The position numbers and the translations under genes are program-made. 28,978 nt of DNA from a virus, in the UHGV virus genome UHGV-0201389; one strand, written 5' to 3'. Shown here one piece after another: positions 1 to 28,978 of this stretch. Under the pieces are notes generated by a model. The model did no database searches, was not told the origin of the DNA, and saw nothing but the letters and a program-made list of their open reading frames with translations. Every line of letters begins with the position of its first letter. Within the stretch, counting starts at the first letter, position 1.

Positions 1-2
1 CA

Positions 3-1859
3 AAACACATTAGACCGCCAGAAAGGAAACTACCATCACAATGGGTGGAAGATAACATTGTATTAGTCGATGGTCCTCAAGCTGGTAGTAAAGTTAAATT
101 AACCAGCTTTCAAAAAGGTATGATTGATGCTCCTTTCCTTGAGCGTAAAATCAAATATGTGTTTATGACCAGTGCGCAGATCGGAAAAACTACCATCTTG
201 AACGGTATTATCTTTAATAAGATGGCAAACGATCCGGGAAACATGATCATCGGGCAAAGTACCACAAAAGAGATGCAACAATACCTAAGCGGTAAGATCC
301 GACCAGCTATTGAAGCATGTCCGGCACTAAGCGCGGTTGTTACAGATAAAAATGACCGAAATTCGGTTAATAACAATAACCAACTCCAGCTTAAATCAAA
401 TCACTTCCTCTATATGGTTTCTTTGACCAGTCCGTCAAACTTACGAGGAAAATCAGCAAGTTACGTACTTCTTGACGAGGTTTCAGGTGCTGCTATTGAT
501 GCGGATGAAGGGAACCCCGTAGCTCTGGCTGCTAACCGCGCAACCACTTTCGGGGATGAAGCAAGAATTATCGTTTCCAGTACCCCGACCACTAAGCTGG
601 GGATCATCAATCAGGAATGGCTATCCAGCGATCAGCGTAAATTCTTCGTTCCTTGTCCTCATTGTGGGAAACACCAGGTGATCGAATGGGAAAACGTTAA
701 GTTTGAGTGGGTTAACCGTGATGGTCGCAACCTACCTGATGTAGACAGCGCCCGTTATGTTTGTCCTCACTGCCAGACTGATTGGACAGAAGGGGATCGC
801 ATTAGGGCGGTAGCTGCTGGTGAATGGAGAGCTACCCGTGAAAGTGATGTAGCCGGATTCTGGATCAGTCGTCTGTATTCACCTTTTAGCTCTATCAAAT
901 CTTGTGTTTCTGACTTCGCTCAAGCATGGCAAACCTTTGATTTGCAAAGTTTTTATAATACAGTGCTCGGACTCGTGTACGATGATCAGGAAACGGCAGT
1001 AGAAGTAAACGAACTGGAAGAACTAAAAACAGATGTTTCTGTTGAAAATATCCCAGATGACGTTATTTTCTGTTGTTCGGGAGTGGATCAGCAATTGGAC
1101 AGATGCGAATCTACTTTGTTGGGTGTAGCTAAGAACAAAATTTATATCCTCGATCACCGGATCTTTAGAGATTATAACTGTGAGAGGTACGAATCACCTG
1201 TTTGGGACCGATTAATCAACTTCCAGAAAAGCCAGTTTGTCACTGTATCCGGTCATCGTGTACCAATGCTGGCATGTTTCCTCGATACATCAAACGGTAA
1301 ATTCACACAAGCTGGCTACCGTATATGTTCCAAATGGAAAAATCTTCATGCCATTAAGGGCAGTTCATCTGGTAATGCTCCAATCATTCCGGTGAAGCCT
1401 ACCACCACGGGCGGTCATGAATTGCTTATGCTGGGCGTTAACGTTGGTAAAACTGCTGTTCGTGAGCTATTAACACGCAACTTGAAAGACAATCCTCATA
1501 TTGGCCTAGAAATATCAGAAACCGTTCCTGATGATTATCTCGATCAGCTTTTGAGTGAATCCATCAAGCGTACTGTTACTGGAACACGTTGGGTAAAAAA
1601 TCCAGGTACGACACGAAACGAGGCGCTCGACTGTCTGGTTTATAGCTACGCGGCATCCCGCTACGTTCTTTCAAAAATGTCATGGGATAAACTCATTGCA
1701 CTGAAAGAAAAGCTGAACCGCGAGAAGGAAGAACCCGTAGAAGCTCCTAAATCGCAATCTAACGAGCAAATCGAAGAAAGTAAGCCAATCACACGACCGC
1801 AACGTCAAAACATCGTGAGACGTCCAAATAGAGGCCGTGGCTGGGTAACATCGTTCTAA
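3..1859 (+). CDS. terL: Terminase large subunit, 5'-partial (frame is open to window start; listed start at 45 is GTG with no SD)
   Basis: P-loop-like SAQIGKTT and Walker B-like VLLDE near the N-terminus; Cys pairs CPHCGKH / CPHCQTDW; acidic C-terminal half; sits immediately upstream of the portal gene. No start codon or RBS between positions 3 and 45. Confidence 0.8.
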
Positions 1860-1864
1860 TAACT

Positions 1865-1895
1865 CGCCGTCCTTCGGGGCGGCTTACTCCTAAAT
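1865..1895 (+). terminator. Putative intrinsic terminator after terL
   Basis: GC stem GCCGTCC/GGGCGGC closing a TTCG tetraloop, followed by a U-rich stretch. Confidence 0.45.
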
Positions 1896-1932
1896 ATTGT
1901 TAATCCAAATAACAATTAAATAAGGGGTAATT

Positions 1933-2430
1933 ATGAGTTTAGAACTAATTCCCTTAGTAATTCGTAAAGGCGAAAAAATCACGCTGGCGAATGAAGAGGG
2001 TGTAACCATTCAGGTCGGAAATAGTAAAGCTATCGTTTATCAAGTCGATGATGCACCGGAAAATCACGAGATTAAAACATTAGACTTCCCAGAAGGAAAA
2101 ATGACCATCGTTATTACTCGTGACGATGAATTAATCTCTATGCAGGAATTAACTGTATTGCCAGTATTCCAGAAACAGACCAAGAAAGACTATCTACGCG
2201 AAACGATTACTTTAATCGAAAATACCATCTACGCACGCCTTGCAAATGATGAAAGTGCTTTAGCCGCAATGACCATAAAAGGGAACTCGTTCACATACGA
2301 ATCTATTTCGGTATTGCAGCAACTGAAAAAGGACTACGAAAAACAACTCGTAAAACTGATTCAGCAAGAACGCCGCAAAGCTGGCAATTACTCACCGATC
2401 ACACCGATTAAAGTACGCTTAACTCGATAA
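1933..2430 (+). CDS. Hypothetical protein (165 aa) between terminase and portal
   Basis: ORF preceded by the recurring TAAGGGGTAATTATG initiation motif; no recognisable catalytic motifs. Confidence 0.7.
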   Translation: MSLELIPLVIRKGEKITLANEEGVTIQVGNSKAIVYQVDDAPENHEIKTLDFPEGKMTIVITRDDELISMQELTVLPVFQKQTKKDYLRETITLIENTIYARLANDESALAAMTIKGNSFTYESISVLQQLKKDYEKQLVKLIQQERRKAGNYSPITPIKVRLTR

Positions 2431-2439
2431 GGATTTAAC

Positions 2440-3963
2440 ATGTTTAATTTTTTCAAACGCAAAAAAGATATACCCGTGAATCCGGTTAAGAAAATCGGTA
2501 TTCGCCAGCACCGCAAATTATTTGTAGATCGTAAAATCGAAGAATTCACTAAGGATTTACAAAAACGCTCAATGGGTCTACAGGAAAACGACCGATTAGA
2601 GGGCAGTATGGCGCGTCAGGTTATCGCTGGCAGCATTAACAGTGCAATCAAGGGATCTGCATCACGTCTATACAATCAAGGCCGTCACCTTGCTTTGCAT
2701 ACGTCTATCGGTGCTCGTTATTGCCAGCACGTAATTGATTCCGTGGTAGGCACTGGTTTACAGCCGCGCACCTTCGTTATGAAGGGTAATGAATTGGACG
2801 TTGAGACTAACACCGCTATTGAGAATGCTTTTTGGCGTTGGGCGCGTTCTCAGAAACGATTCTCACGCAACGGAAAAGTTAACTTCCTTGAATGCTTAAA
2901 GCTAATGGAAAAAGAGCGTGTGATGGGTGGTGATGCGTTTCTGGTACTCCATGAAGATGGTAAGGATCTGCAAGTATCCATTTACGGCGCGGATTATGTT
3001 GATTGGGCGGACCAGCGCGTTTTAGACAACGGTAATACTGTTTACGCTGGCATCGAATATGAAGATGAAAAACCCGTTGCATATTGGTTTAGACGTCGTG
3101 ACATGTTCACGCAATCTTTCAGCACCGACCGTTATCGTATTCCGGCTGAACGAGTATTTCACTACTTTATCCCTAGCACAGCCGAAGCATTACGCGGCGT
3201 TACTGATTATTTGCCAGTAATTAAAGATATTGCTCACATGGATAGTTTTAGAGAAACAACGATAATTTCTAAACGTGTGGCCGCAAGTAGCATGGGCTTC
3301 ATCACAAGCGACAAAGAAAGTCAAGACTCTTTTGATGTTGGTGAAGACGAGACGGAAAACTATCAACCACCGACAATGATCACCGACTTCGAACCGGGCG
3401 CTATCCACCAATTAGAACCGGGGCAAGATATTAAAACGGTACAATCAAATCAGGGCGGTGATGATTTCGATAAATTTAATGAGGCCATGCTAACGGCAAT
3501 TGCGATGGGTCTCTCCAGCTTTAAACAAGCCCTTACGGGAGATACAAGTTCAATTAACTACTCCAGCGCGAAATTCGGTCATAATATTGAATCCGCTCGC
3601 TTTAAGACGCATCAAGATCGCTTAATTGACACGGTCATCCTTCCGTTATTTCAAGCATTTCTTGAACACGCGGTGATTAACTCTAAAATTAATGTTCGTA
3701 TGACTCAGATCGAATCTATTTTAGATGCAACGACAATTATTAGACCGCGCGTTACGTCAATTGAACCCATCAAAGATATAAACGCGGAAGTTCTCCTGAT
3801 TGACAAGGGTTTAAAATCTAAATCTGCGGTTATTATGGAAATGGGCTACGATCCTGAACAGACATTTAAGCAAATTGAATCAGAGAGACACGCACTAAAT
3901 ACATGCGTCGTGAGTGAGGGTGAGACTGAAAAAGAAAAATTGCCTGATACTCAAAATGAATAA
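2440..3963 (+). CDS. Portal protein
   Basis: 507 aa ORF directly after terL and before the capsid gene; size, acidic C-terminus and gene order typical of portals; SD AAGGA upstream. Confidence 0.75.
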   Translation: MFNFFKRKKDIPVNPVKKIGIRQHRKLFVDRKIEEFTKDLQKRSMGLQENDRLEGSMARQVIAGSINSAIKGSASRLYNQGRHLALHTSIGARYCQHVIDSVVGTGLQPRTFVMKGNELDVETNTAIENAFWRWARSQKRFSRNGKVNFLECLKLMEKERVMGGDAFLVLHEDGKDLQVSIYGADYVDWADQRVLDNGNTVYAGIEYEDEKPVAYWFRRRDMFTQSFSTDRYRIPAERVFHYFIPSTAEALRGVTDYLPVIKDIAHMDSFRETTIISKRVAASSMGFITSDKESQDSFDVGEDETENYQPPTMITDFEPGAIHQLEPGQDIKTVQSNQGGDDFDKFNEAMLTAIAMGLSSFKQALTGDTSSINYSSAKFGHNIESARFKTHQDRLIDTVILPLFQAFLEHAVINSKINVRMTQIESILDATTIIRPRVTSIEPIKDINAEVLLIDKGLKSKSAVIMEMGYDPEQTFKQIESERHALNTCVVSEGETEKEKLPDTQNE

Positions 3964-3968
3964 CCAAC

Positions 3969-3995
3969 GGGGGCGCAATGCCCCCAATAATTTTC
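3969..3995 (+). terminator. Weak hairpin/terminator after portal
   Basis: GGGGGC-gcaat-GCCCCC hairpin followed by a short T run. Confidence 0.3.
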
Positions 3996-4005
3996 AAGGT
4001 GATCT

Positions 4006-6066
4006 ATGACAGCAAAAAAATTACGTCGTAGCGTTGCGGTAGATGCCCCTGATTTTATCGAAGAAAAAGACGAACGAATTATTGAATTGGCTTTCTCTAG
4101 CGAGGCTCCTTATACACGTTATTACATGAATCAGGACGGCGAGCAAGTCGAATTAAAAGAGATTCTCGTACACGATGAATCAGCGGTTGATCTATCCGTT
4201 TTAAACGAAACTAACGCAAGTCTTCTGTTTAATCACAATCTGGATCTTCATATCGGCAAGATTGTTCCTGGCTCCGCTCGTATCGATGAAGATCGTGTAG
4301 GCCGTTGTCTTGTTCAATTCTCCAAAGTAGGCCAACTGGCTAATGAATGCTTTGAGAAGGTAAAGGAATCCACATTATCACAGGTTAGCGTCGGTTATAA
4401 CGTTCTTGATGGTAAAGCCGATTTTAGCAAAGGGATCTATTACGTTACTCGCTGGCAACCATATGAAGTAAGCATTGTTACGTGTGCCGCAGATCCGTTT
4501 AATGCTGGTGTTGGACGCTCTCTAAATACAGACAACGAAATGATTGTTTTGGAGGGTGAACAAGTGGAAGACGAAATTAAAGAAGAAATTAAACCGGAAG
4601 ATGAAGAAAAACGTTCCGAAGAAGATAAAGAGGAACAGGAAAATGAAGAAATTGATTCCGATTCTGGAAATAGTGTTAACAGTGGCGAAGATGTGGAAAA
4701 CCCGCAAGAAGTAACGCCAGAAGAAAAAGAAAAACGTTCCGAAGATGAACCGGAAGAAGAAATTAAACCGGAAGAAACAGAAGAACTAAATAAAGATACA
4801 GACGAGAACGACGAAACGGTAGAAGAATCCGAGACAGTCGAAGAAGAAAAGATTGAAGACGAAGAAAAACCGTTTGAACGTTCTCGCGAAGATACCGCCG
4901 AAATTCGTGCTATCGGAAAACATCTAAATATTCCAGAAGCAACGATTGAAGCTGCAATTAAAGATAGTGCCGTGACTATTGAAAATTTTAAAGAAAAAGC
5001 ACGCGCACTAAATACTACCGAATCTAAAACTTTTGTTAAAGGAAAAATTACCATGACCGATACCATTAAAACTCTGGAATCTCGTTTCGATCTTAATAAA
5101 GCTGTACGTGCAATCGCAGAGGGTAAAGCACTGACTGGCGCAGAAGCTGAATATTCTCAGGAAGAAGCACGTAAAGCCGCAGCGCGTGGTCGTGCACAGC
5201 GTTCTAACTCCGTATTCATTCCGGCGTCCGCTCTGCGTGCTAGCCAGAACATGGAATCTCTGAAACCTGTAGTTGGTGAAGAAATCCGCCATGATTGCTT
5301 CGTTGATATGATCATGGAACGCTCGATTCTGGGTAAATTGGGTGTTCGTACCATTAACGCAACTGGTCCGGTATCTCTGCCGTCTCTGACTTCCAGCAAT
5401 CTGGAAAACTTCGGTTTTGTTGCAGAAGGTCAATCCGCTGGTGAAGGTACTATCAAGTTTGCAGCACAGCCGATGACTCTTAAGACATTCAATGGAATTG
5501 TTCCTGTAACTCGTCAGGCTGCTATCACTCTGCCTAACATCGGTGCTATCGTTGGTGAGCACATGCTGAAACACAGTGCTATCGCTCTGGAAAAAGCGAT
5601 CCTGTCCAATGCTGCTAACCCTAACGCTCGTGATGGCCTGACTAAGATCCTGACCGACGCTGGCAAAGTTAAACAGATTGATTGGACCTATGCCGAGTTC
5701 CTGAAACTGGTTGCTGAACTCACAGACAAAGGTTTTAACGAATCTGATCTGGCATTTGCTACTCGTGGTGTTGTTAAAGCTGAACTGGCAGCGCAACTCA
5801 AAGCAGCTAATGTTCCGGGCTTCCTGGTAGAAGGCGATAAACTGGTTAACCGTCCGATCTATGGCTCTGGTGTAGTTGCTCAGGATACCATGCTGTTTGG
5901 TGACTTTAGCTCCCTTGTTGTTGCAGACTTCGGATCGCTGGAACTTGATTGCGACGATACCACAGGTCGCGCGGCTGGCAACCTGTACTTCCGTGTATGG
6001 GCTGATCTGGATTGGGCTGTTATGGACCATAGCGCACTGACCGTAGTTCAGAAGAAAGGCGAATGA
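4006..6066 (+). CDS. Prohead protease - acidic scaffold-like linker - major capsid protein fusion (686 aa)
   Basis: N-terminal ~180 aa resemble HK97-type prohead protease; residues ~185-290 are an extremely Glu/Asp/Lys-rich low-complexity region; C-terminal ~350 aa look like an HK97-fold major capsid protein and use strong high-expression codon bias. No separate protease or scaffold gene between portal and capsid. Ends in TGA. Confidence 0.8.
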   Translation: MTAKKLRRSVAVDAPDFIEEKDERIIELAFSSEAPYTRYYMNQDGEQVELKEILVHDESAVDLSVLNETNASLLFNHNLDLHIGKIVPGSARIDEDRVGRCLVQFSKVGQLANECFEKVKESTLSQVSVGYNVLDGKADFSKGIYYVTRWQPYEVSIVTCAADPFNAGVGRSLNTDNEMIVLEGEQVEDEIKEEIKPEDEEKRSEEDKEEQENEEIDSDSGNSVNSGEDVENPQEVTPEEKEKRSEDEPEEEIKPEETEELNKDTDENDETVEESETVEEEKIEDEEKPFERSREDTAEIRAIGKHLNIPEATIEAAIKDSAVTIENFKEKARALNTTESKTFVKGKITMTDTIKTLESRFDLNKAVRAIAEGKALTGAEAEYSQEEARKAAARGRAQRSNSVFIPASALRASQNMESLKPVVGEEIRHDCFVDMIMERSILGKLGVRTINATGPVSLPSLTSSNLENFGFVAEGQSAGEGTIKFAAQPMTLKTFNGIVPVTRQAAITLPNIGAIVGEHMLKHSAIALEKAILSNAANPNARDGLTKILTDAGKVKQIDWTYAEFLKLVAELTDKGFNESDLAFATRGVVKAELAAQLKAANVPGFLVEGDKLVNRPIYGSGVVAQDTMLFGDFSSLVVADFGSLELDCDDTTGRAAGNLYFRVWADLDWAVMDHSALTVVQKKGE

Positions 6067-6201
6067 AATAACGTAGAACCTTCTGTACCTTCCCCCGATT
6101 TGGGGGAAGAAAATCTGATTCCACCACAGGAAGAAGAATCCCAGACGGTTAAGGCGAAAGCCACAGCTAAAAAGGTGGGTCGTCCACCGAAAGCAAAATA
6201 A
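6067..6201 (+). other. In-frame stop-free extension after capsid TGA (44 codons, Pro/Glu-rich then KAKATAKKVGRPPKAK), candidate readthrough product
   Basis: Codon-by-codon reading shows no stop in the capsid frame from 6067 until TAA at 6199-6201; no internal ATG or SD; ends just before a strong terminator. Confidence 0.45.
6148..6171 (+). repeat. 24-nt motif GTTAAGGCGAAAGCCACAGCTAAA (copy 1 of 2)
   Basis: 22/24 nt identical to 11770-11793; both copies sit in the same frame near the end of the post-TGA extensions of the capsid and tail tube genes. Confidence 0.8.
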
Positions 6202-6206
6202 TAATT

Positions 6207-6236
6207 AGCCCTGCCTAACGGTGGGGCTTTTTTGTA
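6207..6236 (+). terminator. Rho-independent terminator after capsid gene
   Basis: AGCCCTGCC-taac-GGTGGGGCT stem-loop followed by TTTTTTGTAT; near-identical to the terminator at 12586-12616. Confidence 0.8.
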
Positions 6237-6264
6237 TGTAAATACTCCATAAAAGGGGGTACTA

Positions 6265-6555
6265 ATGAAATTAACTGATAGCCAGATTCGCAGGGCTTTA
6301 AAATTTGCAGAAGAATTTCAGAAAATAGACGGGACAATCATTAAAGCACATCACGAATTTTCACATGTAGATACTCCTGATGGTGGCGTTACCGAAAGTG
6401 AATATCTTATTTGTGCTCGTGGTGATTTAAAATCCGGTGATATTGTCATTATCGAAGGTGTACGTAATAAAGTTGGTTACATCAAAGATGACAGATCCGG
6501 CCTTATTGAAGCCTATATTACTGTAGTAGGGGGTAAACATGGCAAGTATGAATAA
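6265..6555 (+). CDS. Small head/neck-associated protein (96 aa), function unknown
   Basis: ORF with strong SD (AAAGGGGG) between capsid and tail genes; position suggests a head completion or head-tail joining role. Confidence 0.6.
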   Translation: MKLTDSQIRRALKFAEEFQKIDGTIIKAHHEFSHVDTPDGGVTESEYLICARGDLKSGDIVIIEGVRNKVGYIKDDRSGLIEAYITVVGGKHGKYE

Positions 6556-6961
6556 TATGCCTCGATTAGTTCTTAAACGCGCTTTCATGGACATTATTAC
6601 CGACCAGCTAGGGTTAGAGCTAAATGCTGAACATACGAAGCTAGCGAGCGATACAGACGCTACCGTTTGGATCGTTGAAATGAATGAAACGTTTACCCCG
6701 ATCCGTGGAAGTGGTAATGGGCAATTATCATCACTGAATATTGAATTTCAGGTCTTTTCTAGTCGTGGTGAAACAGCCGTTCATAAGGCAGTTTATGAGT
6801 TAATTAAAATTGATGCAACTAACCCGCGATTAATCGAAACAGGTATTCGTATCATGGATATTAACCCTGTAGCAAGTAACACTAGCTGGGAAGATGATTC
6901 CAGCGATGGTTATGTAGTCGCAACACTAACACTAAAAATTGACTATCAAGCGCGTTTTTAA
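6539..6961 (+). CDS. Putative head-tail connector / tail terminator-like protein (140 aa)
   Basis: ORF overlapping the previous gene by 17 nt, SD GGGGG upstream; size and position typical of neck proteins. Function is positional inference only. Confidence 0.55.
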   Translation: MASMNNMPRLVLKRAFMDIITDQLGLELNAEHTKLASDTDATVWIVEMNETFTPIRGSGNGQLSSLNIEFQVFSSRGETAVHKAVYELIKIDATNPRLIETGIRIMDINPVASNTSWEDDSSDGYVVATLTLKIDYQARF

Positions 6962-6970
6962 GGGGTAATA

Positions 6971-7804
6971 ATGAATATTACACATGATAACTTAGATATT
7001 TTTACTGGAAGCCATGTAGAAGTAAGTATTTCTAACCAGCTAGACAATCAGGTCGACTTTTTCGATCCTAGCTTTAGTGGTATGGAGAACATCGCAGCCT
7101 TTCCTACGCTGACAGAATCAACCGAGATCGAGACTTACGAAGAGTATGATCATGATGCTACTGGTAAGCTGGCTGGCTATCGCAAACTTGAACCGACTAC
7201 GCTCACAGTAAACCGAGTTCTTGACGACGAACATCAAGCAATGTTGATGAAAGCCGTAGAGGATAAAACACCTTTGCGCTTTAGAATGTTCTATGTCGTG
7301 AACTCTGGCTATAGTGCTGCTAACACTGGTTACTATGTCATTTATGATGCTTATGTCACTAGCCATAAAACTCGTGGCGGTGATAACAAAGCTGTAACTA
7401 TGGAATTCAAACTAGAACCAGATGGCGGGATTCTTGCAAGGGGTATTGCAACCGAAGGCCGGATCTTACGTCAGGGTGATTTTGGTCTGGGCGCTGGTGT
7501 AAATCCTTTCACCGGACCTATTGATAGTGAATCTCTGACAGGAAACCGCTTCGTAACCTACAAAGGAACGGCTAGCACTAACCCTTATGGTGCTGATACA
7601 TCGTTAATTCATCTTCAAGCTAATGAGCATGGCGCATGGCAATTAACGTGTAATACTTCCGGTGCTCCACGTTTGCGGGTACGAAATATTCAGGACAACG
7701 GAAAATCGGAATGGATTAAAGTCTATACAACAAATGAGAAGCCAACGCCAGCCGAAATTAATGCGGTTGCTAAGACTGATAGAATCGACTTCGGGGAATA
7801 CTGA
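6971..7804 (+). CDS. Structural protein of unknown function (277 aa)
   Basis: ORF with TAAGGGGTAATAATG initiation motif; ends in TGA but with only 3 open codons downstream; C-terminus has a KPTPAEINAV motif resembling the N-terminus of the next gene. Confidence 0.65.
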   Translation: MNITHDNLDIFTGSHVEVSISNQLDNQVDFFDPSFSGMENIAAFPTLTESTEIETYEEYDHDATGKLAGYRKLEPTTLTVNRVLDDEHQAMLMKAVEDKTPLRFRMFYVVNSGYSAANTGYYVIYDAYVTSHKTRGGDNKAVTMEFKLEPDGGILARGIATEGRILRQGDFGLGAGVNPFTGPIDSESLTGNRFVTYKGTASTNPYGADTSLIHLQANEHGAWQLTCNTSGAPRLRVRNIQDNGKSEWIKVYTTNEKPTPAEINAVAKTDRIDFGEY

Positions 7805-7828
7805 TTGCTTCTCTAAATAAAACATGAC

Positions 7829-7865
7829 GCGGGGAGGTTAATTCCTCCCTTATTCCTGTTTTATG
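7829..7865 (+). terminator. Putative terminator/hairpin upstream of the tail fibre gene
   Basis: GGGAGG-ttaatt-CCTCCC stem-loop followed by a U-rich stretch. Confidence 0.5.
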
Positions 7866-7877
7866 TGAGGTGATTAG

Positions 7878-10800
7878 ATGCAATCAATCCAATTTAAACG
7901 CACACAGACGGCTGGTAAAAAGCCAACGCCGGAACAATTACAGGTCGGTGAAATCGCTATTCAGATGGCAGACCATGTAATTTATACCAAAGATAAAAAT
8001 AACGCAGTAGTTCAAGTAAGTGTTTCTCCTGAAAGCCATAATGCTTTAAACACGAAAGTAGACAATAACAAGAAAACTACTGATTCTACTATCGCGGCAA
8101 ATAAAACCGAAGCTGCTAACGCTCTGGCTACCGCTAAATCTGAACTGAATAACACCATTACCACGAAAGATACAGCAACCAATAAGCGCATTGATGCTAC
8201 TAACACCACTGTTAGTAACTTAACCCAGACAGTTACGGCAAATAAAACCGACGCTGACAGCAAACATACCACTTTAACTAACACTGTTGCGGCAAACAAA
8301 TCAGCTATTGAAACTACCGTAGCGAATAACAAACGAGATGCGGACAATAAAATCTCAGCTTTAACCACTACGGTTAATGACAATAACACCGCGATCAATA
8401 GCCGTGTTGATGCCACCAACACCAATGTTAGCAATCTGACCAAAACCGTTACAGCTAACAAGTCTGATGCTGATTCTAAGATCTCCAGCTTAACGAGTAC
8501 CGTTGCGGCTAACAAATCAGCCATTGAAACTACGGTAGCGAACAATAAACGCGACGCTGATACGAAGATCACCAACTTAACCAACACTGTTAATAGCAAC
8601 CACACCGCCATTAACGCGAAGGTAGACAAAAACAAGACCGATGCAGATGCAGCGATTGCAGCCGCTAACCGTCGAATTGATGGTATTGAAGGTAGTGCCG
8701 ATGCTGCTTACATCAAGAAGAATACCAATACCTATCATCATGGCTATCTGTTAAGCAAGACTGCTAACTACTTTGATGATACCGGTGCTCGTAACCTTGA
8801 TTATTTTGGTGCGTTTCGTCCGAACAATGCCGAAGGGTGGGGTAACTTAATCCTTAACATTCCTCATTCTGGCGGTAAAGCACACGGTCGCGGCTTTGAG
8901 TTCCATTATGGGTCTAGCTCATCTCAGGTTAAAACCTATGGCTTTGATGCTAACGGTGCTAAAAGATTCAGCTATCGCATGTATCACGAAGGTGATAAAC
9001 CTACACCATCGGAATTGAACGTTTACAGCAAACAAGAAGTTGATCGTATGTTTGTTAAAAACGTTAAAATGTCGGTTCCTTCTGGTGATGCAACTCGTGG
9101 ATATTTTAAGATTGCAACCGCAATGATTCCGCAGCAAGGCAGAATGGCATTTATTCGCATCTATGGTGGTAACGGTTATAACGTTAATTCTTACGATCAA
9201 GTTGACTTTCTTGAAATTGTTATCCGTAGCGGCAACGGAAACCCTAAAGGAGTTAGTATTGCTGCATATCGTCGAAATGCTAAAAATATTCATCAAGTAT
9301 TTGCGGTTAACACTTCCGGTGATAACTACGATATCTACGTTAACTACGGTCGTTATACTGATAACGTTATTGTCGAATATGGTAAAACTAACGATGTTAC
9401 ACTGACGGTACATGACGTTCCTGAAATAACTCTCGTTAAGCCGTCCACTGGTGTTACTGATGGTAAAGTAATTACCATGTTTAACACAGAGAACAAAGCC
9501 GGAACTATTCGTTTTGATGATAATACACAGGGAACTTACGATATTATCAGTTTGTGTAATGATACTGGTGATGGTAAAAAATATCTTCGTCAGTTCCGTA
9601 GTAAATCAGGTCATACTATTTGGCATGAAACTGTTCAGGGTAGCGTGTACCGCCTAGCTACTGGCACTACTGACTCAAACGAAGTTCTTAAAATTACCGA
9701 CCGCACGCTGCAAACTGGTCGTGCTGTTCTTGATGGTGGTAATATTCGTTTAGAACGCCAGACAGGGAATAGTAACCTTGTTGAATATTGGGATCGTCGT
9801 AACGGTGCTAACGTTCGTCAATCATGGTTTGGTTTTGGTAATGCCGACACTAACGCATTCCAGATCTATAGTGATGCTGGTAAAAACAACTTTGCGTTAG
9901 AACAAAGCGGTCAGATCTCTCTTAATGTTGGTGCAACAAAAATTGTCCATACCAACGGGCAATATATTTCAACTAACGCTGATGCATATCGTATGATTTA
10001 CGGTAATTACGGTGCATTCTGGCGAAATGATGGTGTTAAAACCTATCTTCTGTCTACCGCCGAAAATGATAAATGGGGTAGCTGGACTGGAAACCGTCCA
10101 TTCATTTATGAATTTAGTTCCGGTAACGTTAATTTAGGTGGTGATTCCAATAAATCCGCATTGACCTTAGAAGGTGCAAGCAAAGCCGCTCGATTTGGTG
10201 GTCATGTTTATACTGGCGGTAACTTACATAATACTGGACAGCATATAACGATGGAAGCCGGACTTGCTGGACAATCCCGCGATTTTATTCGCTTTAACCA
10301 TTGGGGTGATAGCAGTAACGGTCGTGATAACGTCCTGTATGTGGAAGATAGCAAAGGACGTCATTTCAGCACCGAGCGTAATATGGCTACTGGTGGATTG
10401 AAAGCAAACTTCTTAGGAGACTTTGAAGTTGGTGGTAAATTGACATGGGGTAAAGGTACAGCACAATCCTCGTTTAACTGTCGTGTTTGGGGTAATGCTG
10501 ATCGTAAACAGGTTTTAGAGTGGGCTGATGAAAGCGGTTGGCATTTCTATAGCCAGCGTGCAGGTGGTCCAGGAACTACAGCGATTCAGTTTAGTGTAAA
10601 TGGACAAATCAACGCACAAAACTTGAACGTTTCTGGTAAGGTTACTACCCCGCAAATTAGCGCATTTGGTGTAAACGTTGCTAATGGATTAGGTGGCAAC
10701 TCAATTGTTTTGGGTGATAGTGATACTGGCTTTAAGCAAAACGGCGACGGTATTTTAGATGTATATGCTAACAATGTGGCAGTAATGCGTTTTACTTCCG

Positions 10801-11156
10801 GTGCAATCACCGCAAACAAAGCAGTAAACGTAACTGGTCGAGTTACACCAACTGATTACGGTAACTTTGACGGTCGTTATATCAAAAAGACGAAAGGTTG
10901 TACTAAAATCTGGTCCGGTACTCTCCCTGGTAATACCCAGACCGGAGGTTTACCACAAGATCTCCGCTTCCGTAATGTGTGGATTCTTGACGCCGCAGGA
11001 TTTAACCATTTTATCCGTTTTGCCAATGACGGGAACTATTACCTGGCTGGTAACGGTGGATGGATTAAAATCCAACTTCACTCTAGCGGTAAAATCTTTA
11101 AGAACATTCAAGATTCTAACTTCGTTCCGCGTGAAATCTGGGTAGAAAACGAATAA
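7878..11156 (+). CDS. Tail fibre protein (1092 aa) with conserved fibre N-terminal motif and internal tandem repeats
   Basis: N-terminus KRTQTAGKKPTPEQLQVGEIA resembles the attachment motif seen at the start of many phage tail fibres; ~72-aa Thr/Asn/Ala-rich tandem repeats; Gly/Asn/Tyr-rich C-terminal half. Confidence 0.8.
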   Translation: MQSIQFKRTQTAGKKPTPEQLQVGEIAIQMADHVIYTKDKNNAVVQVSVSPESHNALNTKVDNNKKTTDSTIAANKTEAANALATAKSELNNTITTKDTATNKRIDATNTTVSNLTQTVTANKTDADSKHTTLTNTVAANKSAIETTVANNKRDADNKISALTTTVNDNNTAINSRVDATNTNVSNLTKTVTANKSDADSKISSLTSTVAANKSAIETTVANNKRDADTKITNLTNTVNSNHTAINAKVDKNKTDADAAIAAANRRIDGIEGSADAAYIKKNTNTYHHGYLLSKTANYFDDTGARNLDYFGAFRPNNAEGWGNLILNIPHSGGKAHGRGFEFHYGSSSSQVKTYGFDANGAKRFSYRMYHEGDKPTPSELNVYSKQEVDRMFVKNVKMSVPSGDATRGYFKIATAMIPQQGRMAFIRIYGGNGYNVNSYDQVDFLEIVIRSGNGNPKGVSIAAYRRNAKNIHQVFAVNTSGDNYDIYVNYGRYTDNVIVEYGKTNDVTLTVHDVPEITLVKPSTGVTDGKVITMFNTENKAGTIRFDDNTQGTYDIISLCNDTGDGKKYLRQFRSKSGHTIWHETVQGSVYRLATGTTDSNEVLKITDRTLQTGRAVLDGGNIRLERQTGNSNLVEYWDRRNGANVRQSWFGFGNADTNAFQIYSDAGKNNFALEQSGQISLNVGATKIVHTNGQYISTNADAYRMIYGNYGAFWRNDGVKTYLLSTAENDKWGSWTGNRPFIYEFSSGNVNLGGDSNKSALTLEGASKAARFGGHVYTGGNLHNTGQHITMEAGLAGQSRDFIRFNHWGDSSNGRDNVLYVEDSKGRHFSTERNMATGGLKANFLGDFEVGGKLTWGKGTAQSSFNCRVWGNADRKQVLEWADESGWHFYSQRAGGPGTTAIQFSVNGQINAQNLNVSGKVTTPQISAFGVNVANGLGGNSIVLGDSDTGFKQNGDGILDVYANNVAVMRFTSGAITANKAVNVTGRVTPTDYGNFDGRYIKKTKGCTKIWSGTLPGNTQTGGLPQDLRFRNVWILDAAGFNHFIRFANDGNYYLAGNGGWIKIQLHSSGKIFKNIQDSNFVPREIWVENE
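8187..8618 (+). repeat. Two tandem ~216-nt (72-aa) repeat units inside the tail fibre gene, with a degenerate partial copy upstream
   Basis: RIDATNTTVSNLTQTVTANKTDADSK...AANKSAIETTVANNKRDAD recurs as RVDATNTNVSNLTKTVTANKSDADSK...AANKSAIETTVANNKRDAD; nucleotide copies differ mostly at synonymous positions. Confidence 0.8.
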
Positions 11157-11180
11157 TAACATCAACTAAATAATAAAAGT

Positions 11181-11199
11181 CGGGGGACTAGTTCCCCCG
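11181..11199 (+). other. GC-rich hairpin after tail fibre gene (no strong U tract)
   Basis: CGGGGGA-ctagt-TCCCCCG inverted repeat; possible processing site or weak terminator. Confidence 0.35.
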
Positions 11200-11229
11200 T
11201 TATAACAAATTCAATTAAGGGGTAATTAT

Positions 11230-11706
11230 ATGTCTCAACAATTCAAAGATATTTTTACTGGTGGTCTGGTAAGTCTGTTCTATCACGCCGATACCACTAA
11301 CACCGCTCTCGATCATGAAAGCTATGAAGAAATTAAAGAGTGTGCTGGTTTCCCTGAAACTGGTATCGAGCGCGGTACTGTAGAAGTTAAATCCTTCTCT
11401 TCTCAGTATAACCGCAAGCTGGTAGGTAAACTGAACGTTCCTGATCTGACTCTGACCGTTAATTATATTCCCGGGGATACCGTGCATGAGCGTCTTATTA
11501 AGGCTGCCGAAGATGGTACCCGTATTCAGATTAAGATTGAATACTATGTTGACGCAGCAAAACAGACTGGTATTCGCACCGCTTTCAACGGCTTTATTTC
11601 TAAAGTTGCTATGCAGGGCGGCGATGAAGAAGTGGTAACTAAAGAATTTACCTTTGCTGTTGATGGTGCTCCGCTGAAACAGGAAATCTTCAATACTGCC
11701 GCTTGA
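11230..11706 (+). CDS. Major tail tube protein (158 aa)
   Basis: TAAGGGGTAATTATATG initiation motif, strong high-expression codon bias, sits directly upstream of the chaperone pair and tape measure gene. Ends in TGA. Confidence 0.75.
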   Translation: MSQQFKDIFTGGLVSLFYHADTTNTALDHESYEEIKECAGFPETGIERGTVEVKSFSSQYNRKLVGKLNVPDLTLTVNYIPGDTVHERLIKAAEDGTRIQIKIEYYVDAAKQTGIRTAFNGFISKVAMQGGDEEVVTKEFTFAVDGAPLKQEIFNTAA

Positions 11707-11814
11707 ACTGTCGAAGAACAACCACAGCCGATTCCTGATGAACCTACGGTGATCCCAGAAGTTGAGGTTGTTATGGTGAAAGCCACAGCTAAACGAAGCC
11801 GCAAGGCAAAATAA
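11707..11814 (+). other. In-frame stop-free extension after tail tube TGA (35 codons, Pro/Glu-rich then VKATAKRSRKAK), candidate readthrough product or reinitiated micro-ORF
   Basis: No stop in the tail tube frame from 11707 until TAA at 11812-11814; contains ATG at 11773 preceded by GAGG; immediately followed by a strong terminator. Confidence 0.45.
11770..11793 (+). repeat. 24-nt motif GTTATGGTGAAAGCCACAGCTAAA (copy 2 of 2)
   Basis: 22/24 identity with 6148-6171 in the same reading-frame context. Confidence 0.8.
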
Positions 11815-11818
11815 TTTT

Positions 11819-11848
11819 AAGCCATCCGAAAGGGTGGCTTTTTTATTT
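11819..11848 (+). terminator. Rho-independent terminator after tail tube gene
   Basis: GCCATCC-gaaa-GGGTGGC stem with GNRA loop followed by TTTTTTATTT. Confidence 0.8.
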
Positions 11849-11889
11849 CTAATAAATACATCGTAATCACTTTTATGAGGACTCCAAGA

Positions 11890-12198
11890 ATGAATATCAA
11901 CGATTTACTGAAAGCTCTTTCCCCGAAACGTGAAGCAATGGAAATCAACGGCTTCAAATTTTATGCTCGCCCTATGAGCGTAAAGGAATTTAACGAGCAT
12001 ATTCAGAATAACAACAAAGAAGACCGCGACGAGCGTACTATTTTGCGCTGTATCGAAGATGAAAGCGGTAATCCTGTTTTCACTAACGTTAAGCAGGTTA
12101 AAGCCCTTTACACTACCGTTAAAGCTCAATTGATTGGTCTGGTGGCACTGGCTTCTATGATGCCGGAACCGAGTAAGGTAGAAGAATCGGTAAAGTAA
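11890..12198 (+). CDS. Tail assembly chaperone (gpG-like position); alternative start at 11875
   Basis: Small acidic ORF between tail tube and tape measure genes; ATG at 11890 is preceded by GAGGA, whereas the longer start at 11875 has no SD. Confidence 0.6.
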   Translation: MNINDLLKALSPKREAMEINGFKFYARPMSVKEFNEHIQNNNKEDRDERTILRCIEDESGNPVFTNVKQVKALYTTVKAQLIGLVALASMMPEPSKVEESVK

Positions 12199-12227
12199 AT
12201 CCGCTCTTAACTTTTTATTTCCGCCAG

Positions 12228-12575
12228 ATGATGCGCAGGGGATTAAGTAAAGATGAAATGGATAATATGCCAGTTCCATTATTTTGGTCGCTGCATATTT
12301 TCGACACCTACTTAGAACCACAATCCCCCGTATTTCAAGACATGCAAAATGCAATGATGCAATATTCCCTTTATATGACTTCTCAGGGAATGACCAAAGA
12401 AATGGCTAAGAAAATCAAACCTAGCCAATTCCAGTTAATCAAAGAAGAGAAAATCTTCAAGACTAAAGAAGAACTGGAAGAAATCGAGCGTAAGCGCGAA
12501 GAAGAACGCAAAGCTGCAATGTTGAGCATGTTCGATCCGGCGTTAGTCAATAAGTTAAGGGCGACCGCTGAATAA
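12228..12575 (+). CDS. Second tail assembly chaperone-like protein (gpT-like position, 115 aa)
   Basis: ORF in the -1 frame relative to the preceding chaperone, directly upstream of the tape measure gene; Glu/Lys-rich C-terminus; no obvious SD of its own. Confidence 0.55.
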   Translation: MMRRGLSKDEMDNMPVPLFWSLHIFDTYLEPQSPVFQDMQNAMMQYSLYMTSQGMTKEMAKKIKPSQFQLIKEEKIFKTKEELEEIERKREEERKAAMLSMFDPALVNKLRATAE

Positions 12576-12585
12576 TTGAATTATA

Positions 12586-12616
12586 AGCCCTGCCTTTATC
12601 GGTGGGGCTTTTTTGT
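12586..12616 (+). terminator. Rho-independent terminator before the tape measure gene
   Basis: AGCCCTGCC-tttatc-GGTGGGGCT stem-loop followed by TTTTTTGTAT; paralogous to 6207-6236. Confidence 0.8.
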
Positions 12617-12638
12617 ATAATAAGAATAAGAGGTCAAA

Positions 12639-15146
12639 ATGTCAGAATTTAAAATTGGTATTACTGGTGTAACCAGTGGCCTAGAATCTGCCGCAAATAA
12701 AGCAAGCGGTATTCTTGATGGCCTTGCTTCCGGTGGCGTTGATGGCTTGACTAGTTCCGTAGGTGGATTGTTAGGCAAGCTGGGTCCATTGGGTATGGCT
12801 GCTGGTGCTGCTTTAGGTGCTCTTACTGCTTTAGCTGCTGGTGGCGCTAAAATGGCTGTTGAATATGCCAACATGTCGAGAGAATTTGGCGTTAATATTG
12901 AGCAAATCCAGAAGTTAGAAAAAGTTTATAGTGGTTTTGGTCTGAATGCCGAAAAAGTTCTTGATATTAACAAGGATGCAGCCGAGAAATTAGGGGAAGC
13001 ATGGCGAGACGGTACAGGGGAATTTCAAGCCGCTCTTAAAATGATTAAAGGTGATATTAAGGATTACGCGGCCTTTACCGACGATCCAGAAGGGGGTCGC
13101 AAAGCTGCTGAAATGTGGTACTACCAAGCGAAGGCCGCAGGATTAAGCCATTCTGAAATCATCGCGGGTATGGAACGTATTGCTTCCGATTCCAGTAAGA
13201 TGATCGGTGCTTTGTCTGAATCAAACGATTATTGGGAACATCAAGTTAAGCTACAACAAAAAGCCGCTTATGTCTCAGAGGAAACCGCTACCGCATATGC
13301 CGACGCGGGGTCTAAACTGACCGAGTTAGGGAAGACCATAATGGGTGCTTTCGCGGATTTATTTTCGTTCCTCCCGAAAGGATTCAACTTAATCTATGAT
13401 TATTTCACTAAAGATTTTGCGAATACTACTTTCTATTTGAGCATTAAGGCTATCAGCACGTTTATTGCTGAAAAACTGCCTCCTTTGTTCCAGAAAGCTA
13501 AGACCGCGTTAACGTCAGCCATTAACCCGATCATCAATACCATTAAAACCGTACAGGAAACGATGGTTAATCTTTACAATAAGATTGCCGAAATCATCGC
13601 TAAAGTACAGAACATGATCCGCAAGGGTGGTAAAACTATAGCTGGCTGGTTTGGTGCTGATGCCGACTTCCTGAATTTTGAAATCCCAGCATTGACTACC
13701 GATAACATCAAGAAAGGTGCTCAAGCGTTAGCCGATGGTATAGCCAGTGGAGTTAGTAACGGGACAGCAACCAGCTTTGATGAACTGGCAGAACAAGAAC
13801 GCAAGAAACAAGCGGCTGAACTCCAAGCGCAAGCGGACGAACTGAAACGGAAACAGGAAGAAGAGAACAAACGTAATGTTCAAGTTCTTTGCCCTATCTG
13901 TAAAAAAGGCGCACATAGTGCCGCAGATTGTCCAGAAGCCAAGAAACAGAAAGATGCAGCTAAGAAGGCCGCAGACGAAGCGAAGAAATTGCGTGAAAAG
14001 GCATACAAGGATTTAGAGGCAATCAATATTTCTTTGTATAGCTCCGTGCAAGCGTCTGTAGCTTCCTCGAATAAACAGATCGTAGAAAACCTTGCTAAGT
14101 TAGATAACGCTCTGAAACAGGGTATTATCACGCAAGAACAATACGAAGAAAAACGTCGTCAGCTTATTGATGCTAACGCGGAAAACTTCCGTAAATCTGT
14201 ATTAGGTGCTAATCCTTCCGATGCTCTCCAGATGTTAGCGGCATCACGTCAAATCTATGACCAGTCGGTTGCAGATCTTGAAATGATGTACAACAACAAA
14301 CTGATTAAGCAATCTGAATACTTACAGCGTAAAAAGGATTTAGAGGCTGCTTTCTCTGCTCGTACCGATGCGACTACCGGATTAGAAGGTATCAAATCTA
14401 ATGAGATGCTCAATTCTTACGGTAATCGTGATCAGACTATCGATGAGATGAAAGCCGTTGATGTCGAGAAGGCCAACACTGAATATTCAGAACATAAAGC
14501 CAAGATCGATAAGCTGCCTCAAGCTGAACAATTTAAGCAATTGCAAGCTCTCAATGAAGCGCACAATAAGAAAATGCGTGAAATTGACTTAAAATACAAT
14601 AACATGCGCTTGCAAGATACACAAAATATGTTCGGTGGATTTGGTGAAGCATTACAAGCATTTGGCTTAGAGAATAACGCTGTTACTAAGGGTATCTTTG
14701 CCGCTCAGAAAGGCGTGTCTATTGCACAAGGTTTGCTCAATGCTCATGAGGCCGCAACGGTAGCTATGGCTAAGTACCCAGGACCATTGGGTGTTGCTAT
14801 GGGTGCTGCAAGCTATGCGTCCGCAATTGCTCGTGTTGCTCAGATGAAATCAATCACCGTTGATGGTATGGCGCATGATGGTATTGATAACATCCCGCGT
14901 GAGGGTACATGGCTTTTGCAGAAAGGGGAACGAGTCGTTGATGATCGTACTAACGGTGATCTGAAAGACTTCCTATCTGCTCAAAAATCAGGCGGTAATA
15001 ACAACTCTCAGCCGATTGAAGTTAATGCGCCTTTGAACATTAACGGCAATGTCAATAGCTCCGACAAGATGGTCATGGATGCTATCAAACGTCATGCTAA
15101 GTTGGTTGCTCAGGCGGTGGAAGACGCACAGCGCCGTAAGATGTAA
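12639..15146 (+). CDS. Tail tape measure protein (835 aa)
   Basis: Long ORF after the chaperones; Gly/Ala-rich hydrophobic N-terminal segment, extended Ala/Lys/Glu-rich coiled-coil-like regions, Gly-rich hydrophobic segment near the C-terminus; SD AAGAGG upstream. Confidence 0.85.
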   Translation: MSEFKIGITGVTSGLESAANKASGILDGLASGGVDGLTSSVGGLLGKLGPLGMAAGAALGALTALAAGGAKMAVEYANMSREFGVNIEQIQKLEKVYSGFGLNAEKVLDINKDAAEKLGEAWRDGTGEFQAALKMIKGDIKDYAAFTDDPEGGRKAAEMWYYQAKAAGLSHSEIIAGMERIASDSSKMIGALSESNDYWEHQVKLQQKAAYVSEETATAYADAGSKLTELGKTIMGAFADLFSFLPKGFNLIYDYFTKDFANTTFYLSIKAISTFIAEKLPPLFQKAKTALTSAINPIINTIKTVQETMVNLYNKIAEIIAKVQNMIRKGGKTIAGWFGADADFLNFEIPALTTDNIKKGAQALADGIASGVSNGTATSFDELAEQERKKQAAELQAQADELKRKQEEENKRNVQVLCPICKKGAHSAADCPEAKKQKDAAKKAADEAKKLREKAYKDLEAINISLYSSVQASVASSNKQIVENLAKLDNALKQGIITQEQYEEKRRQLIDANAENFRKSVLGANPSDALQMLAASRQIYDQSVADLEMMYNNKLIKQSEYLQRKKDLEAAFSARTDATTGLEGIKSNEMLNSYGNRDQTIDEMKAVDVEKANTEYSEHKAKIDKLPQAEQFKQLQALNEAHNKKMREIDLKYNNMRLQDTQNMFGGFGEALQAFGLENNAVTKGIFAAQKGVSIAQGLLNAHEAATVAMAKYPGPLGVAMGAASYASAIARVAQMKSITVDGMAHDGIDNIPREGTWLLQKGERVVDDRTNGDLKDFLSAQKSGGNNNSQPIEVNAPLNINGNVNSSDKMVMDAIKRHAKLVAQAVEDAQRRKM

Positions 15147-15151
15147 TTAAA

Positions 15152-15196
15152 AGCCCTCATAGTGATAAATAATCTTAAAACTATGGGGGCTTTTTC
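15152..15196 (+). terminator. Hairpin with T tract between tape measure and distal tail genes (attenuator/terminator)
   Basis: 11-bp stem AGCCCTCATAG / CTATGGGGGCT around an 18-nt loop, followed by TTTTT; overlaps the upstream in-frame start candidates of the next gene. Confidence 0.5.
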
Positions 15197-15197
15197 T

Positions 15198-15758
15198 ATG
15201 TTCAATTCTCGTAATATTAAAATCACAGATTTTACTCTTAAATCAAAACAGCCTTTCTTCAAGGCGCAAGCAATATCCGGTAAATTTCAACGTCGATTCA
15301 CTGGCATTCATTTTTATGAAGCAGAATTTACAGCCAACTTCATGGCAGAACATATCAATGAAGTAAAAGAATTCGTAGCACGTCATCTTTTTGGTCGTCC
15401 TTTCAGAGTTCCATTGTCTTACTTTTCAAAATATACGGGTGATGTACGTCAGATGGTAACGGCTGCTGCTCGTACCGACCGTGGTGGGCGCAAGGTAAGA
15501 CTCTCCAACTTCACCGGAACACTGAAAGCAGGAACTATCATCCAGTTTGAGAACCACAAGAAAATCTACACAATCACCGAAGATGTTAAGTCAGGTGGCG
15601 AAATGAAACTCTTCCCTAACTTACGCCAGCATGTTCTCGCGGGTGAGGTGATCAAGTATCAGAACGTAGAAGGTGAATTCCTTCTCAAGACCGAAAATAT
15701 TGATTGGAAGATCGCCCAAATCGGAAAGATGAAATTTGAATTAGTGGAGAATGTATAA
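15198..15758 (+). CDS. Minor tail protein, distal tail / gpM-like position (alternative starts 15162 GTG, 15183 ATG)
   Basis: ORF directly after the tape measure gene; the ATG at 15198 lies just past the hairpin and is preceded by GGGGG; stop overlaps the next start as TAATG. Confidence 0.6.
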   Translation: MFNSRNIKITDFTLKSKQPFFKAQAISGKFQRRFTGIHFYEAEFTANFMAEHINEVKEFVARHLFGRPFRVPLSYFSKYTGDVRQMVTAAARTDRGGRKVRLSNFTGTLKAGTIIQFENHKKIYTITEDVKSGGEMKLFPNLRQHVLAGEVIKYQNVEGEFLLKTENIDWKIAQIGKMKFELVENV

Positions 15759-16411
15759 TGGCAACTATTCAGGAATCATTCAGTAAACTATGCACTAATC
15801 TGGACTTCATCGAGGTATACAACGACCAGACAGGTCAGAACGTGTCTAGATTGACTCTACCGCAACTTTTCTCCACCGGATCGATGTTTCACATTATCGA
15901 AGTAGTAACCGCGTCAGGGGACGTTCTACGGCTTACTGATGGTTATTTCGATTTGGACTATAACGGGTTTACGTATCTCGCAACGGGTGATTTTCTTAAA
16001 ATCTCATCTAACACCGAAGAGAAGGAGATCAACAACAACGGGATCAACGTAACTGTTTCTAACGTCCGTGAAGAGTATGTAACTCTCATTCGTAACAAGC
16101 AATTCGATAAATCTGATGTAAAAATCGAGATGGTTTTCCTTAACCCTAACACGGGCAAGGTAGAAACCACTTACCCTGTTTTCCGTGGGGTAGTCGATTC
16201 CATCGGTATTAACATCGAACATGAAGATGATGAGTGTAAAAACGAATCAGAATTCCAGCTTAATAGTATCTGGGAAGTTCTAGATAAAAACGCTCGTAGT
16301 CATGCCTCCGATGGTATTCACCGTTCGTATGCCGGAAACGAGAACGATCTATTCTTCTCCCGCGCCGGGAAGTGGAATAGCGAAAGCAAGTGGCATTCAT
16401 CTAAGAAATAA
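15758..16411 (+). CDS. Minor tail protein, gpL-like position (217 aa)
   Basis: Translationally coupled to the preceding gene (TAATG overlap, SD GGAGA); sits between the distal tail and NlpC/P60-like genes. Confidence 0.6.
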   Translation: MATIQESFSKLCTNLDFIEVYNDQTGQNVSRLTLPQLFSTGSMFHIIEVVTASGDVLRLTDGYFDLDYNGFTYLATGDFLKISSNTEEKEINNNGINVTVSNVREEYVTLIRNKQFDKSDVKIEMVFLNPNTGKVETTYPVFRGVVDSIGINIEHEDDECKNESEFQLNSIWEVLDKNARSHASDGIHRSYAGNENDLFFSRAGKWNSESKWHSSKK

Positions 16412-16457
16412 TCCCTTCTCCCTAAGCCTAGTAAATAACAGCATGGAGGTATTCAAC

Positions 16458-16877
16458 ATGCTAAAAACTAGGCTTATCACTGATTACATCAATTCATTAA
16501 TAGGTCGGGAATTCGTTCAAGGTGAGAATGATTGCAATCTGATTGCATGTAAGATCATCGATATTCTCGCAGGGACCGACCTGTTTAATTCTCTATATCA
16601 AAAATATTCGACAAAAGAAGAAGGCTTGAAAATCTGCAAAGAATTAAGCGGATACACAAACATCCTTCAACCAATTAAAGAACATTTCAAATTAGTCACT
16701 GATGATTTACAGGACGGCGACTTACTGGTCACAGCCCACAAATTAGGAAACCGTAATTATTATTCCGTAGTTCCTCATTATTCCGGTTATGGCCTCGTTG
16801 AAGAAGATGGTATCTGGATGACCATTCCTGTTTCAGACATTGACTATGAACAAGTTTATAGATTCGGGGGTGAATAA
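16458..16877 (+). CDS. Tail tip assembly protein with NlpC/P60-like domain, gpK-like (139 aa); the listed ORF start at 16302 is rejected
   Basis: [12 protein letters not shown] Cys motif and downstream His residues consistent with an NlpC/P60 papain-like fold; SD GGAGG 8 nt before the ATG at 16458; stop overlaps the gpJ-like start (TAATG). Confidence 0.55.
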
Positions 16878-19800
16878 TGGGAATTGAAGTATTGGTAGGC
16901 GCGGTTATTGCTGGTGCGTCTGCTGGGATGGCTGCTGCTGCAACATTTTCTGTTATGACCGCAGTCGCTATCGGTATGGCTGCTGGTGCTATGACCTTGA
17001 TCGCTTCCACTGTAGGCGCACCAAAAACACCAAAAGTACAAAGCCCAGATAATGCGGTGACGCTAGGAACATCAAACGATCCTAAGACAGTATTACCCGT
17101 TCTTTTCGGTACTACCCGTACTGGTGCGATTTGCGTTTATAAGGCTATTTCTAAGAAAGAAAACAATAAGTTAGTTCAAATCTTCGCAATTGCAGAAGGT
17201 GAAATTGACCATTACAAAGCACTGTTTATCGATAATAAAAATGTTCTCGTTGGTAAGAACATGACGATCCGCGATGGTGTACTGGACAAGGGCAACATTA
17301 AAGAAGAATACCGGAAAGTATTAGAGGTTGAATTCCGCACTGGTAAGAATCCTAACACCGCCTTGTCACTGGCAAAAACTCACTTAGGCTCAGACTGGAC
17401 CGACGCTTACAAGGGTAACGGCATTGCTACCATGTGTATTGTTTTACGCCGTGATGATAAATCTCTTGCTGCTGGTGTTGATATTCTCCAGCCTAATAGC
17501 CAAGTGGCAGTCGATGTTATGGGCTTAAAAATTCGTAACCTTGAAACCAATGCTATTGAGGCCAGCACTAACGGCGTGGACCAGATTTTCCACTACCTAA
17601 CAAATGAAAAATATGGTCTTTCAGTACCAATTGAAAACATTAACGTTGATTCGTTCCTGAAAGTTCGCCAGCAAGTTCGCCAAATGGACCTACATTCAAA
17701 CGGTGCATGTGATCCGAACGCCAGCTTTAAAGAGAACTTAACTAGCCTTATGCAGACTTTCGGCGGGGTGATGTTCGAATCCTTCGGACGTATTACTCTG
17801 AAACTGGATGCTCCTGATATTGTTAAGCATGTATTCAATGAAGACAATATTATGATGGGTAAGGTATCGCTTAAGACTGGTGGCACTAACGGTTATTTCA
17901 ATACCATTAACGCGATGTATCAAGAACCATCAATTGACTATTCAGAGCAAATGCTACGTTATCCGGCTGATGCTGAAAATGATGCTACTATCCGCGAAGA
18001 TGGTCGAATTATTGCCAAAGATATTGAATATCGTTTTGTTAAGTCTAAAGACCAGATTGATAAACTTGCGAGCATTGAACGAAATAAATCTCGAATCACT
18101 CAGGTTATCAGCTTTATGACTACTGACGCATTCACTGCCGAAGTGTGGGACGTTATCAGCGTAACCTATGATGAATTAAAACTGAATAATTCCTTATGGC
18201 GTATTACTGCAATTGATCGCAGTATCGATTCTGGTATTGCTGGGATGATGACTATCACCGCCACAGAATATAATTCTCAGGTTTATACTGACCTGAACTA
18301 TGCGGCGAATCCAGACAATAGACCAACTGGTTTACCGGATTCAATGACAGTACAGAAGCCAACTAATTTCAGAATTAAGGCAACTGGTGAGACAATCCAC
18401 GGTAAAAACGTTACTTTGACATGGGATGCACCGGAAGACTTCAACCGTTACGGCTTCCAGATTGATTACAAAGTGAGTGGATCACCTAACTGGATTAAGC
18501 TGGGACAGACTTCACAGCAAATTTTCAATATCAATGCACTGGCAAAAGATCGTTCCTACGATTACCGCGTGTGTGCTTTCGGTATCATCGCCCGTTCTGA
18601 TTGGGTAGAACTGGTTAACCAGAATCCAGAAGTTACCTATGAACTACCTACGCCAGTGATCCGTATTAAAAATCAGGGTAGCACACCTGGTACTTTCGAA
18701 GGCAATGATCTGATTATTGAATGGGATAACCAGCAAAAATTAGATGTTGTTATCAACGGTGAAACTAACAAGTTTAGCGACCTGTTCGAAGCCTACATTA
18801 TCAAGGTAACTAACAAGGCTGGTAAGTCTATTCAGTACCGTACCCGCGATCCTGAATCGTGGACCTATACGCTTGATATGAACCAGTTTAACGGCCTTTC
18901 CCGTCAACTGACGGTAGAAGTATCCGCTAAGGGTTATAACAACTCTGTGAGCGCTCCAGCGCGTTTAGTGGCTATTAACCCACAGCATAAGCCAATGAAA
19001 GGATTTAGTGCGCGTGGTGGCTTTAATAGTGTGTTTGTTAGCTGGACCGATGACGTAGAACATGACTATGCAGGGTCAATCATTCAGTATGCAACCGACA
19101 ATACTTTCTCTGATGCAAGGGCGGTGACAACTAACAGCGTTAGCCATACTTCCTTTGATTTGGCTGATGGTGATTATTATATCCGTGGTGCTCACTACGA
19201 TATTTTCGGTATCGATGATGCTGTTTGGTCTGAACCTTATTACATGTCTATGCAATCTTCGATTAGTTGGGAAGATCAGGACAAAGAAGCACTGGAAGAC
19301 CTGATTGGTTTACAGGATCGCTTAGATGAAACTATCGCTGATGCTATTGCTCAAGCTGGCGCTAATGCTGATGCTAAAATCGATGCAATGCATAAGCAAA
19401 TCACCACCGAAACGGGTAAAACTGTTCAAGCCTCAGCCGATACCTTAAAGAGTCTGATTACTTCTGGTGATCAAGCCAGTGCAACTAAGATTGATCAGGT
19501 TAAAGCTGAACTAAAAGGCGATATCACGAAAGAGGTTAGCGCATCTGCTACTACCCTGAAACAAGCTATTGCAACCAGTGAGGCAGCAAGCGCAAGTAAG
19601 ATTGATCAAGTTCGGGTAGAAATGGACGGTAAGATTGCTGGCGTTAACCAGGAAGCAGATGTAAAAATCGATGCTTTGAAGGGAACCATTAACAGCAAAT
19701 ATAATCTGGCAGTTAATGCAGATGGTCGCGTGGCTGGTATTCACATGAGCGCAACCAACGATCCGGCACAACCGACGAGAATCATCTTTACGGCTGATAA

Positions 19801-20653
19801 AATCGCGGTAGCTCCACAATCTGGATCGGGTGTTTGCCCGTTTGGTATCGAAAATAACAAGGTTTATCTCGATAATGCCATGATTCGTAATGCTGCAATT
19901 GGCACAGCACAGATTAATGATGCGGCTATTACTACCGCTAAGATCGGCAATGCTGCAATTAACAGCGCGAAGATTCAGGACGGGGCAATCACTAACGCCA
20001 AGATCGTAAACGGTGCAATTGATAATGCCAAAATCGGTAACTATATCCAGTCTTCCAACTGGAACGGATCTACCGGATGGCATATTAACAAGAATGGTAG
20101 TGCTACGTTCATGAACGCCACCGTTAAAGGTAATATCACGGCTGATTCTGGTACTCTGAACAACGTCACGATTAACTCTAGCTGTGTTATTAAGGGTATG
20201 CTTGAAGCTACTCAGGTTAAGGGTGATTTCGTTAAGGTGATTGGTCGTAAGTTCCCGCACCGTGATGTTAACGTTGATAATGGTTATGCAGGTTATCCAC
20301 AGGGTACGGTCACTGTTCGCGTTGAAGATGATCATAACTTTGACCGTCAAATCGTTATTCCGGCAATTAGTTTTGGTGGATTGCGAGCGCGTGAAGGATC
20401 GAACGGTAATACGTTTTATGACACATGTCGCCTAATTGTTCGTAAGAATGGGTCAGAGTTGTATAATAGGGCGTATGGTGGCAATACTGGTCTTTACTCT
20501 GGTGTTATTGATATGCCGAGGGGTGGTGGTGCTGTAACTATCACGTTTGAAGTACAATCAAGCGCAATCAACAACTGGACACCGAGTACATGGATTAGTG
20601 ACTTAACGGTAATGGTAACTAAGAAAGCAACTACCGGTATTACTGTTTCTTAA
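16877..20653 (+). CDS. Central tail fibre / host specificity protein, lambda gpJ-like (1258 aa)
   Basis: Follows the gpK-like gene as in lambda; Gly/Ala-rich hydrophobic N-terminus; fibronectin-III-like segments; Ala-rich coiled-coil repeats; AKI-type short repeats; C-terminal ~150 aa ([12 protein letters not shown]...[13 protein letters not shown]...LTVMVTKK) resemble, from memory, the lambda J receptor-binding domain. Confidence 0.85.
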
Positions 20654-20671
20654 AATTTAATTTTAATAATA

Positions 20672-20713
20672 AATCCCGCTTAATACTTTGTAATTAGGCG
20701 GGATTATTTTTAT
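20672..20713 (+). terminator. Rho-independent terminator after the gpJ-like gene
   Basis: AATCCCGC...GCGGGATT stem with extended imperfect pairing, followed by TATTTTTAT. Confidence 0.75.
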
Positions 20714-20755
20714 CTAAATAATTCTGCCATTAAATTATAAAATATCGGGGGCGTA

Positions 20756-21034
20756 ATGACTGAAATTATATATGGCGGTATCGGTGTTATCGCCTTAATT
20801 TGTGGTGGGCTTTGGAGACTCCACCGAAATCAATTAGCCACAGAAAATAGGTTGTCTAAATTGGAATCCAGCGACGCATTGTTAAACCAGAAGTTTGAGA
20901 CGATGCAAAGTAACCATGACCAGATTGCCGAGAGAGTTTATCGAATGGAACAAACCCTGCACGGTATAGAAAAGAAAGTGGTTGCTATGGACGCCAAATT
21001 TGACCAAGTTATCGATTTACTCAAACAAAAATAA
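20756..21034 (+). CDS. Membrane-anchored coiled-coil protein (92 aa), possible lysis-associated (spanin/antiholin-like) or exclusion protein
   Basis: N-terminal hydrophobic helix (IIYGGIGVIALICGGLW) followed by a heptad-like charged region; SD GGGGG upstream; AT-rich codon usage distinct from the structural genes. Confidence 0.5.
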   Translation: MTEIIYGGIGVIALICGGLWRLHRNQLATENRLSKLESSDALLNQKFETMQSNHDQIAERVYRMEQTLHGIEKKVVAMDAKFDQVIDLLKQK

Positions 21035-21053
21035 TAATACTAAGGGTGAATAT

Positions 21054-21224
21054 ATGAAGAATAAACTTAAAAAATACTTTGGTTATCTCTTAATAATCGC
21101 CCTCACTTATAACGTAGCATTACGACCTCTGCTTACGTCCTTCGGGCTTAATCTTCCGGCTATGGCTGTGAATGATGAATTGCTTAGGACTATAGCGGGG
21201 GTCTTTTCGTTATTAGGGGGCTAA
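21054..21224 (+). CDS. Small membrane protein (56 aa), holin-like candidate
   Basis: ATG preceded by AAGGGTGA; basic N-terminus then hydrophobic segments (YFGYLLIIALTYNVAL, IAGVFSLLGG). The longer ORF from 20982 overlaps the upstream gene and lacks an RBS. Confidence 0.45.
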   Translation: MKNKLKKYFGYLLIIALTYNVALRPLLTSFGLNLPAMAVNDELLRTIAGVFSLLGG

Positions 21225-21225
21225 C

Positions 21226-21831
21226 ATGTCTAAACCGAAAATCTCATCCAACATTGATAAGGTGAAGAAAGACATCAAGGATTGGAAAAAGAAGGCTAGT
21301 AATAGTTTTCATAAAGATTTAGGTTTAGCGGTCATTGATGAGCGGGTAAAGTTACAGAAGAAAATCAATTCAAGGATAGATCGCCCGACCAAATTCACAC
21401 AGAAAGCGGTCAATTCATATAACCGTATTCGCTCCAGTGGTAAAACGTCTTTTCATAGCGTTTTTATCATGAACAATCAGGAAAAATACTTAAAATACTA
21501 CTTTGAAGGTGGTAGTAATATTGAGAAATTTGTTCCTGTAACCGATGACCGTACTAACCAATTTGGTAACATTCCACAACTCAAAAACGGTAAGAAAATA
21601 GGGAAGTATGTAACCACCAAATCTAAATCAGGTAAAATACTACTTCTCGATCCATCCGTTAAAGCAGGAATGAAAAACAAGAAAAAGCTAGGAAAGCGTC
21701 TTGTTGCGGTTTTGAAGACAACCGACCGTAGTAACATTATGGGGTCATGGAAAGAAAATGAAAATGAGATGAAAAAGAATATCCAGAAGAGAATGAAAAA
21801 ACACTTCATAGGTAAGATCAATTTCGTCTAA
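21226..21831 (+). CDS. Lys-rich basic hypothetical protein (201 aa)
   Basis: ORF with SD GGGGG; very Lys/Asn-rich; no recognisable catalytic motif. Confidence 0.6.
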   Translation: MSKPKISSNIDKVKKDIKDWKKKASNSFHKDLGLAVIDERVKLQKKINSRIDRPTKFTQKAVNSYNRIRSSGKTSFHSVFIMNNQEKYLKYYFEGGSNIEKFVPVTDDRTNQFGNIPQLKNGKKIGKYVTTKSKSGKILLLDPSVKAGMKNKKKLGKRLVAVLKTTDRSNIMGSWKENENEMKKNIQKRMKKHFIGKINFV

Positions 21832-21870
21832 TCCATAAATACCCTCATAGAAACTTTATGAGGGTATAAC

Positions 21871-22218
21871 ATGGCTAAAAATATTTTTACTGAATTCCCC
21901 ACTTATCCGGTCGATCAGCTCTCCGGTATTTTTATTAATGGCATTAGCCCAGAATCTATGACACATGATTTTGAGGCAAAGAGAGTACAACATAAACAAT
22001 TCAAGCAAATGATCCGCGATGATGGTAATGGGCTAGTGTTTTGTGTTGCGACACTCGCTAAACGTCCTAAGTATCGTTTTCGTGTAGGCCAAGAGATTGA
22101 CATTGATAATCCTTATAATTTCAACTGCTTAGGTGACACGCGAGCGGTTTGCTTAGGTACTGCTCCTTATTATATCAAGGGTATGCGCTTTATTGGATAT
22201 ATCTTCCAGTACCTTTAA
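21871..22218 (+). CDS. Hypothetical protein (115 aa)
   Basis: ORF with upstream GAGGG; no recognisable motifs; immediately upstream of the peptidase gene. Confidence 0.55.
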   Translation: MAKNIFTEFPTYPVDQLSGIFINGISPESMTHDFEAKRVQHKQFKQMIRDDGNGLVFCVATLAKRPKYRFRVGQEIDIDNPYNFNCLGDTRAVCLGTAPYYIKGMRFIGYIFQYL

Positions 22219-22229
22219 GGGGGTAATAT

Positions 22230-22583
22230 ATGTTAAGCAAATACTTTTCCCGCAAGGAATTCAAATGTAAATGCGGAAAATGTGATTATGATACTATCGA
22301 CGCTGAATTGCTGGTAGTTCTCGATGATGTTCGTGAACACTTCGGGAAACCAGTAATTATTAACAGTGGGAACCGTTGTCCGACTCATAACAAGAATGTA
22401 GGCGGGGCAACCAATAGCTATCACGTTCGAGGCCGTGCGGCTGACATTGTAATCAAGGGTGTCTCCCCTGATATTGTCCATGCTTATCTTGATGGGAAAT
22501 ATCCTACTCAATATGGTCTAGGCAAATATAAAACCTTTACGCATATTGATAGCAGGTCGAAAAAATCTAGATGGAATGGTTAA
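22230..22583 (+). CDS. Peptidoglycan peptidase, Peptidase_M15 (MepK/YcbK-like zinc hydrolase) - probable endolysin
   Basis: YFSRKEF...SGNRCPTHNKNVGGATNSYHVRGRAADI...HID matches the His/Asp/His zinc-binding pattern of M15-family cell-wall peptidases; TAAGGGGGTAATATATG initiation motif; followed by a strong terminator. Confidence 0.65.
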   Translation: MLSKYFSRKEFKCKCGKCDYDTIDAELLVVLDDVREHFGKPVIINSGNRCPTHNKNVGGATNSYHVRGRAADIVIKGVSPDIVHAYLDGKYPTQYGLGKYKTFTHIDSRSKKSRWNG

Positions 22584-22603
22584 TCGTCAATTCACATATA
22601 ACA

Positions 22604-22636
22604 AAAAAGCGCCTCACAATGGCGCTTTATTTTTAT
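22604..22636 (+). terminator. Rho-independent terminator after the peptidase gene
   Basis: Perfect 8-bp stem AAAGCGCC / GGCGCTTT, 7-nt loop, followed by TTTATTTTTAT. Confidence 0.85.
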
Positions 22637-22701
22637 CTGGCGCAAATTGACGATAGCGCCCGTGTCGCGCAGAGTACGAGAAATCAGAATTGAAAGTTGT
22701 T

Positions 22702-22857
22702 ATGGCGGCAGATGATGAGATTTTGCCACTTGACACAAAGATCGCTTATTATCAAATGGTAATGGATTTTGCTGGTCGTGCACTGGATATTGTTAAATCT
22801 CGTGGGTTTGCGATCAAGAATGCTATAGAATTGCGTATGTTGGAATCCGGTCGATAA
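22702..22857 (+). CDS. Small hypothetical protein (51 aa), uncertain
   Basis: Sub-60-aa ORF translated manually; weak RBS; lies between two terminators. Confidence 0.3.
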   Translation: MAADDEILPLDTKIAYYQMVMDFAGRALDIVKSRGFAIKNAIELRMLESGR

Positions 22858-22877
22858 ATATATGCAGGAGGAATTTT

Positions 22878-22964
22878 ATGAGTGAATGTATTTGTAGTGT
22901 ATGCAAACAGCCAGTAGAATTGGCGTTTGTGATTAAAGTAAACGACCATGTTGTTCACCCTTAA
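22878..22964 (+). CDS. Cys-containing micro-protein (28 aa, MSECICSVCKQPVELAFVIKVNDHVVHP), uncertain
   Basis: Consensus SD AGGAGG 7 nt upstream of the ATG; CxCxxC motif; directly upstream of a bidirectional terminator. Confidence 0.35.
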   Translation: MSECICSVCKQPVELAFVIKVNDHVVHP

Positions 22965-22979
22965 AATAACTAATTATCA

Positions 22980-23012
22980 AAAAGCCCCAACCGAAAGGAA
23001 GGGGCTTAATTT
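22980..23012. terminator. Bidirectional terminator at the strand switch
   Basis: AAGCCCC...GGGGCTT stem with internal CC-gaaa-GG, T runs on both strands; abuts the helicase stop codon. Confidence 0.75.
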
Positions 23013-24506
23013 TTATGCGAGCATTATACGTTTTTGAGTCCAGTCGAATTTATCGGATATATAACACTTTATTCTTTCAAGCGCATGACTAACAGCATAA
23101 TTCTTACGGGTAACTTTTCCATTCTTACCCACAATGCAAAGGTCGTCTATCAAATCCCATACTACCGCAATTGCTTTACTACCATGTTTCCTAAGAGCAC
23201 GTCCTATTGATTGCCGGACAATGGTTGATTCTTTAACCGGATGACCAAAGATGACATGGTGTAGATTCTTAATCGAAACACCAGTAGAGAAAACACCATA
23301 GGAGGCAACTACAATCAATCCTTTCTCATTTTCAGCCATTTTCTTTAAGGCATCGCGTTCGGCGGTGGTAATCTCACTGGAAACGTAATAAACCTTATCG
23401 TAAACGCGCTGTAATGCATTATAAAGCATTTTTCCATGCTTAGAGTACCGGAACATCAAAAATACGTTTTCTTGCTTTCTAGCGAGTTTTAAGGCCAATT
23501 CACAAGCCAGTTTATTCCTTGCTTTGTGACCATTGATGAATTTAATCTCTTCCTGATAATCTTTACCCCGCATTGCTTTACATTCTTCATCCTTGTACTT
23601 GAGGAAGAGAGCATTAATCTTAAGCTGGGTAACTTGTCCGTCATCCATCAATTGTTTTATTGCTACTATCTTCTGAATATCACCAAACAACCCGACATAT
23701 TGCATTAAATGGCATTTTGATTCTTTCGGGGAACCAGTCATACCGATTTTGAACTGGCAGTGATTCATTCCGTTGATGATGTTGGTGATATTCTTTGCAC
23801 TGGCACGATGTGATTCATCAACTATCAACATTCCATATTGTCGGAACCATTCAGGAGGCATCTTGCAAGCTGATTGCCATGTACTGACAGTGATTAACCT
23901 GTCTCCCGGATGTTTCCCGCTACCACTCATCATTGTATGGATTGCTTCATGAGGGAATAGCCTATAATCGACAAAATCATCCCTCATTTGAACCACCAGC
24001 GATGTAGTCGGGACAATGATTAGAATCTTTCCGGTGTAGTTCTCCAGATACCAACGAGACAGCATACAAGCAATCAATGACTTACCCGCACTGGTAGGAA
24101 GAACCAGCATTCTACGGCGATTATGGATACCCTGAAATACTGCCTCCCTTTGATACCAGTAAGGATTGATTTTATTGCTACCGGAATACACTTCTAAAGA
24201 GTCAATCCATGAATCAATCTGTTCTTTGGTTACATCTTCCTTCTCAAGCAATCTGGGGTCTACCCATACGCTATAGCCCATGTTTTTAGCGAAGATACCC
24301 AATGTTTTCAATAATCCGATTGGCAGGGTATTTTCATGCGTAAACAGTCTTATCTTTCCATCCCAGCCGGAATATTTGTAGCGGGGGCTAAATCTAGCCC
24401 CTTCAACCTCAAACGAGAAATAATCTCTTAATTCCATCCCAATGGAAGGAGAGCATTCAACCTTAACGAAACTGTAATCTTGAAAATGAATGTTAATATC
24501 TTGCAT
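23013..24506 (-). CDS. uvsW: UvsW-type SF2 DNA helicase (start at ATG 24506; the listed ORF extends to GTG 24515)
   Basis: Walker A LPTSAGKS, DExH-type motif II IVDESH, and an N-terminal domain (HFQDYSFVKVEC...LRDYFSF) characteristic of T4 UvsW-like helicases; ATG overlaps the stop of the upstream gene (TAATG). Confidence 0.85.
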   Translation of the reverse strand: MQDINIHFQDYSFVKVECSPSIGMELRDYFSFEVEGARFSPRYKYSGWDGKIRLFTHENTLPIGLLKTLGIFAKNMGYSVWVDPRLLEKEDVTKEQIDSWIDSLEVYSGSNKINPYWYQREAVFQGIHNRRRMLVLPTSAGKSLIACMLSRWYLENYTGKILIIVPTTSLVVQMRDDFVDYRLFPHEAIHTMMSGSGKHPGDRLITVSTWQSACKMPPEWFRQYGMLIVDESHRASAKNITNIINGMNHCQFKIGMTGSPKESKCHLMQYVGLFGDIQKIVAIKQLMDDGQVTQLKINALFLKYKDEECKAMRGKDYQEEIKFINGHKARNKLACELALKLARKQENVFLMFRYSKHGKMLYNALQRVYDKVYYVSSEITTAERDALKKMAENEKGLIVVASYGVFSTGVSIKNLHHVIFGHPVKESTIVRQSIGRALRKHGSKAIAVVWDLIDDLCIVGKNGKVTRKNYAVSHALERIKCYISDKFDWTQKRIMLA

Positions 24507-25075
24507 TAGTTCCACTCCACACTTGCAATATTCTTTATATTGTTTAGTGATTTATTGCAGTAGTGGAATGTTTCAGTTTTGCCGTATTCAATCCCGCCTA
24601 TACCCACATCCAACATTCTCTTTATTGCTCGCTCAGTGGCTAGCGCATGTTTCATTGATGGCATTTCACGAGCATAGACAATATCAAAGTTATGACCGGG
24701 ATTGCGTAAGCCCAGATTAACCCTACGTTTGATAATCGATTTTGTTACACCAAATTTACCAATATCGCCGGATTGCATCACATAGAGATATGGTACACCC
24801 GCTTTATATTGAAAATAATCACTCTTGAAACATACACAGCGTTTGCCTTCATTAAGCAGGTTAGTAGCTGATTTGTCGGCTCTATCACCGCAGCGAGTAC
24901 ATGTAAGAGCAATTCTCGTGTGAAGCCCTTTAAACTCACCCAGAAAGCCATGAAAGACTAACGGTAAGTCATTATCTTTGATGTGAGTAAGAATGCGTTG
25001 TTCTAATGCTGGTGGAGTTACAGCACGGGATGATTTAGGAGTAAAAACAATATCTTTAGCCATTACTGGAATCAT
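24506..25075 (-). CDS. Zn-ribbon + T5orf172/GIY-YIG-like domain protein (189 aa)
   Basis: CTRCGD...CVC zinc-ribbon-like Cys cluster followed by YLYVMQ...KFGVTKS...R...GKTETF, matching the T5orf172 (GIY-YIG-like) pattern; SD GTGAGG upstream; coupled to the helicase gene. Confidence 0.65.
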   Translation of the reverse strand: MIPVMAKDIVFTPKSSRAVTPPALEQRILTHIKDNDLPLVFHGFLGEFKGLHTRIALTCTRCGDRADKSATNLLNEGKRCVCFKSDYFQYKAGVPYLYVMQSGDIGKFGVTKSIIKRRVNLGLRNPGHNFDIVYAREMPSMKHALATERAIKRMLDVGIGGIEYGKTETFHYCNKSLNNIKNIASVEWN

Positions 25076-25229
25076 ATAGACCTCACTTTAACTTATAGGC
25101 AAAACCCTCAATATGGTTGGTTTGTAACTTTAGGGTCGCGGATTATATATCAAAGTTAGTACAGATGCAATAGTGAGATAATTTTATCCAATAAATAGTA
25201 GTGAACTTATAATTTTAGAGGAAACTACT
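25076..25229. promoter_or_regulatory. AT-rich divergent intergenic region with candidate sigma70-like promoter for the + strand gene
   Basis: TTGTAA (25122-25127), 16-nt spacer, TATATA (25144-25149); SD AGAGGA before the ATG at 25230; a leftward promoter for the helicase operon is expected here too but was not resolved. Confidence 0.4.
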
Positions 25230-26255
25230 ATGAAACTAGCATTTGCCAAAGACATTGATTTTGTGAAAGTTGGTAAGCAGAAAACACCGCAATTCTACGA
25301 AGAAATCTGTATTGAATATGCACACAAGACTAAGAAGACTTTCAAAGGATTTATCCTACCGTGGGAAGCCAACCGAACCAGAACAATGTTTATTGACAAT
25401 GAAAGCGGTAAAGAATCTACACCGATGTTGATCAACGTTCGTACATCATGGGGGAAGGTTAAAGGATGCAAACTGGACAAGGGTATCAGTCCGACGGTAA
25501 AACATAAGGCAATGAATCTTTCCAGCGAGAAGAAGCAACAAAAATTAGAGAAACTATACTCAGATGTGAGAAAAGCCGTGGAACACGGTAATAATAAACT
25601 GATTCGAATCACAGGAGAGTTACCAAGCCGCTATAAGTCATATGCTGAATGTAAATGTCTTATCCATAATGAAATCTTTGTTCGAAATTGTCGGGACTTG
25701 ATTCATAAAGGTAGCGCCGCGTGTCCTCAGTGCTTATCTGTCATGCGTTCTATGCAAAATGGTATTTCTCATTACAAATATCATGGAAAAATCAGACCTG
25801 TATCTCTCTATATCCAGTCTCTAGATAAAGAGTTCATCAAATTTGGCATCTCTATCAATCCAGAAGCACGAATGAGAGAACAACAAAGAAACTCACCATT
25901 CATTCATAGTCTGGTTTATACGCATGAATTTAAGGAAGGTTGGAAAGCAGTTGATGTTGAATATGGAATTAAAACCATTTTTAAAGGAAAGAAACTAACC
26001 ATTGATGATTTATCGACCGGATATACAGAAACACGGGATTACAAGTTACTCTCAGAAATTATTAAATTCGTTGATGATTACATCAAAACCGATCCTACCG
26101 TACCGCAATACATTCAAGACGAAAATGAATTCTGGTCACAGATTGGCGGTGATTTTGAACTAGAAGAATCAACGTTCGTGTTTCCAGATACCAGCGATGA
26201 GGAATATTACAATAATTTAGCAGAACTTGATTTAAGCCCTTTAGACACTCTCTAA
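25230..26255 (+). CDS. Zn-ribbon + T5orf172/GIY-YIG-like domain protein with extra N-terminal domain (341 aa)
   Basis: CKC...C...CPQC Cys cluster followed by LYIQS...KFGISINPEAR...GYTETRDY, paralogous in architecture to the 189-aa protein on the opposite strand; acidic C-terminus. Confidence 0.65.
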   Translation: MKLAFAKDIDFVKVGKQKTPQFYEEICIEYAHKTKKTFKGFILPWEANRTRTMFIDNESGKESTPMLINVRTSWGKVKGCKLDKGISPTVKHKAMNLSSEKKQQKLEKLYSDVRKAVEHGNNKLIRITGELPSRYKSYAECKCLIHNEIFVRNCRDLIHKGSAACPQCLSVMRSMQNGISHYKYHGKIRPVSLYIQSLDKEFIKFGISINPEARMREQQRNSPFIHSLVYTHEFKEGWKAVDVEYGIKTIFKGKKLTIDDLSTGYTETRDYKLLSEIIKFVDDYIKTDPTVPQYIQDENEFWSQIGGDFELEESTFVFPDTSDEEYYNNLAELDLSPLDTL

Positions 26256-26270
26256 CGCAATTAAATTAAA

Positions 26271-26292
26271 AAGGGGTACATCTGTACCCCTT
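26271..26292 (-). terminator. Perfect 22-bp palindrome serving as terminator for the recombinase gene (alternative reading: recombination site)
   Basis: AAGGGGTACA-TC-TGTACCCCTT; on the minus strand the stem is followed by TTTTTAATTT, 37 nt downstream of the recombinase stop. Confidence 0.6.
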
Positions 26293-26328
26293 AAAGCGTT
26301 TAGCTCGTTATACGTCGATTTAGGCCGC

Positions 26329-28008
26329 TTAAATTCCAAATTCTTGCAATGGACCTGGTATTTCTTCTTCTGGTTTCCAGTTCTTATCTGTCAGCATGTC
26401 TAAACATGGATGCAGAACAAGCCCGTTACTTTCCAGAATCTGCCTATCATTGATAGTCTTCAAATCAATGAATATCCGGCCTTTCCTCGTTCCTCTTGAA
26501 TTTTCTATTACAACTCTCTGGGTCTTACCATCAACGTATTCCAGTACAAACAAGTTTTTGTTCCTGTCAATCCTTCTACACCCGATCCGCTTTAGAGCTT
26601 GCTTAATCTTAAACCGGACCTTGATTCGTTCCTCATTGTAAACATCTTCTAAATCAAATTCTGCGAGCTTCTCCCAGCCTTGAGAGTCCACAGAATACAT
26701 TTCCTCTTCTGCCATCTTAATCTGATTGTAGAGTGTTTCACGCTCGCTATTAAGGGCAGTAATCTGATCGGCTAGTTCCTTCGTTGCTCCTGTCATAGCA
26801 GAAAGGGCGATCAGGTTATCAATCTTGCGTGATATTTCATCAATCTGTACTTTCAACGCCGGAACCGGGTTAGCCTTATCCTCAGCAATCCAGATTTTAT
26901 CAGCCAGCAATTGCAATACAGCTTTCTCTAATTGGTCGCCGCGAAAACTCCAGTTTGGATGCTCGCAATCAAGTCTACGTGAACGTGTCGCATCACATGT
27001 ATAACGATACTGGTCAGAACGTTTGTTTGTTCCCTTCACTTTAACCATAGCGCAACCGCAATGATCACATTTCAATAGGCCAATGCCACTAAGCAAGGGG
27101 ATCGGTTTAACTTCTTCCTTATCTCCAAAATTCCATGCTCTAGCACCAATATTTTTCTTAAGGTGATAGAACGTAGGGTCGTCAATAACACGAGGGTAAT
27201 AATTGTTTAACTCATAGTTAACGCCATCTACAGAGACCTCCTTGATACCAATCAAAGCGCGGGTATGGAACAATCTTTCAACCATTGCCCGTGACCATTT
27301 TGAATGCTTCTTATTACTAACCGCTGGTGGTGGTGTATATGTCTCGTTAAGGTGATCCAGTATTTCGGCGGTTGAACGTCCATTCTTCCGTAATTCCACA
27401 ATCTCCTGAACAACAGGGAAGTATGTCGGATGAGGCAGCACATAACCGGAAGTGGTATCAGTCCACCACATATTCTTTCCGACTTCCTCGATAGCAACAG
27501 CCGGATTCTGGGGATTTTCTTGATGAGCTTTAATCTTAATCAATGCGCTTGAGTTAGTACGATTGCGCTTAGTCTGGCTTTCCTCGTTAGCCCTGGCAAA
27601 TAGCATGACACTCAAGAGTAAATCGATGGGATTAGCATTAACCGATTCACGGCTATACACTCTGCCATCCATACCAGTGACAATAGTTATTCCCCTACGG
27701 ATAATCGAGAGAAATAGCTCTTGTGCTTCAATGATGGACTGGCGAGAGATACGGTCCAAGTTTTCCACAACCAACCAGCTACCAACAGGAACGGATCGAC
27801 CAATCTCATCCAGAAAGCGGGATAATGCACCTGTTTTACTGTTAGCCCCTTTGAATGCTGATACACCAAAATCCTGATAGCTTGTAACTAGCTCAAGATC
27901 ATATTTTGCGGCAATCTCTGCGGCTGTTCTCTTCTGGCGTTCATAAGAACTACCATCCGCTTGCTTCATAGACGAGAAGCGAATATACGAATACAGTTTA
28001 GTTTTCAT
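26329..28008 (-). CDS. Large serine recombinase (integrase/resolvase family, ~559 aa from ATG 28008; the listed ORF extends to GTG 28059)
   Basis: N-terminal resolvase motifs YSYIRFSS (catalytic Ser), DFGVSAF, LVVENLDRISR; central recombinase domain; CDHCGC...C...C zinc ribbon; C-terminal coiled coil. Confidence 0.85.
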   Translation of the reverse strand: MKTKLYSYIRFSSMKQADGSSYERQKRTAAEIAAKYDLELVTSYQDFGVSAFKGANSKTGALSRFLDEIGRSVPVGSWLVVENLDRISRQSIIEAQELFLSIIRRGITIVTGMDGRVYSRESVNANPIDLLLSVMLFARANEESQTKRNRTNSSALIKIKAHQENPQNPAVAIEEVGKNMWWTDTTSGYVLPHPTYFPVVQEIVELRKNGRSTAEILDHLNETYTPPPAVSNKKHSKWSRAMVERLFHTRALIGIKEVSVDGVNYELNNYYPRVIDDPTFYHLKKNIGARAWNFGDKEEVKPIPLLSGIGLLKCDHCGCAMVKVKGTNKRSDQYRYTCDATRSRRLDCEHPNWSFRGDQLEKAVLQLLADKIWIAEDKANPVPALKVQIDEISRKIDNLIALSAMTGATKELADQITALNSERETLYNQIKMAEEEMYSVDSQGWEKLAEFDLEDVYNEERIKVRFKIKQALKRIGCRRIDRNKNLFVLEYVDGKTQRVVIENSRGTRKGRIFIDLKTINDRQILESNGLVLHPCLDMLTDKNWKPEEEIPGPLQEFGI

Positions 28009-28061
28009 ACCATTTCCAAACAAAAACGCCCCGACCGAAGTCGAGGCGATATTACACACAT

Positions 28062-28403
28062 TCAGTCTTTGAAGTCGATGGTCACGTTACCTTTAAGGGC
28101 AAGTTCCATTAAGCAACTGCGCTCATCCTTCATGCTCTTACACAATTTCATCCCATAAACGACGAGATTATCTTTCTCTTTCCAATATTTTTGTTTCTCT
28201 GCATAAACCTCGCTATATTCACTATCTTTGAGTGAGAGAGCATTTTCTAACTGGCTAATCTCCTGATTCAGATCCTTAATCTCAGCCTTAGTTGACCGGA
28301 TAGTCTCTTGATGTTGAGTATCGGAATAGTCATACCCACAAGCAAATCCACCAATGCCACCAACACACACAGAAACAATAATTGCGTAGATAGTCTTTTT
28401 CAT
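28062..28403 (-). CDS. Secreted or membrane-anchored coiled-coil protein (113 aa)
   Basis: N-terminal signal/anchor MKKTIYAIIVSVCVGGIGGFA with a possible cleavage or weak lipobox at FA-C; heptad-rich middle; two C-terminal Cys; SD AAGAGGA upstream. Confidence 0.6.
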   Translation of the reverse strand: MKKTIYAIIVSVCVGGIGGFACGYDYSDTQHQETIRSTKAEIKDLNQEISQLENALSLKDSEYSEVYAEKQKYWKEKDNLVVYGMKLCKSMKDERSCLMELALKGNVTIDFKD

Positions 28404-28444
28404 AATTGAATCCTCTTTGAATGAATTACGATATATTTATATCA

Positions 28445-28570
28445 TTAAAAATTGATGCTAATAACCAGACCAAATACCACCGCACCAATCAAATCAATCC
28501 AGTTAATACACAATCCGCTATATTCTTTCTTGAATGTCTTAGATGAAATGCCATCATGAAACTGTTTCAT
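28445..28570 (-). CDS. Small tail-anchored membrane peptide (41 aa, MKQFHDGISSKTFKKEYSGLCINWIDLIGAVVFGLVISINF)
   Basis: Manually translated sub-threshold ORF; SD GGGGTGAG; start lies 3 nt after the stop of the upstream 26-aa ORF. Confidence 0.4.
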   Translation of the reverse strand: MKQFHDGISSKTFKKEYSGLCINWIDLIGAVVFGLVISINF

Positions 28571-28573
28571 TGC

Positions 28574-28654
28574 TCACCCCATACTAACGACAAGATAAGA
28601 AAGACTAATCATAGTTGTGAGACTACCTCCCACGAATGAGATAAAAGCTAACAT
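28574..28654 (-). CDS. Hydrophobic micro-peptide (26 aa, MLAFISFVGGSLTTMISLSYLVVSMG)
   Basis: Manually translated; consensus SD AGGAG 8 nt upstream of the ATG; entirely hydrophobic. Confidence 0.4.
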   Translation of the reverse strand: MLAFISFVGGSLTTMISLSYLVVSMG

Positions 28655-28671
28655 GTTTGATTCTCCTAGTT

Positions 28672-28698
28672 TAAAAAGCGGTGGGAATTGCACCCACC
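28672..28698 (-). terminator. Weak intrinsic terminator/attenuator on the minus strand
   Basis: GGTGGG-7-nt loop-CCCACC stem followed on the minus strand by GCTTTTTAA, just downstream of the 89-aa ORF stop. Confidence 0.45.
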
Positions 28699-28708
28699 AA
28701 ATTAGAAA

Positions 28709-28978
28709 TTACTTCTTGCTAATAAACTCTTTGTAGATAAAATCTAAGACTTCCTTTAACTTCTTATCGGTGCCAATCATCGCCGGAAGTTCTTCTTTAA
28801 TATCGCGGGGAAGATACACATTACCTTTCCAGAACAAGCAACCACATTGAGCAATCGAATAGCTGAACATCCATTCACAATCTTGTTCAGTCTCCCAGAA
28901 TCTAACCTGCTCATCTTCGAGTTGAAGTTCGATTCCACGGCGGCGAGCATAGTTATGGATTGCTTTGGTAATGTTCAT
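28709..28978 (-). CDS. Hypothetical protein (at least 89 aa; N-terminus may lie beyond the window end)
   Basis: ORF running to the window edge on the minus strand; no recognisable motifs. Confidence 0.5.
   Translation of the reverse strand: MNITKAIHNYARRRGIELQLEDEQVRFWETEQDCEWMFSYSIAQCGCLFWKGNVYLPRDIKEELPAMIGTDKKLKEVLDFIYKEFISKK

Follow-up and report, generated by a model that had tools for sequence, protein, structure and literature searches.

A large serine recombinase as the probable integrase of an Escherichia coli prophage family inserted in ycdX or hicB

Introduction

Serine integrases such as those of phiC31, Bxb1 and A118 recombine short quasi-symmetric sites at a 2-bp non-palindromic crossover, without a long core repeat. 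SPbeta, skin and the Listeria comK phages are known switches, in which a large serine recombinase (LSR) acts on a precise, intragenic insertion. Among deposited phages, the closest matches to the LSR analysed here are the YbcK-type LSRs of lambdoid phages (4A7, Perceval, Lambda_4C10) and of DLP12, which have an enterobacterial host and are 32% identical over 80% of the protein. The lambdoid records name the gene YbcK or large serine recombinase, and several give hypothetical protein. These lambdoid phages presumably carry a separate tyrosine integrase.

The DNA analysed here, termed the window, is the whole 28,978-nucleotide stretch of UHGV virus genome UHGV-0201389. An earlier note, made from its letters alone, had described an LSR gene near the right end of what looked like a virulent-type genome, and had left three options for it: an integrase, a resolvase, or part of a mobile cassette. 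In the reading preferred here, to which we give a probability of roughly 0.87, the LSR gene encodes the integrase of a temperate E. coli phage of siphovirus-like type, approximately 37-38 kb long and seen as a prophage.

Results

The gene product is a large serine recombinase

The product of the gene is a genuine large serine recombinase by its domains, catalytic residues and fold, and the catalytic motifs, zinc ribbon and coiled coil that the earlier note had recognised were all recovered. Three Pfam domains were called, each over its curated cut-off: Resolvase (PF00239) on aa 6-153 (E = 8e-15, 55.6 bits against a cut-off of 23.3), to which the catalytic serine motif aligns, Recombinase (PF07508) on aa 198-287 (E = 1e-8, 35.7 bits against 21.1) and Zn_ribbon_recom (PF13408) on aa 310-368 (E = 1e-10, 42.1 bits against 25.3). 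The Pfam search gave no HTH_7 match in the protein, and the best PHROGs assignment was phrog_95, 'integrase' (E = 9e-61). In an alignment of 15 sequences, extending to 39% identity, residues R10, S12 (the nucleophile, in YIRFSS, encoded at 27973-27975), D85, R86 and R89 were unchanged, as were the zinc cysteines C314, C317, C338 and C348.

The AlphaFold2 (AF2) model of the protein (mean pLDDT 74.5) contains a helix at residues 127-164 (alpha-E), followed by a helical domain at 196-288 (recombinase domain, RD) and a beta-hairpin zinc-ribbon domain (ZD) at 312-373. The predicted coiled coil consists of antiparallel helices 382-406 and 410-438 (pLDDT approximately 80-88), and the C-terminal region is the remainder of the ZD with a beta-rich extension that is conserved in the family. 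The top Foldseek matches of the model were full-length serine integrase-att complexes (9dxf and 9dxd, E = 1e-15), with phiC31 (9rah) and the LI integrase-DNA complex (4kis) among the further best matches; resolvase structures matched the N-terminal domain only. The coordinates of the gene, its domains and the flanking features are given in Table 1.

The earlier note had started the ORF at the GTG at 28059. As the homologues are all approximately 559 aa (range 557-562) and begin with MKTKLYSY, and as a strong terminator-like hairpin falls inside the 17 extra codons, the true start is placed at the ATG at 28008, the GTG being too far upstream. The scan gave this hairpin 9 pairs, 7 of them GC, at 28048-28027. 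Relatives carry three unrelated hairpin sequences at the same position before the LSR gene; the T-run and ATG context that comes next is related among them and exists in two versions. The hairpin probably separates integrase expression from that of the cargo genes upstream and keeps it low. LSR alleles showed dN/dS of 0.14-0.20, indicating purifying selection. The gene is also mosaic: its catalytic domain exists as two deeply diverged alleles (dS 1.3-2.0), which have been reassorted relative to the DNA-binding haplotypes.

Table 1. Positions of the LSR gene, its domains and neighbouring features in the window
Feature	Position	Strand	Basis or description
Large serine recombinase gene (LSR, probable integrase)	26329..28008	-	559 aa + stop; Pfam/PHROGs matches
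LSR catalytic domain and long alpha-E helix, aa 1-164	27517..28008	-	PF00239, invariant columns, AF2
LSR recombinase domain (RD), aa 196-288	27145..27423	-	PF07508; haplotype tables
LSR zinc-ribbon domain (ZD), aa 312-373	26890..27075	-	PF13408, invariant Cys, AF2 beta-hairpins
LSR coiled-coil motif, aa 382-438, two antiparallel helices	26695..26865	-	AF2, Foldseek
LSR C-terminal region past the coiled coil, aa 443-559	26332..26682	-	AF2 strands 472-533, conserved columns
Terminator-like GC hairpin and T-run, ending ~9 nt before the integrase ATG	28017..28048	-	Hairpin scan
Hairpin between the convergent integrase gene and 341-aa ORF, terminator-like on the minus strand	26271..26292	.	Scan
Att-proximal cargo ORFs upstream of the integrase	28062..28978	-	ORF list, PHROGs; gene content differs in relatives
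113-aa ORF, hydrophobic N-terminus and coiled coil	28062-28403	-	
Two small hydrophobic ORFs	28445-28570, 28574-28693	-	
89-aa ORF, phrog_6147, last phage gene	28709-28978	-	
Variable cargo, endolysin to integrase: Krischvirus-like uvsY fragment, uvsW, two endonuclease-like ORFs (189 aa, 341 aa)	22663..26255	.	

The window is part of a chromosomal prophage

The large ORFs of the window are of siphovirus type, comprising the large terminase, portal, protease-capsid fusion (HK97-fold), tail tube, tape measure, distal tail and tail-tip, with an M15 endolysin after the structural module, and the set of structural and lysis genes in the window is intact. A T4-like identity for the window, considered in view of its many Krischvirus matches, was rejected on these siphovirus-type structural genes.

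The exact LSR protein is present on an E. coli metagenome scaffold in ENA (TAFT14-1_SAMN00991536 scaffold_21). Window positions 16329-28978 (12,650 nt) are 100% identical to this scaffold, which also holds the 165-aa ORF of the window; from these two observations, the window was deduced to correspond to scaffold positions 15251-44228. The left end of the window falls 52 nt within the large terminase gene, and its right end coincides with the start codon of the final phage gene. Proviruses of the same prophage family in IMG/VR stop at the identical nucleotide, so that this boundary would reflect gene-boundary trimming in provirus prediction. Of an E. coli prophage of approximately 38 kb, the window represents the right-hand 29 kb. 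What had been taken for a virulent-type genome is therefore a cut-out of a chromosomal prophage, on the strength of the scaffold identity and of the ycdX junctions described below.

The left arm (7-9 kb, outside the window) contains a small-terminase-like gene adjoining attL, a Rha/anti-repressor-like gene and many unknown ORFs, together with 1.4 kb of non-coding sequence that carries phased 11-bp repeats. Neither the window nor the left arm gave any match in Rfam and tRNA scans. Neither a CI-type repressor nor an excisionase or directionality factor (RDF) was matched by Pfam or PHROGs in the nine right-end ORFs of the window (21226 to 28978), and PADLOC and NCBIfam searches of subsets of these ORFs gave no match to an excisionase, RDF or CI-type repressor. 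The ten left-arm ORFs of one relative (L003) likewise gave no Pfam or PHROGs match to these three families, the Rha/anti-repressor-like gene being the only one recognised. The search for a directionality factor gene proposed in the earlier note thus produced no family match in either set. Its remark that no lysogeny genes are visible in the window holds for the ORFs scanned; such genes were out of view mainly because the left arm, with its Rha/anti-repressor-like gene, lies outside the window. No replication gene was recognised by Pfam or PHROGs in the prophage ORFs scanned, and no second recombinase family was matched in 29 ORFs (19 of the window and 10 of the left arm of L003).

The prophage is inserted in ycdX at a 2-bp crossover

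Past the window, TAFT14-1 scaffold_21 continues as ...ATGTTCAT followed by CGTTGTATCCTCTCGTGTTATTGTGGGTACATGATATTAGGG-AA-TCCCAAATATGAAATAG, and then by the 3' part of ycdX, ycdY, ycdZ and csgG; attR on this scaffold was read as ...GATATTAGGG-AA-TCCCAAATATGAAATAG. The attR crossover is 42 bp from the window end at 28978, and the P half-site lies wholly beyond the window. FDAARGOS_1267 and PSJ-22 carry the same prophage within ycdX, whose N- and C-terminal fragments stand 37-37.4 kb apart. The empty sites in K-12 and N47 give the ycdX attB as CATCCCGGA-AA-TCCCAAATATG. In attL, CATCCCGGA-AA-CCCGAACGTAG, the ycdX 5' part is joined to P', and in attR, ATATTAGGG-AA-TCCCAAATATG, P is joined to the ycdX 3' part. 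The rebuilt attP (approximately 52 bp) is TTATTGTGGGTACATGATATTAGGG-AA-CCCGAACGTAGTCAACCCCCAATAA, also written ATATTAGGSAACCCRAACGTWGTCAACCC and TTATTGTGGGTACATGATATTAGGGAACCCGAACGTAGTCAACCCCCAATAA. Its arms form an imperfect inverted repeat (15 of 25 positions) that includes a distal ACCC(A/C)CAATAA motif.

When attL, attR and attB were compared across three host backgrounds, the 2 bp AA was the sole block shared at the crossover, with mismatches on both sides; this comparison detected no long direct repeats flanking the prophage at ycdX. The AA corresponds to ycdX nt 400-401 in codon 134, and integration truncates YcdX to residues 1-134 followed by PNVVNPQ. The exact 89-aa end gene was found in 10 distinct places, all of them adjoining ycdY, with the element integrated in ycdX. 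Because of the 2-bp crossover, the quasi-symmetric sites and the absence of a long core repeat, this sequence-level evidence points to the serine integrase class as the maker of the ycdX junctions.

These junctions bear on the proposal that the enzyme resolves phage concatemers or replicon dimers and is not an integrase. Its catalytic domain is common to resolvases, but the protein has 559 aa with RD, ZD and coiled coil, against approximately 180-200 aa with a C-terminal HTH for the small resolvases and invertases (Tn3/gamma-delta, Hin/Gin), which act on res or inversion sites in a single replicon. Moreover, the element occurs in integrated form, its LSR-type junctions lie 1 kb from the gene, and no match was found in 72,556 plasmids. 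A resolvase role is thus highly improbable.

The recombinase gene is constant and the neighbouring helicase block varies

A megablast search with window positions 22000-28978 detected related prophages in 58 of 5426 complete E. coli genomes (approximately 1%), always in the chromosome. In the complete genomes, 27 records had the ycdX junction and 31 had a junction in hicB, covering between them essentially all 60 places matched. The attL and attR junctions that the earlier note had suggested seeking in host genomes were therefore found, at both genes, and its option of an integrase of a temperate phage or prophage is the one that these data favour. All 30 listed LSR-positive genomes also matched the terminase-portal-capsid region (55 genomes in that search), and the LSR gene was located 0.9-1.7 kb from the att end in every relative inspected. 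LSR homologues with 86-95% identity are present in many E. coli and Shigella assemblies; among species-representative genomes, only relatives of at most 40% identity were found (Buttiauxella, Atlantibacter, Citrobacter, Enterobacter and others).

The earlier note had also named a UvsW helicase and small membrane proteins as neighbours, and both are real: UvsW at 23013-24515 (PF21241, UvsW_N, E = 9e-36) and the ORFs with hydrophobic segments at 28062-28693. The genes for UvsW and endonuclease-like proteins are located between the endolysin and LSR genes in the window, PSJ-22, KSC64 and 14EC007. At this place EC24 carries different genes without uvsW, OkiPb01713 is empty, and relatives L008 and L046 have the block missing or replaced. 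The uvsW block is collinear with Krischvirus DNA, with 71% nucleotide and 74% amino acid identity for uvsW and 78-90% identity for the uvsY/uvsY.-2 fragment, and the UvsW/homing-endonuclease block is a copy from a T4-like Krischvirus. It is not part of the integration module. Judged by gene order, the LSR is a core gene adjoining attP and the UvsW/endonuclease block is variable cargo.

This arrangement also bears on the idea that the LSR belongs to a small transposon-like mobile cassette that landed in a virulent phage. Such a cassette is brought to mind by the mobile-looking neighbours (the endonuclease-like ORFs and the T4-like uvsW block), but the recombination sites enclose the entire 37-38 kb element rather than a cassette, and the LSR keeps its position beside att in every relative examined while the neighbouring block comes and goes. 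As the LSR position is fixed and the block varies, the 'mobile cassette' would be the helicase block, not the recombinase, and there is next to no likelihood that the LSR itself arrived in this way.

Queried by megablast against 50,697 phage records, the entire window returned no close cultured phage, only short pieces (tail-fibre, uvsW/uvsY). No cultured phage carried this LSR, the best phage match being 32% identical, and the best tblastn match of the capsid in phage records was 37% identical, to a record that looks chimeric. The rebuilt attP had no match in IMG/VR viral contigs or JGI metagenome contigs, and neither an excised nor a circular form of the element was found. Full-text literature searches linking ycdX or hicB to a serine-integrase prophage found no paper describing the family, nor did a broader search on LSRs.

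These results raise the alternative that the LSR is a relic: it would once have integrated the element, but the prophage, now defective or cryptic, would no longer excise or form virions, and the LSR would have no current role. This is consistent with the attP missing from the viral and metagenome contigs searched, the lack of a cultured relative, the short left arm in which no repressor or replication module was recognised, and the IS1, IS2 and IS911 insertions or truncated LSR genes in some genomes. Against it stand the structural and lysis genes, all intact in the window, and the dN/dS of the LSR. In addition, the many diverged alleles, precisely inserted at two attB in unrelated strains, and the double lysogens BS74R-D and UTME-9 imply repeated recent integration. 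A relic integrase is thus considered unlikely.

Recombinase haplotypes track the two target genes

The hicB attB is GAATTGGC-AA-ACCTAAACAGG, with the AA at hicB nt 304-305 (OkiPb01713 and several IMG/VR loci). The ycdX-type and hicB-type LSRs are 87-92% identical, and their attP is the same or nearly the same across both types: OkiPb01713 has the same P' as PSJ-22, and L026 the same P arm. Thirty-three fixed substitutions separate the two types of LSR, 28 of which are within aa 176-351 (RD and ZD); the RD (aa 196-288) holds 16 of the 33. In all 11 loci whose junction could be read, the haplotype of the DNA-binding domains matched the target gene, and the window LSR has the ycdX haplotype. The type of the last ORF was tried as a proxy for the integration site and rejected, as it does not track the LSR haplotype. 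The two double lysogens carry one prophage per site, in ycdX and in hicB; as both types coexist there, ycdX-type and hicB-type LSRs would behave as orthogonal.

A third LSR variant has 29 of its 31 changes in the RD and ZD, has altered attP arms and is inserted in a divergent ycdX allele, which differs by 12 substitutions within 40 bp, starting 4 nt from the crossover. This pairing hints that the integrase may co-evolve with the host target half-site. Taken together, the near-identical attP, the two unrelated targets, the orthogonal behaviour and the hint of co-evolution with the ycdX allele tentatively suggest that the prophage family forms a natural series of LSR specificities, a proposal that we hold at slightly less than even odds.

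The intragenic position of both sites also raises the possibility of a reversible switch ('active lysogeny'), in which excision by the LSR under some condition would restore ycdX or hicB without lysis. The insertion is intragenic, precise and made by an LSR, as in the known switches, and the empty ycdX and hicB are intact ORFs in K-12 and N47. However, no sign of conditional excision was seen, no RDF was found among the ORFs scanned, the element occurs in only about 1% of E. coli, and we know of no developmental role for ycdX. A switch is accordingly very unlikely, and the integrase of a temperate phage remains the preferred reading.

Discussion

The integration and excision steps proposed here follow what is established for the biochemistry of LSRs. 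Upon infection, the genome would circularise and carry attP between the 89-aa ORF and the small-terminase-like gene of the left arm. Integrase dimers would bind attP and the ycdX attB and synapse via their coiled coils; both sites would be cut at the AA/TT central dinucleotide, and subunit rotation and religation would yield attL and attR. Recombination of attP with attB by LSRs is unidirectional, and excision would need a phage directionality factor. Read in this way, the LSR is an ordinary prophage integrase; what made it look surprising was where the window had been cut. Only the pair of ycdX and hicB specificities and the co-varying ycdX allele go beyond the routine.

A so far uncharacterised prophage family of E. 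coli is defined here, found in approximately 1% of complete genomes, with exact attP, attB, attL and attR and an AA crossover in ycdX. The analysis also provides a candidate new orthogonal serine integrase and att pair native to E. coli, of which a close relative targets hicB. If the target-tracking substitutions are causal, they would constitute a compact natural map of the determinants of attB specificity. The cargo block, for its part, shows that uvsW/uvsY DNA has moved from T4-like Krischvirus phages to a temperate phage.

Among known systems, the integrases of phiC31, Listeria A118/LI, Bxb1 and TP901-1 share their domain order and catalytic residues with the window LSR. As here, their attP and attB are short and imperfectly symmetric with a 2-bp dinucleotide, the gene adjoins attP and the insertion is intragenic. 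The window LSR is 13-16% identical to the characterised serine integrases in structural alignments and, unlike them, has an extra conserved beta-rich C-terminal region, an E. coli host and an attB in ycdX. Unlike the YbcK-type LSRs of lambdoid phages, it adjoins the att site, and no other recombinase family accompanies it in the ORFs scanned. The serine recombinases of the Burkholderia phages Bcep22, Bcep176 and JC1 are 29-31% identical over 85-94% of the length; the RefSeq record of Bcep22 names the gene integrase and the other records serine recombinase or recombinase family protein, and these phages differ from the window phage in host and virion type. Closest of all are the 'recombinase family protein' genes of E. 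coli, Shigella, Salmonella and Edwardsiella (58-95% identical, 557-562 aa), which are known from database annotation only; by sequence comparison, those of E. coli clearly belong to the same prophage lineage as the window.

Target choice and mosaicism of the integrase gene

Prophages inserted in hicB (L008, L017, L026, L035 and L047) were compared with prophages inserted in ycdX (L006, L007, L039, L045 and L046, of which L039 is a scaffold identical to the window). Both groups share the same or nearly the same attP, and their sister integrases are 87-92% identical. Between the two integrase types 33 substitutions are fixed, 28 of which fall in aa 176-351. BS74R-D and UTME-9 are double lysogens carrying one prophage at each site (ycdX and hicB). 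Judged by sequence comparison across loci, the integrase gene (window 26329-28008) is a mosaic: two alleles of its catalytic domain (aa 15-140) occur, separated by a dS of 1.3-2.0, the DNA-binding-domain haplotypes differ by a dS of 0.3-0.5, and the catalytic alleles recombine independently of those haplotypes.

The host target is itself polymorphic. Outside the window, E. coli ycdX nt 405-444 occurs as two alleles (L004 versus L005; also L002 28096-28135) that differ by 12 substitutions in 40 bp, including the residue changes K136R, E138P, V141F and A145S, while the remaining 698 nt of the gene hold 12 differences. The substitution cluster begins 4 nt from the integrase crossover. The variant allele was matched by approximately 86 genomes at ≥ 95% identity, and, among the matches listed, ycdX was intact in the variant-allele genomes and carried no phage end. 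FDAARGOS_1267 is the only lysogen with the variant ycdX allele; its integrase is changed at 29 positions of the recombinase and zinc-ribbon domains, and its attP arms differ as well.

Features located in the window and in prophage left arms
Feature	Location	Strand	Remarks
GC-rich hairpin with T-run	window 28017-28048	−	ends ~9 nt ahead of integrase start codon
Krischvirus-derived (T4-like) DNA piece, collinear	window 22663-24515 (and 24506-26255)		basis: sequence identity
Two endonuclease-like ORFs	flanking the Krischvirus-like block		Pfam MUG113 and CapR, respectively; both phrog_681
1.4-kb stretch without called ORF	L041 2977-4377		left arm of same prophage, outside the window
Three ORFs (200, 85 and 64 aa)	L003 4140-5002 and 8256-8450		in a relative's left arm

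Sequences adjoining the integrase gene

The gap between the terminator-like hairpin and the integrase ATG is too short for a promoter. A hairpin also occupies the equivalent position in L002 and L006-L046; the relatives carry three unrelated hairpin sequences at this spot, but the T-run and ATG context downstream of them is related and reads TTTTTGTTTGGAAATGGTATG in most loci and TTTTTACTATGGGGTTATTATG in L002 and L033.

Within the Krischvirus-like block carried by this temperate phage, the uvsY/uvsY.-2 fragment showed up to 90% nucleotide identity to Krischvirus across 220 nt and uvsW showed 74% amino acid identity to its counterpart; uvsW.1 is missing. The uvsY/uvsW block is missing or different in sister prophages, a distribution suggesting that it was captured while a T4-like phage infected a lysogen.

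Window boundaries and the left arm

Position 1 of the window lies 52 nt into the large terminase gene, and position 28978 coincides exactly with the last phage ORF's start codon. In IMG/VR, proviruses belonging to this prophage family end at the same base; therefore, the boundary is a product of provirus trimming. The window misses the att site by 42 bp.

In the left arm, the stretch of L041 without called ORF contains at least nine copies of (Y)ATCCCCG at 11-bp phasing (3730-3815) and 8-bp CATACCWA repeats (3860-3905). Several longer repeats, some direct and some inverted, adjoin an AT-rich zone. Rfam and tRNA scans of this 1.4-kb stretch gave no match, and the stretch may be an origin or a regulatory array. 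The three L003 ORFs have in common a repeated motif of the form RP..F.RE....Y......FFKK.GI....FYK..KK and generated no family match; on visual inspection they resemble a small group of paralogues, putatively DNA-binding, and the missing regulator or directionality factor could be among them.

Comparison with cultured phages

The closest cultured-phage match of the window capsid, at 37% amino acid identity, was found in Escherichia phage DCP80 (GenBank accession no. PQ671644.1; L001 and L139), a 141-kb record that carries the label Gaprivervirus. The first 25 kb of this record form a siphovirus-type module like that of the window, joined to T4-like genes, and there are two copies of rIIA, which point in opposite directions; the record appears to be a chimeric assembly.

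Follow-up and report, generated by a model that had tools for sequence, protein, structure and literature searches.

Two small conserved ORFs, predicted to encode membrane peptides, and a variable cargo gene at the serine integrase end of an E. coli prophage

HK97 gp15 is a small inner-membrane protein that is encoded by a moron, belongs to the YebO family and can block the entry of phage DNA (PMC3594210). A moron is recognized by its variable presence in syntenic relatives, its own promoter and terminator, and its differing base composition (PMC3594210). The locus compared here with such genes is located in a 28,978-nt stretch of DNA (the window), which represents the integrase end of an ~37-kb E. 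coli prophage. This element is a temperate siphophage-like prophage, and its large serine integrase inserts it within host genes. In the related loci, ycdX, hicB or codB is the insertion site, and truncated copies of these genes flank the element. E. coli PSJ-22 (NZ_AP027634.1) is an example of a natural lysogen. According to an alignment of loci carrying insertions at different host sites, the host junction is located ~40 nt upstream of the ATG of an 89-aa gene, and the window ends ~40 nt inside the prophage. No publication on this prophage, or on the 26- and 41-aa peptides described below, was found in the literature searched.

From the attachment site to the integrase, the co-directional gene string consists of the 89-aa gene, a terminator, a 26-aa ORF, a 41-aa ORF, a palindrome, a 113-aa gene, a terminator and the integrase gene (int). 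The region 28062-28700 is part of this string, and the two small ORFs and the 113-aa gene, which the first-pass annotation described as co-oriented with the recombinase, are indeed all located on the minus strand. What that annotation missed is that this region is a prophage end, with a conserved core formed by the peptide pair and with the 113-aa gene as variable cargo. The 89-aa gene (28709-28978, minus strand), the first gene inside the prophage, encodes a small cytosolic protein that matches phrog_6147 (E 2.4e-31). It has homologues in phAPEC8-like and other phages and is exchanged for other genes in relatives. It is also the sole match from this region in the cultured-phage database, in which near and distant DNA searches and tblastn detected neither the DNA of the region nor the 113-aa gene or the 41-mer. 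The integrase gene (26329-28008, minus strand, starting at 28008) encodes a large serine recombinase of 559 aa with the Pfam domains Resolvase, Recombinase and Zn_ribbon_recom and a match to the integrase family phrog_95 (8.6e-61). A scan of genome contigs for the integrase yielded one 512-bp contig, which is probably a contaminant.

The 26-aa ORF (28574-28654, minus strand) is preceded by the Shine-Dalgarno sequence AGGAG at 28667-28663, 8 nt before the ATG. Its product, MLAFISFVGGSLTTMISLSYLVVSMG, contains no charged residues and has a GRAVY of 1.62, so that the all-hydrophobic peptide claimed in the first-pass annotation is confirmed. The 41-aa ORF (28445-28570, minus strand) begins 3 nt past the TGA of the 26-aa ORF, and its description as a tail-anchored peptide likewise holds, because the N-terminal half of the product is hydrophilic and its C-terminal 17 residues are hydrophobic. 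The Lys-rich N-terminal head, MKQFHDGISSKTFKK, is invariant, and the C-terminal transmembrane (TM) helix ends with SIN[FI]. The homologues of the 26-mer are 25-26 aa long and share Y20-x-V-V. The 26-mer is thus predicted to be a bare transmembrane helix, and the 41-mer is predicted to be a tail-anchored peptide with its N-terminus inside and a cytoplasmic head of 16 residues. Both products are very likely single-pass peptides located in the membrane, as judged from their hydropathy profiles, and the small ORFs are supported as genuine genes for membrane peptides.

In most loci the two ORFs are in frame with each other. The gap between them is 3-4 nt when they are adjacent (4 nt in L007 and L010), except in L021, in which they overlap by ATGA (−4). 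In L017-L020, whole genes are inserted between them. The ORFs are translationally coupled with their neighbours in L017-L021, and in L021 with each other. A natural TGA-to-TGG fusion of 68 aa (P0004) joins both ORFs, and it is the only match when a protein database is searched with concatenated 26-mers. AlphaFold2 predicts two helices for this fusion, at residues 2-35 and 39-67 (pLDDT 76). Programmed read-through joining the ORFs was considered and rejected, because their spacing and frame vary among relatives.

ORFs as short as these are common by chance, since 63 ORFs of at least 20 aa are found in 4 kb. It is conservation that sets the two small ORFs apart from chance. Intact copies of both ORFs occur together in 57 of the 58 related loci, a result that favours coding in the comparison with relatives proposed as a check by the first-pass annotation. 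Among 5,426 complete E. coli genomes, 57 (~1%) carry the pair. In both ORFs, length and hydrophobic pattern persist at nucleotide identities as low as ~52-56%, at which the length of 26 codons is still retained. The dN/dS ratio is ~0.04-0.3 for the pair (0.09-0.3 for the 26-aa ORF and 0.04-0.3 for the 41-aa ORF), with dS reaching saturation between the most divergent sequences. Across all variants, stop codons are absent from the proposed frame alone, the five other frames being closed. Ser9-Ser10 of the 41-mer are encoded by TCA-TCT in the window and by TCT-AGC in divergent loci, so that different codons specify the same residues. On this comparative evidence the two ORFs are protein-coding genes under purifying selection, and we are highly confident that they represent real, translated microproteins.

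The homologues of the 41-mer form ten protein clusters with 63-98% identity, and the 41-aa gene is always located upstream of a serine integrase at a prophage end. The relatives in another enterobacterial genus, in which the integrase is 71-73% identical and csgG is 83% identical at the nucleotide level, retain a first peptide of 26 aa as well as residues 1-15 of the 41-mer. When metagenome and IMG/VR contigs were scanned with a 41-mer profile, nothing but the same prophage family was found, and the range of this family is narrow, comprising E. coli and the neighbouring genus. When 979 nt were searched with megablast, most of the 57 E. coli carriers matched only in the segment of the small ORFs and at the start of the integrase gene. 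The pair is the only part of the string that is present in essentially every relative. Neither the eight E. coli matches listed nor the RefSeq loci inspected carry a RefSeq annotation under the pair, although the 41-aa ORF is annotated as a hypothetical protein in a few GenBank records. The micro-ORFs had zero matches in Pfam, PHROGs, NCBIfam and PADLOC, and in database searches no characterized protein was similar in sequence or fold to the products of the cluster.

The 113-aa gene (28062-28403, minus strand) is distributed differently. It is present in 8 of the 5,426 E. coli genomes and absent from 49 of the 57 carriers of the pair. Thus, it shows the presence and absence among syntenic relatives that is expected of a moron; the micro-ORFs, present in 57 of 58 loci, do not show this pattern. 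The loci L003-L012 were fetched through the 113-aa protein and are therefore biased towards carrying its gene. Elsewhere the same slot is occupied by genes for secreted proteins of 75, 81 or 132-139 aa or for a lipoprotein of 130 aa, and in L032 an ~348-aa gene lies between the peptides and int. In L026 and L027, homologues of the 113-aa gene sit across attP. The neighbouring cargo genes of the island encode, among other products, secreted proteins, a lipoprotein and a protein resembling a lysozyme inhibitor. An exhaustive HMMER search of 1.84 billion representatives with the profile of the 113-aa family gave seven hits, indicating that this family is very narrow. The slot that follows the pair accommodates many interchangeable cargo genes, of which the 113-aa gene is one.

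The 113-aa protein has a hydrophobic segment at residues 5-21, a long helix at residues 28-89 in the AlphaFold2 model and a conserved C-terminal motif with two cysteines, LCKxMKxxRxCLMELA. It is predicted to consist of an inner-membrane anchor, a periplasmic helix of ~60 residues and a short end hairpin containing the two cysteines. Foldseek found no match to the model in PDB and BFVD at E <= 0.001, and searches of Pfam, PHROGs, NCBIfam and PADLOC gave sub-threshold matches only, which are typical of coiled-coil and TM composition. The first-pass annotation regarded it as a coiled-coil protein with a signal peptide. An exported or anchored coiled-coil protein is consistent with these features, but a signal peptide or a lipoprotein is doubtful. 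Compared with the lipobox [LVI][ASTVI][GAS]C, the window has GFAC, close variants have GFVC with Val at −1, and the remote homologues P0016-P0018 lack the cysteine at this position. This lack of conservation suggests that the N-terminus is a membrane anchor.

The string contains two intrinsic terminators. One is a hairpin, GGTGGG-TGCAATT-CCCACC followed by CUUUUU (28679-28699, minus strand; −11.4 kcal/mol, z −3.1), which separates the 89-aa gene from the 26-aa ORF. It is kept in the E. coli type-A loci, and in type-B and divergent loci either its T-run is missing or the hairpin is absent. A terminator ahead of the small ORFs is therefore present as initially proposed, but its degradation or absence in these relatives does not agree with a conserved attenuator. 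The other is a strong terminator (28027-28048, minus strand; −16.7 kcal/mol, z −5.1), which closes the 113-aa gene immediately upstream of the integrase start; relatives have a different hairpin at this position, with TATAAT in the loop. A perfect 14-bp palindrome, GATATAAATATATC (28430-28443), is located between the stop codon of the 41-aa ORF and the cargo gene. It contains TATAAAT and is weak as an RNA hairpin. In L021 it is CGTTATAAATATAACG, in which the symmetry is preserved through compensatory change.

Scans for sigma-70-like promoters gave none on the coding strand of 27800-28978, none within 500 nt at the opposite prophage end and, even at relaxed stringency, none in the reconstructed attP and the 420 nt on either side of it. 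Of the other properties of a moron, the 113-aa gene thus has a terminator of its own (28027-28048) and, in place of a consensus promoter, just the TATAAAT-containing palindrome upstream. Its GC content (0.395), like that of the micro-ORFs (0.33-0.38), does not set it apart from the window (0.418), these differences being small for segments so short. There is no room for a promoter between the host junction and the first gene, which makes it probable that transcription reads in from upstream by crossing attP when the genome is circular.

These results are consistent with an accessory island flanking attP, in which core membrane microproteins are followed by envelope-directed cargo, and we consider the chance that this explanation is right to be about even. 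The pair would be co-produced, as suggested by the 3-4 nt gap or the ATGA overlap, and probably forms a small inner-membrane complex. By analogy, the cluster would act on the cell envelope; this envelope role, which we infer for the attP island, is the weakest step of the explanation. Rather than serving lysis or killing, the cluster would most likely hinder the entry of a superinfecting phage or modulate a host membrane protein, and superinfection exclusion or envelope modulation is accordingly named here as a tentative function, by likeness to known systems. Superinfection exclusion is defined functionally, and it is the topology and the genomic position alone that are compatible with it. 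The presence of the pair in every relative is the behaviour of a core gene and counts against exclusion, since superinfection-exclusion morons tend to vary in their presence. Within the 41-mer, conservation is highest in the cytoplasmic head, which points to a cytoplasmic partner rather than to an incoming tail.

The small peptides could instead be membrane disruptors, as the first-pass annotation suggested, being either type I toxin-like and controlled by antisense RNA or holin/antiholin-like timers of lysis. Ibs, ShoB and TisB-type toxins are small hydrophobic peptides, and the two products resemble them in size and hydrophobicity, the 26-mer by its GRAVY and the 41-mer by its C-terminal TM segment. 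In addition, the ORFs are in frame in most loci, the 68-aa two-helix fusion has the size and topology of a pinholin, and no convincing holin is identified beside the endolysin. However, the leader of the 26-aa ORF is not unusually structured (z −0.44) and leaves the consensus AGGAG exposed, the antisense strand has 4 promoter-like sites against 3.4 expected from shuffled sequence and thus no excess, and Rfam gave no hit at the family gathering score in the region or at the other prophage end. Nor do the ORFs stand alone, since they overlap or abut other cistrons of a co-directional operon, with translational coupling to adjacent genes in L017-L021. Without a recognizable antisense RNA, structured leader or promoter, the toxin and holin readings lack support. 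A role as lysis timers also disagrees with the position of the pair, 6 kb from the endolysin gene (22230-22583) and on the strand opposite to it, with a 26-mer that lacks a charged tail and a 41-mer that ends inside its TM segment, and with a frame relationship that varies from 4 nt in L007 and L010 to −4 in L021 and to inserted genes in L017-L020. The late operon moreover contains a separate 56-aa ORF (21054-21224) with two predicted TM segments. Membrane disruption is therefore unlikely.

The two peptides might also constitute an obligate complex of the inner membrane, a hitherto unrecognized core component of this serine-integrase phage lineage with a dedicated, non-accessory function, but this is quite doubtful. 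Such a complex might be a minimal two-peptide blocker of DNA injection. Alternatively, it might be a regulator tethered to the membrane, the invariant 16-residue head of which binds a phage or host factor; the regulator might link the decision on integration or lysogeny to the state of the membrane.

The cluster might otherwise encode early host-takeover factors that are made from the circular genome only, with the peptides inhibiting cell division or transporters in the manner of Kil, SidA or Blr-type proteins and the 113-aa protein mimicking FtsB/FtsL. The integrated operon appears to be severed from any upstream promoter, and a TM segment followed by a periplasmic coiled coil is the architecture of FtsB/DivIC (Pfam DivIC, E 0.04). 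However, the DivIC match is far below threshold, and the neighbouring lysozyme-inhibitor-like, lipoprotein and secreted cargo looks like functions that benefit the lysogen. A relationship of the 113-aa family to FtsB was rejected, since hhalign gave a probability of 0.3% against E. coli FtsB. We consider takeover improbable.

The microproteins are invariably located directly upstream of int, separated from it in L017-L020 and L047 by only 63-66 nt and a terminator hairpin. Terminators bracket this unit, and the invariant cytoplasmic head suggests a specific partner in the cytoplasm. They might thus serve the integrase module, either by controlling read-through into int in the manner of leader or attenuator ORFs, or as membrane tethers or regulators of the integrase or of integration and excision; we know of no precedent for microproteins in this role. 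However, selection acts on the amino acid sequence along the whole peptides, beyond the presence of an ORF, the upstream terminator is not conserved, and in most loci cargo genes of 75-139 aa (~348 aa in L032), with their own Shine-Dalgarno sequences, precede int, so that direct coupling is broken. Attenuation by leader peptides was rejected for the selection at the amino acid level and the intervening cargo genes, and a role in the integrase module is very improbable.

The 113-aa protein, for its part, was proposed to be a spanin. Its N-terminal TM segment, periplasmic coiled coil and periplasmic cysteines are those of an inner-membrane (Rz-like) subunit of a phage lysis system, and five of the seven family members weakly match phrog_739, 'Rz-like spanin' (best E 1.2e-5), with single members matching phrog_214 and phrog_1327. 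No other spanin pair is recognized in the window. An outer-membrane partner is not found, however: there is no other ORF with a signal sequence and a lipobox in any frame of 27950-28978, so that the embedded lipoprotein gene, for which a scan of the alternate frames of 28062-28403 had been suggested, is neither embedded in nor overlapping with nor adjacent to the 113-aa gene. The same is true of its homologues in L026 and L027, and the neighbours of the homologues are not lipoproteins. A unimolecular spanin is not indicated either, given the hydrophilic C-terminus (KGNVTIDFKD) and the pseudo-lipobox cysteine that is not conserved. The gene is located outside the lysis cassette, 5.5 kb away from the endolysin gene, which lies on the plus strand with a terminator directly after it. 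It is missing from most E. coli carriers of the pair, and also from L064, a complete relative that shares the block of lysis genes, and it moves between the sides of attP. A relationship to lambda Rz was rejected, because the hhalign probability is 0.5%. A spanin function is thus highly improbable, and the 113-aa gene is very probably cargo. Finally, that the two small ORFs are chance ORFs in AT-rich intergenic DNA without a product, as the frequency of short ORFs in the region and the lack of RefSeq features over the pair might suggest, already conflicts with the comparisons among relatives (conserved length, frame and hydrophobic pattern at ~55% nucleotide identity, dN/dS well under 1, five closed frames and synonymous switches of Ser codon family) and can be practically dismissed.

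Microproteins below the thresholds of gene callers are systematically absent from annotation, and the pair described here is the sole invariant element of a highly mosaic island of envelope-directed cargo that flanks the attachment site. Given a defined membrane target, the pair would be a very small and genetically tractable addition to the phage tools that act on the envelope. The island itself represents a natural catalogue of candidate genes for exclusion or envelope modification. A tempting mis-annotation is also corrected, because the 113-aa coiled-coil protein resembles an Rz spanin but fails the defining tests.

Among the known systems, the two-component spanins (lambda Rz/Rz1) and the unimolecular spanins (T1 gp11) share with the 113-aa protein a TM segment at the N-terminus and, in the periplasm, a coiled coil and cysteines; the 113-aa protein also has the weak Rz-like PHROG matches. 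The 113-aa protein differs from them in lacking an o-spanin partner, a C-terminal TM segment and similarity to the lambda Rz profile, and its gene is located outside the lysis cassette and is dispensable in relatives. The pinholin S21 (68-71 aa, two TM domains) has the length and two-helix topology of the fusion P0004, whereas the cistrons are split in 57 of 58 loci, their spacing and frame vary, and neither an adjacent SAR endolysin nor a dual-start motif is present. The type I toxins of Ibs/Sib, ShoB/OhsC, TisB/IstR and Hok/Sok are hydrophobic single-helix peptides of 19-50 aa that are often prophage-borne and often unannotated, like the peptides described here. Unlike these toxins, the pair is not a stand-alone locus but two peptides within an operon, and it lacks a recognizable antisense or overlapping sRNA gene, a sequestered Shine-Dalgarno sequence and a long structured leader.

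KdpF, AcrZ, MgtS, CydX and Blr are small bacterial membrane proteins that serve larger membrane complexes as subunits or modulators. They resemble the micropeptides in having fewer than 50 aa and a single TM helix, and they function through helix-helix contacts. KdpF is similar to the 26-mer in size and is likewise chargeless. The micropeptides differ from these proteins in being phage-borne and in forming a fixed pair, for which neither homology nor a candidate partner complex is seen. HK97 gp15, P22 SieA and T4 Imm, which are moron-encoded superinfection-exclusion proteins, are small inner-membrane proteins of phages or prophages that are encoded at accessory positions of mosaic genomes, as is the case here. 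The cluster has no sequence similarity to them and no recognizable promoter of its own, its micropeptides are core rather than variable, and exclusion is a candidate role of its products. The 113-aa gene comes close to these systems, since it is moron-like in being variable among relatives and in having its own terminator, with the envelope as the likely site of action of its product.

The minus strand of the window carries, in this order, an 89-aa ORF (28978..28709), a hairpin with a T-run (28699..28679; −11.4 kcal/mol, z −3.1 vs shuffled sequence), an AGGAG Shine-Dalgarno sequence (28667-28663) 5' of a 26-codon ORF (MLAFISFVGGSLTTMISLSYLVVSMG, 28654..28574), a 41-codon ORF (MKQFHDGISSKTFKKEYSGLCINWIDLIGAVVFGLVISINF, 28570..28445) located 3 bases past the 26-codon ORF, a 113-codon ORF (28403..28062), a second hairpin with a T-run (28048..28027; −16.7 kcal/mol, z −5.1 vs shuffled sequence), and the gene for a 559-aa large serine recombinase (integrase; start 28008), which contains Resolvase, Recombinase and Zn_ribbon_recom domains and matches phrog_95. 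The string at 28062-28700 has the layout of an operon and is located at the prophage end. Its features are described accurately in the first-pass annotation, and their minus-strand order and coordinates are confirmed. The 89-aa protein (28709-28978) belongs to phrog_6147, a family of unknown function common to large lytic phages (phAPEC8-like Phapecoctavirus and RB49-like phages). Its gene is the first one inside this temperate prophage, and relatives swap in other small cytosolic genes.

Sequence comparison shows that both small ORFs are genes, with four lines of evidence in agreement. A search of 5.8 billion proteins yields homologues of the 41-aa peptide (41-mer) in ten clusters (40-41 aa, 63-98% identity), which all share residues 1-15 and end in the conserved SIN[FI] but differ in the hydrophobic C-terminal half. 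Divergent members come from another enterobacterial genus (csgG 83% identical in nucleotide sequence, integrase 71-73% identical in amino acid sequence), and their loci contain, upstream of the 41-mer, an ORF that matches the one in the window in length (26 codons) and pattern (MSVLISFAASTLLTIISFVYLVVNAV, MSVLISFASAVFITILSFVYMVVNAA or MAALLSFASAVVITILSYVYVVVSAV) at a nucleotide identity of only 52-56%. A 25-aa replacement variant, MKLLELLILSIFSAF[VF]LAVYIVVIV, is present in two E. coli loci, and has Tyr20-x-Val-Val at the same position as in the 26-aa peptide (26-mer). Conservation in relatives, which the first-pass annotation named as a check, favours coding: when the window is compared with 48 loci and 9 metagenome loci, both ORFs are intact in 57 of the 58 sequences, the remaining one having a frameshifted 26-mer, and the proposed frame alone is free of stops in all variants. 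Where computable, Nei-Gojobori dN/dS ratios range from 0.04 to 0.3 (41-mer) and from 0.09 to 0.3 (26-mer), dS being saturated in the deepest pairs. The codons for Ser9-Ser10 of the 41-mer switch between the TCN and AGY families, leaving the peptide unchanged.

The 26-mer contains no charged residue and its hydropathy fits a bare transmembrane helix, while the 41-mer has four Lys residues in its head and a hydropathy that fits an N-in tail-anchored topology. Both peptides are what the first-pass annotation took them for, small membrane peptides, and represent real membrane microproteins of a kind usually missed by annotation. As judged from their sequences, both would insert in the inner membrane, and they would be made together and probably pair. 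Most loci have the second ORF in the reading frame of the first. In P0004, encoded on a 747-bp ENA contig, a natural TGA-to-TGG change fuses them into a 68-aa protein, for which AlphaFold2 predicts two helices (pLDDT 76). Elsewhere the two ORFs are separated by 4, 9-10 or 181-220 nt or overlap (−4 nt); L021 has an ATGA overlap, and extra genes lie between the ORFs in L017-L020. Because this spacing varies, read-through joining both ORFs is not conserved.

The 210-nt segment containing the small ORFs is present in 57 of 5,426 complete E. coli genomes, and none of the 8 matches listed has an annotated feature under it. The 113-aa gene is present in only 8 of these genomes. When a 979-nt query is used, the match in most carriers is confined to the terminator, the small ORFs and the start of the integrase gene, the flanking genes being replaced. 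The slot 3' of the 41-mer is occupied by the 113-aa gene, by a gene for a secreted protein (75, 81 or 132-139 aa) or for a 130-aa lipoprotein whose lipobox is canonical (LTGC or LAGC), or, at a single locus (L032), by a ~348-aa ORF; it may also be empty. Upstream insertions also occur; one example encodes a 106-aa lipoprotein with a match to phrog_10370. P0016 and P0018, which are remote homologues of the 113-aa protein, are encoded across the phage attachment site (attP); their genes are flanked by a TerS-like gene and by the N-terminal fragment of ycdX, and are oriented towards attP. The L064 prophage has an LprI-family lysozyme-inhibitor-like exported protein at this position and contains no 113-aa homologue anywhere. 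The region is a mosaic island that straddles attP and is rich in envelope-directed genes, with only the pair genes and the integrase gene constant. It is thus divided into core and cargo, and the 113-aa gene is ordinary mosaic cargo. A 153-aa protein, P0019, has the N-terminal anchor MKKTIAAIIVSVCVGAVGG in common with the 113-aa family and an unrelated C-terminal domain, indicating domain shuffling among cargo genes.

A perfect 14-bp palindrome, GATATAAATATATC, which contains TATAAAT, is located at 28430-28443, directly 3' of the 41-mer stop codon and 5' of every cargo variant. The L021 version, CGTTATAAATATAACG, keeps the symmetry through a compensatory change. The exact sequence occurs once in the prophage, and a looser match with 2 mismatches is present at one other place in L016. 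The palindrome is too weak to function as an RNA hairpin and may serve the cargo gene as an operator or promoter. The terminator just 5' of the integrase gene is GCCCCTATCGTTATAATACGCGGTAGGGGC in most relatives (e.g. L006 ~10630-10680 and L017 5135-5175). Its loop holds a consensus TATAAT, with TTACTA or TTCACC 17 nt upstream, and a promoter here could allow transcription to start within the hairpin and so escape termination. In the window (28018-28055) a different hairpin takes its place, preceded by TAATAT.

Genes for an identical 113-aa protein occur in many E. coli chromosomes, where the gene string adjoins csgDEFG-ycdZ-ycdY and a truncated ycdX. According to the RefSeq annotation of L016, the ycdX halves lie on both sides of a ~37-kb element, which consists of the small genes and integrase, a variable helicase/nuclease cassette, an M15 endolysin, a lambda-J-like tail tip, tail genes, capsid, portal, large terminase, a Rha regulator and, at the far end, the TerS-like gene (phrog_57). 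Relatives are inserted inside hicB (L011, L014, L064) or codB (L025). When loci inserted at different places are aligned, the junction of host and phage DNA maps ~40 nt 5' of the ATG of the 89-aa gene, so that the window ends almost exactly at the prophage end, with the peptide/cargo cluster flanked by the attachment site on one side and the integrase gene on the other. Cultured phages include none resembling this region. The ycdX, hicB and codB insertions are all within coding genes and all face the same way with respect to the gene they disrupt (junctions at L013 ~2960-3000, L014 ~2230-2290 and L025 ~2070-2110), and insertion into the antitoxin gene hicB leaves the toxin gene hicA intact beside the truncated antitoxin gene. 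The far-end TerS-like gene diverges from attP (L016 36965-37905, L026 4049-5001, L027 4134-5001), and the 360-400-nt intergenic region contains a strongly conserved GC-rich block, GTCGCGTAGCGACCGC...GGGCTGCACTGCACCT, which may be a packaging or regulatory site. A 1.4-kb part of the early region of L016, outside the window (33676-35066), has no annotated gene and gives no Rfam match at the gathering score of its family. L022, a 512-bp contig of an Actinacidiphila cocklensis assembly, encodes an integrase fragment 97% identical to that of the E. coli prophage, and is most likely assembly contamination.

The first-pass annotation placed a terminator/attenuator upstream of the small ORFs. The hairpin with its T-run is indeed present in the window, but it is not conserved in relatives; selection on the amino acid sequence and the non-conserved terminator argue against a leader-peptide attenuator.

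The 113-aa protein had been proposed to be a spanin. Its family (7 matches in 1.84 billion representatives) conserves an N-terminal hydrophobic segment and a C-terminal LCKxMKxxRxCLMELA with two Cys residues, the helical middle being variable, and AlphaFold2 predicts helices at 28-89 and 94-105 (pLDDT 68). Five of the seven members match PHROG 'Rz-like spanin' families, weakly but recurrently (best E 1.2e-5). Despite these matches an Rz-like spanin is not supported, as a search for a partner lipoprotein ORF finds none, and the gene is outside the lysis cassette and dispensable in relatives; the family also shows no profile similarity to lambda Rz. The lipoprotein label is not supported either: close variants have GGFVC in place of the window's lipobox-like GGFAC, and remote members lack the Cys, so that the N-terminus is best read as a signal anchor. 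The protein is predicted to be a periplasmic helix anchored in the inner membrane. Right after the tail-tip gene, the region 20756-21224 holds two ORFs that are better candidates for lysis or exclusion functions: one codes for a 92-aa protein combining an N-terminal transmembrane segment with a coiled coil, and the other (56 aa) has two predicted transmembrane segments. The M15 endolysin gene (22230-22583) closes the late operon at a terminator, and neither a recognisable spanin pair nor an annotated holin is found. Between the endolysin and integrase genes, 23013-26255 contains a UvsW-like helicase beside two T5orf172/CapR nuclease-like genes. The helicase is 74% identical in amino acid sequence to those of RB49-like Krischvirus, where it is also beside a homing endonuclease, and L005, L012 and L014/L064 lack the cassette, which suggests that a temperate phage acquired it from T4-like lytic phages by nuclease-driven transfer.

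A type I toxin is not supported, since its defining parts are missing (no antisense promoter above shuffled-sequence level, no Rfam family match in the small-ORF region, a consensus and exposed Shine-Dalgarno sequence in a leader of ordinary stability, and small ORFs that abut or overlap neighbouring cistrons), and the holin label is likewise unsupported.

No sigma-70-like promoter is found at the 89-aa gene/junction, the other prophage end or the reconstructed attP. Genes across attP share their direction with the string in relatives, which suggests that one transcription unit may cross attP in the circular genome; integration would then cut it. The products of the cluster represent new protein families of a known kind, among phage small membrane proteins and prophage-end accessory genes. 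By analogy, we tentatively propose that the island serves envelope functions aiding the phage or lysogen, possibly superinfection exclusion. This exclusion-moron reading is somewhat at odds with the pair, because the pair is core-like and its most conserved part is cytoplasmic. The best precedent for exclusion is HK97 gp15, the product of a moron: this small protein of the inner membrane prevents injection of the genome (PMC3594210).
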